This document shows positions 1 to 58,002 of a stretch of DNA of 58,002 nucleotides, piece by piece. The stretch is from a virus (Duplodnaviria > Caudoviricetes). The stretch's first letter is position 1; every line of letters starts with the position of its first letter. The notes under the pieces were generated by a model, which ran no database searches, had not been told where the DNA came from, and worked only from the letters and a program-made list of their open reading frames with translations. The stretch spans positions 1-58,002 of the IMG/VR virus record IMGVR_UViG_3300032322_001610. The stretch is one strand, 5' to 3'. A program made the translations under genes and the position numbers.

Positions 1-109
1 CGCCCCGCTCAGGTCCGCCCCGCGCAGGTCCGCCTCGCTCAGGTCCGCCTCGCTCAGGTCCGCCCCGCGCAGGTCCGCCTCGCTCAGGTCCGCCTCGCTC
101 AGGTCCGCC
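1..109. repeat. Terminal overlap identical to 57894-58002, within a 15-bp tandem repeat
   Basis: Base-by-base match of 1-109 with 57894-58002. Confidence 0.9.
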
Positions 110-249
110 CCGCTCAGGTCCGCCCCGCGCAGGTTCGCCTCGCTCAGGTCCGCCTCGCTCAGGTCCGCCCCGCTCAGGTTCGCCCCGCTCAGCGAATCCG
201 CGTCAATCGTTTTTATCACTGATCCATCTTTTCGTTTGATTTCAATCAT
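1..249 (-). CDS. Pentapeptide-repeat protein, 5' part (continues at 57893->57546; ~198 aa)
   Basis: ATG 249: [20 protein letters not shown] then (S/R)(G/E)A(D/N)L repeats; in frame across the junction. Confidence 0.9.
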
Positions 250-455
250 TGAAGCTCCTCCAATATCACCTTCCCCTTCGCGATCCGCCGCTTGAGCGTC
301 TTGAGCCGCACCAGCCGTTCCCCTTCGGCCTTACTTACGTACTCCACGAACTCCCAGGTGTGGTGGATGTCCCAGAAAATCCTCGCAATCTCCACCTCCT
401 CCCACCCGCGCCGATGTGGGAGAAGAAAGCGGTCGCCGGGTTGGGGGTTCTTCAT
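246..455 (-). CDS. Hypothetical protein ([10 protein letters not shown]...)
   Basis: ATGA overlap with downstream gene; shares NP(Q/K)PGD with 1886-2101. Confidence 0.65.
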
Positions 456-459
456 GGGG

Positions 460-1029
460 TTACGCACGGAAACGCTCCTTTCCCCGAACTTCGCTTCGGG
501 GACATGCGGTAGGCTGTTGATTCGTAAGGGCGGCGGCACGGTCGCGGATGTACCTCCACACCTCCCCCACGTCATACCGGTAAAGATCGTTTTTCACCCA
601 CCCGCTCCACAGCCCGCGCAACTCCGCTTCCGCCGCCTCGCGCTCCCGCTGGGCGAGCCAGTCGAGGGCGGGTTGGGTGTCGTCGGGAAGAATTTGCTCG
701 ATGGTTTCAAGCAAGCGATTTTGGTCACAAAAATCGCAAGTGCAATCAACGCTGTGTATGACCTCCTCCATGTCTGGCAACCAGCCTGCTTCCGCAACAC
801 CCTTCAGCGCCTCCACCGCCCTAGCCTCCCCGGCCTTCGCCGCGTCCCGCTCGGCCTCCAGTTCGGCGATGCGGGCGCGGTGCTGATCAAAGCACCGCCG
901 CAGATCCGACAGCGCCAAGCCCCAGCCGCCATCTAGCTTGTAGGTCTTCTCAGGCGTCGGGAATCCTTGACCGGACAGAAGTAGCAACACGTCGTCGAGA
1001 ATACTAAACACATGGTCTTGGTTAGTCAT
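460..1029 (-). CDS. Hypothetical protein
   Basis: 189-aa ORF in tightly packed - strand operon. Confidence 0.7.
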   Translation of the reverse strand: MTNQDHVFSILDDVLLLLSGQGFPTPEKTYKLDGGWGLALSDLRRCFDQHRARIAELEAERDAAKAGEARAVEALKGVAEAGWLPDMEEVIHSVDCTCDFCDQNRLLETIEQILPDDTQPALDWLAQREREAAEAELRGLWSGWVKNDLYRYDVGEVWRYIRDRAAALTNQQPTACPRSEVRGKERFRA

Positions 1030-1429
1030 TTGTCACCTCACGTTGACTCCAGCCGGATTCCATTTTCGCTGCCCACTCCAGCTCCTTCCGCAGCGCCGCC
1101 ATAGCCTCCATAAGCTTGCCAAGCAAAGACATTGCCTCCTCCCGCCCGGCCTTTAGCGCCTCCTGCTCCTTCCGCAGCGCCGCCATGTCGCGCTCCTGGG
1201 CCTCGTACATGCCCTTCCAATCGCACTCGGTCAGCAGCGATTTCCCCTCCCGCTCCCGCATCAACTGCGCGGCCTCGCGAAGAATAAAGGCGTCGGCCCC
1301 GTGCATGTTTGCCGCCTCGGGGGAGTTAAGCAAATCACCGCATAGGCTCTGAGACGCTTCGCACTCTGCGGCAAGGTATTCCAGCCGTAGTGCCATGCCG
1401 TTGTCGGTCATAATGTAGAGCGTTTCCAT
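1022..1429 (-). CDS. Hypothetical protein, paralog 3 of tandem family
   Basis: ADAFILREAAQLMREREGK motif plus coiled-coil tail. Confidence 0.7.
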   Translation of the reverse strand: METLYIMTDNGMALRLEYLAAECEASQSLCGDLLNSPEAANMHGADAFILREAAQLMREREGKSLLTECDWKGMYEAQERDMAALRKEQEALKAGREEAMSLLGKLMEAMAALRKELEWAAKMESGWSQREVTND

Positions 1430-1609
1430 TTACTTCCCCTCCCGCTCCCGCATCAACTGCGCTGCCTCGCGGAGCAAAGCGGCGTCAGCGGTAAATTCAG
1501 CAACCCATGTTCCACAGTCGCTAAACACTGCTGATTTCGCATGCTCTGCGGCAAAGTCTTTTTTCGCGGCCATGCCCTCCAGGCGTGCGGCCTTCTCTTT
1601 GTTCGTCAT
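1430..1609 (-). CDS. Hypothetical protein, paralog 2
   Basis: MTNKEKAARL...ADAALLREAAQLMREREGK; ATGA-coupled. Confidence 0.7.
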   Translation of the reverse strand: MTNKEKAARLEGMAAKKDFAAEHAKSAVFSDCGTWVAEFTADAALLREAAQLMREREGK

Positions 1610-1899
1610 TTCCCCTCCAGCCGCGCCAGGGCAGCGCTGTCTTTGGCGTCTAAAATGCAATGAATCGTGTAGGCAAAACCAGCCAACACGGGCGATCCGT
1701 CTGCCGTTAGTTTTTCCGCCAGCCGTCGCATATCATCGCATTTCTCTAGGGCCTCGGCCCCGGCGAGCAGGGCGGCGGCGTCGGCCCTGCAAGTCGCAAT
1801 TAGGCCTGAGCTGTACATAGGCGTCAACGTCTTTGCCATGTCCAGTTGCTCTTGTGCCATCTCCCGCAGCCGTGCGGCGTGTTCGTTATTCGGCGACAT
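1606..1899 (-). CDS. Hypothetical protein, paralog 1
   Basis: MSPNNEHAARL...ADAAALLAGAEAL...LEGK. Confidence 0.7.
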   Translation of the reverse strand: MSPNNEHAARLREMAQEQLDMAKTLTPMYSSGLIATCRADAAALLAGAEALEKCDDMRRLAEKLTADGSPVLAGFAYTIHCILDAKDSAALARLEGK

Positions 1900-2101
1900 G
1901 GATAACCTCGATGGTCGGCAGCTGGCACACTATTCTCCAGCCGTCCAATGTAGCCGTGCAAGAATACTTCCCGTTACTGTTCTGACTGTCAAAGATAACG
2001 ACACCGTCAGATACGCTCCGCACCCATCGACGCCAATTTGATTCGATGTCGATAATGTCCCCCGGCTTCGGATTTGTCAGCACGTCAGATGCTGTTCTCA
2101 T
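1886..2101 (-). CDS. Hypothetical protein (MRTASDVLTNPKPGD...)
   Basis: ATGA-coupled start; operon packing. Confidence 0.6.
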   Translation of the reverse strand: MRTASDVLTNPKPGDIIDIESNWRRWVRSVSDGVVIFDSQNSNGKYSCTATLDGWRIVCQLPTIEVIHVAE

Positions 2102-2357
2102 TCGCCCCTCCGCTCCACCACAATCGTCACCCCATCCGCCGAGGCCTCGGCCTCGACCATCTCCCACTCCGGCACCACATATCCCCGCGACCGGCAATAA
2201 GCCGCCAGCCGCTCCCATGCCTCGTCGGCCACCGTCGCGCACTTAGCCACGAGCGCCATGGCCTCGGCCGGCGTCAGCGGCATGGCAAGGCGCACCTGCT
2301 CCGGCTCCCGCTGGTAGGCCGGATGATCCGCACCGGGTACGACCATTCGATTCTCCA

Positions 2358-2600
2358 TCATCTCGATTCCCTCCATGCCTTCCCCATCTCCACTCTTCCG
2401 GCCACCGCTGCGGCGTCGAGTCCTTCGCGGAATCGAGCCTCGGCAGCGGCAAGTGCCATCAACAAACGCGAGAGCAACTTTGCCCCATTGGAAAGCAGGA
2501 CAAGTGTGTAACAGACTCCATCGCATCCGGTTTCTCGGTGGCGAACGAAGAACAGCATCATCAGGCCGGCCAGGGCCAGGATCACAAAGGTAGTGATCAT
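2358..2600 (-). CDS. Small membrane-anchored hypothetical protein
   Basis: Hydrophobic N-terminus MITTFVILALAGLMMLFF; ATGA-coupled. Confidence 0.6.
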   Translation of the reverse strand: MITTFVILALAGLMMLFFVRHRETGCDGVCYTLVLLSNGAKLLSRLLMALAAAEARFREGLDAAAVAGRVEMGKAWRESR

Positions 2601-2782
2601 GCGATAGTCGCCCCCAATCGCTCGGCTACTTGTTCGAGAGTGCCATTCACAAGGAACGTAGTGCCCAAGGACTCCAAGTCATGGGCAAAACATAGACAGC
2701 AATGGCCCTCCTGCATGGTTTGTTGTACCGCGATGACGTATTGCGGGTTGACCAAAACATTTCCAAACTTTACTAACTTCAT
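2597..2782 (-). CDS. Small FlbD-like hypothetical protein
   Basis: MKLVKFGNVLVNPQYV...VNGTLEQVAERL; SD GGAGGAG upstream; similar to 51175-51898 pair. Confidence 0.6.
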   Translation of the reverse strand: MKLVKFGNVLVNPQYVIAVQQTMQEGHCCLCFAHDLESLGTTFLVNGTLEQVAERLGATIA

Positions 2783-2801
2783 GTTCTCCTCCTCTCTCAA
2801 C

Positions 2802-3203
2802 TTAAAACGGAACGCCCTCATCGCCCACCACATCAAACGGCGACGGCGAAGAGCCAACTTCTTCAATCTGTGGACCTTGATTCGGCGCGTACAGCGCCGC
2901 CAGACGAACTCCGTACTTCCCGTTGTCCTCGGCAATGGCGACTGCCGGCCTATTACTCAAGGCCTGGTTGATCTTCCGCAGCCAGTCGCTGCCCGTTAGA
3001 TCGCTCTCGCTGCAACCGAGACCGATCAGGCTCTTCCGGGTGCTCTCCATTGCCTTCGGCGTAAGAAATTTCGTTACCGAGTCCTGTTTCCCATCCTCCA
3101 TGCGGAGGGCAACCTCAAGGCCCTGGGTCTGGTTCTGCCCGATCTTTACGTGCCTCACGCCAAGGATCGAGCATTCGTAACGCTTCTTGTCTTCGTAGGT
3201 CAT
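2802..3203 (-). CDS. Putative single-stranded DNA-binding protein
   Basis: 133 aa, acidic tail ending DEGVPF, follows exonuclease/annealing pair. Confidence 0.65.
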   Translation of the reverse strand: MTYEDKKRYECSILGVRHVKIGQNQTQGLEVALRMEDGKQDSVTKFLTPKAMESTRKSLIGLGCSESDLTGSDWLRKINQALSNRPAVAIAEDNGKYGVRLAALYAPNQGPQIEEVGSSPSPFDVVGDEGVPF

Positions 3204-3892
3204 TATTCAGCCTCCTTCAGGCTTTCCATCTTCTCACGCAGCGCGGTGGCTGCTGAGATACGGTCTTCCGTTGCGGTCACCACCTCTTCAATCGGCACCT
3301 CGCCGGGGGCCAGGACGGAAATGTACTCGGTCGCTTCGGGGACGTAGAACTTCTGCAAGCGGCCGAGGGCCCGCCAAAAGAACATCGACTCGGGGTCCTG
3401 CTTGTAGGTGTCCTTGTCGGAGAGCTTCATCCGCTTGGCGTCTTCCTCGCTGAACGAAGCCACCGCGCCATCAACCGCCTCTCCTCCCTTTACGAGCTGG
3501 AGCTTGCACCCCTTCACGTCCCGCTGAAGGAACTTCCAGCCGTAGCCGTGCCGCCGCATGAGCAGTTCAAGCACGGTGCCCATCATCGCGGGGATCCCGT
3601 TGACGAAATAGAGTCCCCGCGCCGACTGAAACGCCGAGAGGCCGAGTTCGCGGCCGAAGCGAATCCGCATCGCGATATCCGCCGGATCAACCTTCTTGGT
3701 CGCCGTGACGCCCCGCGAGAAAAGCAGCCCCTCGGCATAATCGCTCTTCATCTGGAGCGCGGTGCTACGTGCCGCGGAACCAACCTCACTAGCCGAGATG
3801 ATGTCGTCGAGGATGGTCGAGATCGACTGCACCTGTGGTTGTGGCTGCGGTGCTTCCGCCGCCTTCTGAATCTGATCTGTCAGTGTTGCCAT
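3203..3892 (-). CDS. Putative ssDNA-annealing recombinase (RecT/Redbeta-like)
   Basis: GRELGLSAFQS..GLYFVNG.P and Y...PESMFFWRA motifs; adjacent to YqaJ exonuclease. Confidence 0.65.
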   Translation of the reverse strand: MATLTDQIQKAAEAPQPQPQVQSISTILDDIISASEVGSAARSTALQMKSDYAEGLLFSRGVTATKKVDPADIAMRIRFGRELGLSAFQSARGLYFVNGIPAMMGTVLELLMRRHGYGWKFLQRDVKGCKLQLVKGGEAVDGAVASFSEEDAKRMKLSDKDTYKQDPESMFFWRALGRLQKFYVPEATEYISVLAPGEVPIEEVVTATEDRISAATALREKMESLKEAE

Positions 3893-3911
3893 ATCATTTT
3901 TCCTTCCCCCG

Positions 3912-4832
3912 TTACGCCGGGAGCACGCGGAATGGTCTGGACACGGAAGGCTTCAGAACGCTCTGATAGACCTCCGGGTGTTTTGATTTCAGCGCGTTCG
4001 TATCGACGCGCTGAGAGACTTGCGGCTTGGCGACGATGCGGTAGCCGGGAGCGGTGGCTGAAGCCGCATCGCCCAAGAGACGAAGGGCTTCTTCCTTGAC
4101 CTGATCCATGGCCGCCTCGGCATCATCGCGGACATCGCGAAGGGAGAGGTACTCAGCGGCCAGCGCCGCAATGCCGGGGATCTCCGACGCTTCCGCGTCC
4201 GGGTCGACGCTTCCCAGCAGCGCCTCGCCCTGACACGAGAACCGATACTCGCACTTCGAGCAGCGCGAGTCGCTGGCCGGCAGGCGGTCTGGTTCGCCAT
4301 CGCCCTGGACCATCGCCCAGAATCGGTCGACGTATTCCCGCATCAGGGCGAACGCCGCGGGGTCGAAGTCTACCTCGAAGGTCTCGAAGCGCCAATTGGA
4401 CGGCTCAAGAATCGCGAACGCCCCCCACCGATACTCAGAAAGACCCATATACCACTGGATCTGAAGCTGGTACCCGAGCGGGATGCCGCTCTTCTGCATC
4501 TCGCGGAACGCCCGCTCGTTGGCCGACTTGCACTCGAGGACCCCCGGCCCCCGCGCATCGCCGAGGATCACGCGGTCCATCGCGCCGATCTCGTGTTCGG
4601 CAATTCCCTTGCTGGCCTTGCGGCGCCGCACCTTGTTCTCTGTCTTGGCAACGTACTCCTCGACGATCAGCGGCTCCAGCTTGACGCCGCGGAGCAGATG
4701 CCCGCGAAACGGTACCTCGTAGTCAGGCTCGATGGCCCGCTTCTGATACCACAACTTCCGAGCGCAGCCGTAGGGCGGCGCGTTGACGATGGATCCGAGA
4801 TCGGAGCCACCGATAAACCCTGTTCTCTTCAT
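3912..4832 (-). CDS. YqaJ/lambda-exonuclease family protein
   Basis: IGGSD, G..LEP, DR...LECK, YQLQIQWYM motifs. Confidence 0.9.
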   Translation of the reverse strand: MKRTGFIGGSDLGSIVNAPPYGCARKLWYQKRAIEPDYEVPFRGHLLRGVKLEPLIVEEYVAKTENKVRRRKASKGIAEHEIGAMDRVILGDARGPGVLECKSANERAFREMQKSGIPLGYQLQIQWYMGLSEYRWGAFAILEPSNWRFETFEVDFDPAAFALMREYVDRFWAMVQGDGEPDRLPASDSRCSKCEYRFSCQGEALLGSVDPDAEASEIPGIAALAAEYLSLRDVRDDAEAAMDQVKEEALRLLGDAASATAPGYRIVAKPQVSQRVDTNALKSKHPEVYQSVLKPSVSRPFRVLPA

Positions 4833-5023
4833 GCTCTCTCCTCTTAATGATGCCCCCGGCTTTGGTAGTGTCGGGTAACCGGGGGCGCTGTTAACCGTTC
4901 GCTGTTTTTATTACCCTCCTGGTAAAAAAGATACCGCCCATGAGACGGCTGGCTTGCGCCAGGTGATCGGCCAGGATGCTTTCCACAGCGCCCGTAAATG
5001 GGATGGCCGACCACCAAGCGCAA

Positions 5024-5173
5024 TCAGCACTCTCTCCCCCCGACGATCCTCCCGAGGGCCATCAGGAACGCACCAGCAGACCCAAGGACCACGCGATCCT
5101 GGCACTCGAATATGGCATAAGCGATAGTCGCTGCCCCGGCTGCCATGATGGTTACCGCGATTGCGATCTTCAT
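5024..5173 (-). CDS. 49-aa membrane protein (not in ORF track)
   Basis: MKIAIAVTIMAAGAATIAYAIFECQDRVVLGSAGAFLMALGRIVGGREC; ATGA overlap with RHH gene. Confidence 0.55.
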   Translation of the reverse strand: MKIAIAVTIMAAGAATIAYAIFECQDRVVLGSAGAFLMALGRIVGGREC

Positions 5174-5298
5174 TGGATCGCACCCTCAAGGAGCTTCTCA
5201 ATTAGGGCACGCAGCGAAACTTTTTTAACCGCAGCGACCACCTTTAATTTTGCGTGAAGCGCCTCTGGCAACCTCACTTGGAGCATTTTTGTTTCCAT
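5170..5298 (-). CDS. 42-aa ribbon-helix-helix (Arc-like) regulator (not in ORF track)
   Basis: METKMLQVRLPEALHAKLKVVAAVKKVSLRALIEKLLEGAIQ fits RHH pattern; first gene after promoter. Confidence 0.8.
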   Translation of the reverse strand: METKMLQVRLPEALHAKLKVVAAVKKVSLRALIEKLLEGAIQ

Positions 5299-5304
5299 GA
5301 GTCA

Positions 5305-5392
5305 ATCATCGCCCAGCGGAATAATAAAGTCAATAGTTTTATTGAAACTAGTTTTTCTATTACTTTATGTTTTTCACCAGTGCTGAAATAAT
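5305..5392. promoter_or_regulatory. Divergent promoter region
   Basis: - strand TTGACT(5333-5328)-N17-GATGAT(5310-5305); + strand TG-n-AATAAT (5384-5392); AT-rich. Confidence 0.65.
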
Positions 5393-5398
5393 GGGGAC

Positions 5399-7102
5399 GT
5401 GAGAAGAGGAAAGAAGGAAGTCCCCCTGACGGTGCATCAGGCCGCAGAGAAGCGGCTGTCGTCGATTCGGGATCTCGTCGCGAAGATTAACGCAGCCATC
5501 CGCGATCCGACTGGCGAGATCAGCCAGCGATTCCGCGCCTTACCGGAGGACAAGCGAGCGAACATCCTCCGGCAACTGGAGGAACTGAGGGCCCAGTATA
5601 AGCGTGACCAGGCAGTGACGGACTTCAACACGTTCGTGCGGCAGGTCAGCCCCAACTTCGTCGAAGGCCCGCACCTTCGCCAACTTTCCGAGGTATTCCA
5701 CCGCATCGACTCCGGCGAGTCCGTCCGGGTGATCGTGAACATCGCGCCTCGGCACGGCAAGTCCGAACACATCTCGGTACGATTCCCGGCCTGGTTTTTG
5801 GGCAAGAATCCAACCAAGCAAATCATCCAGGCATCGTGCAACATGACGCTGGTCGAGAAGCTCGGCCAATCCGTCAAGGACATCATTGCCAAGCCGGAGT
5901 ACAACGAAATCTTCCCGGACTTCCGGCTATCGACCGACACCAAGGCGAAGACAAAATTCAAGACGCAGTCTGGCGGCTACTACTTCGCGACCTCGACTAC
6001 AGCCACCGCTGTAGGCTTCGGCGCGGACGTACTGATCCTGGACGACCCGCACGGGGAGCAGTCCTCCATTGGATCAGAGAAGGCCAGCGTCATGCCGTCG
6101 AAGGAAAACTTCGACCAAGTGTGGAACTGGTTCACGCAGGTCCGCGCCCGACTCCAGCCGGGTGGATCCATCCTCATCGTGATGCAGCGGTGGTCGCCGT
6201 TCGATATGACCGGACGGATCATCGAACGCATGCGGACGGACCCGAACGCCGAACAGTATGAGGTGATTGAGTTCCCCGCGCTGCTGATGGAGGAGGACGA
6301 GGTCGGCGACCCGCTCGTTGATGAAAACGGCGACCCAGTCTGGAAGTCGCTCTGGCCGGAGTTTTGGAAGGTCGAAGAACTCCTGAAGATCAAGAACACC
6401 ATGATCAAGTGGCGCTGGAATGCCCAATACATGCAGAATCCGCTCATGGAGACGAGTTCGATTGTCTCGCGGGAGCGATGGAAGTGCTGGGGCATGGACA
6501 AGGACGGCGAGATCGACTACGACCTCAAGCCGCCCATCTGCTCATACGTCATCCAGACGTGGGACACAGCATTCAGCGCCGACACCCGCTCCGACTACTC
6601 TGCCGTGACGACCTGGGGCGTGTTCGATACGACCGATGAGCACGGCAACCGGCGCAACGGGATCATCCTCCTCGACGCATGGCGAGGCCAGGTTGATTTC
6701 CCGGCGCTCAAGAAGCGGGCCAAGGAGAAGTACCAGCAGTGGAAGCCCGACGCCTGCATCATCGAGGCGAAGGCGACAGGAACGCCGCTGATTCATGAAC
6801 TCCGGCAGATGGGCATGAGCATTCAGTCCTACACGCCGACCTGGCAGACCGGAGACAAGATGGTCCGGTTGAACTCGGTGAGTCCCATCTTCGAGCAGGG
6901 CTTCGTCTACTACCCTCCCCGCGAATGGGCTGACGCTGTCATCGACGAAGTCGCGCTGTTCCCCGCCGCCGATCACGACGACTACGTTGACACCGTCATC
7001 ATGGCGATGATGCGCTTCCGCTCCGGCAGGTTCATGAGTCTGCATGACGATCTCCAGGAAGAGGAAGACCGCCCCTATCGGAAGGTGAAATCCTACTATT
7101 AG
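5399..7102 (+). CDS. terL: Terminase large subunit
   Basis: Walker A NIAPRHGKS, Walker B LILDDP, nuclease motifs TWDTAF, DYSA, DDYVD. Confidence 0.95.
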   Translation: MRRGKKEVPLTVHQAAEKRLSSIRDLVAKINAAIRDPTGEISQRFRALPEDKRANILRQLEELRAQYKRDQAVTDFNTFVRQVSPNFVEGPHLRQLSEVFHRIDSGESVRVIVNIAPRHGKSEHISVRFPAWFLGKNPTKQIIQASCNMTLVEKLGQSVKDIIAKPEYNEIFPDFRLSTDTKAKTKFKTQSGGYYFATSTTATAVGFGADVLILDDPHGEQSSIGSEKASVMPSKENFDQVWNWFTQVRARLQPGGSILIVMQRWSPFDMTGRIIERMRTDPNAEQYEVIEFPALLMEEDEVGDPLVDENGDPVWKSLWPEFWKVEELLKIKNTMIKWRWNAQYMQNPLMETSSIVSRERWKCWGMDKDGEIDYDLKPPICSYVIQTWDTAFSADTRSDYSAVTTWGVFDTTDEHGNRRNGIILLDAWRGQVDFPALKKRAKEKYQQWKPDACIIEAKATGTPLIHELRQMGMSIQSYTPTWQTGDKMVRLNSVSPIFEQGFVYYPPREWADAVIDEVALFPAADHDDYVDTVIMAMMRFRSGRFMSLHDDLQEEEDRPYRKVKSYY

Positions 7103-7125
7103 CTGATGTGATACTGTAAGAGAAA

Positions 7126-9579
7126 ATGATCGAGCGAGTGAATGCCGACGAAATTCCTCTGGTCGAGGTCCAGGAGACGGTAATCGAGATTCCCGAAGGG
7201 AAGGAGACCACCGTTGAACTGGAGGACGGCAGCATCGAGATCACCATTGAGGACCCGGAAGAGTCCTTGAGCATTCTGGACGCTCCATTTGATTCCAACC
7301 TTGCCGAATTCCTTGAGCGAGACAGGCTCAACTCTATCGGCTACGATCTCATCGACTTGGTCAAAGCCGATGAGCAGTCGCGAGAGGACTGGCTCGAAGG
7401 ATTCCGCGATGGCATGAAGCTGCTCGGCTTCAAGCCGGAAGACCGGACGGAGCCCTGGGCCGGCGCGTGCGGCATCGTTTCGACCATGATCCCCGAGGCG
7501 GTGGTTCGCTTCCAGTCGAACGCGATGACAGAGATCTTCCCGGCGGATGGCCCGGTGAAGGTGAAGATCATGGGGCGGGTGACGAAGGAAGTCATCGAGC
7601 AGAGTGAGCGTGTTCGCGACCGGATGAACTATACGCTGACCGAGGAGATGCCCGACTACCGCACCGAGACCGAGAAGCTGCTCTTCGGGCTGGCGTTCAT
7701 CGGGTCAGCGTTTCGCAAGGTCTGCCCGGATACCCAAACCGGAAAACCTGCGGCGACCTACGTCCGCGCCCAGGATATGATCATCCCCTACGGCGCGTCA
7801 TCGCTTCAGACGGCGCCCCGCTACACCGAGGTCCTCCGGCTATTCCCGTCCGACGTGCAGCGGCTCCAGGTGACGGGACAGTGGCTGGACGTTCCCGTTG
7901 ACGACACGCCTGACGTTTCCGACCTCCAGGAGGCTATCGACGAGGCCACCGAGCGGACTCCCTCCTCGATGGAATCCGACCCTGGGACGTACTATGAATG
8001 CCATACCCTGCTGGATCTCGAGGAAGACCCTCTCCGCAACGAAGACGGCCTCCCGCTTCCGTATGTGGTGACGTTCGACCGCAACGGCGTTGTTGTGGCG
8101 ATCCGGCGCAACTGGGACGAGCCCGACCCGAGGAAGCAGAAGCTGGTGTGGTATGCGGCATACAGCTACATCCCCGCCGAAGGCCCGTATGGCTATGGCG
8201 TCCTGCATCTCGTTGGCGGCAGCGCGAAGGCGGCCACCTCCATTGAGCGGCAACTCATCGACGCCGGCACTCTCGCGAATCTCCCCGGCGGGTTCAAGAC
8301 CAAGGACGCCCGCGTGGCCGGATCCGACGACCCGGTTCCTCCCGGTGAGTGGCGAGACGTGGACCTCGGAGCGAACACCCTGCGCGAGTCCTTCTTTCCG
8401 TTGCCCTACAAGGAGCCGTCCGGCACCCTGCTCACGCTGCTGAACCGCATCGAGGAGAACGGTCGCCGACTCGCCTCCATCTCCGACATCCAGGTTGGCG
8501 ACATGAGCGGCAACGCCCCCGTGGGCAGCGTGCTCGCCGTGATGGAGCGGGAGATGAAGGTGATGTCCGCGGTGCAGGCGCGGCTCCACGCAAGCCTCCG
8601 CGACGAGTTTCGCATCCTGGCGCGGGTCATGCGGGACATGGCGCCGGATGAGTACGAGTACGACGTCGAGGGCGGCAGCCGCCTGATTCGGAAGGCCGAC
8701 TTCGACTCCCGCATCGACGTGATCCCAGTGTCCGATCCGAACGCCGCGACTTTGTCTCAGAGGATTACGCTGTACCAAGTTGCGGTCCAGTTGGCGCAGC
8801 AGGCTCCGCAACTCTACGATCTCGCGGCGCTGCATCGGCAGATGCTGACCATCGCGGGGATCAAGGACGTTGAACTAATCATTCCCGACAAGACGGACAT
8901 CAAGCCCGCCGATCCGGTTGTTGAGAATATGGCTATCGCCACAGGGAAGCCGGTGAAGGCTTTCGAGTGGCAGGACCACGAGGCGCACATCGCGTCCCAT
9001 ACGGCCTTCGTCCAGGACCCGGCAACGGCAGCGGCGCTCGGGCAGAATCCACAAGCGCAGGCGATCTTCGCCGCGGCGCAGGCCCACATCGCCGAACATT
9101 TTGCCTACCAGTACCGGGCGAATATCGAGCGAGAGCTCGGCGTACCGCTCCCCGGCCTCGACCAGAAGCTTCCCGGCGATATCGAATCGCAGTTGGCGGT
9201 CGCGGTGGCGCAGGCAAGCCGGCAACTCCTCCAGAGGAATCAGCAGGCTGCGGCACAGCAGGAGGCGCAGGCCAAAGCGCAGGACCCGGTGCTACAGATG
9301 CAGCAGATGGAGTTGCAACTGAAGCAGGCCGAGATCCAGCGCAAAGCGCAGGCCGATGCCGCCAAAGCGCAACTGACCGTGGTGACATCGCAGCAGCGTA
9401 ACCAGGTCGAACTCGAAAGAATCCGGTCACAGGAACGTATGGCGCAGGAGGCGGCGCTTGACCGCAACCAGCAGTTCCTGGCCGAAACGAAGGTGAACGC
9501 CCCCATGGCGAGCATCGAAATCGAGAAGATGAAGGCGCAGATCGCCGAGATTCTTGCTCGAATTGACCAGATGATGTGA
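7126..9579 (+). CDS. Portal protein
   Basis: 817 aa after TerL; EPWAGACG, QLIDAGTLANLPGGFK; Q-rich coiled-coil C-terminal barrel. Confidence 0.9.
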   Translation: MIERVNADEIPLVEVQETVIEIPEGKETTVELEDGSIEITIEDPEESLSILDAPFDSNLAEFLERDRLNSIGYDLIDLVKADEQSREDWLEGFRDGMKLLGFKPEDRTEPWAGACGIVSTMIPEAVVRFQSNAMTEIFPADGPVKVKIMGRVTKEVIEQSERVRDRMNYTLTEEMPDYRTETEKLLFGLAFIGSAFRKVCPDTQTGKPAATYVRAQDMIIPYGASSLQTAPRYTEVLRLFPSDVQRLQVTGQWLDVPVDDTPDVSDLQEAIDEATERTPSSMESDPGTYYECHTLLDLEEDPLRNEDGLPLPYVVTFDRNGVVVAIRRNWDEPDPRKQKLVWYAAYSYIPAEGPYGYGVLHLVGGSAKAATSIERQLIDAGTLANLPGGFKTKDARVAGSDDPVPPGEWRDVDLGANTLRESFFPLPYKEPSGTLLTLLNRIEENGRRLASISDIQVGDMSGNAPVGSVLAVMEREMKVMSAVQARLHASLRDEFRILARVMRDMAPDEYEYDVEGGSRLIRKADFDSRIDVIPVSDPNAATLSQRITLYQVAVQLAQQAPQLYDLAALHRQMLTIAGIKDVELIIPDKTDIKPADPVVENMAIATGKPVKAFEWQDHEAHIASHTAFVQDPATAAALGQNPQAQAIFAAAQAHIAEHFAYQYRANIERELGVPLPGLDQKLPGDIESQLAVAVAQASRQLLQRNQQAAAQQEAQAKAQDPVLQMQQMELQLKQAEIQRKAQADAAKAQLTVVTSQQRNQVELERIRSQERMAQEAALDRNQQFLAETKVNAPMASIEIEKMKAQIAEILARIDQMM

Positions 9580-9580
9580 C

Positions 9581-9754
9581 GTGATAAAGCAAATCGAAGC
9601 ACTCATCCAGCAACTGACGGATCAACTCGCTCAAGGCGCAGCCAAGAGTTTTGATGACTACCGTTTCATCGTCGGGCAGCTAGCCGCCTACCGACGCACG
9701 ATCCACATGATCCGCGAATCCGAAAGGAATCGCGAGCACGAAGAGGAACTGTGA
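9581..9754 (+). CDS. 57-aa hypothetical protein (not in ORF track)
   Basis: GTG start, ...QGAAKSFDDYRFIVGQLAAY...; GTGA overlap with groES. Confidence 0.7.
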   Translation: MIKQIEALIQQLTDQLAQGAAKSFDDYRFIVGQLAAYRRTIHMIRESERNREHEEEL

Positions 9755-10116
9755 CCGAAAAAACACCCGCTGAGATTATTCAGCCGACTAGGTATCACCT
9801 TCTCGTTGAGATTGTGAAAGCCCCCCGCGAGATCCGCGGCATTGCCATTCCTGACGAACGCGCCCGCCTCGAAGACCAGGCCTCCCAGATGGGGAAGGTG
9901 CTGTCGATGGGCCCGGATTGCTTCATGAACTTCGACGTTCACCCCCCGGTGCGCCGAGGAACCCCCGCCTGCAAGGTAGGCGATGTGGTGATGTTCCGTT
10001 CGTATACCGGAACCAAAGTCGCCCTGAGGTTTACGGATGGCGACTTCCGATTGATTGTGGACGATGCCATCGAAGGCGTCATTACGGACCCGGATCTGGT
10101 ACGGAGGGGTGAATAA
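9751..10116 (+). CDS. groES: Co-chaperonin GroES homologue
   Basis: IQP...LLV, GIAIPD, GKVLSMGPD, KVGDVVMF..YTGT, FRLIVDDAIEGVI. Confidence 0.88.
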   Translation: MTEKTPAEIIQPTRYHLLVEIVKAPREIRGIAIPDERARLEDQASQMGKVLSMGPDCFMNFDVHPPVRRGTPACKVGDVVMFRSYTGTKVALRFTDGDFRLIVDDAIEGVITDPDLVRRGE

Positions 10117-11066
10117 TGGACGAAGAGATACTCCTGGATGAAAACCTTGGCGAGGAAACCCCGCAAGAGGAAGTCGAGATTGAGATCGTTGACGAGACCC
10201 CGGAGGACCTGAAGCAGCCGGCCAAGGAGCGGACCAATAAGAGAGTCCCGGAGATGTCCTCCGAAGAGGAAGTCTCCCTCAGCGAGAAGGTACAGAAGCG
10301 AATCGCCCGGATGACCTACGAGGTCAACGAGCAGAAACGCAAGGCGGCCGAAGCAGACCGCCAACGGTTCGCCGCGATGAGGCTGGCGCAGTCGGCCATC
10401 GCCCACCAGAACGAACTCGCCAACCGCCTGAACTCACTTCAAACAGGGTTCAAGCAGGAAGCCATCGACCACCGCGTTGCGCGGCAGCAGGCAGTCCGCA
10501 ACGAGATCGCGAAGGCGAAAGAGACCGGCGACACCGAGAAAGAATCGCTTCTGATTCAGCAGATGGCCGAACTCGCCGCAGCGAAGACGGCGGTCGAGAA
10601 CTGGAACCCGCAGCAGCTCCAGCAGGTCGACGTTCCGATGGTGGCCGAGCCGCAGCCTGAGCAGCCAGAGCAACCGGAGATCGACGAAGAGGCGCTCTCG
10701 TGGGCGCAGCGAAACGCCGAGTGGCTGAACAAGGCACGCTCCTCGCCCGAGGCCGCAGCTTGCATGCAGTACGCCGTGAACTACCAGGCGGCGCTTGGCC
10801 GAGTGGGTCACGATGTGAACTCCCGTTTGTGTTACGATAAAATCGACGAAGAAATTCGTCGAAGATTCCCGGATGTCGTCGGCGCCGAAGCCCGAACATC
10901 CGCAACCAGCCCGAGGGTCTCTGCGGTGACCAACGCCTCTCGCGTAAATACCGCTGCACACGGCAAGCGTGTGATTCGACTGTCCCGCGATGAAGTGGCG
11001 GTCGCTGACGGATTGGGCATCTCCCACAAAGACTATTGGGAAATGCTGCAAAAGGGGAATCAATAA
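10116..11066 (+). CDS. Putative scaffolding protein
   Basis: Acidic N-terminus, coiled coil, C-terminal LSRDEVAVADGLGI; between portal and capsid. Confidence 0.65.
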   Translation: MDEEILLDENLGEETPQEEVEIEIVDETPEDLKQPAKERTNKRVPEMSSEEEVSLSEKVQKRIARMTYEVNEQKRKAAEADRQRFAAMRLAQSAIAHQNELANRLNSLQTGFKQEAIDHRVARQQAVRNEIAKAKETGDTEKESLLIQQMAELAAAKTAVENWNPQQLQQVDVPMVAEPQPEQPEQPEIDEEALSWAQRNAEWLNKARSSPEAAACMQYAVNYQAALGRVGHDVNSRLCYDKIDEEIRRRFPDVVGAEARTSATSPRVSAVTNASRVNTAAHGKRVIRLSRDEVAVADGLGISHKDYWEMLQKGNQ

Positions 11067-11542
11067 TGGAAACACCACGTCGCACACGCGCCGAAGAGAC
11101 CCGCGATTTCAAGTCGCGCACAGCGCAATGGGAACCTCCGTCCCACTTGCCGGAACCTGCTCACCGCGAGGGCTGGGTACACCGTTGGTGCGCTCACGCC
11201 GTCCAGGGTGAAACCCACGTCGTCAATATGAATAAGCGCCTCCAGGAGGGCTGGGTGCCAGTCCCCGCTGAAGAGTATCCCGAGGTTACCTCGCGGATCT
11301 TCGGCCATACCGGGAAGGGCAATATTGACTTCGGCGGTCAGACGCTGTGCCGGATGTCGTCGGAAATGATGGCGAGCCGCACGGCGTACTTCGAGCAGAA
11401 GAACCGGATCGAGTTGGCGGGGGTGAGAAATGATATCGCCGCCGCGAAGACAGATCCAAGATATGGACGGTTCACCGAAAATCGCATCGAGCAGACGGCC
11501 ACGAAAGGCCGGCAGGCTCTCGACTTCGGGACCGGCGAATAG
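11066..11542 (+). CDS. Head-module hypothetical protein
   Basis: WEPPS.LP.P...GW.HRW, EGW.PV motifs; TAATG overlap. Confidence 0.75.
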   Translation: METPRRTRAEETRDFKSRTAQWEPPSHLPEPAHREGWVHRWCAHAVQGETHVVNMNKRLQEGWVPVPAEEYPEVTSRIFGHTGKGNIDFGGQTLCRMSSEMMASRTAYFEQKNRIELAGVRNDIAAAKTDPRYGRFTENRIEQTATKGRQALDFGTGE

Positions 11543-11588
11543 TTGGATTCGTTTTCCTGAGCGGTGACCAACCACCAGGAGAATATCA

Positions 11589-12191
11589 ATGTCCGCTACT
11601 TCTACGCCCTACGGCCTGGAGCCGACTGTCCTGGCTGGCGGGAGCCCGAGTGGAGTTATCCGCTCGATCGTCCTGACCGCCAATGTCGCCACCGGCTTCT
11701 TCAACGGCGACATCGTCAACGTCGGGGCGGGGGTTGCCACCCCCGTCACCGCCACGCCGACGACCACCCGAAACAGCAGCACCCCTACCGGAATCTTCGT
11801 CGGGTGTACGTACTTCAACGACCAGAAGCAGTTCGTCACCGCGCAGTACTTCCCGGCGAACGGATACACCAGCTTCAACGCCAACGGCCCGATCACCCTG
11901 CTCATCGTGGATAGCCCCGATGTCCAGTTCAAGATTCAGGCCTCTGGCGCGGTGGCGTATACCGCCGTCGGCAAGAATGCCGCGCTGACCAACTTCTCGG
12001 CCGGGTCCACCGTGACCGGGAACAGCAAGGTACAGCTCGACCACTCTTCGGTTGCCACCACGAACACGCTCGGCGTGAAAATCATCGACATCGCTCCCCT
12101 CGTCGGCAATGCCGCGGGCGATGCCTTCACCGACGTCATCTGCGTGTGGAACCAGAACGTCCACTCGTATCGCAACATCCTGGGGGTCTAA
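11589..12191 (+). CDS. Putative capsid decoration/minor head protein
   Basis: T/A/G-rich, PYGL, GDIV, GIFVGC.Y; directly before major capsid. Confidence 0.7.
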   Translation: MSATSTPYGLEPTVLAGGSPSGVIRSIVLTANVATGFFNGDIVNVGAGVATPVTATPTTTRNSSTPTGIFVGCTYFNDQKQFVTAQYFPANGYTSFNANGPITLLIVDSPDVQFKIQASGAVAYTAVGKNAALTNFSAGSTVTGNSKVQLDHSSVATTNTLGVKIIDIAPLVGNAAGDAFTDVICVWNQNVHSYRNILGV

Positions 12192-12194
12192 GTC

Positions 12195-13103
12195 ATGGCT
12201 ATCACACGCGCACAACAACAGAAACAGCTTTTGCCTGGCCTGCACAAGGTCTGGGGCGACGAGTACAAGCAGTACCCGCCGCAGTGGTCCGAGATCTTCC
12301 AGCGGCAGACCTCCAAGCGCAGCTTCGAGGAAGAGCAGAAGATCTCGATGTTCGGCCTCGCCGCAGTGAAGAACGAAGGCGCGGGCATCACCTACGACAC
12401 CGCGCAGGAAGCGTTCACTGCCCGGTACACGCACACCACCTACGCCCTCGGGTTTGCGATTACCGAAGAAGCGATCGAGGACAATCTGTACATCCCGGTG
12501 GCCGGTCGCTACACCAAGGCCTTGGCTCGCTCCATGGCGCACACCCAGGAGATCGTGGCCGCTTCGATCCTGAACAACGGCTTCACCTCCGGCCTCGGTG
12601 GCGACGGCGTGGTTCTGTTCTCGACGTCTCACCCGCTGGTCAACGGCGGCACGAACCCCAACCGTCCCACGACCCCGGTGGATCTGAACGAAACTGCGCT
12701 TGACGCAGCCCGTATTCAGATCGCCAAGTGGACGGACGAGCGCGGTCTACTCATCCAGGCCCAGCCGACGAAGATGATCATCCCCGTCGAGTACGCTTGG
12801 ACTGCGGAGCGGTTGCTGAAGACGGTCCTCCGTCCCGGCACCTCGAACAACGACATCAACAGCATCGTCTCGACGAGCTTCCTCCCCGGTGGCTACGTCG
12901 TAAACAACCGTTTGACAGACCCGAATGCGTGGTTCCTGAAGACGGACGTTCCCGATGGCCTGAAGATGTTCGAGCGCGTCCCGGTGAAGTTCTCCGACGA
13001 CGGCGACTGGGAAACGGGCAACATGCGGTACAAGTCGCGCATGCGGTTCTCGGTCGGCTGGAGCGATCCCCTCGGTATCTGGGGCAGTTCCGGCGTCAAC
13101 TAA
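12195..13103 (+). CDS. Major capsid protein
   Basis: MAITRAQ..KQLLPGL, ALGFAITEEAIEDNLY, DP.AWFL, RFSVGWSDP; 302 aa. Confidence 0.9.
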   Translation: MAITRAQQQKQLLPGLHKVWGDEYKQYPPQWSEIFQRQTSKRSFEEEQKISMFGLAAVKNEGAGITYDTAQEAFTARYTHTTYALGFAITEEAIEDNLYIPVAGRYTKALARSMAHTQEIVAASILNNGFTSGLGGDGVVLFSTSHPLVNGGTNPNRPTTPVDLNETALDAARIQIAKWTDERGLLIQAQPTKMIIPVEYAWTAERLLKTVLRPGTSNNDINSIVSTSFLPGGYVVNNRLTDPNAWFLKTDVPDGLKMFERVPVKFSDDGDWETGNMRYKSRMRFSVGWSDPLGIWGSSGVN

Positions 13104-13110
13104 CCCACTC

Positions 13111-13134
13111 GCGGGGAGTCGCAAGGCTCCCCGC
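13111..13134 (+). terminator. GCAA-loop hairpin after capsid gene (no U tract)
   Basis: GCGGGGAGTC-GCAA-GGCTCCCCGC. Confidence 0.55.
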
Positions 13135-13151
13135 ATTATAAGGAGAATCAT

Positions 13152-13652
13152 ATGGCAATTTCCAATTGGAGTGGTCCGATTGCGACCGAAACTGGGGTGA
13201 TCGCGGAAGTCGAGAATGTAGCGAACGTCTCGTTGCCGTTGTCCGCGAAGGGCACTGGCGTCGTCGTGAATACGCAATCACTTCCGTATTTCAAGCTAGC
13301 GGTGGCGACGTTGGATACTGCGGCGGCGGTCACCTACACGGCGGCTCAGATCAAAGGCGGGCTGATCCTGCGCGACCCGAACGGCGCGGGGCGTGCCGAC
13401 TTGTTCCCGACTGCGGCAGACATCGTGGCGGAGCTTCCGAGTGCGTTCGTCGATCAGGCGTTCGTGGTCACGATCCGCAACACGGCTGATGCCGCCGAGA
13501 CGATCACCATGACCACGAACACCGGCCTCACCCTCAGCGGCACGATGACGATTACACAGAACCACCAGAAGTCGTTCCTGGTTCGCCTAACCAACGTCAC
13601 CGCGGGCTCTGAGGCGGTGACGATCTACTCGATGGGGACTGTGGTGTTCTAG
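13152..13652 (+). CDS. Putative virion protein
   Basis: SD AAGGAG; T/A/V-rich beta composition. Confidence 0.75.
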   Translation: MAISNWSGPIATETGVIAEVENVANVSLPLSAKGTGVVVNTQSLPYFKLAVATLDTAAAVTYTAAQIKGGLILRDPNGAGRADLFPTAADIVAELPSAFVDQAFVVTIRNTADAAETITMTTNTGLTLSGTMTITQNHQKSFLVRLTNVTAGSEAVTIYSMGTVVF

Positions 13653-13654
13653 CC

Positions 13655-13975
13655 ATGGCACGGCCCATCGTCCTTACCACGACGGGGGTATCCGCTTCGA
13701 GCGTATGCCCCCTCTGCTTCTACACAGAGAAATTCAACGTCAGCGTGAACACGGTCGTCACCGGTTCGGCAACGTACACTTTGCAGTTCACCGCGGATGA
13801 CCCGTTCGCGTCGACCTTCACGCCGGCATCAGCGAACTGGAAATCGCACCCGTCGATGACCGACGCAACTACGGGCGACATCGTGGAGTTCACTGCTCCC
13901 GTTCGGGCAGTGCGGATCAACCAGACGGTTGGCGCGGGCAGCGTCCGGGCGACCGTGATTCAAATGGATGTGTAG
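13655..13975 (+). CDS. Putative virion protein
   Basis: 106 aa, beta-rich, APVRAVRI motif. Confidence 0.75.
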   Translation: MARPIVLTTTGVSASSVCPLCFYTEKFNVSVNTVVTGSATYTLQFTADDPFASTFTPASANWKSHPSMTDATTGDIVEFTAPVRAVRINQTVGAGSVRATVIQMDV

Positions 13976-13976
13976 C

Positions 13977-15242
13977 ATGATGAGATACCTGCTTTTGCTT
14001 GCGGTCGCGGTAGCGGCCCACGGTCAGTTCGGCGCGGCTACGTCGGTGGTAAGTGGCAACGGAGCCCCCATCGCAGCCCAATGCACGAATGCGAACAACG
14101 TCGGGCGGGTCTGGGCGCGGAAGGACGGCGGGGCGGCCAGCACCACGTTTTACATCTGCGCGGCCACCGGGGCGGGAACGTATGGCTGGCAGTTGAATGA
14201 CGGTGCTATCGGCGGGGCGGGGAACATCGCCTCCGGCCAGGTCCTCTACGGCACTGCGGCGGGGGTGGCGGGGTCGGAGGCGGCGTTTACATATACCGGC
14301 ACGACGGCCAAGACCACGACGATTACCGGATCGGCATCGTCGAAGATTTTGGCAGTCGGCGGCAACCGAACTCTAGAGTTAAGTGCTTTCAATGGCGATG
14401 CTGCTTACGTCAACGCGCTTGGCGGAGCGATGAATCTTGGGACAGCAAATGCGTTTCCGGTCAATTTCGTAGTCGGGAATTCTGCTGTCGCCCGCTTCGC
14501 CGCCACCACCGGCAACCTCCTCCTCGGCACCACCACCGATGACGGGACGAATCGGTTGCAGGTGGCGGGGAGTGTGGCGGTAGGTGGGGCTGTTGCCAAC
14601 AACACCATCACAGTCACTCGAACTGGCCCGAACCCTTCGTCTCTCCAAGTAGGTGCTTTCACGGATAAGCCTACCTTCACGTTTAGCGGATCAGTTGCGC
14701 TTGCATTCGAGGTAAGTGGAGGTTCTAGGCTGGCATCTTTGAGCACGGCTGGAACTTTCCAGGTCTACAACGAAACCCCCACCACCGGCGTAACCCAGCT
14801 CATCGTCCGCGCCGGGGCGGGGCAGAGTACGACGAATTTGACGACGTGGCAGAATGCGGCGGGGACGGAGATTGCCAGCTTATCGAGCGCTGGCACGTTT
14901 AGTACCGCAGCATCTGTATCATCGACCAATGCGTGGTGGTTGTTAGACGCAAATGGATTAGTCCAACGCAGTGCTGGGCTTTTGCGATGGTCTAGCACGA
15001 CGTCCTTCAGCGGCGCTTCCGACCTCTCCCTCTCCCGCGCCGGAATAAATGTGTTGCAGGTGGGGGACGGGGGCGCGAATGCGAACGGAATCGTGAGCGC
15101 CGCTGGTTACCGCATGGCGCTGACCACGCCCGCCTCCGCGTCCGCGACCGGGACCACCGGAACGATTGTGTGGGACGCGGATTACGTCTACGTTTGCACC
15201 GCTACGAACACTTGGAAGCGGGTGGCAATCGCCACTTGGTAG
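13977..15242 (+). CDS. Fibre-like protein with N-terminal signal-peptide-like segment
   Basis: MMRYLLLLAVAVAAHG|Q; G/T/A-rich; C-terminal GTIVWDADYVYVCTATNTWKR. Confidence 0.75.
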   Translation: MMRYLLLLAVAVAAHGQFGAATSVVSGNGAPIAAQCTNANNVGRVWARKDGGAASTTFYICAATGAGTYGWQLNDGAIGGAGNIASGQVLYGTAAGVAGSEAAFTYTGTTAKTTTITGSASSKILAVGGNRTLELSAFNGDAAYVNALGGAMNLGTANAFPVNFVVGNSAVARFAATTGNLLLGTTTDDGTNRLQVAGSVAVGGAVANNTITVTRTGPNPSSLQVGAFTDKPTFTFSGSVALAFEVSGGSRLASLSTAGTFQVYNETPTTGVTQLIVRAGAGQSTTNLTTWQNAAGTEIASLSSAGTFSTAASVSSTNAWWLLDANGLVQRSAGLLRWSSTTSFSGASDLSLSRAGINVLQVGDGGANANGIVSAAGYRMALTTPASASATGTTGTIVWDADYVYVCTATNTWKRVAIATW

Positions 15243-15251
15243 CATGGTGGC

Positions 15252-15311
15252 ATGGACCCGATCATCATCATCATCATTGAGTTCTGCGCGTTTTTCGGCG
15301 TCGAACTCTAA
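15252..15311 (+). CDS. Putative 19-aa leaderless peptide MDPIIIIIIEFCAFFGVEL
   Basis: TG-n-TAGCAT ends 6 nt before ATG; five ATC plus one ATT codon. Confidence 0.4.
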   Translation: MDPIIIIIIEFCAFFGVEL

Positions 15312-15405
15312 CCGCAACCAAGCCCCGGTCATCGCTCGTGTCTGCCGGGGCAACCCGGAGTTAGCCGACCTGAGAAAAATCCTAGATAGGTCGCACTAGA
15401 GAGGA

Positions 15406-15951
15406 ATGGACATGAAACTCACCTTACAACGCGGAGATCTCCCCGCCTACGAAATCTCGATTCCCTCGGCGACCGTCGGCGTAGCTGACCACTACGCGCA
15501 GAGCATCGGCCTAGCGAACACGGAGCATCTCATGATGCGGATGCTGCTCGACAACCTGCTGGTTAGTGTGATCCTGCCTCGTGCGGAGTATGCCCCCGAA
15601 GTCGCCGCGCAGATCGCCGCGATGGAAGCGGATCTGGCGACGAAGAAGAAGCAGCTGGACGGGGCGCGGATCTCGCCGTTGCTGCCGACTCTTACGGTGG
15701 GCGGCAGTCCGATTACCCTGACGCAGATCGAAGCCGCTCTCGCAGCCGCACGGGCAGCAGCGCAGAATCCTCCCGCCCCGGTCCCCGCTCCCGCTCCCGA
15801 ACCGGAGCCCACGCCGGAGCCCACGCCCGCTCCCGAACCGGAACCGGAGCCCACGCCCACGCCCACGCCGGAGCCTGAGCCCACGCCTACGCCGGAGCCT
15901 GAGCCCACGCCGGAGCCTGAGCCGGAACCCACTCCCACCCCGGAACCCTAA
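15406..15951 (+). CDS. Hypothetical protein with Pro-Glu-Thr repeat tail
   Basis: 181 aa; (PEPT)n-like C-terminus. Confidence 0.75.
   Translation: MDMKLTLQRGDLPAYEISIPSATVGVADHYAQSIGLANTEHLMMRMLLDNLLVSVILPRAEYAPEVAAQIAAMEADLATKKKQLDGARISPLLPTLTVGGSPITLTQIEAALAAARAAAQNPPAPVPAPAPEPEPTPEPTPAPEPEPEPTPTPTPEPEPTPTPEPEPTPEPEPEPTPTPEP
15772..15948 (+). repeat. Coding tandem repeat encoding PEPTP units
   Basis: Repeated ccggagcccacg / ccggagcctgag. Confidence 0.85.
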
Positions 15952-16253
15952 TGTCCATCGAGTATCGTGGCCGCACCTTCCCCGGATACAACAAACCGAT
16001 CCAGTCGGATAACCCGGAGAAGAAAAAAATGGTCCTCGCCAAGGAGGGCGATCAGGTCAAGCTGATCCACTTCGGCGATGCGAGCATGGGCCACAACTAC
16101 AGCGCCGCAGCACGGAAGTCCTACCTCGCCCGCAGCGCGGGGATCAAGGGGAAGGACTCCAAGCTGTCGGCGAACTACTGGAGCCGCAAGGTCCTCTGGG
16201 CCGGCCCCGGAGGGAGCAAGAAGTCACCGCCAGGTGGCAGGGGGAAATACTGA
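15951..16253 (+). CDS. Small basic protein
   Basis: KLIHFGD, RKSYLAR, SANYWSRKVLW. Confidence 0.8.
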   Translation: MSIEYRGRTFPGYNKPIQSDNPEKKKMVLAKEGDQVKLIHFGDASMGHNYSAAARKSYLARSAGIKGKDSKLSANYWSRKVLWAGPGGSKKSPPGGRGKY

Positions 16254-16254
16254 C

Positions 16255-16404
16255 GTGAAAAAGGAAACGAAGGTCCGCAAGGTCATGCGCGAGTTCAAGG
16301 CAGGCAAGCTGAATTCCTCCTCCGGCTCGAAGGTCAAGAACCCCAAGCAGGCCATCGCCATCGCCCTGAGCGAGGCCGACCGGATGAAGAAGAAATCGAG
16401 GTAG
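16255..16404 (+). CDS. Small basic protein (DUF6496-like)
   Basis: KVMREFKAGKL.S..G.KV.NPKQAIAIALSEA. Confidence 0.75.
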   Translation: MKKETKVRKVMREFKAGKLNSSSGSKVKNPKQAIAIALSEADRMKKKSR

Positions 16405-16409
16405 TCGCC

Positions 16410-16784
16410 ATGGCGTACACCAACACCTCCCTTCGCGAACGTATCAAGGACGAAGTCATGGCGTCCAACAAGGGCGGCAAGCCGGGGCAGTGGAGCGCCC
16501 GCAAGGCGCAACTCTTGGCGCAGCGGTACCAGAACGCGGGAGGGGGATATCGCGCCGGAAAAACCTCCGCGCAAAAGAGCCTCAGCAAGTGGACGAAAGA
16601 AGACTGGGGAACCAAGAGCGGCAAGCCGTCCACGCAAGGCCCTGAGGCCACCGGAGAACGATACCTGCCGCGCCGCAAGCGCGAGGCCATGCCCGATAAG
16701 GAGTACGCAGCCACCACCCGCAAGAAGCGTGAGGATCTCGCCAAGGGGAAGCAGTTCTCGAAGCAGCCAGTCAAGAGGAAATAG
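16410..16784 (+). CDS. Small basic protein (DUF5872-like)
   Basis: GGKPGQWSARKAQ, YQNAGGGY, SLSKWTKEDW, ERYLP. Confidence 0.8.
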   Translation: MAYTNTSLRERIKDEVMASNKGGKPGQWSARKAQLLAQRYQNAGGGYRAGKTSAQKSLSKWTKEDWGTKSGKPSTQGPEATGERYLPRRKREAMPDKEYAATTRKKREDLAKGKQFSKQPVKRK

Positions 16785-16787
16785 CCC

Positions 16788-17477
16788 ATGCCCACATCTG
16801 GAGTCACCAGCTACAACCCGTCCATCGCCGAGATCATCGACGAGGCCTACGAACGCGCCGGCATCCAGACGATGACGGGCCACGAGTACATCACCGCCCG
16901 ACGGAGCCTCAACCTGCTCACGCTGGAGTGGGCCAACCGCGGTATCAACCTCTGGACGCTCGATGAGGAAACGCTCCCCCTTACCGCCGGGGTGTCCTCG
17001 TATACCCTGCCGACCGATACTGTGGACGTTCTGAGTGGCGAACTGCGCCTCTTCGCCGGAAACACGACGTTGCAGAGCGATTCCTCTATTGATCGGATCT
17101 CGTTCAACCAGTACGCCTCCCTGCCGAACAAGCTGGCCCCCGGCAGGCCGACGCAGTTCATGATCCATCGGGGCGTCGTGCAGCCGACGATCTACTTCTG
17201 GCTGGTGCCGGATCAGAGCAGCACCTATACGTTCTACTACTGGCGCATGCGGCGCATTCAGGACCCCGGCAGCGCGGTGAATACGGCAGACGTGCCCTTC
17301 CGCTTCGTCCCGGCGCTGATCTCCGGCCTTGCGTATCATCTCGCCGCCAAGCGCAAGGAGTCTATGGCGCTCGTCCCGACGCTGAAGGAACGCTACGACC
17401 AGGACTGGGACCTGGCAGCCGACGAAGACCGCGACCGCTCGCCGCTGCGAATCGTGCCGTACCGGAGCTACCGGTGA
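16788..17477 (+). CDS. Putative head-tail adaptor/tail tubular protein
   Basis: EAYERAG, ARRSLNLL..EWANRGINLW, P.RF.PAL..GLAY. Confidence 0.7.
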   Translation: MPTSGVTSYNPSIAEIIDEAYERAGIQTMTGHEYITARRSLNLLTLEWANRGINLWTLDEETLPLTAGVSSYTLPTDTVDVLSGELRLFAGNTTLQSDSSIDRISFNQYASLPNKLAPGRPTQFMIHRGVVQPTIYFWLVPDQSSTYTFYYWRMRRIQDPGSAVNTADVPFRFVPALISGLAYHLAAKRKESMALVPTLKERYDQDWDLAADEDRDRSPLRIVPYRSYR

Positions 17478-17788
17478 GCGGATACTCCAGCGGCCAGAAC
17501 TCGAATGCCTACTGCGATATCTGTGGGCGGCCGATAAAGTATCGCGAACTGCGCGATCACATATATAATCAAAAAAGGGATGGCCTCAAGGTCTGCTCCC
17601 AGTGCGATGACGAGGATAACCCACAACTCCAAGTCGGTCGCTTCTTCCGAGCAGAACCACAGGCCCTCTGGCAACCGAGACCGGACACGCCAGAACTCGC
17701 AACGTCCCGCGCATTTGCCCGCTGGAATCCAATTCTGAACCTGGTGATGGAAGTCACGCTGGGTCAGGTAGATGCGAGGTTGACATGA
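17474..17788 (+). CDS. Zn-ribbon-containing hypothetical protein
   Basis: CDICG ... VCSQC, PRPD. Confidence 0.7.
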   Translation: MSGYSSGQNSNAYCDICGRPIKYRELRDHIYNQKRDGLKVCSQCDDEDNPQLQVGRFFRAEPQALWQPRPDTPELATSRAFARWNPILNLVMEVTLGQVDARLT

Positions 17789-18285
17789 AGTTTCAAGGCA
17801 AAGTAGTCCGTAAACAACTCGGGGGCACGCTCCCGGCCAACGCCGCCGCCGATAGCGCGGCGCGGATCATGGGCGGTGTTCGATTCCCGAACGCGCCGAG
17901 TCTGGCCGGCATCCCCGGCGTCCCAATGAATACGCCCGCCCCCGGCATGTCGCAGAGCGCGGCGATCCCCGCTGCTCCTGCTACCGGAAGGCGTCGGCAA
18001 TCAACACAGGATCTGCTTCAGTCTGCCGTGATGGGCGGACTCGCTGGACTCGGCGGCAACGCTGGCATCACTGCCGGTCTTGCGATGCAGATCATACCGA
18101 TCTTGGCGGACCTGATGAAAAAAGGGTCCGCAAGTCCAAAGAAAAAAGGAGGTGGTCCAGTGAAAGGTCGAATGAAGAACGAGGTCGGGAAGAACGCAAT
18201 GCCCAAGCCTGCAAAGAAGGTCGCCGCGGCGAAGAAAGGCTACGCCAAAGGCGGCATGATGAAGATGAAGGGCAAGGCTTGCTAG
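17785..18285 (+). CDS. Basic low-complexity hypothetical protein
   Basis: 166 aa, K-rich end with YAKGG. Confidence 0.65.
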   Translation: MKFQGKVVRKQLGGTLPANAAADSAARIMGGVRFPNAPSLAGIPGVPMNTPAPGMSQSAAIPAAPATGRRRQSTQDLLQSAVMGGLAGLGGNAGITAGLAMQIIPILADLMKKGSASPKKKGGGPVKGRMKNEVGKNAMPKPAKKVAAAKKGYAKGGMMKMKGKAC

Positions 18286-18286
18286 G

Positions 18287-18940
18287 GTGACTTACGCTAC
18301 CCTGGTGCAGTTGATGAAGGACTACCTGGAAAACCAGGAAGCGTCCTTTGTCAGCAACATCCCGGACATCGTCAGACTGGTCGAGGAGCGGATCTATAAC
18401 ACGGTTCGCACCCCAGACCAGCGGCAGAGCGTGACGGGGACGACGGCAACGGCCACAATTACCACACCGGGTTCGTTCGTCGAACCACTGGGCCTGTACG
18501 TCAACTCCGTCCCGCTGCTGCCGAAAGCAGTCAGCTATATTCGCACAGCCTATAGTGGAATCACTGGGCCGCCTGAGGCATACGCGATGCTGAATGCCAT
18601 CGCCGACTCCCCCAATGCGAATGCCCCGGCAACGATCCTGATCGGGCCATCCCCCAGCACCACCTACTCCTACACGCTCGACTACGTTGGCGCTCCCACT
18701 TCGATCACCGTGGCTGCCAGCCCATCGCGGACAACGTGGCTTTCGGCGAACTTCTCGTCAGTGCTTCTGTACGGGTGCCTGGTCGAGGGCTACATCTACA
18801 ACAAGGGGCAGGCTGACATGATGGCCGAATACAAAGCGCAATACGAGGCAGGAATGAGGGAACTCAAGCGCAGCGCCGAGGGCCTGCTGCAACAGGACGA
18901 GTACCGGGATCGTCCGCTCGGCAGGGAGGTCACGCAGTAA
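18287..18940 (+). CDS. Putative adaptor/stopper protein
   Basis: MTYA.L....DY.EN, TWLS, LLYGCLVEGY. Confidence 0.7.
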   Translation: MTYATLVQLMKDYLENQEASFVSNIPDIVRLVEERIYNTVRTPDQRQSVTGTTATATITTPGSFVEPLGLYVNSVPLLPKAVSYIRTAYSGITGPPEAYAMLNAIADSPNANAPATILIGPSPSTTYSYTLDYVGAPTSITVAASPSRTTWLSANFSSVLLYGCLVEGYIYNKGQADMMAEYKAQYEAGMRELKRSAEGLLQQDEYRDRPLGREVTQ

Positions 18941-19398
18941 TGCCATTCACTGGCTCCTACGTCTGCACGTCGTTCTATACGGACCTGCTGAACGGCACAA
19001 TCAACTTCGGGATCAATCAGATCAAGCTAGCCCTGTACACCAACTCGGCTACGCTGAACGCCTCGACCACCGGGTACACCAGTTCTGGAGAAGTGGCTTC
19101 GGGTGGAGGCTACTCCACGAAAGGCGAGATCGTCACCGCCGCCGTGACGACGACCAACACGACGAATGGTCCGGTCGTCATCCTCGACTTCTCCGATGCG
19201 GTCTGGACCACGCCGACGTTCACGGCGCGGGGAGGGCTCCTCTACGATGAGACCGCGAGCGGCGACCCCGCTATCGCTGTCATCGACTTCGGGCTGGATA
19301 TCACCGGAAACGGCGTCAATAACTTAACCGTGTCCTTCCCGCCTCCAACGGCGAACGCGGGATACCTTGTCATTAAAACTGTCCTGAATAACCCATAA
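18940..19398 (+). CDS. Putative tail protein
   Basis: KLALYT, TARG.L.Y, AVIDFG. Confidence 0.7.
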
Positions 19399-21014
19399 TG
19401 CCGAGTACATATACAGCGAATAACGCCCTCACGTTGCAAGCGTTCAACGAGAACCCCTCGACCTGGGGAACGATTGCCAACACTGTATTCAGCCTGATCG
19501 ACGCCTCTCTCGACGGAGTGGAGGCGATTGACGCCTCCGGTTCCGGGGCGACCGCCACGCTGACGATTACGGACGGAGCGGATGCGCCGGCGCGGGCTCG
19601 GGTGCTGAATTTCACGGGAGCCAGAACCGTCACCGATATCACGGTTACGATTGGCCCGAATACGGCTGAGAAGATCTACTGGGTGAAGAACTCCACGACG
19701 GGCGGATTCAGCGTGATCCTGGCCCAGGGGAGCGGAAGCACCGTCACCATCGCTCCGGGCGCGTGGGCCCTTGTGTTTCTGAACGGAGCCGGGAGCGGGG
19801 CCAGCGTGACTACGCTGACCAGCCTATCCTTGGCGGGGTCTGCGTCTGGCATGACCACCGTCCAGCCGTCCGCTGCCGCGTCTGGCACCCTTACGCTCCC
19901 TGCTGCGACCGACACGCTGGTAGGCAGGGCGACTACGGACACGCTGACCAACAAGACGCTGACCTCTCCGACGCTGGTTACTCCGATTCTGGGCACGCCG
20001 ACTTCGGGGACTCTGACGAGCTGTACGGGGCTGCCGATTTCGACGGGGGTTTCCGGTCTGGCGACGGGTGTTGCCGCTTTCCTGGCGACGCCGACCTCGG
20101 CGAACCTGGCGGCGGCGCTGACGGACGAAACGGGTAGCGGCGCCAACGTGTTTGCGACCTCTCCGACTATCGCCACGCCGACAATTACCACCAGCGCCAC
20201 GGCTCCTCTCGTCATTGGCGGGACTGGGACGACATCGACATTGGCCCTGCGTTCGACATCGGGTGTTGGTACAACGGGAGCGGACATCATTTTCCAGACC
20301 GGGAACAATGGCGCGACAGAAGCCATGCGGATCCTGAATGGGGGCAACGTTGGCATAGCGAATTCAAGTCCAGCGCACACATTAGACGTGACCGGGACGA
20401 GCAGATGCACCGGAAGGTCATTAGCGTCCTTCGGCGTGTTTTCTGGTACCCTATCGACCTATGACGCCTCCGCTGGAGCGGTATATGTTGGCTTCGCCAG
20501 TGGAGGATACATCCGGTCGGTCAGTAACAATGCTGGCGCGGCCTCAAGCCTTGGGTTCCAAATCGACAACGCTGGCACCAATAGAATCTTCATTGACACC
20601 GCCGGGAACGTCGGGGTTGGGTTGACCTCCATAAGCTATCAATTTCAGGTAGGCACCGATTCTGCCGCCAAGCCATCGACAAATACTTGGACCATCGCCT
20701 CGGACGCTCGACTGAAAACCGTTAAGGGCGAATACACGAAAGGGCTTACGGAGATCTGCCAAATTCGTCCGGTGCGATATGAGTACAACGGCAAGGGCGG
20801 CTTCGATGCTGACGGGAAAGAACAGATTTCAATTCTAGCGCAAGAATTGATGCAGGTGTTTCCTGAATGCGTTGGCACATTCAGGGGCAAGCTAACCGAG
20901 AAAGGCCCCGAAACCGATCTCTACAACTACAACGGACACGCGATCACCTTCGCCCTCATTAACGCAATCAAAGAGTTAAAGGCTGAGATTGATCTACTGA
21001 AAGCGGCACAATAA
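19398..21014 (+). CDS. Tail fibre with C-terminal intramolecular chaperone (peptidase S74-type)
   Basis: T/G/S-rich shaft, [10 protein letters not shown]; SDARLK...IRPVRYEY...LAQE...[12 protein letters not shown]. Confidence 0.85.
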
Positions 21015-21030
21015 ACAACAGGAGACCAAT

Positions 21031-21462
21031 ATGTTTCTAGACGCAGTTAAAGCAAGTTTCATTGCCCAAGGCCATGCGATGGCGAATCACTTCAATACGG
21101 AGAACGAGAAGCAGTTTCTCGAAGCCGCGAAGAACTGGGCACTCAACGGCGGCGGCGAGAACCAGCCGAGGCCAGCCGAAGCCGTCGAGGCGCAGTTCGA
21201 TTTCGAGGGGCTGTGGAGCATGACCCTAGAGCCCGCCGGCCGCCCCGTGTCGACGCTGGACCCGAAGACGCTCCTGCCAACCCACGGCACCGATGAGAAT
21301 GCTATCGGCGGCCCGGTCGGTGGCCCGATTCCTGGGCAGCCTGGGCGCTTCTACGCCGCCTCGAATGCGACCCCCTGGCTGGGGCAGATCGTGATCATCG
21401 ACGGCAAGCGGTACCTGTACACCGCGATCACGCCGTTCAACCGCGCCTGGGAGGTGCTGTAA
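21031..21462 (+). CDS. Hypothetical protein
   Basis: SD AGGAG; 143 aa. Confidence 0.75.
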   Translation: MFLDAVKASFIAQGHAMANHFNTENEKQFLEAAKNWALNGGGENQPRPAEAVEAQFDFEGLWSMTLEPAGRPVSTLDPKTLLPTHGTDENAIGGPVGGPIPGQPGRFYAASNATPWLGQIVIIDGKRYLYTAITPFNRAWEVL

Positions 21463-21776
21463 TGTGGAGCTGGCTGAAAAAAGTCGTGAACTACGGCGTG
21501 CCGATTGCCGTGCAACTGGTCCCCGGAGCGTTTCGCCCGGTGGCTGACGTCGTCTACAACGGCGTGCGGAACGCAGAAATGGCGGGAGGCACGGGGCCTG
21601 AAAAGCTGTCGTGCGCCATGCGGTATATCACCATGGCGATCCCCGCCGTCGCGTTGCTGCTGCGGCGAATAACTGGCAAGGAGGTCGTGAACGAACAGGC
21701 TCTGGTCGAGGCGCTTGCACACCTTGCTGAGTTCTTCGTTCTGATCGAGAAGGCGGTTGGGGTTAAGCCGTCGTGA
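21462..21776 (+). CDS. Hypothetical hydrophobic protein in lysis region
   Basis: 104 aa; TGPEKL motif; overlaps holin start. Confidence 0.65.
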   Translation: MWSWLKKVVNYGVPIAVQLVPGAFRPVADVVYNGVRNAEMAGGTGPEKLSCAMRYITMAIPAVALLLRRITGKEVVNEQALVEALAHLAEFFVLIEKAVGVKPS

Positions 21777-22150
21777 AGAAGGCAATCGCGGCCATTCCTG
21801 GCCTGATTCTGGGGGCAATCTATTCGATGCCGACGTTGTTATGGGGGCTCCTTGGCCTCCAGGTCGTCGACTTCGCAACCGGATTTCTCGTTGCGTGGTC
21901 CACGGGCGCGGTGTCGTCCGATGTCAGCCGCAAGGGCTTCGTCAAGAAGACCGTTGCGCTGCTGCTGATCGTAGCATTGCAGATCGCCGAGTCGGTTCAC
22001 CCGATGCCGTTCGAGTTATCGGCGTATGTGGCCGGCTGGTTCTGCTTGACGGAACTGATTTCCATCATGGAAAACTGCGGAAAGGCTGGCCTGCCCCTTC
22101 CGCAAAAACTAACGAACGTACTGGCGCAACTTCAGGACGAAAAAAAGTGA
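21773..22150 (+). CDS. Phage holin (holin_4-like)
   Basis: DFATG, SS...RKGFVKK, ELISIMEN..KAGLPLP; three hydrophobic segments. Confidence 0.85.
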   Translation: MKKAIAAIPGLILGAIYSMPTLLWGLLGLQVVDFATGFLVAWSTGAVSSDVSRKGFVKKTVALLLIVALQIAESVHPMPFELSAYVAGWFCLTELISIMENCGKAGLPLPQKLTNVLAQLQDEKK

Positions 22151-23004
22151 ACTGGACGATAACCCGCACCGACAAACAGTGCGTGGATATCGACTTTGAC
22201 TGCTCTCAGTCCAAGAACGTATCGGTGTTGCTACTCGCCGATGAACACGCTGACAATGCCCATTCCGATCTCGCGCTGATCCGCAAGCACCACGCGGAAG
22301 CCGTTGCGCTCGGCGCGCCGATATTGAAGTTCGGGGACACCTTTTGCGCAATGGAAGGCAAGTGGGACCGGCGCGCCAGTGATTCTGCCTTGCGGCCGGA
22401 GATGCGTGGCGGAAACTATTTAGACAAGCTGGTTTCGTTTCACACCGACCTGTACCTACCCTACGCAAAAAACATCGCCGTCCTCAGTGACGGCAACCAC
22501 GAAAGCTCGATCTTGAAGCACCACCAGACGGATCTGCTGGAGCGCCTGACGCAAAACCTACGCACGTTTGGCGCCCCTTGCGAGCATATGCCATTTACCG
22601 GCTTCGTCCGGTTCAAGTTCGACTTGGGGAATCGGCATCGCGACTCGAAGACGCTTCACTACCACCACGGCTACGGCGGCGGCGGCGAGATCACGAGGGG
22701 GATGATCGACAACTCGCGCACGCGAGGCCAGTACTCGGCCGACATCTACATCAGCGGCCACATCCACAGGCGCAACAGCGACGAGAACGTCATGCTCGGC
22801 GTCAATTCGAGGGGGCACGTGGTGCAGCAACCCCAGCTATTTCTTCGCGCCGGGACGTACAAGCGCGAGGAGATGGGTGGGTCAGGGTATCACGCGGAGA
22901 AGGGCCGCTCAGCCAGGCCAGTGGGTGGTTGGTGGTTGGACTTCGAGCTATCCAGAGACCGAAACAATACGTTCGTTGATGTCAATTACCGATCCGCAAA
23001 ATGA
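22147..23004 (+). CDS. Calcineurin-like metallophosphoesterase
   Basis: DEH, GD, GNHE, HHG, GHIH motifs; GTG start overlapping holin stop. Confidence 0.85.
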   Translation: MNWTITRTDKQCVDIDFDCSQSKNVSVLLLADEHADNAHSDLALIRKHHAEAVALGAPILKFGDTFCAMEGKWDRRASDSALRPEMRGGNYLDKLVSFHTDLYLPYAKNIAVLSDGNHESSILKHHQTDLLERLTQNLRTFGAPCEHMPFTGFVRFKFDLGNRHRDSKTLHYHHGYGGGGEITRGMIDNSRTRGQYSADIYISGHIHRRNSDENVMLGVNSRGHVVQQPQLFLRAGTYKREEMGGSGYHAEKGRSARPVGGWWLDFELSRDRNNTFVDVNYRSAK

Positions 23005-23261
23005 AAACTCTACTATTCCTTATCGTTGCCCTGCCGCTTGTTGCTGAAGAGAAACTCTCGAAGCAAGAGCAGCTCGAGATCGAACTCGCTAGCGTCAAGC
23101 TGGAGAACATCGCCCTGCGTTCGCAGATCATGAGGACGCAGGAGGCGGAACTTCAGAAGTCCGTCCAAGCCATCTTTGAGGCCGCCTGCAAACGCGCCGG
23201 CCTCGAAGTCACCGCCTGCCAGTACGACCCCAAGACGCAGAGCGTAACCGCCAAAAAATAA
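23001..23261 (+). CDS. Small protein with signal-peptide-like N-terminus and coiled coil
   Basis: MKTLLFLIVALPLVA|EE; C-terminal Cys pair. Confidence 0.7.
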   Translation: MKTLLFLIVALPLVAEEKLSKQEQLEIELASVKLENIALRSQIMRTQEAELQKSVQAIFEAACKRAGLEVTACQYDPKTQSVTAKK

Positions 23262-25165
23262 TGCCCTTCAAGAAAATCCAGCTTCGCCCAGGAATCGTTC
23301 GGGACGTAACCAACTTCTCAAACGAGGGCGGCTGGTACGACTGCGATAAGGTCCGCTTTCGTATGGGCATGCCGGAGTCGATTGGGGGGTGGATTGAACT
23401 CCTTAACGGGGGATCGACCAATAATCCGCTGCAAACGACCTATGGCGTCTGCCGGTGCCTACACCAGTGGACAACCCTCGCCGGCCAGCAGTTCACCGCA
23501 ATCGGGACAGACAAGAAGCTGCTGCTGCTGAATCAGGCCACGGTCTCCAACATCACCCCGGTGGGGTCGCCAATAGCATTGACGAGCAATCCGCTCAGGA
23601 TGCTCCAGGCACCAGGGATAGGACCGCCCGCCTCGAACTCCCTCCGCGTTGATCACATCGGACATGGCAGGGTCAGCGGAGATTCCGTTATCCTCTCTGG
23701 ATCTACTTCGTTTGGCGGTTTCTCTGCTGGCGATATCAACAAGGAATTCCAGATCGAGGTCATCGATGCCGACAAATACGCAATCTATCTGTCCACTACA
23801 GTTCCCTATATCAAGGGAAGCGGCGGCGGATCGTCAGTAGTCGCGACGTATGAGATACCTATCGGTTCGGCGAGTAACTCTTTCGTCTCCGGCGGATGGG
23901 GTGTCGGAACATGGGGACAGGGAACGTGGGGCACCCCCCGGAGTGGCCTGGAGTCCGGTATTCGCATCTGGTCTATCGACAACTTCGGCGAGGATCTCGT
24001 GGCCGCCATCATCGGCGGGAAGATCTACTACTGGGATGCGTCGGCTGGAGTTGGGTCGCGTGCGGTTGAACTTTCGAGCATCGCGGGAAGCAACCAGTGC
24101 CCGACCATCAACTCCGCCGGCATTGCGGTTTCCGAAGGCGACCGCCATCTCCTCGTGTTCGGCTCGAATGAGGTCGGGTCCGCTACCGCTGACCCTCTTT
24201 TGATCCGATGGGGGAACCAGGAAAGCCTCGTCGAGTGGGAGCCGCGACGCGATACCACGGCAGGCGGCTTGCGGGTTTCTGCTGGGTCGAGGATCATCGC
24301 ACAGACCAGAGGGCGACAGGAGACCGTCATCTGGACCGACATCGGCATCAACGCGCTGACGTTCGTCGGGCCTCCGTATACGTTCGGGCTAAATACCACC
24401 GCGCAGAGCGTCTCCATCGTGGGCCCCAACGCCGTCATTGAGGCGCGGAATCAGCTGTACTGGATGGACCTGAACGCCTTCCGGTTCTACAACGGCAGTG
24501 TCAACTCCCTCCCTTGCACGGTCCAGTCCTACGTCTTCGATAACTTCAACTGGTTCCAACGGGCGAAGGTCTGCGCCGGCCACAACTCGCGATTCAACGA
24601 GGTGTGGTGGTGGTACCCGTCAGCAGACTCAATCGAGAACAACCGATACGTCGCGTACAACTATGTCGACAACTACTGGATCATTGGGTCCATGTCTAGA
24701 ACGGCGTGGCTTGACTCCTCGTTCAACGGATATCCCATCGCGTGGGGGGTGGAGATCAACCAGTACAGATTATTCCAGCACGAAATCGGAGTCAATCGGG
24801 TACTCAGGACTCTATCGGGAAATCTCCAGGCATATTCCCTTGATTCGCATGTCGAAGGATCGGACCTCACGCTTCTGGACGGAGAATCGTTCGCGTTCAT
24901 CAGCCGGATCGCTCCCGACTTCAGCAAAACCGGGGTATCAAGCAACGGGCCCGTGGTCTTCGAGATCAAGGAGCGCAACTTTCCGCAGAACGCCTCGGCA
25001 ACCGGATTCAGCGGGGCACTCGTCTCCACCTCAGACCCGAAAGAACTTTTCGTCCGGGTCCGCACCAGGCAGTTTGCCCTTCGAGTATCCTCGAACACGG
25101 TCGATCTGGGCTGGCGTCTCGGCACGACGCGCTTTGACATCCGCGAGGATGGGCGCAAGCAGTGA
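23261..25165 (+). CDS. Putative tail nozzle/stabilisation protein
   Basis: EGGWYDCDKVRFR, WSIDNFGEDL, FNEVWWWYPS, DGR C-terminus; beta-rich. Confidence 0.75.
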   Translation: MPFKKIQLRPGIVRDVTNFSNEGGWYDCDKVRFRMGMPESIGGWIELLNGGSTNNPLQTTYGVCRCLHQWTTLAGQQFTAIGTDKKLLLLNQATVSNITPVGSPIALTSNPLRMLQAPGIGPPASNSLRVDHIGHGRVSGDSVILSGSTSFGGFSAGDINKEFQIEVIDADKYAIYLSTTVPYIKGSGGGSSVVATYEIPIGSASNSFVSGGWGVGTWGQGTWGTPRSGLESGIRIWSIDNFGEDLVAAIIGGKIYYWDASAGVGSRAVELSSIAGSNQCPTINSAGIAVSEGDRHLLVFGSNEVGSATADPLLIRWGNQESLVEWEPRRDTTAGGLRVSAGSRIIAQTRGRQETVIWTDIGINALTFVGPPYTFGLNTTAQSVSIVGPNAVIEARNQLYWMDLNAFRFYNGSVNSLPCTVQSYVFDNFNWFQRAKVCAGHNSRFNEVWWWYPSADSIENNRYVAYNYVDNYWIIGSMSRTAWLDSSFNGYPIAWGVEINQYRLFQHEIGVNRVLRTLSGNLQAYSLDSHVEGSDLTLLDGESFAFISRIAPDFSKTGVSSNGPVVFEIKERNFPQNASATGFSGALVSTSDPKELFVRVRTRQFALRVSSNTVDLGWRLGTTRFDIREDGRKQ

Positions 25166-25458
25166 ACCGTCACTACCGAATCAAGCCGGTTGACATCCCG
25201 CCAAAGGATTGGTCCGACCAGGACATCTCGAAGGCATTTCAGATCGTCAATCAGATTATAATCAATTTATACAACCCCGGCGACGTAGTCGCTGCATCCC
25301 TGCGGTTCATTGGCGCCGCGGAATCTGGATATGGACTCGACATCGGTCAGGTCTACGTCGATGCGAATGGGTTCCTGAAGATTGTGCGCGAGGGAGAGGC
25401 GTTTGCTCCGTCCTTCTCCATGGTCGTCACGATAGGAACCGTGACCGTCACCAGTTAA
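25162..25458 (+). CDS. Hypothetical virion protein
   Basis: 98 aa; GQVYVD..GFLKIV. Confidence 0.7.
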   Translation: MNRHYRIKPVDIPPKDWSDQDISKAFQIVNQIIINLYNPGDVVAASLRFIGAAESGYGLDIGQVYVDANGFLKIVREGEAFAPSFSMVVTIGTVTVTS

Positions 25459-25468
25459 AGGGGAATCC

Positions 25469-26251
25469 ATGCCAATACCGTTCTTAATTCCGCTCCTGAC
25501 TACGCTTGCGTCCTCGTTGGGGGCCAAGGTCATTGCCGACAAGATCTCCAGCGGCAAGAAAAAAGACTCCGACGTCCCAGCCTCTGAGGCCCGTAAGTAC
25601 GTCGATGCCCTCTATGCTCGACGTAAGCAGCAAGCCGACGAGCGCGGGTTCCCGATCATCAACCTGGAGAGCATGGCTCCGCCCCCGAATCTCCTGGGCG
25701 TCGAGCAGCAGCAGTTCTCCCCCGTGGGCGTTGCCCCGATGGGCATCGGCGCACTCTCGCAGCGACTGGCCCAGGGTGGCATCCCCGGCATACCCGGCAT
25801 CCCCAGCGCCCCCGGCATGGAGCCGGAAGAGGATCAGCGGGATTCCGTGTTCTCGAACGCAATTGACGCGCTGCGCGGCGACAGCGACGACCCTCAAAAG
25901 GCGTTCAACGAGTTTACCCGCATGTATGGCGTCGAGGCATTGCGCTCTCTTAGCGAGGACGCCGGCACGCCGGAAGCACCGCTCCAGAAAATGCTGGGCG
26001 GTGGCAAGATCATGGGGCCTGGCGCGGGGATGGACGACATGATCACCGGATCCATCGGCGGCAACCAGAAGGTCCTGCTGTCCGATGGCGAGTTCGTCGT
26101 CCCCGCTGACGTGGTCAGTGGCCTGGGCGATGGCAGCAGCGAGGCTGGATCGCGGGAACTCTACGCCATGATGGACCGGGTTCGCAAGCGGCGCACCGGA
26201 ACCACGCGGCAGCCGAAGAAATTGAAGAAGGGGGCGGCACTGCCGGCTTAA
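25469..26251 (+). CDS. Putative internal virion protein
   Basis: GPG.G.DD.I...LSDGEFVVPADVVSGLGDGSSEAG motif. Confidence 0.7.
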   Translation: MPIPFLIPLLTTLASSLGAKVIADKISSGKKKDSDVPASEARKYVDALYARRKQQADERGFPIINLESMAPPPNLLGVEQQQFSPVGVAPMGIGALSQRLAQGGIPGIPGIPSAPGMEPEEDQRDSVFSNAIDALRGDSDDPQKAFNEFTRMYGVEALRSLSEDAGTPEAPLQKMLGGGKIMGPGAGMDDMITGSIGGNQKVLLSDGEFVVPADVVSGLGDGSSEAGSRELYAMMDRVRKRRTGTTRQPKKLKKGAALPA

Positions 26252-26252
26252 T

Positions 26253-29200
26253 ATGCCTGAACAGACCAGTCAGATCGTCATCAACGAACCATCCGCAGAC
26301 GTAAAGCCGTACCTCGAACTGCTGCGAAACGCGGCGTTCGGCCTCGTGTTCACTCCGCAGGCTATTCGGAATTCGCAGCTTCCCGGCGCGGCAAACCTGT
26401 GGGGGAATATCACGGCGCCTACGACGAACACCGTCCAGACGCCGACATCGTTGCCGTCGACCATCCAGGCCCCGATTGACGTGCCGTACAACGTCATCGA
26501 CCGTGATTCCAGCAGTGGCAGCCGCCTCGCGCAATCCGCAGCGGCGCTGGAGCGTGCATTTATGGATGCCGTCGGAAGACCGGCAAGCGGGACCGGGCGG
26601 TTCGCAGACGGCGGTCGCCTCTCGCAGTCGGCGAGTGACATCGAGCGAGGCATCGCGCAGTTCCTCTCTGACGTGAATCTCGGCGCTGGCGGATCTCCCA
26701 TCGGCGGGATGTATCCCGCGCTTCCCGTCTCTCCTCCTGCGCGGGTTCCCGTTCGCATCGGGACCGGGACGCAGGCCCCTCCTCCTCCGACTCCTCCCTC
26801 GGTAACGCCTCCCCCGACTTCGGTGGGCGGGGTGATCACGACCCCGCCGAGCGGGCCTCCGCTTGTTGTCGGGAACCCCAACCCCGTGATGCAGCCCCCG
26901 CAGGCGATTCCGGCCCCAGGGCCTCGCCCCAGCCAGCCCCAGCCACAGCCTCAGCCACAGCCCCAGCCTAGCTTCGGCGGCGCGGCTGCGGCCAACCAGA
27001 GCGCCTATGATCTGATGTTCAGCCGCAACCAGCCGGAGAACTTCGCCGGGGCAGCCGCCGCGCAGGCTGCTGGCTACAATCCGACCCAGTACGCCGACCG
27101 CAGCGTGGCCGATCAATTGGCGGCGCGTCTCGGCGGCGGCTTGACGTTCACAAATACCGGCGGTCCTATCGGACCTCCATCGCAGGCTACGTTGGATTTC
27201 GGTGGCGGGGCGCAACTGAACGCCGGATTGGTCCAGGACAGGATTCGGCGGGGCGAGATCGACGCCATCCGAGCGGAGATCCGCAATCTCGGCGGCACCG
27301 TCAACTTCGCCAAGGGCGGGACGGTGCGGGCGCAGCAGGGGCTCTTCGCGCCGACGAATAATCCGTTCGGGGGGCAGCGTGATAACCAATCCTCGCCCAC
27401 GCGCCTCTCGTCTTTGGGGACTACGACCGCCCCGGCCAATCCGTGGAGCGCATTCCCGGAGAGCCTGGTGCAGGCCACGGCGAGTCCAGCGACCACCCCG
27501 AATACGCAGGGACTTCCTCCCGGAACGAACACCTCGTTCTCCGTCCTGAATCCGTATCAGCGGTACGAACAGCAGAGGGTCCTCGGCATGGGAGGTGACT
27601 TCGGGCAGGTCGGCGCGAACAACCAGATCCAGGTATCGAACCTCACTCGCGCTGGTCTAGGCGGCCTTGGGCGGCTCCCCAGCTACTTCAACGAGTACGG
27701 TGACATACAGGCCGGTCGCGCCCCCAACGGGCAGGCGACCACCAACTTCGGCATCGCGAACGATGTGTTCGACGTGGCGGGGAATCAGGCCCTCTCGGCG
27801 GCGCAGAATGCCGACACGCTCTTCGGCAGGAACGACATCACCTCGACCTTCCAGGACACGATGCGGTACCTCCAGCAGAACCCGACGCAGTTTCAGGCGG
27901 GGGACATCACGCTGGGACAGCTTGAAGCGCCGCAGCTAAACGCGCCGACCGGGATCTCTCCCTCGCAACTGACCAGCTACCAGATGGCAGGGCCGCGGTT
28001 GGTTGATACGTCCGTATCCAACATAAACCCCCTCGCAGTCCAGGGCGAGAGCATCACCGGGCTACCGCAGCTAACCAGCTACCAGATGGCGGGACCGGAG
28101 CGAATCGGTACATCGGACCTCTCCATCAACCCGATGGCGGTCACCGGGCAGCGCATCCGCGACATCAATGCCACGAACGCCGGGATGCAGGTCCAGGGCG
28201 AGGGGTATCAGGCAAGTACGATGAGTGGCCCCAGCCGCTTCATCGACGCAAACAATCCGCAGTCGTACATGAGCCCCTACCAGCGTGCGGTCATCGACAC
28301 GCAGCTCCAAGAGGCTCAACGTGGCTTCGAGGAGGATCGCGCCTCACGCAATGCCCGTGCCATCCAAGCCGGTGCGTTCGGCGGCTCCCGGCAGGCGGTG
28401 GCTGAATCCGCCGCGGCGCGGGACCTCGCGAACCAGCGCAACGCTATCGTTGCCAGCGGCATGCAGAGCGCGTTCGAGAACGCGCAGCAGCAGTTCGAGC
28501 GGGATCGCGCCGCCCAGATGCAGGCGCAGGCGCGGAATCAGGAGGCCATCAACCAGGCGTCTCAGTTCTCCGCTGCCAACCGGCAGGGCGCAGGGCTCGC
28601 CAACCAGGCCAACGCCCAAGCCTTCGGCCTCGCCAATCTCCAGGCGCTGCTCCAGACGCAGGAACTCGGAGCGCAACTCGGGCAGCAAGCCAACCTCGCC
28701 AACCAGCAGGCCATGATCGAAGCCGGTCGCGCCAACCAAGGGGTAACGCTCCAGGCCCGTCTCGCCAATCAGCAAGCCCAGCAGCAGGCAAACGAAAGGA
28801 ACCTAGCGGCTGCTCTCGGGGTCCAGGAACTCGGGGCCGGTCAGCAGTTCAACGCGCAGCAGTTGCGGGCGCAGTTCGGGCAACAGGCGAATCTTGCGAA
28901 TCAGCAGGCGTTCCTCGATGCCGCTCGGTCCAACCAGGGCGTCAACCTGCAATCGCAACTTGCGAACCAGCAGGCGCTCCAGCAGGCGAACGAGCGGAAT
29001 CTTGCGGCTGCCCTTGGCGTCCAGGAACTCGGGGCGCAGCAGCAGCTCGCCTCCCAGCAGGCCAACCAGCAGGCAGGTCTCACGGCGGGCCAGTCAAATC
29101 TGCAAGCCGCTCTCGCCACCCAGCAACTCGGGCGCACGTCGGGGCTCTCCGCGGCGCAGGCGAACCAGCAGACCCGGCTCGCGCAGAACCAAGCCCTCCT

Positions 29201-29624
29201 CGACGCCATGGCGCGGGCCGATCAGTTGCAGCAGCAGGCCGCCCAAGGCAACGTCGGGAATCGTCTCGCCGCCCTCGGCCAGCAGACGCAATCTGCGCTC
29301 GCCGCGAACCAGATTGGACAGTCGCGGGCAGACCTGCAACGGCTGGCGCAAGCGATGGAGCTCCAGAACCTCCAGGCGCTGCAAGCTGCGGGCGCAGGCG
29401 TCGACGCTCGGACCCAGCAGGCTCTCGACCTCGGCTACCAGGACTTCATCAACCAGCGGAACTTCCCGTACCAGCAACTCAACTGGCTCACGGGCCTCGT
29501 CAACAACATGCCGCAGTCGTTCAACCAGGAGCAGGTCCTGTTCAACCGGACGAACCCGCTCTCGCAGATCGCCGGCTTGGCGACGGCAGGACTCGGCGCT
29601 TTCAACGCATCGCGGCAGGGGTAA
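26253..29624 (+). CDS. Putative DNA ejection/pilot protein
   Basis: 1123 aa, Q/A/N-rich ANQQA repeats; YMSPY, GAFGGSRQAV, hydrophobic G/A end. Confidence 0.75.
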   Translation: MPEQTSQIVINEPSADVKPYLELLRNAAFGLVFTPQAIRNSQLPGAANLWGNITAPTTNTVQTPTSLPSTIQAPIDVPYNVIDRDSSSGSRLAQSAAALERAFMDAVGRPASGTGRFADGGRLSQSASDIERGIAQFLSDVNLGAGGSPIGGMYPALPVSPPARVPVRIGTGTQAPPPPTPPSVTPPPTSVGGVITTPPSGPPLVVGNPNPVMQPPQAIPAPGPRPSQPQPQPQPQPQPSFGGAAAANQSAYDLMFSRNQPENFAGAAAAQAAGYNPTQYADRSVADQLAARLGGGLTFTNTGGPIGPPSQATLDFGGGAQLNAGLVQDRIRRGEIDAIRAEIRNLGGTVNFAKGGTVRAQQGLFAPTNNPFGGQRDNQSSPTRLSSLGTTTAPANPWSAFPESLVQATASPATTPNTQGLPPGTNTSFSVLNPYQRYEQQRVLGMGGDFGQVGANNQIQVSNLTRAGLGGLGRLPSYFNEYGDIQAGRAPNGQATTNFGIANDVFDVAGNQALSAAQNADTLFGRNDITSTFQDTMRYLQQNPTQFQAGDITLGQLEAPQLNAPTGISPSQLTSYQMAGPRLVDTSVSNINPLAVQGESITGLPQLTSYQMAGPERIGTSDLSINPMAVTGQRIRDINATNAGMQVQGEGYQASTMSGPSRFIDANNPQSYMSPYQRAVIDTQLQEAQRGFEEDRASRNARAIQAGAFGGSRQAVAESAAARDLANQRNAIVASGMQSAFENAQQQFERDRAAQMQAQARNQEAINQASQFSAANRQGAGLANQANAQAFGLANLQALLQTQELGAQLGQQANLANQQAMIEAGRANQGVTLQARLANQQAQQQANERNLAAALGVQELGAGQQFNAQQLRAQFGQQANLANQQAFLDAARSNQGVNLQSQLANQQALQQANERNLAAALGVQELGAQQQLASQQANQQAGLTAGQSNLQAALATQQLGRTSGLSAAQANQQTRLAQNQALLDAMARADQLQQQAAQGNVGNRLAALGQQTQSALAANQIGQSRADLQRLAQAMELQNLQALQAAGAGVDARTQQALDLGYQDFINQRNFPYQQLNWLTGLVNNMPQSFNQEQVLFNRTNPLSQIAGLATAGLGAFNASRQG

Positions 29625-29630
29625 TAATCC

Positions 29631-31121
29631 ATGAATCTCATCGAGCAGGCCGAACGGCTTAAGACGCTACCGGATCAGGAACTGGTCCAGATGCAGCAGC
29701 GCCCGACGATGATCGCTCCGTTCCTCGTCCTCGCCGAGATGCAGCGGCGGGAGACGATGCGGAAGGCGGCTACCTCAGGCCAGGACCCCGTTCAGCAGAC
29801 GACCGTCGCACAGGAGATGTCCTCACGGTTGGCTCAGATGCAACCGCAACAGCAACCGCAGCAGACGCAGCAGATGCGTACGGGCGGGGCAGTGCGGGCG
29901 GCGAATGGGCTGCCTGATGACGTGTCGAAGTTCTTCGATTACACCGGCGCGGCCTCAATTCCCGCACCTCCTACCGCCGGAATGACTCGTGCGCCCGGCC
30001 TGTCTCGGATTACCAGCCCCATGCCGGCGTTTGATCTCTCCGAGATCGAAGCCCTCGCCGGACCCGCCCGCGGCACGGGCGCAATACTTTCTGAGATCCG
30101 GGGGGTCCGGGGCGAATCCCCCCTCGTCGCACTCGGCGAGCAACTCAAGCAGCGCGAAGAGCAGGTCCGCGATCAGCGGCAGAGCCTCGGGGAGACGTTG
30201 ATGCGCCTCGGCCTCGGGATGGCGGCCTCGCGCCGGCCAGACTTCCTCGGGGCAGTTGGCGAGGGCGGGCTATCGGCGCTCCAGGGATACGTCCAGAATC
30301 GCGATTTCACGCGCAAGGAGGCCGCCGATCTCCTCCGGCAGCGTATGGCGGTCGAGGCCCAGCGGCAGCAGAGCGATGACGTTCTCTTCCGCGAGGCGGG
30401 GGAGCTTGCTCGCTCCGAGCAGTACGGCAGGGTGTCGACGATACAGGCGATTCAGGCGGCGCGAAATGCGGCGCTGACGGCGAATACTGCGGCGGAGAGG
30501 GAGGAGGCGAGGAACCGGGCGAACGCCCTGCTTGCGGAGTATGAAGCCGGTCGGAGACGTGCCGCGGCAAACGCCGAGAACATATTCAAGGCTGGCGAAA
30601 ACGAGAAGGATCGCGAGTCCAGTAAGGCGATTGCCAGGATTAGGTCGAGCGGTGCGGGCACGGGCACGGGAGGCGGCATTGGGCTAGACGACCAGGTAAA
30701 GCTCATGAACTCGACCATCAGCCAGAACAACTCGATGCTGGAGTCCCTCTATAAGCGACTGCTGACAGCAACAGGGGCCCAGAAAGAGGCCATCGAGTCC
30801 CAGATCGCTGAATACGAAACGAGGGGCAGGCAGTTGGGATCGGCATCGGCAATGCTTCTAAGCCAAGTGGGCGTGCCTATACCAAGGATTCCGTATAAAG
30901 ACCCGTTGCCGCCGCCACGAACAGAGCAGCCCAAGCCGCAGGGGACAGGGGCCGGGGTCACGCAAGGGCCGACTAGCCTTCAAAGGTTGACGTCTGCCCT
31001 TCAAAATGCAACGCCTGCTGAAATTTCCGCTCTTTCGACAATGAACCCTGCCGTGGCTGCAATCTTGAACCTTGGCAGGATTAAAAGTCAGATCGGTAAA
31101 ATAAATCCACCGGAGAATTGA
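29631..31121 (+). CDS. Putative internal virion/ejection protein
   Basis: 496 aa helical; LMRLGLGMAAS, FLGAVGEGG. Confidence 0.7.
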   Translation: MNLIEQAERLKTLPDQELVQMQQRPTMIAPFLVLAEMQRRETMRKAATSGQDPVQQTTVAQEMSSRLAQMQPQQQPQQTQQMRTGGAVRAANGLPDDVSKFFDYTGAASIPAPPTAGMTRAPGLSRITSPMPAFDLSEIEALAGPARGTGAILSEIRGVRGESPLVALGEQLKQREEQVRDQRQSLGETLMRLGLGMAASRRPDFLGAVGEGGLSALQGYVQNRDFTRKEAADLLRQRMAVEAQRQQSDDVLFREAGELARSEQYGRVSTIQAIQAARNAALTANTAAEREEARNRANALLAEYEAGRRRAAANAENIFKAGENEKDRESSKAIARIRSSGAGTGTGGGIGLDDQVKLMNSTISQNNSMLESLYKRLLTATGAQKEAIESQIAEYETRGRQLGSASAMLLSQVGVPIPRIPYKDPLPPPRTEQPKPQGTGAGVTQGPTSLQRLTSALQNATPAEISALSTMNPAVAAILNLGRIKSQIGKINPPEN

Positions 31122-31124
31122 TAG

Positions 31125-34100
31125 ATGGCCGACGCCTACGAAGAGTACGTCCCCGAACTCGGCGCCATTGTCGCGTTCCCGAGAGACGTTAGCCTAGAGA
31201 AGAAGCGGGAGTTCATCCAGCGAACCCTCGCCTCGCGCAACCCGGCGACCGCTGCTGCTCCCGCTCCTCCCCCCCCCTCCTCCACCGCCGAAGATATCCT
31301 CCGCAACGTGGGGGGATTCGCCCTCGGCGTCCCTCGGGGGATCATCGAAGGCGTTGCGGCGGTCCCAGAGGGGATCGGCGGAATCACGGGCAGCGAACTC
31401 GCGAAAGCAACAGGGCAGGCCATCCGAGACAACCCGCTCGCGAATCTCTTCGCGGGAGAGGCCAGCACTGGCCGCATGGCTGGCGAACTCGTCGGGAATC
31501 TTGCCACATACCTCGCCCCAGGATCGGTTGCGAAGCTGGCTGGGGCTCCGCGCTTGGCGACCACGCTGGCGGCAGTCATGGGCGGTGCCTCCGGTGCGGC
31601 CGAACAGGTCCGCGAAGCCGCTGCGAATCGTCAGGCCGGCATGACTGTCAGTCCTGGGCAGGAGCAGCTTGCGGCATTGGCGGGTAGCGCGGTCGGCCTA
31701 GCAGACCTGATTCCGTTTGGGAGGCTAACCCGCACGTTCGCCCCTGGATTGGCTGGCGCGGCGCAAATCGCGGGGGAGGGCATTGGCGCACAGGCGGCCC
31801 GCATCGCGGGGAGTGCCGCAATTGGCGGGGCCACCGAGGGAGCGCAGCGCGGACTTCAGAACCTGGTTGAGCAGCAGATCTACAACCCACAGCAGGACGC
31901 GCTCGAAGGCGTTGTGCAGGAGGCTGGCATCGGGGCGGTCGCCGAAGGCGGTCTCGAAGGACTAATCGGGTTCCTGACCAAGCGCGTGGCCGCAAAGGGT
32001 CTCCGTGCGAAGCAGCGGCGGGTCCAGGAGGGGCCAAGCCCGACCGTAGGGCAGGGACAGGAGAACGCCATCGGCATCGAGACCACAGCCGAGGGCCTGC
32101 CGAGCGTCCGGTTCGTGGAGCGACAGAGGCCGGCGTTTACAACACGCGGGACATTTGCCGATGAGGGGGTGCGGGGATCCGTTCCTCCTGATACCAGCCA
32201 GCCAGCGACCGCTTACCCCGGCTACGTCCCGCTGCCGTCCTCTTCGACGTATACTGCGGCTGGCCGGGTTTCGCCCACACTCTCCCCGGAAGATCTGGCC
32301 TTCGCGCAGGATCTCGCCGGTCTCAACCAACAGCAGCCCACCGCGCCCTTCCCCCCGGAAGTCTCCCCCATCGCCAACCTCCCCATGGAAAACCTCGGCG
32401 GCGCAGGCGAGTTCACGACGTCCGGGCGATTCGTTCCCGCCGTTGATCCGCTTGCGCCCGGTCTATTCCGCGACAGGCCGCGGGAGATGCGGGGGACGGG
32501 GGCGCCGTTATCCGCATCCCCGGAGATTCCACAGGCCCCCCTCGCCTCGATAGCCGAGATGATGCAGCAGCCGTACCTCCAAGATGCGCTCGCACAGCAG
32601 CGGGTCGAATCCCAGCGGCTTGCCGAGAGTCAGTCGATGGTGGATCAGTTGCTGGCGGCGCAACGCGCCCCGGTGCCTGAGCCGTCCCCGGCCCCCAGCC
32701 GCATCGCAGAGCCGCTCCCGCCCATCCGCCCCGCAGTGCAGCCACCGTCCCGCGTTGCCAATCTCCTCGCCGAAGAGCAGGCAGCGGTCCAGCCGGTGAG
32801 GGCTCGCGTAGCCGAACAGCAGGCGATGGAGCAACGAGCAGAAGCCGCTCGCGTGCAGGCAGAGGCCGACCGCGCTGCCGCCCGTACCCAAGCCGAAGCC
32901 GACCGCATCACCGCCCGCACCGAGGCCGAAGCTACCCGCGCCGCCCGACGCACCCAGGCCCCCGTCGTCCCCGAGACGGGAGTCCCTAACGAGATCGCGC
33001 TTGATGCCCAGCAGCGCCTCTCCCGCGAGGAGTTCGGCAAGAACCTCACCGAACTCAACCCGGACGAACTCGCCATCGTGCAGGCGAAGCAGGAATCCGG
33101 CCTCGGCTCTGCCGTCCGACCGCAGGAACTCGCCGATGTCCAGGAGTTCGCCGACCTCCCCTTCACGCGGGATCAGTATCGGCAGGCCCTTGAGATCGGG
33201 AAGCCCGGCGGGACAGCGACGTTGCCATCGGGACTCACCACCCCGACACGGATCGCCCAGACTCTCGACGTTCCCATTGGCACCGCGGAGCGCATGGTCG
33301 AGACGATGATCCGGCGCGGAGACGCAGATGCCAACGCCGACCAATTCAGTCCGCAGCCCGCTGGCCCGAGCGCAGTTCGCGTGAGAGAGGAGGCTACTGG
33401 CCCCCGCTTCAGCGTGGAGCCCCCGGCGACCGAGACCCCAACGCCGATCACGGTTGACGCCTTCCGGCAACGTATCGCCCGCGGCGAGGTCCCCGAGGTC
33501 CCCCTCCAGATCCATGCCGAACTCAAGAATCTCGGCGTCGATGATCTCGTCTCGGCGAGACTCGTGGATTCCCTCGGACGCCCGGATGTCGCCGGTCAGT
33601 ACGCCGACCGCATCGTCTCCCTTGCGCTCGCCGGCAGGTCCCCGGACCAACTGCGCTCGACCCTGAACCACGAGGTTGTTCATGCCTTGCAAAGCCTGGG
33701 GATTTTCAGTAAGGCTGAATGGAACCTGCTTCAGAATACCCTGACCCCGAGTGCCGTATTCAGCGACGACGAGCGGAAATTTTACACTGACCTCTACAAG
33801 AACGACCCCGAGGCTCTCGCCGAAGAGGCGGTCGCCAGAGGGATGCAGAAGTATATCGACGGGCGCATGGATCTCCCTCGGCCAGCCGCTGCCGCCGTCG
33901 AGAAGACTACGTCCGTATTCTCGAAGTTGGGCGACCTCTTCCGGGAGCGCGGCCTTGAGACGCCCGAGCAGGTCATCGGCGCATTCCGGGCTGGGGAGAT
34001 CGGGAGGCGGCAGGTACCGGGAACTAGCCCTGTAGGTAGTACGCGAACTCCCGGTACTCCATCGAACACGGCTGACGCCACGAACCTGCGCGACCTCGAG

Positions 34101-36644
34101 GACCTCCTCGGGAAGACAGATTCCGAGGGGTATGCGATTCCATCCGAAGGAACCACCCCCCGTCTCTCCATCGAGCAGGAGCCGGTGCCCAACCCCTTCT
34201 TCGCGCCGCCCGCACCCGGCAAATCCATCGCGCAGACCGCGGCAGAGAAGCTTCAGTTGCGCCCCAGTTTACCCAGCGAAGCGCGAACGGCGGCAATCGA
34301 CCGTCGCGCCCCCTTCGCCAAACTGGCTCGCGCTGCGGGGACCATGGGCAAGGCCGAGATCTCCAGCGAAGAGGCCGTGCGCCGGCTTGACGTAGCCAAC
34401 GATCAGGCCATCGCGAACCTGAAATTCGGGCCCCTGAAACTCGAAGGCAAGGCCGGAAATGGCTACTTCATCGCGAGCGAAGGACCACATCCGCTCGGCT
34501 CCGATGGCTACATGACCCGGATGGCCGAGGCTGGGAAGCTGGACAAGTTCTTTCACTACCTGGCTGGCCTTCGCTCCACCGCCCTCGGCGAACGTGAGAA
34601 GGAACTCACCCCGGCGCGGATCCGGCAGTACCTGAGCTACGGGAATGAACCAGGCGTCAAGCAGGCCGCCGCCGAACACAAACAGTTCAACGATGGCATG
34701 GTCGATGCAGTCGTCGCCTCGGGGCGGTTCTCTAAAGAAGAGGGCGAACGGCTGAAGCGGGACATGTATATCCCCTACCTGCGGATCAGCGAGACCCCCG
34801 AGGGCGAGGTTCGCTTCACTGCCGGCGGGGCGAGCCTCGCCTCTGCCCCCAAGCTGAAGGCGCTCAAGGGCGAACTCGGGCAAGCACGAGACCCACTCGC
34901 GACCTACGTTGAGAACGTCCAGATGCTGACCACCATGGCCCTGAAGAACGAGGCCATGAACCGCGTCAGCCGCGACGGCATCCAGACCGGCTACATGCGT
35001 CCTGCGCGGAAAGGCGATGAGAAAACCGTCCAGGTCTGGGTGAACGGCCAGAAGAAACGCATGGCCGTCCTCGATCCAGAACTCTACGAGAGCGTCACCT
35101 ATGCCCCGCAGCCGCTCAGTGACCTGATCAAGGTGATGGCGATCCCTGCCAACGCGCTCCGCACCTCAGTCGTCTTCTCGCCCATATATCCCATCCGCAA
35201 CCTCATCCGCGACTCGCAGCAGGTCTTCGCGCAGGGCTATACCGACATGCCGATCATCTCGGCGCTCGACGGCGTCCGCAAGGCACTCACCCGGTCGGAG
35301 TCGTTCCGCGATCTCGAACGGTTCGGCGTGGTGTCCAGCAACATCCGCGGCGAGGGCGGGGGCGAGGGCACGGCGCGGGAGGCCCGTGCGATGTTCGACA
35401 CTTCGCTCCTTGGAGCCGTGTCGAAGGGCATCCGCGCCTTTGAGGACTTCAACCAGAGATTCGAGTCCGCCAACCGCATCGTCGTCTACGAAAACCTGCT
35501 CAAAAAAGGATACACGAAGGCGCAGGCGGCATCGGAAGCCCGCGAACTAATCAACTTCAACAGGCACGGCGCGAACGTCATCATGCGGTCGCTGTCGGCG
35601 CTCATCCCCTTCCAGAACGCCCGCATCCAGGGCGCTGACGTGCTGTACCGGGGCGTCAGAACGAAAGATAACCCCGCGATGCGCCGGCAACTCTATACCC
35701 GTAGCGTGATGCTCGCTGTTCTGTCGGGGACCTACGCGGCCGCCATCCAGAACAACCCGGCCTATCGGTCGGCGTCCGAGGAAGAGCAAGAAAACAATTG
35801 GTTCGTTCCTCTGCCGGATGGCGGGGCCATCCGCGTGCCGATCCCGTTCGAGCTGGGCTGGTTCGTCAAGGTGGTGCCCGAAAAACTGGCGCAACTCATG
35901 AACGGCACCGCCGATGGCAAAGCGTTCCTTGATAGCTTCCTGCGCTTCATGAATGCGACGATGAAGGTCGATGTGGTCCCCCAGGCGGTGAAGCCGTTCG
36001 TGGAGGCCAAGATCACGAACTACGATAGCTTCCGCGGCAAGAAGGTCGAGGGGGACTGGATGAAACGACTCGAGGTCGCCGACCGCTACGACGAGCGCAC
36101 CACCGACGTCGCCAAAGCGATCTCCGAGTACTCCGATGGCGTGCTGTCGCCGATTCAGGCAGATCATATGCTGCGCGGCTACAGCGGCACGACGATGAAT
36201 TACCTATGGCAGATGATTGATTTCCTCGCTAACCCGCAGGCTTCGCCCTCGCTCGAGAGCAGGCAGGCGGCCGAGATGCCCGTCGTGGGTACGTTGTTCG
36301 CACGCAAGGACGGGGGGCGCAAGCTAGCCGAGGCCTACGAGATCCGCGATCTCGCCGATCAGGCCGCGGCGTCTCTGCGGATGCGGCTGCGCGAGGGCAC
36401 GGCGATGGAGGCCCCAGAGAGGGAGCGGTTGACCCGCGAGGCCGGCTTCGATCAGGCCATCGAGCCGATCAATCAGGCGCTGACCGCACTCAACCAACGG
36501 GAGCGGGCGCTCCGGCGTGATGTCCGCATGGGGCGCGTTACCGGCACGCAAGCGAAGCCGGAGCTCGACAACATCCGGGCGAGAAAGATCGAACTCTCCG
36601 AGCGGGTCCTGGAAATTCGGAAGCGGATGGTGCCAGGCGGGTAG
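31125..36644 (+). CDS. Large polyvalent ejection-type protein with HExxH metallopeptidase-like and LPD38-like regions
   Basis: 1839 aa; G/A-rich hydrophobic N-terminus; LNHEVVH..EE (~33663); NNWFVP....IRVPIPFELG, LSP.Q.DH..RGY.G. Confidence 0.75.
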   Translation: MADAYEEYVPELGAIVAFPRDVSLEKKREFIQRTLASRNPATAAAPAPPPPSSTAEDILRNVGGFALGVPRGIIEGVAAVPEGIGGITGSELAKATGQAIRDNPLANLFAGEASTGRMAGELVGNLATYLAPGSVAKLAGAPRLATTLAAVMGGASGAAEQVREAAANRQAGMTVSPGQEQLAALAGSAVGLADLIPFGRLTRTFAPGLAGAAQIAGEGIGAQAARIAGSAAIGGATEGAQRGLQNLVEQQIYNPQQDALEGVVQEAGIGAVAEGGLEGLIGFLTKRVAAKGLRAKQRRVQEGPSPTVGQGQENAIGIETTAEGLPSVRFVERQRPAFTTRGTFADEGVRGSVPPDTSQPATAYPGYVPLPSSSTYTAAGRVSPTLSPEDLAFAQDLAGLNQQQPTAPFPPEVSPIANLPMENLGGAGEFTTSGRFVPAVDPLAPGLFRDRPREMRGTGAPLSASPEIPQAPLASIAEMMQQPYLQDALAQQRVESQRLAESQSMVDQLLAAQRAPVPEPSPAPSRIAEPLPPIRPAVQPPSRVANLLAEEQAAVQPVRARVAEQQAMEQRAEAARVQAEADRAAARTQAEADRITARTEAEATRAARRTQAPVVPETGVPNEIALDAQQRLSREEFGKNLTELNPDELAIVQAKQESGLGSAVRPQELADVQEFADLPFTRDQYRQALEIGKPGGTATLPSGLTTPTRIAQTLDVPIGTAERMVETMIRRGDADANADQFSPQPAGPSAVRVREEATGPRFSVEPPATETPTPITVDAFRQRIARGEVPEVPLQIHAELKNLGVDDLVSARLVDSLGRPDVAGQYADRIVSLALAGRSPDQLRSTLNHEVVHALQSLGIFSKAEWNLLQNTLTPSAVFSDDERKFYTDLYKNDPEALAEEAVARGMQKYIDGRMDLPRPAAAAVEKTTSVFSKLGDLFRERGLETPEQVIGAFRAGEIGRRQVPGTSPVGSTRTPGTPSNTADATNLRDLEDLLGKTDSEGYAIPSEGTTPRLSIEQEPVPNPFFAPPAPGKSIAQTAAEKLQLRPSLPSEARTAAIDRRAPFAKLARAAGTMGKAEISSEEAVRRLDVANDQAIANLKFGPLKLEGKAGNGYFIASEGPHPLGSDGYMTRMAEAGKLDKFFHYLAGLRSTALGEREKELTPARIRQYLSYGNEPGVKQAAAEHKQFNDGMVDAVVASGRFSKEEGERLKRDMYIPYLRISETPEGEVRFTAGGASLASAPKLKALKGELGQARDPLATYVENVQMLTTMALKNEAMNRVSRDGIQTGYMRPARKGDEKTVQVWVNGQKKRMAVLDPELYESVTYAPQPLSDLIKVMAIPANALRTSVVFSPIYPIRNLIRDSQQVFAQGYTDMPIISALDGVRKALTRSESFRDLERFGVVSSNIRGEGGGEGTAREARAMFDTSLLGAVSKGIRAFEDFNQRFESANRIVVYENLLKKGYTKAQAASEARELINFNRHGANVIMRSLSALIPFQNARIQGADVLYRGVRTKDNPAMRRQLYTRSVMLAVLSGTYAAAIQNNPAYRSASEEEQENNWFVPLPDGGAIRVPIPFELGWFVKVVPEKLAQLMNGTADGKAFLDSFLRFMNATMKVDVVPQAVKPFVEAKITNYDSFRGKKVEGDWMKRLEVADRYDERTTDVAKAISEYSDGVLSPIQADHMLRGYSGTTMNYLWQMIDFLANPQASPSLESRQAAEMPVVGTLFARKDGGRKLAEAYEIRDLADQAAASLRMRLREGTAMEAPERERLTREAGFDQAIEPINQALTALNQRERALRRDVRMGRVTGTQAKPELDNIRARKIELSERVLEIRKRMVPGG

Positions 36645-36648
36645 TCTG

Positions 36649-36748
36649 TGGTACGATGGGGTATCTCCTCCAAGGCGGGGAGGTGCTTCCTCCCGCACCT
36701 CCTTGTACGTTAACCCCCGCGGCGATGCTCACGCCACGGGGGTTTTTT
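36649..36748 (+). ncRNA. Candidate small RNA with own extended -10 promoter
   Basis: TG-n-TACGAT 36649-36657; hairpin GGAGGTGC/GCACCTCC with loop TTCCTCCC; terminator. Confidence 0.4.
36712..36748 (+). terminator. Intrinsic terminator at convergence of late and early transcripts
   Basis: AACCCCCG...CGGGGG followed by T6. Confidence 0.8.
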
Positions 36749-36752
36749 CTTG

Positions 36753-37553
36753 CTACTTCAGCAGCCCCGCCATCCGCTCGGTGGCGTTGCGGGTATATTC
36801 CGGGTCGTACTTGACATACACCCTCTGCGTGATCGCTACGTTCGAGTGGCCGAGCATGCGCGACACCTCGATCAGCGGCACCCCGGACGAGATCAGCGCC
36901 GTTGCTACCCCGTGCCGGATGCAGTGCGGCGTGGCCCCGACTACGCCAGCCACCTTGCATACCCGCCGCCACTCGGCGAGGTAGACGTGATACCGGACGC
37001 CGATCACCTGGTCGCTGTTTCGCGGACACCGGGCGAGGACCTCCGAGATTGCGGGGATTACCGGGATCACCCCCCGGCGCTTCTGCCGAGGACCCGCCCC
37101 CAGCGTGAAGTCGAGGATCCCGCTGTGGATCTGATCCCAACGCAACGTCAGGACGGCGTCGATACGTTGGCCGGAGGCCATCGCGAGACGGGTCGCCGCA
37201 TCGAACCACCACGGCGCCGGGACGGCGAGAATCGCCCGCATCTCCTCCGGGGACAGGAACCGGGAGCGCGGAGGCGGGGCAGCGGGAACCTCCCAGAGCG
37301 GGATGGCCGGGAGATGGCCGGCGCGGACGAGCCACGTCGCGAACACGCGCAGGCAGGCGAGGTCCCGGCGGATGGTGCCGGGGCTCAGGTCCAGCTTCTG
37401 CGTCACCCTGTCCGTCTCCTGGTGCGTCCACTTCGCGGGGGTGAGGCGCATCAGGGGTTCGTAGTGCGTGGCCGCCAGCTCGAACCGCTTCCAGTCAAGG
37501 ATCGGTCCCGCCCTCTCGGAGCGGAACCGGGTCCAGTAGTGCGCAAGAGTCAT
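36753..37553 (-). CDS. Tyrosine recombinase (integrase/resolvase family)
   Basis: SGQR, HCIRH, LGH, VY catalytic residues; 266 aa. Confidence 0.9.
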   Translation of the reverse strand: MTLAHYWTRFRSERAGPILDWKRFELAATHYEPLMRLTPAKWTHQETDRVTQKLDLSPGTIRRDLACLRVFATWLVRAGHLPAIPLWEVPAAPPPRSRFLSPEEMRAILAVPAPWWFDAATRLAMASGQRIDAVLTLRWDQIHSGILDFTLGAGPRQKRRGVIPVIPAISEVLARCPRNSDQVIGVRYHVYLAEWRRVCKVAGVVGATPHCIRHGVATALISSGVPLIEVSRMLGHSNVAITQRVYVKYDPEYTRNATERMAGLLK

Positions 37554-37645
37554 CAGTTTGGCCTCATGTGGGTCAGCAGGTACAGCAGGATCAGCAGGAC
37601 CCCGACGATAACGTCGGTGCCGCTGTTTCTCCGTCGCCGCCTCAT
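37553..37645 (-). CDS. 30-aa membrane peptide (not in ORF track)
   Basis: MRRRRRNSGTDVIVGVLLILLYLLTHMRPN; overlaps neighbours at both ends. Confidence 0.5.
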   Translation of the reverse strand: MRRRRRNSGTDVIVGVLLILLYLLTHMRPN

Positions 37646-37856
37646 CGAACCCCCCTCCCGGCGCGGTTCGCCTGGTTTACCTTCGCGTTGTGCATCAGCT
37701 TCCGCTCGGTCGGCGTGAGCGCGGCGAGACGGGCCTCGAGGACCTGGGTTACGCCTTTGCTGATCTCCAGCGCCAGCATCCGCTGGACCTCCCGCTCAAC
37801 GATGCCGGCGAACATCGCGATCTCGTGCTCCCGCGGCACGTCGCCGAATAGCTTCG

Positions 37857-38381
37857 TCAGGCAGGCCGCGATTTCCTGACGGAAGGACGGATGCGCGGGT
37901 TCAGGACGGAGTATATCCGCTTGCCCTTCGCAAGCCGGCGCGTCTGCTCCAGGGTCACTCGGGCGTCCTCCGCTCGCTCCCGCTCCATCGCGAGCCTCTC
38001 CTGCTCTTCCTTCATGGCCCTGCGCTGCTCCCGCAGTTCCTGAAGCTCCTTCGATGCCTTCGCCCGTGCGCGGGCGCGGTCCTTCTGCTTCGCCGACAAA
38101 ATCATATTCGGATCGATATCCCATTCCGGTCTTCCTCCTGGTGGTATGTGTTTCGTTTCGCAGCTATACCGTAACTGCGCGGCGCGGATGAACCGCCGGC
38201 ACTTGCCGCAGACCGTCCACTGCTCTTCCTTGCCCCGGATCAGGACCTCTCGGCGCTCCAACTCCCAGATGAGGAAGTCGGTGTGAACATCGGAAAGATC
38301 CGGGGGGAATGTAAAGTTATTCGCGAGGACGGGGTCGCTGAGTTTGGGTTCCGGGAGTCGAACCCGGTACCGAGGCCTCAT
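37857..38381 (-). CDS. Hypothetical protein, CxxC plus coiled coil
   Basis: 174-aa ORF, ATGA-coupled. Confidence 0.65.
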   Translation of the reverse strand: MRPRYRVRLPEPKLSDPVLANNFTFPPDLSDVHTDFLIWELERREVLIRGKEEQWTVCGKCRRFIRAAQLRYSCETKHIPPGGRPEWDIDPNMILSAKQKDRARARAKASKELQELREQRRAMKEEQERLAMERERAEDARVTLEQTRRLAKGKRIYSVLNPRIRPSVRKSRPA

Positions 38382-38473
38382 CGCAACCCCAGAGCGAATA
38401 GCGCGCCGAGGATGATGAGCGCGAAGAGCGCGGAGTCGATCAGAAACACTATGAGGGGGCGGTATTTATTCAT
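38378..38473 (-). CDS. 31-aa membrane peptide (not in ORF track)
   Basis: MNKYRPLIVFLIDSALFALIILGALFALGLR; ATGA overlap. Confidence 0.55.
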   Translation of the reverse strand: MNKYRPLIVFLIDSALFALIILGALFALGLR

Positions 38474-38795
38474 GGCCCACCAGCACAAACGTATACCCGT
38501 CACCGTTGTATCCCACGGCGTGCTCCCCAAACGGACGGATCTTCCGCATGGCCTGCCAGTGGCTGCTGTCGTCTTTATACACCGCCCAGGCGGTCTCCTG
38601 CGGGGTCCAGGCCTTCACGCGGGCGGGCAGGTTCCGCGTGCGGGGGAAGTACTTGGTGTGAATGGCATAGGCCGGCTTCTCATGCGCGGCGATGAGGCCG
38701 GCGGCGAGTTCAAGTTCAGTCATTTGTATCTCTTCGCGACGGCAGGATTGCTGCCATCGGCGCCAAAGGGCGCCGGCGAGTTCAAGTTCAGTCAT
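38466..38795 (-). CDS. Hypothetical protein with duplicated start MTELELA
   Basis: Two in-frame starts at 38795 and 38723; AIHTKYFP.T...PARVKA. Confidence 0.7.
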   Translation of the reverse strand: MTELELAGALWRRWQQSCRREEIQMTELELAAGLIAAHEKPAYAIHTKYFPRTRNLPARVKAWTPQETAWAVYKDDSSHWQAMRKIRPFGEHAVGYNGDGYTFVLVGHE

Positions 38796-38950
38796 ATATC
38801 TCTCCTAGAACACAACGATGTAAACAATCAGCATCGCCACCCAGGCAGCAGCGATGAAAGCTTCCTCGAGAACTTCTCGCCGGTCGATCAGCCACACGGC
38901 GGCTTGGCCGGCGGCGTCGTGCAGCGCCCAGAGGGCGCGGATTAGGGCGG

Positions 38951-39499
38951 TCATGCTTCCTCCGGTAGCGGACACTCGGGCCAGCGGTTGCGGATGAGGC
39001 GGCACATGGTAGCGTTGGCAGCGGCGCAGGCAGCAGCGTAGTCAGCAGCGCAGGCAGCAGCGTAGACAGCACTGCGGGCAGCCTCTTCGGCGGCGGCAGC
39101 GGCGGAGATGGCGGCGTAGGGAGCGGGGGTAGCGTACGCGGTGAGGGCGGCGTAGCTAGCAGCGTAGCCAGCATAAATGTAGGCGGAGATGGCGGCAACG
39201 CGGGCGGCGTCTACCTCCTCGATGGTTGCCTCTCCCTTGGCCCATCGCCGCGTTGTCTCGATTGCGAGCCGGGGCCGGTCTTCGCCCCCCGACACGAACC
39301 GCAGCGCCGTCTCGGCACAGTCGCACGCCGCCAGCACCAGCTCCTGGCGGGATACGGCCTGTCCCGCCCACCAGAGCAGCCAGTCCGGGCGTTCGCACTC
39401 CGCCCACATCTGGGCGGAGTCGCGGTCGCCGAGCCAGTCTATGGCTGATTGGCAGGCGTCTCGGGACGTCAGGAATTGTCTGAGCTCTTCGTTTTTCAT
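38951..39499 (-). CDS. Imm5-like domain protein with Ala/Tyr-rich tail
   Basis: AACDCAE.AL......DRPR.AIE...RWAKGE. Confidence 0.65.
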   Translation of the reverse strand: MKNEELRQFLTSRDACQSAIDWLGDRDSAQMWAECERPDWLLWWAGQAVSRQELVLAACDCAETALRFVSGGEDRPRLAIETTRRWAKGEATIEEVDAARVAAISAYIYAGYAASYAALTAYATPAPYAAISAAAAAEEAARSAVYAAACAADYAAACAAANATMCRLIRNRWPECPLPEEA

Positions 39500-39901
39500 G
39501 CTTCCTCCTGAAGCGCCGCCCGCTCCAAGAGCAGACGGCGGAAGTCGGTACCGCGCCGGGGGCGCGGTCCTACGTTGGCGGATTGCGCCGCGCTGATTAG
39601 GCGGACGGGGAATAGAGCGTAGAGCGGCCACGCGGCGGGCGTGTGCTTGGTGGCGGCCACTAGGATTCGGAGGGCGCGGAATTCTCTTGGGGTCATGCCT
39701 CCCCCCTCATCTGCCGCTTGATCGCCTCCTCGGCGATTTCTAGGGTTGCATACGGGCCCGTGGTGTGCCGAAAGAATATTTGTCTCGGCTCGAGCTTGAT
39801 CACCATTTGGATACGCCAGCCGTGTTGATCCGGCTCCGCCCACATGGTAATCACTGCGGGTCCTGCGGTGTGGAAGTGGGGGCGGTCGCGGATTAGGGCG
39901 G

Positions 39902-40123
39902 TCATGCTCGCTCCACCCAGCGCCGCAGCAGCGGAAACGCTTCGCTCCAGCGGTGCCGAGCATCGGCAGTCTGGTACGGGGTGCATATCCAGTCGCCTTC
40001 GCCCGTCTGCGAGTAGATGGGCGCGGCGGCCTGGGTGAGATCGGCCGCCAGCGATAGGGATCCCCATTTGTACTTGCGCGTGCGGAACTGGTATCGCCCG
40101 CGGCGGAGTAGGTCGGTGGTCAT
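39902..40123 (-). CDS. Hypothetical protein
   Basis: ATGA-coupled both ends; TPYQTADARH. Confidence 0.65.
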   Translation of the reverse strand: MTTDLLRRGRYQFRTRKYKWGSLSLAADLTQAAAPIYSQTGEGDWICTPYQTADARHRWSEAFPLLRRWVERA

Positions 40124-40476
40124 GCCGCCACCTCCTCGTCTACGTTGAAGACATCGTTTTCGTCCTCCTCCTCCTCATCATCGAGCGCATCCAGATCCAC
40201 ATCCACCGCCCACGGTCCGTAGCCGTCGGCGATCACTACCCACCGGTACACGTCCCAGGCCACTACGAACTCGCCGCGCTCGTCGAGTTCCTGGATCTTG
40301 GTCATGCCGGCGGCCTCGGCCCCCTCGTAGGGCGTCATATCCTCGATCACATCCTCGGCCAGATCCTCGTCTTCGTAGTCGAGGTCGTAGCCCTCGCCGC
40401 GGTATCTGCCGCGGTACCAGGCGTCGATCAGGTCTTGGGTGGGCACGGTGTGCCCGTTTAGTTCTATGGTCTTCAT
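40120..40476 (-). CDS. Highly acidic 118-aa protein
   Basis: 37 D/E vs 7 K/R; SD GAGGAG. Confidence 0.75.
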   Translation of the reverse strand: MKTIELNGHTVPTQDLIDAWYRGRYRGEGYDLDYEDEDLAEDVIEDMTPYEGAEAAGMTKIQELDERGEFVVAWDVYRWVVIADGYGPWAVDVDLDALDDEEEEDENDVFNVDEEVAA

Positions 40477-40486
40477 GGTGTTCTCC

Positions 40487-40738
40487 TCAGAATTCATAGG
40501 GCCAGAATCTGGCGTCGTGCTTCATTTTGAATTGATACTCCTCCCTGAACTGCCACGGCATCCGCGCCGGAAGCAGTCTAAACCGGACATCCTTCTCTGC
40601 CTTCCACGTCTCGCGGACAGTGTCATAGGCGACTTCGGCGCCCGACGCGCAGTCGTCATTCTCTAGGTCTACAGCGGCGCAGTCGAGCGCATATGCGACG
40701 GCCTGGCGCAGGACGTCGGCGGGTATCGTTTTGGTCAT
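40487..40738 (-). CDS. Hypothetical protein
   Basis: SD GAGGAG; MTKTIPADV... Confidence 0.65.
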   Translation of the reverse strand: MTKTIPADVLRQAVAYALDCAAVDLENDDCASGAEVAYDTVRETWKAEKDVRFRLLPARMPWQFREEYQFKMKHDARFWPYEF

Positions 40739-40791
40739 AGTGTTCTCCTCATCGTTATCGAACCATCCGGGATTCCCGGATGGTTGGCGGT

Positions 40792-41043
40792 TTATGCGGT
40801 GTGCTTCCAGCAGAACCTGATGATTCGATCCAAGGGGAGTGATTCGAGCTTTTCTCGATTCTCCGGGCTCACCGCCCCCATGACTAGCGCAATGGCCCGC
40901 GCCGTAACTCCGTCGAGGATCACCCACCCTCGATTATTCCCCCCGCCCCATGGCTTCGCATCGTATCCGCCGCCCTTCCGCGGGCGGATCATGTGTGCCT
41001 GGTGTGTCTCGAGCACTCGGCTGGCTGTTTCCGTGATCGTCAT
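40792..41043 (-). CDS. Hypothetical protein
   Basis: SD GAGGA; LDGVTARAI..V..A.S.ENREK. Confidence 0.65.
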   Translation of the reverse strand: MTITETASRVLETHQAHMIRPRKGGGYDAKPWGGGNNRGWVILDGVTARAIALVMGAVSPENREKLESLPLDRIIRFCWKHTA

Positions 41044-41171
41044 AATGTCCTCTTCTCCTGTAATCACTTGCTCAGGGCCCGTCGGCGGTGGCGACCACTA
41101 CGGCGCCGCCGGCCGACAGGTGCGCCTCCATTGAGGCGACCAGGCGGCGGTTCTGGTGCCAGTGGAGATAT

Positions 41172-41459
41172 CTATTCGCCTTCACTCGACACCCCCCCCA
41201 ACATCACCGCCAAATCATCACCGCCAGCCGCGACCAGGCGGCGGTACGTCTGCTCTTGCAGGATGCGGCCCCGGCGAGCGGGTTCCTCCCGCACCCCCGC
41301 CGTCACCACCTCGACAGGGAGTCCCGTGCGGGCGGCGATGCGGCGGGCGATCATTCTTGACGGCGTGACCGGACGGTCAGACCGTACGTCTACTTCCATC
41401 CATGCGTCCCTCACCGCTTGCCGATAGCGGCGGCGGGCTGATTTTACTGTGTCTTTCAT
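41172..41459 (-). CDS. Hypothetical basic protein
   Basis: 95-aa ORF in operon. Confidence 0.55.
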   Translation of the reverse strand: MKDTVKSARRRYRQAVRDAWMEVDVRSDRPVTPSRMIARRIAARTGLPVEVVTAGVREEPARRGRILQEQTYRRLVAAGGDDLAVMLGGVSSEGE

Positions 41460-41460
41460 T

Positions 41461-41793
41461 TTAGAGCCACTCCTGTTTCAGTAATCTTCCATCGCCGAAC
41501 AACCTGCCAGACAATTCGTACACTACATGCCACCCCATGTCCATCCCGCACCCGGACACCCTCAGGCATTCTTTCTTATCGTCGTACTGAAATCCGCACA
41601 CGGCGGCCACGCGTGGCGAGAGCCACTGGCGGCGGACCTGCCCGTCCTCGACGTAGAATCGGTATACGTCAATGTGACGCGACATTCCTGACTTCGCCAC
41701 CCCGCGTAACACGGTGATGATGGTATCTCCGGGGCGGATGTCCGCCCGGAGTTCGTCGAGCCATGCGGCTGTAGTTTTCTTATCGAATCTCAT
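41461..41793 (-). CDS. Hypothetical phage protein
   Basis: SGMSRHI and GCGMDMG motifs. Confidence 0.75.
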   Translation of the reverse strand: MRFDKKTTAAWLDELRADIRPGDTIITVLRGVAKSGMSRHIDVYRFYVEDGQVRRQWLSPRVAAVCGFQYDDKKECLRVSGCGMDMGWHVVYELSGRLFGDGRLLKQEWL

Positions 41794-42330
41794 CTAGTAC
41801 CTCCCTACCTTCTCCGCCCGCATCGGCATGAGAAGGGATTGCATATCCTGAGTCCCGCCCGTTGTCTCGAGGACGATGGCGCTGCCGTCCTTCATGTACA
41901 TGGTTACGGCAGGGCCGCCCGCCGCGTGCAAGTCTAGTATCTCTTTCATCAGCTTGGGGTCGAACGTGATACGTTGCCAGGTGTCATCTACCCGGGGGAT
42001 GACGCGCTGATAGTCCGGGAAAGAGCCAACCGGTTTATCTGCCGTCAGGGTAACGGCGCCGGCCTGAACCGTGACGTGTCCGTTGCTATGGGTGTCCGGC
42101 GCGAATGTAGCAGTACCCTTTCCGGCGTGCTTCGCCGCATCAATAGCTTGGGCGGCCGACATCAGGAAGGGCGGGAAGTCGGCGCCGCGTTCGGCGGCCT
42201 TTACGCGGGTTAACCGCTTCCCGTCCGTTGCCACCGTCTCTACAGGCGTGATGTAGATGCCTGCCAGGGTGAAACGGGATGCTTCTTTCGCCGCCAATTT
42301 GGCAATCTGAAAATTAGTCTTGGTATACAT
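41794..42330 (-). CDS. Truncated DNA polymerase III beta-clamp-like protein (178 aa)
   Basis: SRFTLAGIY, VATDGKRL, GSFPDYQRVIP, LLMPMR match DnaN middle and C-terminal motifs. Confidence 0.8.
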   Translation of the reverse strand: MYTKTNFQIAKLAAKEASRFTLAGIYITPVETVATDGKRLTRVKAAERGADFPPFLMSAAQAIDAAKHAGKGTATFAPDTHSNGHVTVQAGAVTLTADKPVGSFPDYQRVIPRVDDTWQRITFDPKLMKEILDLHAAGGPAVTMYMKDGSAIVLETTGGTQDMQSLLMPMRAEKVGRY

Positions 42331-42395
42331 ATATATATCTCCTCCAGAGCTAAACCGCTCTCCCCGGCCCGCCACGGCGGGCTAGGGACAGGGGT

Positions 42396-42734
42396 CTAGG
42401 CTGCCTTGCGCTCCTCCCACTCATAGACCATCATGCCCAGGTACTCCGCCCGACCGGAGTCGCGCCAGTCTATCTGGCTTGCGTTGTATGAGTCGAAGTA
42501 CTCGCTATCGGTATCCCCTTGCCGTAGTGAGAAGAACCCAAGAAGAGCGTACGCGCAATCAAGCGAGTCTATCGGTGTCAATGCCCCACAGTCGAAGTCT
42601 GTACCGGAGAAGATGACCTTTCGGCCGTCCTTAAACTCGTACCGGAGTACCGACTTCCCCATGCGGTCTCGCTTGAAGGTGTCCCATATCCTTAGGGTGA
42701 ATCCTTCTTTCCGCCATACTCTAATCAATTCCAT
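42396..42734 (-). CDS. Hypothetical protein downstream of ribozyme
   Basis: LLGFFSLRQGDTDSEYF..Y...Q; SD GAGGAG. Confidence 0.75.
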   Translation of the reverse strand: MELIRVWRKEGFTLRIWDTFKRDRMGKSVLRYEFKDGRKVIFSGTDFDCGALTPIDSLDCAYALLGFFSLRQGDTDSEYFDSYNASQIDWRDSGRAEYLGMMVYEWEERKAA

Positions 42735-42750
42735 AGCTCAATGTCTCCTC

Positions 42751-42811
42751 TAGCCTGTCTCATCAGCGCGGGGAGGCTATCCCCCACGGACGGCCCGTGG
42801 GCCGTTTCGAC
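42751..42811 (-). ncRNA. Hammerhead ribozyme, type II, with pseudoknot
   Basis: GUC-GAAA-CGGCC(CACG)GGCCG-UC-CGUGGGGG(AUAGCC)UCCCCGCG-CUGAUGA-GAC-AGGCUA: full core and three stems. Confidence 0.9.
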
Positions 42812-43077
42812 TATTCGCTGCTGCCGTGAAGTATTCGCTGCATGATCCGGGCGGCATGCTCCATTAATTCTTCTGCACCCAAGCAATGCCATGCAGCCAT
42901 CATGCTTAGACCATACTGATCGCGCGTTTCCTGATCAGGGAACGTCTCATCCGTATATCCGTACTGGTCGCAACATGGGTCAAACCCGATGCCGATAGCG
43001 GAAAACCAGTGCTCTAAAACCTGAATCGCTTCCTCAGGTTCGATGTCGGTCCATGGCTGTTCAAACTTCCTCATCAT
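42811..43077 (-). CDS. Hypothetical acidic protein
   Basis: MMRKFEQPW...; TAATG overlap with upstream gene. Confidence 0.65.
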   Translation of the reverse strand: MMRKFEQPWTDIEPEEAIQVLEHWFSAIGIGFDPCCDQYGYTDETFPDQETRDQYGLSMMAAWHCLGAEELMEHAARIMQRILHGSSE

Positions 43078-43232
43078 TAGTTTTCTCCCTCCATTTCCCG
43101 AATCATCTCCAAAGCTTCCTCTAGCGTTAGCGGTTCGATACCCTCCGCTATGCAATCCTCATCCGACCAGGTCCCATTTGGATCGATGGACTTCAGGATT
43201 GATATTGCTCCTTGGCGTGTTGTCATTACCAT
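43077..43232 (-). CDS. 51-aa acidic first early protein (not in ORF track)
   Basis: MVMTTRQGAISILKSIDPNGTWSDEDCIAEGIEPLTLEEALEMIREMEGEN; SD GGAGG. Confidence 0.7.
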   Translation of the reverse strand: MVMTTRQGAISILKSIDPNGTWSDEDCIAEGIEPLTLEEALEMIREMEGEN

Positions 43233-43286
43233 GCTGCCTCCATTCTCGTCACGCTAACTCGTTTAGAACCACTCAGTGACAAACCC

Positions 43287-43338
43287 AGAATAACCCATTT
43301 TCCCAGGTTTGCAAGCATTTTCTTATTAAAATAATTCA
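43287..43338. promoter_or_regulatory. Divergent early/terS promoter region
   Basis: - strand TTGCAA-N16-TATTCT with AT-rich upstream tract; + strand TAAAAT 6 nt before terS ATG. Confidence 0.65.
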
Positions 43339-43938
43339 ATGAATGACCTGATCCGACAGCTAAAACAGGACACGATTGTCCAGTATCCACGGGAGGTTTC
43401 CCGCGCACTAGAGGATATACCCGTACGCCACAGGCGATTCATCATTCTCACTGCCTGTGGGGTTAGCAGATTAGATGCATACAGGGAAGCATATAATCAT
43501 ACACTCGAAACACCCGATAATGTGATATCGGCAAGCGCAAGTAGGTTGATAGCGATAGACTCAAATAAACGTGCGCTAGAGGCTGTTACCCGATGGATTG
43601 AATCTAGGACTATTGGGACGGATAGTACTACGGCATCTCAGTACTGTTACGATAGATGGCTGGAGCTCTCGCGTCATGAGCAACCGGGGATTGCGCTCAG
43701 GGCGACAGAGTTGATTGCGAGAGCAGCGGGTATGTTTGTTTCCAGAAGCGAGATCAGGCATATCCATGCACTCGATACAGAATCGACTGAGGCGATGCTC
43801 CGAAATATCTTAGGCGATTTGGGCATAGGCGATACCATTGATGCTGCTTTCACGGCTGAACCCCAATCTTTTCAACAATTTACAACGCCTAGCTTGGGCG
43901 ATTCGTCGTGTCCCAAATGTGGGCAGGCAATCAAATAA
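43339..43938 (+). CDS. terS: Terminase small subunit
   Basis: RHRRF....G.S..DAYREAY...ASASRL HTH pattern and ALRATELIARAAGMF motif. Confidence 0.75.
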   Translation: MNDLIRQLKQDTIVQYPREVSRALEDIPVRHRRFIILTACGVSRLDAYREAYNHTLETPDNVISASASRLIAIDSNKRALEAVTRWIESRTIGTDSTTASQYCYDRWLELSRHEQPGIALRATELIARAAGMFVSRSEIRHIHALDTESTEAMLRNILGDLGIGDTIDAAFTAEPQSFQQFTTPSLGDSSCPKCGQAIK

Positions 43939-44045
43939 CGCGCCCGCGCGAGGACCCACCCCACCGCCACCCCCCTCAGCCTGGCGAGCGGCCGCCCGCG
44001 TATAAACATACGTCCCCACGCTCCCGATTTCGGATTCTTTCGCTT

Positions 44046-44094
44046 CCCCCTGCTCCATTTTCGCTCCCCCCCCCTGCTCCATTTTCGCTCCCCC
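44046..44094. repeat. 24-bp tandem direct repeat
   Basis: CCCCCTGCTCCATTTTCGCTCCCC x2. Confidence 0.85.
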
Positions 44095-44291
44095 ACACTC
44101 CCGATCTCCCCGTTTTTCGCTTTTCGCGCTCTAACGCCCCGCCACGCAATCGCTACCCACGTTCAGCCTCCAACTACCAGACAGACTCCTCCGATGCGCT
44201 GGCGCCCGGTTTCCTCTTGATTGCTGGCGTAAATTATTCCAGGACCCCCACCCGGTTTTGATTTTCTGCCGGCTTTACGACCCCCACCCTC

Positions 44292-44511
44292 GGAACGCCG
44301 GAACGCGGGGAACGCCACCCCCCTATTTAGCTATATCTTTTCTCTCTTTGTACCCTATATATACTATACCCTATACCCTATAGCTTATATATATATATCC
44401 TGTTCCATATGTTCCAATATATATAAGTATATATAGAATGATAGAGATAGCTGGAAAAGAGGGGGCGAAAAAAGGTCTTCCGGCAAGCGTTCCGGGTGGG
44501 TTTTGGGTTCC
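44292..44511. other. Putative replication origin
   Basis: AT-rich (TA)n core flanked by GGAAC/GTTCC repeats in opposite orientations, just downstream of primase-helicase. Confidence 0.6.
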
Positions 44512-44670
44512 AGGTTGGGAGAAGAGAAGGCGAAGGTGGTGAGTTGGGTAGGGTATGAGGGCTGGCGGGGGGGAGGAGGAGAATGCGAACGAGAGGGGGG
44601 CTAACGTACCCCCCCCGTGCTCAGACCAGCCGCAGCCGACTCCGGCTACACTAGTCGCAACCCGCTCCGG

Positions 44671-46800
44671 CTACACCAGCCGCAGCCCCACGACCGCTCT
44701 CCCCTTCTTCAGGTTGATCCAGACCGGGTTCGGGGTGATCTCGAAGCCGGCGGACTTCAGGCATCCAACGAAGAACTTGGGCGAGACTGCCTTGCCTGCC
44801 CAGCGGCAGTACTGCTCCCGGAGAGTGGTGACGAACGTGCGCGCTTCCGGGTCGCGCTCGCAGGCCTCGTTGATCCACTCGAGGACGGGGTTCTGCTCGT
44901 TGCGGTACTCCTCGATCTCGGTGGCGCCGGCTGACGTAAATCTGCCATCGCGCTGGTAGAGACGTTGCGCTCCCTCGAGGGCCCAGAGGAGGATTCCCTC
45001 GATCTCGTTTCGCAGCTCGTCCCAGACTTTTTTGTTCTGCTCGGACTCCGGGATGACGTGGTTGAACTGGATGAGCAGCAGCCGGTTGAAGGTGCCGCGG
45101 GATCGGTCGTTGATGGCCGGCAGGTTGTTGGTGACGATGACGTGTTTGGCAATCGGGATGTCCATGATCGCCGGGAGGAACTTCTCGTCGAACTGGATTG
45201 GCTCCTCGGTGGAGACGAGGGTTTTGAAGCCGCCGTCCGCGATCATGGCGTCGGTGGGGAGTTCGGTTAAAGCGTTGATAAGTTTGCCCCTTAGGGGTGC
45301 GCGTTTGCGCGGGTCGTCCATGTCCTGAACGGAGACGGCGCACATATTTTCCGCCCCGACGAGTTCGCGGAGCAGGAAGGGGATGGTGCTCTTGCCGCAG
45401 TTGGATTCGCCGTAGCAGAGGAGTGCTTTCTTGTATCTGGCGTGGGACATCAGGCAGTAGCCGAAGAACTCCTGGAGGGCGAGTTTCTTGGCCTCCCCGT
45501 CGTCGTCCCCGCCGAAGTAGGTGTCGAGGCAGCGCATGAGGCAGTCGGCGGTGGCGTCGGGCTGGAGGGGGACGGGGACGCAGGCCTGGAGGTAGTCCTC
45601 GGGGTCGTGCGGCCGGAGTGTGAGGGTATCGCTACGGAGGTCGACGACGCCGTTGCCCACGGCGACCTCCCAGGGCTGGAGGAGACGCCACTGCTGCGTT
45701 CGGCGGTAGGTGGTGGCCCGGATGAAGTCGGCGACCTCGGCGCGGCGGCGCTGGGTTGTCCAGGCGTTGCCGTCGCGCTCCGCGGCGAGGGATTTTAGGC
45801 GCTCGGTGGTGATCTGCTTCCAGTGATTGACGCCGTATTCGTAGAGGAGCCCGTCCACGTTGATGACGCGGTGGTCGGCGAGGATGCCGGCGCCGATGGC
45901 GTTGGGCTTGATTTTCGGGTTGCCGGATCCGTCGTCGTCGTCTGTGTTATCAGGAAATGTGAGTGCGTTTTTATCAGGAAATGTGAGTGCGTTTGTATTG
46001 GGAAATGTGAGTGCGTTGCTATCAGATTTTCTGAGTGTGATGTTCGGCGAATACCTGCTGATAACCCACTCGACGATCCGCCTGACGTTCTGGTCGGGTG
46101 GGACCTCCTCGCACGTCTGGGCGGCGCGGAGGACCCGGTTGAGGATCTCATCTTCGGGGATGCCGCGGGCGCGGAGGGAGGAGGCGTACTTGAACAGCGT
46201 GGTGTGCTGGGTGCCCTTGCGGATGGAGGGAGGAAGGCTGAAGCGGCTCTGCGGGGAGGGCTGGCGGCGCTCGGAGGTGGCGACGAGGGCGACGAGCCAG
46301 TCGGGGGCGGTGGTGAGCAGAGACCGGGAGGGGGCCTCGTCGAGGTCGAGCCACTGGTAGATGTGCCCGCTGGGGTGAACGGACGGCGGCGCGACGACGT
46401 AGCCCCCGGTACCGCGGATGTCGACGCCGGGGTAGACCTGGCCGGCGCTGTTGCGGACGCTCGTGTTCGGCGGGAGGGCGTAGAACAGGTGGCGGCCCTT
46501 CGCGGTGATGGCGGTGAGCGAGTCGGGGAGTTCGTTGGCGTCGGCCCACAGCGCGGCGGCAGGACCGTCGAGGTCGACGACGAAGAAACCGTGGCCGGTG
46601 GCGATGCCGATGTTGGCGTCGGGGATCTGCTCCCACCACTCGCGGATGCGGTCGGCGTCGAAGGTGGCGTCCTTGCAGCCGTGCGGGGACGCGGGGATTT
46701 TGTCCCTCCGCTTGAGCGGGTGGACGGGCCAGCCGGCGCGGGCGTAGGAGATGGCGGCGTCGGCAAGGGACATGTTGGTGGGCGCGTTGGATAGGCTCAC
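44671..46800 (-). CDS. Primase-polymerase / SF3 (D5/P4-type) helicase fusion
   Basis: ANIGIATG..FFVVDLDG, DIRGTGGYVVAPPS; Walker A GESNCGKST. Confidence 0.92.
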   Translation of the reverse strand: MSLSNAPTNMSLADAAISYARAGWPVHPLKRRDKIPASPHGCKDATFDADRIREWWEQIPDANIGIATGHGFFVVDLDGPAAALWADANELPDSLTAITAKGRHLFYALPPNTSVRNSAGQVYPGVDIRGTGGYVVAPPSVHPSGHIYQWLDLDEAPSRSLLTTAPDWLVALVATSERRQPSPQSRFSLPPSIRKGTQHTTLFKYASSLRARGIPEDEILNRVLRAAQTCEEVPPDQNVRRIVEWVISRYSPNITLRKSDSNALTFPNTNALTFPDKNALTFPDNTDDDDGSGNPKIKPNAIGAGILADHRVINVDGLLYEYGVNHWKQITTERLKSLAAERDGNAWTTQRRRAEVADFIRATTYRRTQQWRLLQPWEVAVGNGVVDLRSDTLTLRPHDPEDYLQACVPVPLQPDATADCLMRCLDTYFGGDDDGEAKKLALQEFFGYCLMSHARYKKALLCYGESNCGKSTIPFLLRELVGAENMCAVSVQDMDDPRKRAPLRGKLINALTELPTDAMIADGGFKTLVSTEEPIQFDEKFLPAIMDIPIAKHVIVTNNLPAINDRSRGTFNRLLLIQFNHVIPESEQNKKVWDELRNEIEGILLWALEGAQRLYQRDGRFTSAGATEIEEYRNEQNPVLEWINEACERDPEARTFVTTLREQYCRWAGKAVSPKFFVGCLKSAGFEITPNPVWINLKKGRAVVGLRLV
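45947..46018. repeat. Three 24-bp AT-rich repeats inside primase gene
   Basis: TTATCAGGAAATGTGAGTGCGTTT x2 plus variant; encode NALTFP(N/D). Confidence 0.9.
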
Positions 46801-46940
46801 GAGATTTTCCTGAGTAGCGGGAGTGTGGAGGTAAGTAGGAGTAAAGGGGTCACGAGATTTTCCTGAGTAAAAGGGTCACGATGTTTTCCTGAGTAAAAGG
46901 GTCACGATGTTTTCCTGAGTAAAAGGGTCACGATGTTTTC
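46797..46940 (-). repeat. 26-bp tandem repeat encoding four GTGA-overlapping minigenes
   Basis: Unit CCCTTTTACTCAGGAAAACATCGTGA on - strand; ORFs 46931-46902, 46905-46876, 46879-46850, 46853-46797. Confidence 0.85.
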
Positions 46941-49387
46941 TTCCTGAGGTTCTTGATTTCCCATGCGATTTTCCAGCGGTAGGGCGGCTTGGTTTTGTAC
47001 TTGTTGACGAACTTCGCGAAGGCGTACCCTCTAGAATACGGGGTACCGTCGGACTTCGTCCGCGTGTGCTGCTGGTGCATCCACCAGTCGTAGTCCCGCT
47101 GGGCCTCGGGCGGCAGGGATTGCACAGCGATAGTGGGGTCGATGATCTGAAGTTCGCCGGGGCGTGATGCCGGCAACTGCTTGCGGACAGAGAAAACGTA
47201 CCCGCAAGCGCACGCGAGTTCGCTCGGGGGGCAGACCCGGAAGCACTCGGGGCAGACCTTGACGGTCTCCTCCTTGGGGAGGGCCTCGAATTTCTTCTTG
47301 GGCTTGTCGTCGGACAGCTCCCACTCCCGCGGGGTATCGACGAGGAGGTGGCGCTGCCAGCAGTTCCCGTGGTCGAGGATCAGGCAGTCGGTTTTGCCGG
47401 GGTGGGAGCGCAGGGCCCGTCCCGCCATCTGGAGGTAGAGGGAGAGGGACATCGTGGGGCGGGCGATGACGCAGCACGACACGCTCGGGCAGTCCCATCC
47501 CTCGGTGAGGACGGCGCAGTTGACGACGACCTGGGTCCTGCCGGAGGCCAGACGGGCGAGGATGCCCTCGCGAGTGGGGCGGGCAGTGGTGCCATCGAGG
47601 TGCTCGGCGGCGACTCCGGCCTTGCGAAACTGCTCGGTGATCGCCTGCGAGTGCTTGACGCTGACCGCGAAGACGACGGTGACCCGGTCGGAGGCGTGCT
47701 TGCGCCACTGCTCGACGACGTCGCCGACGAGTTGGGCAGTGTTCATGCGGGACTCGAGTTCGTCGGTCTTGTAGTCGCCCGCGGATTTCCCGATGCCCGC
47801 AAGGTCCACGCCGACGCAGCCGTAGGTGATGGGCGGGACGAGGTAGCCGAGCTGGATGAGGTCCCCGATCTGCGGGCACTGGACCATCGTGTGAAAGAGA
47901 TTCCCGCCGAGGCCCCGGCCATCGGTACGGACTGGGGTAGCGGTGAGCCCGATGACGACCGGGTTGCCGCACTGCCGGAGGACCTCTTGGTACGACTCGC
48001 CGCGGGCGCGGTGGCACTCGTCGATGATGACGATATTTGGGGTCCAGGGGAGATCGCGCCGGATGATGGTCTGGACGGATCCGACCTGCACGGGGAGGCG
48101 AGGCCGGTCGCGCCAGTGGTTCGCCATGATGACCCCATGGGGAACGCCGGCTCCGTCGAGGCGGGCGCTGGCCTGGTCGATGAGTTCCTTGCGGTGAGCG
48201 AGGAAGAGGATGCGGTTACCCTTGGCGATGGCGGATTCGATGAGGGCGGCGGCGATAGTGGTGTTATGGGTGACAGTAAAATCGCCCAGCATGAATAGGC
48301 GATCTGGACCGCTAAGCGTGAATCCAAAGTACTCTCCTATGCCGATATCCTCAACTGAAAAACCTACATTTAGGGCATCCTTTATTTGACCCCTAGCTTT
48401 GGCTTGCTTGCGCGGAACGATGCAGGGGATGTCCTGTAAGTGCCCTGAAATTGTAATCCGATAAGCCAGGGAGTACTTATTGACGGCCTTGGCGGCGTAG
48501 GCAGCCATCCCAAGTGATCGACATAGATACAGAATGTCGTCGCAGAGCCTTTTCGATACCGTCGATATTTCGTAGTAGTTTTTCGTTAGATGTCCGTCAG
48601 TGTCAAGCAACCCGGCCAATAAAGATAGCCTTGTCGCTCGGTCGTTCTGCAGGTACTCTTGCGGAATGTGTTTATTATTTAGAACGCCAAGGTGGTCTAG
48701 CTTTCGATGGATGGATTTGTTGTTTACCTGATCTCCCCCGCGCTTTCCTGTGATACTGTGAATGACCGCCTTGCTTCTGGTGTCCTGGTAAAGCTTGCAC
48801 GTGCACCCGTTGATCTCAGCGAAGGCTTTAAGGTATTCAGTTAGCTCTGGCTCTATGTTAGTGATACGGGCACTGGCCGAATGCCCATCACCTAGCCAGA
48901 CGCCTAGGAAGTACGGGTCAATTGGAACCTCTCGCGCCTGGAAACTAACCCCTCGCCTGTAAAGCTTAAGGATGTGCTTCTTTGTGCGATTTAATGCAAG
49001 GTATTCACGAACGGACATGTTGTAGACGCCACCCTTCACTAGGCCGCAGTCTGTATGGTTAGAGATTAATGACAGGACATGCGATTCGTTGCAGGTCCAC
49101 GCTTCCCCCTTCTTTGGGCTTACTCGGTACATTCGTTCCGTGCCATTGCAAATAGACGTTACACGCCTTGGAAGTGAGTCTGGTCCCATCACTGCGTCGC
49201 CAATGGTCACGCCCTCTACTGGCTTTGTAGATCCATCTGCCATGAGTACTGGTGTGCCTTTCCCGAGACACTTCCCGGCGCCCGTGGGGGCGACGAGCAG
49301 GATGCGCCGGATTCCGTCCCGGATGGCCTGCCGGATCTGGTCGAGGGCGATGGCCTGGAAGGGCCGGAGGATGATGGGGGAGTTCAC
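46928..49387 (-). CDS. SF2 DExH helicase (RadD/YejH-like) with C-terminal Zn finger, intein-interrupted
   Basis: LRPFQ, APTGAGK|T, DECH, TAT, LTEGWD, QMAGRALR, CPEC..CACG; GTG 49387 overlaps VRR-NUC stop. Confidence 0.92.
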   Translation of the reverse strand: MNSPIILRPFQAIALDQIRQAIRDGIRRILLVAPTGAGKCLGKGTPVLMADGSTKPVEGVTIGDAVMGPDSLPRRVTSICNGTERMYRVSPKKGEAWTCNESHVLSLISNHTDCGLVKGGVYNMSVREYLALNRTKKHILKLYRRGVSFQAREVPIDPYFLGVWLGDGHSASARITNIEPELTEYLKAFAEINGCTCKLYQDTRSKAVIHSITGKRGGDQVNNKSIHRKLDHLGVLNNKHIPQEYLQNDRATRLSLLAGLLDTDGHLTKNYYEISTVSKRLCDDILYLCRSLGMAAYAAKAVNKYSLAYRITISGHLQDIPCIVPRKQAKARGQIKDALNVGFSVEDIGIGEYFGFTLSGPDRLFMLGDFTVTHNTTIAAALIESAIAKGNRILFLAHRKELIDQASARLDGAGVPHGVIMANHWRDRPRLPVQVGSVQTIIRRDLPWTPNIVIIDECHRARGESYQEVLRQCGNPVVIGLTATPVRTDGRGLGGNLFHTMVQCPQIGDLIQLGYLVPPITYGCVGVDLAGIGKSAGDYKTDELESRMNTAQLVGDVVEQWRKHASDRVTVVFAVSVKHSQAITEQFRKAGVAAEHLDGTTARPTREGILARLASGRTQVVVNCAVLTEGWDCPSVSCCVIARPTMSLSLYLQMAGRALRSHPGKTDCLILDHGNCWQRHLLVDTPREWELSDDKPKKKFEALPKEETVKVCPECFRVCPPSELACACGYVFSVRKQLPASRPGELQIIDPTIAVQSLPPEAQRDYDWWMHQQHTRTKSDGTPYSRGYAFAKFVNKYKTKPPYRWKIAWEIKNLRKKTS
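48263..49270 (-). mobile_element. Intein (336 aa) with LAGLIDADG homing endonuclease
   Basis: CLGKGTPVLMADG start, VTHN end, +1 Thr; FLGVWLGDG and LLAGLLDTDG; lower GC than flanks. Confidence 0.95.
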
Positions 49388-49815
49388 GAGAGCAGCCCCC
49401 ACTCCGCGAACTTGCGTTCGAGTTCCTCCACTGAAGAGACCCAGCAGACACGGAACCCGCGGTGCTGGAGCACGGCCATGTACTCGCGCTGGATCTTCCG
49501 GGGGCGCTCGCGGGGCCGCTTGACCTCGACCCAGACCGGTGGATGCTCCGGGTGGAGGAACAGCCAGTCGGGCATGCCTGGGTCGTTGATGCGCTGCGGC
49601 CGGCCGTCGCGGGTGTAGTAGACCCCAACGTGATTCCGGTGGCACCGCCACCCCCGGTCGATGGCCCACCGTAGGATGTAACGGGTGACCTCGGCTTCGG
49701 AGGGGAGGTGGGTAGTGGGAGGGTCGGGGGAAGCCGGCTCAGACGCCGGCTCAGAAGAAGGCTCAGAAGAAGGCTCAGAAGAAGGCCCAGAAGAAGGCCC
49801 AGAAGAAGGCTTCAT
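49384..49815 (-). CDS. VRR-NUC nuclease with repetitive N-terminus
   Basis: E, GMPD, VEVK, Q motifs; (PSSE/G)n start. Confidence 0.85.
   Translation of the reverse strand: MKPSSGPSSGPSSEPSSEPSSEPASEPASPDPPTTHLPSEAEVTRYILRWAIDRGWRCHRNHVGVYYTRDGRPQRINDPGMPDWLFLHPEHPPVWVEVKRPRERPRKIQREYMAVLQHRGFRVCWVSSVEELERKFAEWGLLS
49733..49810. repeat. 12-bp tandem repeat (~6.5 units)
   Basis: GAAGGC(T/C)CAGAA units. Confidence 0.85.
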
Positions 49816-49991
49816 ATCTCCCTCGCGAGCGTGGCTGCCGCGACAGCGATGAGGATCAACTCCACGGTTGCCAGGAAGACGAAGACACAGACCTCGAGGG
49901 AGCTGAGTTCCTTGGTAATCAGGATGTAGACGTGACTCGCGCCGGCAACGGCGGAGAGGACGCAGAGGAGGAGTAGGTAGATCATTTTCAT
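49812..49991 (-). CDS. 59-aa two-TM membrane protein (not in ORF track)
   Basis: MKMIYLLLLCVLSAVAG...VCVFVFLATVELILIAVAAA; ATGA overlap. Confidence 0.6.
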   Translation of the reverse strand: MKMIYLLLLCVLSAVAGASHVYILITKELSSLEVCVFVFLATVELILIAVAAATLAREI

Positions 49992-49995
49992 GGGG

Positions 49996-50301
49996 TTACA
50001 CGTCAGCTTCTTCGAGGATCTTCATGAGTTCGGCGTGGGTGGCGGAATCGTTGACATTGATGATTGTCTCTGACAACAGAATTGCATTCTCAGGATCAAT
50101 TTCTGGGTCAATGACGCGAAGTATTTTTTTACGTGCTTCTTTCTTTTCTTCAAAGTCCGGGTAGCACTTCTCTATCCCTCCTGCAATGCACCAGCAGATT
50201 GCTTGCTCGTCCCTGGGATGTATTTGATAGCCCCATTTATCTCTGGAAAAACTTCGTTTTGTCCATCGCGCCGGATCAGCCAGCAACTCTTTCACTTTCA
50301 T
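49996..50301 (-). CDS. Hypothetical protein (DUF6197-like)
   Basis: RWTK..F.RD, CWCIAGG, ND..THAE. Confidence 0.7.
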   Translation of the reverse strand: MKVKELLADPARWTKRSFSRDKWGYQIHPRDEQAICWCIAGGIEKCYPDFEEKKEARKKILRVIDPEIDPENAILLSETIINVNDSATHAELMKILEEADV

Positions 50302-50496
50302 AATTTCTCCTTCAGAACTGCGGTTATCTTGATTCCTCGATTGCCTGATGGCTGCTGAAACGGCTCTGCTTTTATATGGCAGTCGTCCCAGGATCCCCAC
50401 CATTCGTTCACGCTCAACCTGAAATCGCCTTTGATTTTTTTGAGGATTGCGCCAGGATGCTCTATTTCTTGCGCCAATAGATTGAGCATGGAAGAC

Positions 50497-50760
50497 TCAT
50501 TCAGCGAGATGTGGAGGATGCGTTGCATCGGCCTCCTCCCAGGTTGGGCAGTTGGTGTCATCGCTATACGCAGGGACAGAAGGCTGTGACAGCAAGAAAG
50601 CATCCTCGAATAGACTAATCACCGCCAATGGCAGGGCGGGAATAGGGAATTCGCAAATTCCAGCGCCACCATCCCTCGTAACTCGATACCTATCGAACCA
50701 CTTGCACGTCCCGCACTTCTTCTCAGGTGCTTCAGAAACCTCCATGCAATCAGCTTTCAT
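50497..50760 (-). CDS. Cys-rich hypothetical protein
   Basis: CGTCKW...CEFP.P.LP...TNCPTWEE. Confidence 0.7.
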   Translation of the reverse strand: MKADCMEVSEAPEKKCGTCKWFDRYRVTRDGGAGICEFPIPALPLAVISLFEDAFLLSQPSVPAYSDDTNCPTWEEADATHPPHLAE

Positions 50761-51209
50761 CTCATCCCCCGTGAGCAGCGAAGTGCCGTCAGCGCCCTTC
50801 GATATTCATTCTCTTCGACTGAGATCTCGGCTTTGGCATCTGCGTAGGCCAAGGCGGCACCAAGGAACTGACGCTCGGCTTTCGCCGCCTCGACGTAATC
50901 GTGCGGCTCGACGGCCAACGCCTGATCTATATTCTCAAGAGCAAGGAGCGAGTTGTACCGCACACAACCATCCGATTGGGGAAGTTCTTTCCCGTCGCCA
51001 ACAAGGTTGAACCGGATAGTCTTTAGAGCCGCTCGCAGCCGAAGTACCTCGCCAGCAAGGCCATCCCGGTGGGCAGACAGTTCGTGGATGGCCTCACGCG
51101 CTTGGATAAGCCGGTTCAGGTAGATCTCAACCTTGTTTTCATCGGCTCCCGCAATCCCAGCATCGCATCTCTTCTCACACATGAGGCGACTCCACGGAGA
51201 CAAATTCAT
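50757..51209 (-). CDS. Hypothetical protein
   Basis: 150-aa ORF in operon. Confidence 0.6.
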   Translation of the reverse strand: MNLSPWSRLMCEKRCDAGIAGADENKVEIYLNRLIQAREAIHELSAHRDGLAGEVLRLRAALKTIRFNLVGDGKELPQSDGCVRYNSLLALENIDQALAVEPHDYVEAAKAERQFLGAALAYADAKAEISVEENEYRRALTALRCSRGMR

Positions 51210-51666
51210 CCTTCTCCTCCCAGGTCGGGCAGTTGGTTGCTGCTAGATCAGGAGTCCATAGATAGACAAGCTGATCCGTGATTACCAACGGCAGCGGAGG
51301 CAGGGGGAATTTGCAATTCGCCCAAGGGACTTCGGGACCCTCGTACCACTTGCACGTCAGGCATGTTCTCTGGGGATTTACCTGTACCTCATCTTTTAGT
51401 GATTCGGTAATTGCGGCCGGCCGCTCTTTCGTCGCCTGGGCTCGCGTCTTTGGAAACAACTTTTCAGCAACCTCTTCGGGGGTGCCGAGAACGATGTAGC
51501 CTCGAGAGCTGTCCCCAGCCATGCCAATCTCAACCCATCCAGCGACAACCTGCGAAACAAACTGACCGGCGTCAATGTCCACTTCCATTCGATATCCCAC
51601 CGAATCAACATAGTCCGGGTTGATCCAGATCGGTGGGCGGTCAACCTGCTCAAATTTCACTGGCAT
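51175..51666 (-). CDS. FlbD-like domain fused to Cys-rich domain
   Basis: MPVKFEQVD...WINPD...PEEVAEKL + CLTCKW...TNCPTWEE. Confidence 0.7.
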   Translation of the reverse strand: MPVKFEQVDRPPIWINPDYVDSVGYRMEVDIDAGQFVSQVVAGWVEIGMAGDSSRGYIVLGTPEEVAEKLFPKTRAQATKERPAAITESLKDEVQVNPQRTCLTCKWYEGPEVPWANCKFPLPPLPLVITDQLVYLWTPDLAATNCPTWEEKDEFVSVESPHV

Positions 51667-51898
51667 TGCGTTTCTCCTTTTCTTCTCTCTTCTTCTTCCG
51701 CGTCTTTGGAAACAACTTTTCAGCAACCTCTTCGGGGGGATTAGTTACAGTAATCCCTACGCCACTCACCATTATTACGGTCTTGCAAGCTGAAACAGCC
51801 TCACCGTTCATGTACTCCGTAAGGCGGCGCACTACCAAAACGTGGTCCGGGTTTATCCAAATCTCTTGACCATCAACCTGCTCAAATTTCACTAGCAT
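51650..51898 (-). CDS. FlbD-like small protein
   Basis: MLVKFEQVDGQEIWINPDHV...T.I.MVSG..ITV...PEEVAEKL. Confidence 0.7.
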   Translation of the reverse strand: MLVKFEQVDGQEIWINPDHVLVVRRLTEYMNGEAVSACKTVIMVSGVGITVTNPPEEVAEKLFPKTRKKKREEKEKRNASEI

Positions 51899-52185
51899 CA
51901 CTTCCCTCCCCGCAGCGATTCCTTCACCCGAAACAGCTCGTATTCCCGCCCCAGTTGGAAGGCGTAGACGAACATGCTGGCGCATTTGGTGAGATCGTCA
52001 AAGCGATCATCCTCGGCGAGCCCCTGGACGATCTCGCAGACGGCGTCATTATCGTTCGCCGCATTGGCGATCAGCTCGGCCTGGTCCTGCCCGTACAACT
52101 TCTCGGCGGCCAGCGGAGCCTGAGCGAAGAAGCGCTCCAGTTCATCTTTCGTGACGCTTTTAATCATGCAATCTCCTTGGTTCAT
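51898..52185 (-). CDS. Hypothetical protein
   Basis: ORF in operon. Confidence 0.6.
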   Translation of the reverse strand: MNQGDCMIKSVTKDELERFFAQAPLAAEKLYGQDQAELIANAANDNDAVCEIVQGLAEDDRFDDLTKCASMFVYAFQLGREYELFRVKESLRGGK

Positions 52186-52199
52186 CTTTCGTTACTTCG

Positions 52200-52460
52200 T
52201 TAATCATGTAATCTCCTCAGTTTTGTCTGTAGTTCGATTAGGATTTCTGCTCGCATATCCACGTCCCGGACATCCTCGCGGAGCCGGTTCAGGGCCTGTG
52301 GCGACCAATCGATTTTCCAACGCTGGATCCGCACCATGCCGGCGATGATTTCGCGTTGCTGTTCGGCGATCCGGCGCTCGAGATACGGACGGGTGATCTC
52401 GTGCTCGGCTTGTGCTGTCTGGGCATCCTCGGGTGTCTTGCGGCGCACGTAAATGCTCAT
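52200..52460 (-). CDS. Hypothetical protein
   Basis: ATGA-coupled ORF. Confidence 0.6.
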   Translation of the reverse strand: MSIYVRRKTPEDAQTAQAEHEITRPYLERRIAEQQREIIAGMVRIQRWKIDWSPQALNRLREDVRDVDMRAEILIELQTKLRRLHD

Positions 52461-52769
52461 TTCACCACCCCCCGCGCCTTGTCAATGGCGGTGTTGCGGT
52501 CGGGGTCCGGGACATGCCGCTTATAGGCTTCCTCGTACCAGATTACGTCCCACTTCTGAGTCAGCGTGCACCACGACACCGCAGCGTACATCTCCTCGCA
52601 CCACCGCGCTCGCTCGGAGTCGGCGTTGGCCGGTGCCATGTGGTGATCCACATACGCCCGCACGCTGTGCTGGTCGACGCCAGCCCGCGCTAGGTGGTGG
52701 TGTCCTTCGAGCGCCTCGGCGATCAGCCAGGTCAAACGGGCAGAGTCGCGCTTCAAGTCTTCGATTTCG

Positions 52770-53759
52770 TTAGTCACTATCGACCTCCTCGAACATGTCA
52801 ATCTGACGATCGTCATCGTCGAAGTCGATGCCAACCTTCGCCGACGCTAGGTTTTTAATCGCTTGCCGGTAGTAGCTGTCCTTCAGTTCCGCGCCGATAG
52901 CCTTGCGACCATTAATCAGCGCTCCGTAGCACTCACTGCCGACTCCCATAAACGGAGTCAGCACGACTTCGCCAGGATTGGTCCTAAGAACTACCGTACG
53001 TTCAATCACGTCCAGTTGCAGCGGGTGCATGTGGCGCTCGTCCTCGCTTTCGCGTGCTTCGCGGTATGGCAGTACTCGCTCTAGTCGAACGTCATCCCAA
53101 AATGCTGATGCGTATTGTCGCCAAATCCAATGACTAAACCTGTTTTCGATCTGATTACCTTTCCACCCACGGTACTGAATCAATTCGGACGGTATCGGCC
53201 GCGATCCGGCGTATCGCATGAGACCTTGAGCATGAGTGACAGGGATAGGGTTCTCTCCCTTCTTGCGAAACAACAAAACGTAGTCGGCCCCGGCTGCGTC
53301 GCAAAGAGTGGAATCCTCGACCATTTGCCGATGCGCCAGCCCCTTCGCCATGGTACGGTTGCGAACCTCCAGCGGCTCCTTCCAGACGTGGTATCTGGCG
53401 GCATATGACCATCCGTGCTTTTTGTGGGCACGAATAATGTCGCCGGTAAAGTCAATAAGGTCCCCTCCGACATTGGCCCCATTGTCTGGCACGTCCATGC
53501 AGTGGACAGCCGTGCATCGGCCAGGTATGGTCAACCGTCCGATCTCATCAATAACGTGGTCGTAATGAGCAAAAAACTCCTCATAACTCCGACAGTTGGA
53601 CAAGTCCCTGTCGCTCGATGAGTAGTGGTAGAGTCCGCAAAAAGGCGGCGAGTACACTGAAAGATGGATCGACTGAGGCTTTAGCCCTCCCATTACCTCA
53701 ATGCAATCGCCATTGTATGCGGCGTAGTTCTGCGTTATTACCTGATCGTTTACAGCCAT
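52770..53759 (-). CDS. N4-C/N6-A DNA methyltransferase (beta-class order)
   Basis: GDC, SPPF, H.HPLQ, PFMGVGS, GAELK.SY. Confidence 0.9.
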   Translation of the reverse strand: MAVNDQVITQNYAAYNGDCIEVMGGLKPQSIHLSVYSPPFCGLYHYSSSDRDLSNCRSYEEFFAHYDHVIDEIGRLTIPGRCTAVHCMDVPDNGANVGGDLIDFTGDIIRAHKKHGWSYAARYHVWKEPLEVRNRTMAKGLAHRQMVEDSTLCDAAGADYVLLFRKKGENPIPVTHAQGLMRYAGSRPIPSELIQYRGWKGNQIENRFSHWIWRQYASAFWDDVRLERVLPYREARESEDERHMHPLQLDVIERTVVLRTNPGEVVLTPFMGVGSECYGALINGRKAIGAELKDSYYRQAIKNLASAKVGIDFDDDDRQIDMFEEVDSD

Positions 53760-55222
53760 TCTGGCACCTCCTGCTCCTTTTTGAATGTGGTGGATCTGTC
53801 GATTTTAAGTTCGTTGTTCATCAACTCGACCATATTGGCGAACATCTTTTCGGCCTGCGCGGCCTTGCGATTGAGATTAGCCAGCACTCCGGCCTCGCCT
53901 TCGCTTGATACCATGTCGATCACTACATCGCGCTTTTGTCCGAACCGCCAGCAACGCCGAACGCCTTGGTAAAACTGCTCAAACGAGTGAGATGGGAATG
54001 TCGCCTGGTGAGCGCATCGCTGCCAATTCAATCCATACCCTGCAATCTGGGGTTTTGTAATCAGGCGAGACAATTGCCCGCTTGAAAACGCAGTCAATAG
54101 CTCTTCCTTCTTTTCGTCGTCGTCAGCGCCTGAAATCTGCTCCGCGCCCTTGACCAGCTTTTTGAGAAGATCTCCCTCTGGGTTGAGATGGCACCACATT
54201 ACAGACGAGTCGTGCTCGCATACCAGTTCTGCGACCTTCTCGCATCGCTCTTTAATTGTGCGCCTACGCTCCTCTTTTTGCTCCGGCAAAGTCCTGGCCG
54301 GCGTATCGAACAATTGCCCCTCGCGGGCCCTTGAGGCGCGGATGACGTGCTCGCGCATTGTTAAGGCGGGGAGGTCAAACCCATCATCAGTAAACCCAAC
54401 GTCCGATGGACGGCGAACCGCCCGCGAAAACGAGACTACCCATCGCCAAAAGTCACGCTCTGCATAAGACCTAAGCCGGTACGTGTCGCGTCCCCAGGCC
54501 ACTCCTCCGGTGCCATTTTCGCGCTTGAAGAATTTTGAGAGCATATCGTAGTAGCCCATGTAGCCAAGCGCTTCAGCCGAGGTCCCCAACTCCATATAGT
54601 CATTTGGCGCGGCCGTTGCCGTGCATAGCAGCCGATACGGAACAGTTCGCATGAACTGAGTTACAGCCGCTTTTGTCGCTCCGTCGAAGTTTTTCAGGAT
54701 CGACGACTCATCGCAGATTACCGCCCCAAAGTCATCTGGATCGAACTTCTCCAGCCTCTGGTAGTTTGTTACCACTACCGATGCCGTGCCTGGCAACTCG
54801 CCTTGTTTTGATCGAAAAGCTTCAATTCCAAACTTTTCGGATTCGGTGATTGTTTGCCCCGCAACGGCAAGCGGAGTCAACACGAGCGAATGCTTTCCGG
54901 TATGCCTACATGCGTTGTCGGCAAACGTCAGCTGCATCAACGTCTTTCCCAACCCGCAATCCGCAAACAGCGCGGCCCTCCCTTTTCGACATGACCACTC
55001 AATTAGTGATCGCTGAAAGCCAAACGCCATCGACGGAATAAATCTTGCGGCGAATCCGTCAGAACATCCCAAATCGGCTTTTGTTGCCAAAAAATGCTTG
55101 TAATCTCCCATCTCCATCAAATACTCCTCTGCGAACCAATCATTCATCCCCAGACGCGCCCCCGCGTCCTCGTAATTCGCCGCGCAGCGCAGTTGCTCGG
55201 CGCGGCAGTGGGCAATCGTCAT
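53750..55222 (-). CDS. SNF2-like helicase (start may be internal MGDY)
   Basis: ADCGLGKT, DESS, TATAAPND, GYGLNWQ, QGVRRCWRFGQ. Confidence 0.88.
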   Translation of the reverse strand: MTIAHCRAEQLRCAANYEDAGARLGMNDWFAEEYLMEMGDYKHFLATKADLGCSDGFAARFIPSMAFGFQRSLIEWSCRKGRAALFADCGLGKTLMQLTFADNACRHTGKHSLVLTPLAVAGQTITESEKFGIEAFRSKQGELPGTASVVVTNYQRLEKFDPDDFGAVICDESSILKNFDGATKAAVTQFMRTVPYRLLCTATAAPNDYMELGTSAEALGYMGYYDMLSKFFKRENGTGGVAWGRDTYRLRSYAERDFWRWVVSFSRAVRRPSDVGFTDDGFDLPALTMREHVIRASRAREGQLFDTPARTLPEQKEERRRTIKERCEKVAELVCEHDSSVMWCHLNPEGDLLKKLVKGAEQISGADDDEKKEELLTAFSSGQLSRLITKPQIAGYGLNWQRCAHQATFPSHSFEQFYQGVRRCWRFGQKRDVVIDMVSSEGEAGVLANLNRKAAQAEKMFANMVELMNNELKIDRSTTFKKEQEVPEWL

Positions 55223-56217
55223 GCAACATCCATATACGCCCTGATAAATTCAGCGGCCACTTGGGGCACTATGGCGTTACCGAATCCGCGGAGCGTTCCC
55301 GTCCGCGAGTACCAGTGCTCTTGACCGGCGCGGCGAATAGCCACTCGACCGGATACCCCATGAGCCAACGGGAAAAGTCCGGATTGAGTGCGCCGCGCTT
55401 TTCCGTCGAGGCAGTGGAGGATGTCGAAGTCGGACCATGCGCAGTGACCTGCCGCGACAAGTTCGGCGTCTTGTCGTAGGTGTTGTTCTCGCTGCCCGTC
55501 TCGCTCTTCCAGTCGCGAGCGTTGGGCGTAGTCCAGCCGGAGAGGTAAGCCTGATTTACCAAACTGCCATTTCGATTCGCCTGCGCCGGTGAAAGCGTTG
55601 CGTGCGCCGCATCCTGCTTTGTTGGGGAAAGCCAGCCCACCAGCCGCGCCACCGCCGTCAGCGTATCCGCTACGCCTCGACTGATCCGCGCCCCACTGCT
55701 CTCCGCATGCTCGCTCCGGGCAGTCGGCCACCCAGAACAATCGCTGTCGGATATGGGGCGCCCCGACGCCCGCAGCGCAAAGCTCCGCAAACCCCAGCCG
55801 GTACGAATCTTCCTCCACGTCAGCTTGTACTCCAGAGAGCCATCGCAATCCAGCCGCTCCCGCAACCTGCTCACCAAAGACGACGTTAGGGCGGCACTGG
55901 GCGATGAGTTTCCGAAACGCAGGCCAGAGGTGGCGCGGGTCGTCTTCGCCGAGGCCCTTCCCGGCAACGGAGAATGGCTGGCAGGGGCAACTGCCGGTCC
56001 AGACTGGCTCATCGTCGGGCCATTCGGCGAGACGCAGGGCAAGCGGCCATCCGCCGATTCCGGCGAAGAAATGGCATTGGGTGTATCGAATAAGGTCGTC
56101 TGCATTCAGGTTCTCGATGGGGGTTTCGTTCACGTCGCCGGGCGGGATTTCCCCGGCATTGATCAGGCCGCGGAGCCACTGCGCGGCGTAGGGGTCGATT
56201 TCGTTGTAGAGGTTCAC
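55219..56217 (-). CDS. C5-cytosine DNA methyltransferase, alpha chain
   Basis: FFAGIGG, GSCPCQPFS, GEQV, PHIRQRLFW, GFGNAIVPQVA. Confidence 0.92.
   Translation of the reverse strand: MNLYNEIDPYAAQWLRGLINAGEIPPGDVNETPIENLNADDLIRYTQCHFFAGIGGWPLALRLAEWPDDEPVWTGSCPCQPFSVAGKGLGEDDPRHLWPAFRKLIAQCRPNVVFGEQVAGAAGLRWLSGVQADVEEDSYRLGFAELCAAGVGAPHIRQRLFWVADCPERACGEQWGADQSRRSGYADGGGAAGGLAFPNKAGCGARNAFTGAGESKWQFGKSGLPLRLDYAQRSRLEERDGQREQHLRQDAELVAAGHCAWSDFDILHCLDGKARRTQSGLFPLAHGVSGRVAIRRAGQEHWYSRTGTLRGFGNAIVPQVAAEFIRAYMDVA
55269..56105 (-). CDS. Nested alternative-frame methyltransferase beta chain
   Basis: 278-aa ORF inside MTase gene; W.TP.ARDWK-type repeats and LNPDFSRWLMGYPVEW (motif IX-like). Confidence 0.75.
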   Translation of the reverse strand: MQTTLFDTPNAISSPESADGRLPCVSPNGPTMSQSGPAVAPASHSPLPGRASAKTTRATSGLRFGNSSPSAALTSSLVSRLRERLDCDGSLEYKLTWRKIRTGWGLRSFALRASGRPISDSDCSGWPTARSEHAESSGARISRGVADTLTAVARLVGWLSPTKQDAAHATLSPAQANRNGSLVNQAYLSGWTTPNARDWKSETGSENNTYDKTPNLSRQVTAHGPTSTSSTASTEKRGALNPDFSRWLMGYPVEWLFAAPVKSTGTRGRERSADSVTP

Positions 56218-56930
56218 CGCCCCCACTCCCCCGCCGCCGGAACCCGCGTGACCTTGTGCCCGCGGATGTCCACCGGTTTGGGCCGCTCGAAGGCTTCGGG
56301 GCCAATCACGATGTCGACGACCGCCACCGGCTTCTGCACGGCCTCGGTCAGGCCCTTGCCGGGGAACGCCGTATTCCACCGGTGGGCCGGAGGGGCCGAC
56401 TCTGCAACGCACTGCCTCTGCTTCTTCTTCGCTGCCTTGGCCGCCCTGCGCTGTTCGGAGCACCCAACGCACAACTTGCCAGTCGCCGTCGCCAGTGGAC
56501 CAGCGGACCCGCAGATTCGGCAGACCTTCGGCTTCGCCGCAGCCCTCGGCGCAATGCCCATCTCGCGGCGCTTCGCTTCCTTCGCCGCCCGGTCACAGGC
56601 AAGGCAGAGCGAGCCATATTGCGTGCGCGGCTCGTCGCACCGGGTGCATTTCTCCGGGTCGAAGTACTGACGCGGCGGAATGCCCTTGGCGCGAGCCCGC
56701 TGTGCGAGCATCTCGCGGTAGTGCTCCGCGCAAAGGGCGTACTGGATGCCTTCCCGGCGCGGCTCGTCGCAATGCTTGCACTTCGGTTGATATTTTCCTC
56801 CGCGCCGCTTGGCCGGCCCACGTCGCCGCTTGTCTTGCGCTCTTCGGTATTCGTTGAGATGCGCGTGACACAGCGGCATGGATGATTTCTCGTGGCGCGG
56901 TTGGTCGCAGAGGCGACAGGTGCGGGTCAT
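56214..56930 (-). CDS. Multi-Zn-finger basic protein
   Basis: Four CxxC...LCxx(H/C) units. Confidence 0.7.
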   Translation of the reverse strand: MTRTCRLCDQPRHEKSSMPLCHAHLNEYRRAQDKRRRGPAKRRGGKYQPKCKHCDEPRREGIQYALCAEHYREMLAQRARAKGIPPRQYFDPEKCTRCDEPRTQYGSLCLACDRAAKEAKRREMGIAPRAAAKPKVCRICGSAGPLATATGKLCVGCSEQRRAAKAAKKKQRQCVAESAPPAHRWNTAFPGKGLTEAVQKPVAVVDIVIGPEAFERPKPVDIRGHKVTRVPAAGEWGR

Positions 56931-57091
56931 CCCTTCACCGCCTTTCGCCATTCCTCCGGCGATGCCAGTTTCATGTACGCCGCAGGCCACGCCCAATCGG
57001 CCACGTTGCGGTAGATCAGGTCGATGATCTCGGCCTTGACCAAGGGGTCGGCGAGGGCGGCTTCTAGGTGCATCTGATTGATCGTCATTTC

Positions 57092-57565
57092 TCACTCCTG
57101 CCCCCTCGCCGCCGGTGGCTCCGGCATCCCCGGCAGCGGCAGGGCGTGGGTGGGGGTGCCCAGCAAATTTTGCCAACCCAGATCCCACGCCTCATGACGC
57201 CACCGCGCCTTGAACCAGTGCTCGAATCCGGGCTCCCACACCAGCCACCAATTCCAGTCCCGATGTTTCTCGCTGATCGGTTCCGGCGTAGTCAGCCGGC
57301 GCAATTCGCGGAGTTCGGCGAGCAGGGCGGGGAGGGCGTTGTGGGCGAGGGCGATGAGACGAGAGTCGGCAGCGCTGATAAACCCGGTGAGCCGAAACCC
57401 TCTATTTGTGCCGTCGTAGTATCCTTGGCCTGCTTCGATGGCCCAGTATCTTTCGTCCGGTTCATCGTCAATGCCAGCGTTCGGAACCAGCGTTATCTCT
57501 CCCGGCGTGGCCTTCGCTAGCGCCGCCTCCAGCGCGTCGAGTTCGTTATCTGTTAGTCGTTTCAT
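57092..57565 (-). CDS. Ead/Ea22-like accessory protein
   Basis: KATPG...[18 protein letters not shown]. Confidence 0.6.
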
Positions 57566-58002
57566 TGTTCCTCACCTCCAGCACGTCCCGGATCGCCCTC
57601 AAATAAACGCCGTACTCCGCAATCTGCTGCTCGGTGTAGCCAGCTTTGCGCCCCACAGCCTCGAATCGCTCCAGCCACTCGGCCAACGTCATGCGCTGGC
57701 AGCCTATGCGAATGTCGTCGTCAATGGCAACGATGCTGTCAAGGGATGCTTGAATGACGGCAACGTACTGCTTACATTGGCTCAGGTCCGCCCCGCGCAG
57801 GTTCGCCCCGCGCAGGTTCGCCCCGCGCAGGTCCGCCCCGCGCAGGTTCGCCCCGCGCAGGTTCGCCCCGCGCAGGTCCGCCTCGCTCAGGTCCGCCCCG
57901 CTCAGGTCCGCCCCGCGCAGGTCCGCCTCGCTCAGGTCCGCCTCGCTCAGGTCCGCCCCGCGCAGGTCCGCCTCGCTCAGGTCCGCCTCGCTCAGGTCCG
58001 CC
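57546..58002 (-). CDS. Pentapeptide-repeat protein, 3' part
   Basis: Repeats then ...[13 protein letters not shown]...; stop at 57546. Confidence 0.9.

Follow-up and report, generated by a model that had tools for sequence, protein, structure and literature searches.

Organization of the helicase-primase junction

On the minus strand of the window, by which we mean the whole stretch of 58,002 nucleotides of viral DNA analysed here, the gene of a helicase is followed by four very short open reading frames (mini-ORFs) and then by the gene of a Prim-Pol primase (Table 1). A script recount finds five GTGA stop/start overlaps along this path, at 46931, 46905, 46879, 46853 and 46800, and at every one of them the two frames lie on the same strand and overlap by 4 nt (a -4 overlap). 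Their spacings are 26, 26, 26 and 53 nt, each of which equals 2 modulo 3. The last codons of the helicase, LRKKTS, with the TGA at 46930-46928, already constitute the first unit of a repeat. An AGGA core resembling a Shine-Dalgarno sequence (SD) precedes each GTG. The distance is 7 nt at the four downstream overlaps; at the first overlap it is 10 nt, which reflects 3 extra nucleotides in that unit. A preliminary description had listed both the four-link chain and the 7-nt distances; re-reading the minus strand and recomputing all positions by script gave the same chain and the same distances.

For the primase we favour the GTG at the last overlap as the start codon rather than an in-frame ATG of the window, since two related contigs, L025 and L026, keep the GTG and have no ATG at the corresponding position.

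Table 1. Features of the junction and of a second relay in the same genome (window coordinates)
Feature	Position	Strand	Remark
SF2 helicase gene, ResIII + Helicase_C (Pfam), 913 aa	46928..49669	-	interrupted by a Hint/LAGLIDADG intein
26-nt tandem array, 3.9 copies	46839..46940	-	Tandem Repeats Finder (TRF): 96% matches, score 183
Mini-ORF 1, MTLLLRKTS	46902..46931	-	GTG overlaps the TGA of the helicase
Mini-ORF 2, MTLLLRKTS	46876..46905	-	opened by the GTG at 46905
Mini-ORF 3, MTLLLRKIS	46850..46879	-	opened by the GTG at 46879
Mini-ORF 4, 18 codons, MTPLLLLTSTLPLLRKIS	46797..46853	-	TGA overlaps the primase GTG at 46800
Stretch without AGGA or GTGA inside mini-ORF 4, 27 nt	46815..46841	-	from global alignment to the unit
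AGGA SD-like core of the primase	46808..46811	-	7 nt before the primase GTG
Equivalent AGGA cores	46861-46864, 46887-46890, 46913-46916, 46942-46945	-	one for each other GTG
Primase-helicase gene, Prim-Pol + D5_N + DUF5906 (Pfam), 709 aa	44671..46800	-	GTG start
Mini-ORF MINEVTKDEPRRLHD of the second, independent relay	52160..52207	-	40-nt x2 duplication, TRF 52140..52217

The repeat unit and its origin

The unit consists of the tail codons of the helicase with their AGGA, a 7-nt spacer, GTGA, and 8 nt which match primase codons 2-4. At no more than 3 mismatches, a scan of the 58,002-bp record gives 3 matches to it, all in the array, against 0.00 expected from 100 shuffles. The 18 nt preceding an internal GTGA are those of the helicase tail, while the 8 nt following it (CCCTTTTA, CCCCTTTA, CCCCCTTA) agree with the sequence just downstream of the primase GTG in L025 and L026 (CCCCCTTT). 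These matches show the array to be simply a translationally coupled junction duplicated in tandem; its unit is the 3' end of the helicase gene fused to codons 1-4 of the primase. This bears out the simpler origin which the preliminary description had set beside its functional readings. With such a composition, each internal unit encodes a chimeric mini-ORF which begins like the primase and ends like the helicase, and because the unit length is 2 modulo 3 each mini-ORF stops on a TGA overlapping the next GTG.

We compared 16 junctions, which are not independent of each other as L025 and L026 share units. TCGTGA is unchanged in all 16 and AGGAAAA stands at a constant offset in 15, the remaining one carrying a 3-nt insertion; the differences are confined to a 2-nt spacer and to the 8 nt on the 3' side of GTGA.

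Two links are longer than the unit. The 53-nt link is 26 + 27 nt, and its 27-nt part, which lies in mini-ORF 4, may be a decayed repeat unit (104 of 2000 shuffles align globally with a unit at least as well). The 50-nt link, found in relatives, is 26 + 24 nt, and its 24-nt sub-unit has lost GTGA along with 2 nt. We also considered the last link as the remnant of another gene tail, and rejected it. A 220-aa DUF3223 gene, ending in LLRRK codons which carry an SD, precedes the primase in 9 of the 20 relatives from viral_contigs and in L027 and L029; it has no match in the window at E<=10. Among the six comparisons of its tail with the last link, the best is that of L018, whose score 25 of 500 shuffles also reach; the rest have at most the AGGAAA(A) core in common.

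The second relay of the genome is built in the same manner: a ATGATTAA junction, between an 86-aa ORF ending in LRRLHD and a gene starting with MIKSVTKDE, has been duplicated, and its mini-ORF is again chimeric. Its 40 nt are 1 modulo 3, the length required by the 8-nt ATGATTAA overlap.

Copy number and frame in related phages

Five array-bearing sequences were compared: the window, L024, L025, L026 and a 30-kb contig from X5, an independent lake run. The primase N-terminus of the relatives is 93-94% identical to that of the window, and one contig is about 98% identical. The number of links in the five sequences, in ascending order, is 1, 3, 3, 4 and 4, so that the variation in copy number which the preliminary description could only suggest does exist among lake phages, with 1, 3, 3 or 4 mini-ORFs at the junction of the relatives. 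The X5 contig is the window minus one 26-nt unit, with no further indel in the array and 39 other letters changed in 1.8 kb. The peptides vary too (MTLLLRKTS, MTPLLRKIS, MNLLLRKISSPLLRKIS).

The GTGA spacings are 26, 26, 26 and 53 in the window, 26 in L024, 50, 50, 50 and 53 in L025, and 50, 50 and 53 in L026. All 12 are 2 modulo 3, including the 50-nt link absent from the window; the spacing rule noticed at first in a single sequence thus holds in each array-bearing relative found. Since the duplication of a whole unit preserves the chain by construction, the majority of these spacings cannot be counted as independent tests; the independent length events are few, about four classes within one clade. 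With a prior of 1/3 for each, four chain-preserving classes have a chance of 1/81; the only unbiased tests are the two lengths unseen in the preliminary description (50 and 40), which gives 1/9.

More distant relatives have the coupling without the array. In all 20 viral_contigs relatives, the stop of the preceding gene, no matter which gene this is, overlaps a candidate start of the primase by 1-17 nt; the same is seen in 4 of 5 further relatives. Judged from these overlaps, coupling at the primase start is the norm for the family. None of the 20, which are 50-71% identical, has an array at this junction. The comparisons with relatives leave out L022 and L023, whose matches begin near residue 296-300, short of the junction, L030, whose start is unclear, and L031-L034, whose matches begin at residue 69 or later. 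A megablast search of cultured phages for close relatives gave no match. A tblastn search with the primase returned 1541 records, of which none reaches 60% identity and none covers 80%; genome_contigs contained one relative, at 45% identity. A pattern scan of viral_contigs for the unit returned 0 stretches and another returned 3, each a single match within an unrelated coding region. The phage occurs in 20 sequencing runs from 17 studies, of which four were analysed here, as contigs; no RNA run is among the 20.

A probable slippage-prone array under a constraint of frame

We consider it probable that the locus is a slippage-prone repeat array built from units that are stop/SD/start cassettes complete in themselves, and in which only chain-preserving lengths survive. 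A 26-nt segment across the coupled junction would have been duplicated by replication slippage or unequal recombination, giving a variable-number tandem repeat. Every unit would thereby carry the last helicase codons, which hold the primase SD core AGGA, then the GTGA overlap, then the first primase codons. Ribosomes leaving the helicase gene would reinitiate link by link, or new ones would load on exposed AGGA sites. By either route the last unit would remain an intact native primase initiation region, and no out-of-frame ribosome would travel across the primase start. Copy number would rise and fall quickly, with a small or modest effect on primase output, while purifying selection on the frame would remove chain-breaking variants; we propose that this is why all observed lengths preserve the chain.

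Two features of the array RNA bear on the route taken by ribosomes. Its predicted fold is -28.7 kcal/mol, against a shuffle mean of -36.1 (z = +1.9), and 197 of 200 shuffles fold at least as well. Being less structured than shuffles, this RNA would leave the AGGA sites open; primase initiation may then occur de novo at an exposed AGGA, in which case coupling, and hence the chain, might be irrelevant. Second, some codons of the mini-ORFs are rare in this genome: over 36 long ORFs, TTA accounts for 2.7% of the Leu codons (1234) and AGG for 8.9% of the Arg codons (1129). Such codons could make a relay inefficient.

A stronger claim would be that the array is an adaptive tuner, a contingency locus whose number of links is selected through the primase:helicase output. 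An extra reinitiation link could lower primase output, or raise it through added ribosome-loading sites. Link number does differ among phages which are 93-94% or about 98% identical, the frame is kept through the derived 50- and 53-nt links, and coupling efficiency is reported to depend on stop-start spacing and sequence context (PMC12548453). Against this, the primase linker contains a 24-nt in-frame repeat that also varies in the array-bearing relatives, which points to a general instability of repeats rather than to a dedicated switch. The array is moreover absent from relatives at 71% and about 50% identity, and initiation independent of coupling is possible at the exposed AGGA sites. We hold a tuner to be unlikely. 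The same doubt applies to the wider proposal that the unbroken relay is under active selection, that its 1 to 4 links set the flow of ribosomes from helicase to primase, and that frame-filtered duplication of junctions is a general route by which phages acquire such dials.

At the opposite end, the repeat could be purely neutral, the chain being a coincidence of unit length invisible to selection. The gain or loss of whole units preserves the chain automatically, the helicase always ends at its first TGA, the primase always has its own AGGA-GTG, and the genome contains many other tandem repeats (60 TRF rows). This would leave to chance the fit of four length classes to the required residue (26, +27 and -2 here, 40 at the second junction), that is the 1/81 computed naively above or the 1/9 of the two newly found classes, and sub-units without GTGA should have lost the frame two times in three. 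Pure neutrality we hold to be equally unlikely.

The constraint could also lie in the DNA, with iterons or a protein-binding array (an origin, an operator) of which the mini-ORFs would be a by-product. The array is a local trough in GC, 0.43-0.47 against about 0.7 in the flanks, and it has TCAGGAAA in common, in inverted orientation, with another array at 45947..46040, within the primase linker; 10 matches of this 8-mer occur in the window, where 1.4 are expected. The similarity between the junction array and the 24-nt linker array is weak, its score being reached by 38 of 1000 shuffles and by 16 of 510 genomic windows; we dropped a motif common to both, and retain it as a minor rival only. 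The unit is in addition fully explained by the helicase tail and the primase head. The family's candidate origin lies elsewhere, downstream of the primase, where relatives have 11-nt repeats in 3-4 copies and the window has an AT-rich stretch with short repeats (about 44330-44450, GC 0.26), about 2.4 kb from the array. Iteron-type origins have repeats beside an AT-rich element at a position kept in relatives, and the array has neither. Promoter-like sites in the array number 0 against 1.7 expected; no terminator was found in it, no Rfam match at E<=1, and a search for tRNA genes found none. A DNA-level element is a very unlikely explanation.

Still less credible are mini-ORFs that act by themselves, either as minigenes disturbing the translation apparatus by peptidyl-tRNA drop-off or as functional micropeptides. 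Each has a start spaced from an AGGA, and the rare codons mentioned above are present in them; minigene-like inhibition is described for minigenes of 3-8 codons (PMC2490762), a range exceeded by the 9-18 codons found here. The peptide sequence is set by the ends of the flanking genes and differs among relatives, and the number of mini-ORFs varies from 1 to 4.

An artefact of short-read metagenome assembly, lastly, is hardly tenable. Our check was based on Logan contigs only, with run X1 as a possible source. The unitigs of X1 end within the array, which is what k=31 would lead one to expect, and those of X2 and X4 also break there. In X1, the 31-mer 46910-46940, which occurs 3 times in the window, has a depth of 490 against 149 in the flanks (3.3x), and the unitig 46885-46939 has a depth of 335 (2.2x). 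Both ratios agree with the assembled copy number, so that the artefact named in the preliminary description as a ground for refutation is absent. The array is moreover spanned by the 30-kb contig of the independent study, with one unit fewer, and homologous arrays occur on three JGI contigs.

If a slippage-prone array with a constraint of frame is the right reading, it suggests a rule: tandem duplications over stop/start overlaps would persist only at lengths which keep the chain. In any event, the related phages offer a natural allelic series (1, 3 or 4 links; 26-, 50- and 53-nt) for measuring reinitiation through consecutive -4 overlaps, and arrays of this sort should be annotated neither as genes nor as frameshift errors. 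Should the relay be selected after all, the array would be a fast-mutating dosage dial for the phage replisome, with two instances of such a relay in this genome.

Comparison with known systems

In ordinary -4 coupling (ATGA or GTGA, by termination-reinitiation or RNA unfolding), two genes meet as they do at each phage link, where an SD-like core likewise stands upstream. According to a review, coupling is most efficient at -4 to +3 nt (PMC12548453). Ordinary coupling involves one junction, whereas in the phage as many as four relay ORFs, non-functional and variable in number, stand in a row. Leader or relay ORFs, of the uORF type or in bicistronic designs, are also short ORFs which solely pass the ribosome to the next start (PMC12548453). 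They are single and fixed, while the phage mini-ORFs are repeated, chimeric and polymorphic.

The bar minigenes of phage lambda, which have 2-8 codons and act by peptidyl-tRNA drop-off, resemble the mini-ORFs as very short SD-driven ORFs in a phage. The mini-ORFs, with 9, 9, 9 and 18 codons, are longer than this.

The closest system is that of the mycobacterial interspersed repetitive units (MIRU). The original MIRU paper (Supply 1997) is said to contain chained ORFs in the senX3-regX3 spacer. MIRU are direct tandem repeats between operon genes, co-oriented with them (PMC5056196); they contain a small ORF whose coupling with the next gene is at -4 nt, and their unit ends overlap the adjacent genes (PMC12548453, PMC3184786); their copy number is polymorphic across strains, and MIRU-VNTR were first found between senX3 and regX3 (PMC12548453, PMC3184786, PMC5056196). 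The preliminary description knew of no described equivalent of the relay, and this has to be corrected: MIRU in the operons of mycobacteria are direct tandem, variable in copy number, and have small ORFs coupled at -4 nt. A tandem mini-ORF relay between phage genes was not found described in the open literature searched. The phage array is likewise a direct tandem repeat between co-oriented genes, polymorphic in copy number, with mini-ORFs coupled at -4 and overlapping the ends of the flanking genes. It differs by its 26-nt unit at a single locus, where MIRU units are given as 40-100 bp, are dispersed over a bacterial chromosome at 41 loci in H37Rv, and are thought to be mobile; the phage unit is visibly built from both flanking gene ends and not inserted. 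By analogy, then, the phage relay resembles a MIRU arrangement, MIRU being the analogue already described, and the same solution, repeats each supplying a relay ORF which keeps the operon coupled, would have arisen independently in phages through duplication of a junction.

Structure of the junction

Five GTGA overlaps lie between the helicase and the primase on the minus strand (at 46931, 46905, 46879, 46853 and 46800), at spacings of 26, 26, 26 and 53 nt. The frames they open are, in order, MTLLLRKTS, MTLLLRKTS, MTLLLRKIS, an ORF of 18 codons and the primase, and each of the four downstream GTGs has AGGA 7 nt ahead of it. Recomputed on the minus strand, all the coordinates of the preliminary description, which had proposed a minigene relay leading from helicase to primase, proved correct, and these overlaps and frames show that the chain of mini-ORFs is real. 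The array scored 183 with TRF (period 26, 3.9 copies), and no copy of the 26-nt unit was found elsewhere in the 58,002-bp record. TCGTGA is invariant at 16 of 16 junctions and AGGAAAA stands at a common offset in 15 of the 16, these junctions not being mutually independent; sequence changes are confined to the spacer and to the 8 nt after GTGA. The mini-ORFs use rare codons.

An in-frame ATG follows the primase GTG by nine codons in the window. There is no ATG at that position in L025 and L026, two close array-bearing loci, which supports the GTG as the probable primase start. The helicase intein follows the Walker A motif and occupies residues about 134-468; in L025 and L026 the helicase, 91% identical to that of the window, is a 490-codon allele without intein (L025 817-2286).

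Coordinates of genes and repeats in the window
Feature	Position	Strand	Remarks
Helicase ORF, 913 aa	46928..49669	minus	SF2: ResIII 4e-20, Helicase_C 1e-13; Hint/LAGLIDADG intein
Primase-helicase ORF, 709 aa	44671..46800	minus	Prim-Pol (2e-42)/D5_N/DUF5906
Second relay	52140..52217; mini-ORF 52160-52207	minus	40-nt x2 duplication of ATGATTAA stop/start junction
In-frame 24-nt repeat, primase linker (Prim-Pol to D5_N)	45947-46040	minus	NALTFP-type octapeptides
12-nt repeat just upstream of helicase start	49736-49811		6.3 copies
25-nt repeat across primase stop codon	44625-44688		2.6 copies
15-nt arrays at both record ends	1-192; 57783-58002		12.8 and 14.7 copies
Candidate replication origin	44280-44500		extremely AT-rich stretch (GC 0.26 at 44350-44449) with short GCGTTCC-type repeats at its flanks

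Assembly and genomic setting

The assembly was checked on Logan contigs only. In X1, the metagenome run which is the probable source of the window, unitigs end within the array; the 31-mer 46910-46940, which has three copies in the window, reaches a depth of 490 against 149 for the flanks, and a 55-nt unitig has a depth of 335. In X5, a lake run from an independent study, a single 30-kb contig covers the entire 1.8-kb stretch with 39 other letters; compared with the window it is shorter by exactly one 26-nt unit (at 46858) and by one 24-nt unit of the second array (at 45977). The k-mer depth in X1 and the spanning contig in X5 rule out an assembly artefact. The check for artefact and copy number called for in the preliminary description thus gave an excess of depth over the flanks in one run and a contig shorter by one unit in the other.

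As a complete IMG/VR virus record with repeat ends, the window measures 58,002 bp and has 60.9% G+C. No close cultured relative was found by megablast or by tblastn with the primase; lake-water metagenomes of 17 studies contain sampled 31-mers of the region. Tandem repeats are generally abundant in this genome. Both record ends are 15-nt arrays, and therefore the "direct terminal repeat" may be an assembly break within one long array.

Relatives

The primase query gave 22 loci in viral_contigs, of which 20 were examined and two dropped, their matches falling short of the junction. An array at the primase junction is absent from all 20; every one of them shows an overlap of 1-17 nt between a start candidate and the upstream stop, and a stop-start overlap is also found at the primase start in four of five further relatives. 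Hence such an overlap is the norm in this family, whatever the upstream gene: some loci have the helicase there, others a 220-aa DUF3223 gene. Whether this DUF3223-domain gene intervenes between the upstream gene and the primase differs among relatives (L002, L003, L004, L011, L012, L015, L017, L018, L020, L027 and L029); its last codons carry the primase SD in relatives, and it is missing in the window. That the last link of the array is a remnant of its tail was tested and not supported.

Among 11 loci in metagenome_contigs, three (L024, L025, L026) are 93-94% identical over the first 200 primase residues, and all three carry homologous arrays, with one mini-ORF in L024 (spacing 26), three in L026 (50, 50, 53) and four in L025 (50, 50, 50, 53). 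In each of them the helicase frame ends on the first TGA. Copy number is thus variable, as had been suggested, X5 having one unit fewer than the window, and the expected spacing of 2 mod 3 is kept in all 12 spacings of the five array-bearing sequences (X5 included).

Origin of the units

In L025 and L026, CCCCCTTT comes right after the primase GTG, and in internal units CCCTTTTA, CCCCTTTA or CCCCCTTA comes right after GTGA; the 18 nt ahead of each GTGA are the helicase tail. Because the flanks of GTGA match the helicase tail and the primase head, the unit is the helicase 3' end joined to the primase 5' end, as a tandem duplication spanning the junction would leave it, and each mini-ORF is a chimera of primase head and helicase tail. 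This composition bears out the simpler origin by tandem duplication which the preliminary description had mentioned. In the 50-nt link a 26-nt unit is joined by a 24-nt sub-unit deprived of GTGA and two bases, a loss by which two mini-ORFs were fused in frame; the 53-nt link has an extra 27 nt.

The second relay is a second, independent instance of junction duplication in the window genome. Its 15-codon mini-ORF, MINEVTKDEPRRLHD, joins the beginning of the downstream gene (MIKSVTKDE) to the end of the 86-aa ORF upstream (LRRLHD), and closes on a TAA overlapping the next ATG. The 8-nt overlap requires a duplication length of 1 mod 3, which 40 fits. Only three strong tandem repeats of the window (period at least 10, at least 1.9 copies) have a period which is not a multiple of three: this 40-nt repeat, the 26-nt array and the 25-nt repeat at the primase stop.

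The primase-linker repeat varies among the same array-bearing relatives; therefore repeat instability is general in the clade. Its CACATTTCC core is counted three times in the window, twice in L025 and L026 and once in L024, and TCAGGAAA is common to this repeat and the junction unit, in inverted orientation. In L024, three imperfect copies of a CTCACATTT-type motif, which also forms the linker repeat, lie at 5162-5219, about 0.5 kb downstream of the primase gene and adjoining an AT-rich stretch.

Proposed working and alternatives

Each unit is a complete stop/SD/start cassette: the first TGA always terminates the helicase, and the primase always keeps its own AGGA-7 nt-GTG. The starts are accessible, because the array RNA is unusually unstructured (z = +1.9), and ribosomes may be relayed by termination-reinitiation at every -4 overlap, de novo loading being also possible. 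A review (PMC12548453) places -4 within the most efficient range of coupling spacings, efficiency dropping at larger ones. A duplication of wrong length would let ribosomes run over the primase start in another frame. The observed lengths (26, +27 and -2 at the primase junction, 40 at the second) fit such a frame filter, for which the odds by arithmetic are 1/81, or 1/9 for the two newly seen classes, the independent events being few. The invariance of TCGTGA and AGGAAAA, with changes elsewhere, agrees with it too. Copy number might also affect primase dosage, the tuning suggested in the preliminary description. The few independent events, the rare codons and the general repeat instability weigh against the proposal or limit it, and with the SD sites exposed coupling could be unnecessary.

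A role of the array at the DNA level, as iterons, is unlikely: the junction and primase-linker arrays are only weakly alike, and in the window as in relatives the AT-rich, repeat-flanked candidate origin sits downstream of the primase. A bar-like minigene action does not fit mini-ORFs of 9-18 codons. No promoter-like, terminator-like or Rfam match was found within the array. At the position equivalent to the candidate origin, relatives have 11-nt repeats in 3-4 copies (about 6850 in L002, L003, L004 and L018; 6288 in L006).

Comparison with known systems

The open literature searched yielded no account of a relay of this kind in a phage. The interpretation given in the preliminary description is partly supported, in that the chain exists, is conserved and varies. 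The preliminary description knew of no equivalent, and on this point it has to be corrected: there is a precedent in the MIRUs, which are the closest described system. MIRUs occupy mycobacterial operon spacers as direct tandem units of 40-100 bp, co-oriented and variable in copy number, that contain small ORFs (PMC5056196). The ends of these ORFs overlap the adjoining genes (PMC3184786), and a coupling at -4 nt links the ORFs to the gene downstream, an arrangement believed to keep the effect of an insertion small (PMC12548453). The phage array would work like a MIRU locus; however it is not interspersed, it is shorter and it is made from its own flanks, and hence it is not a member of the MIRU family.
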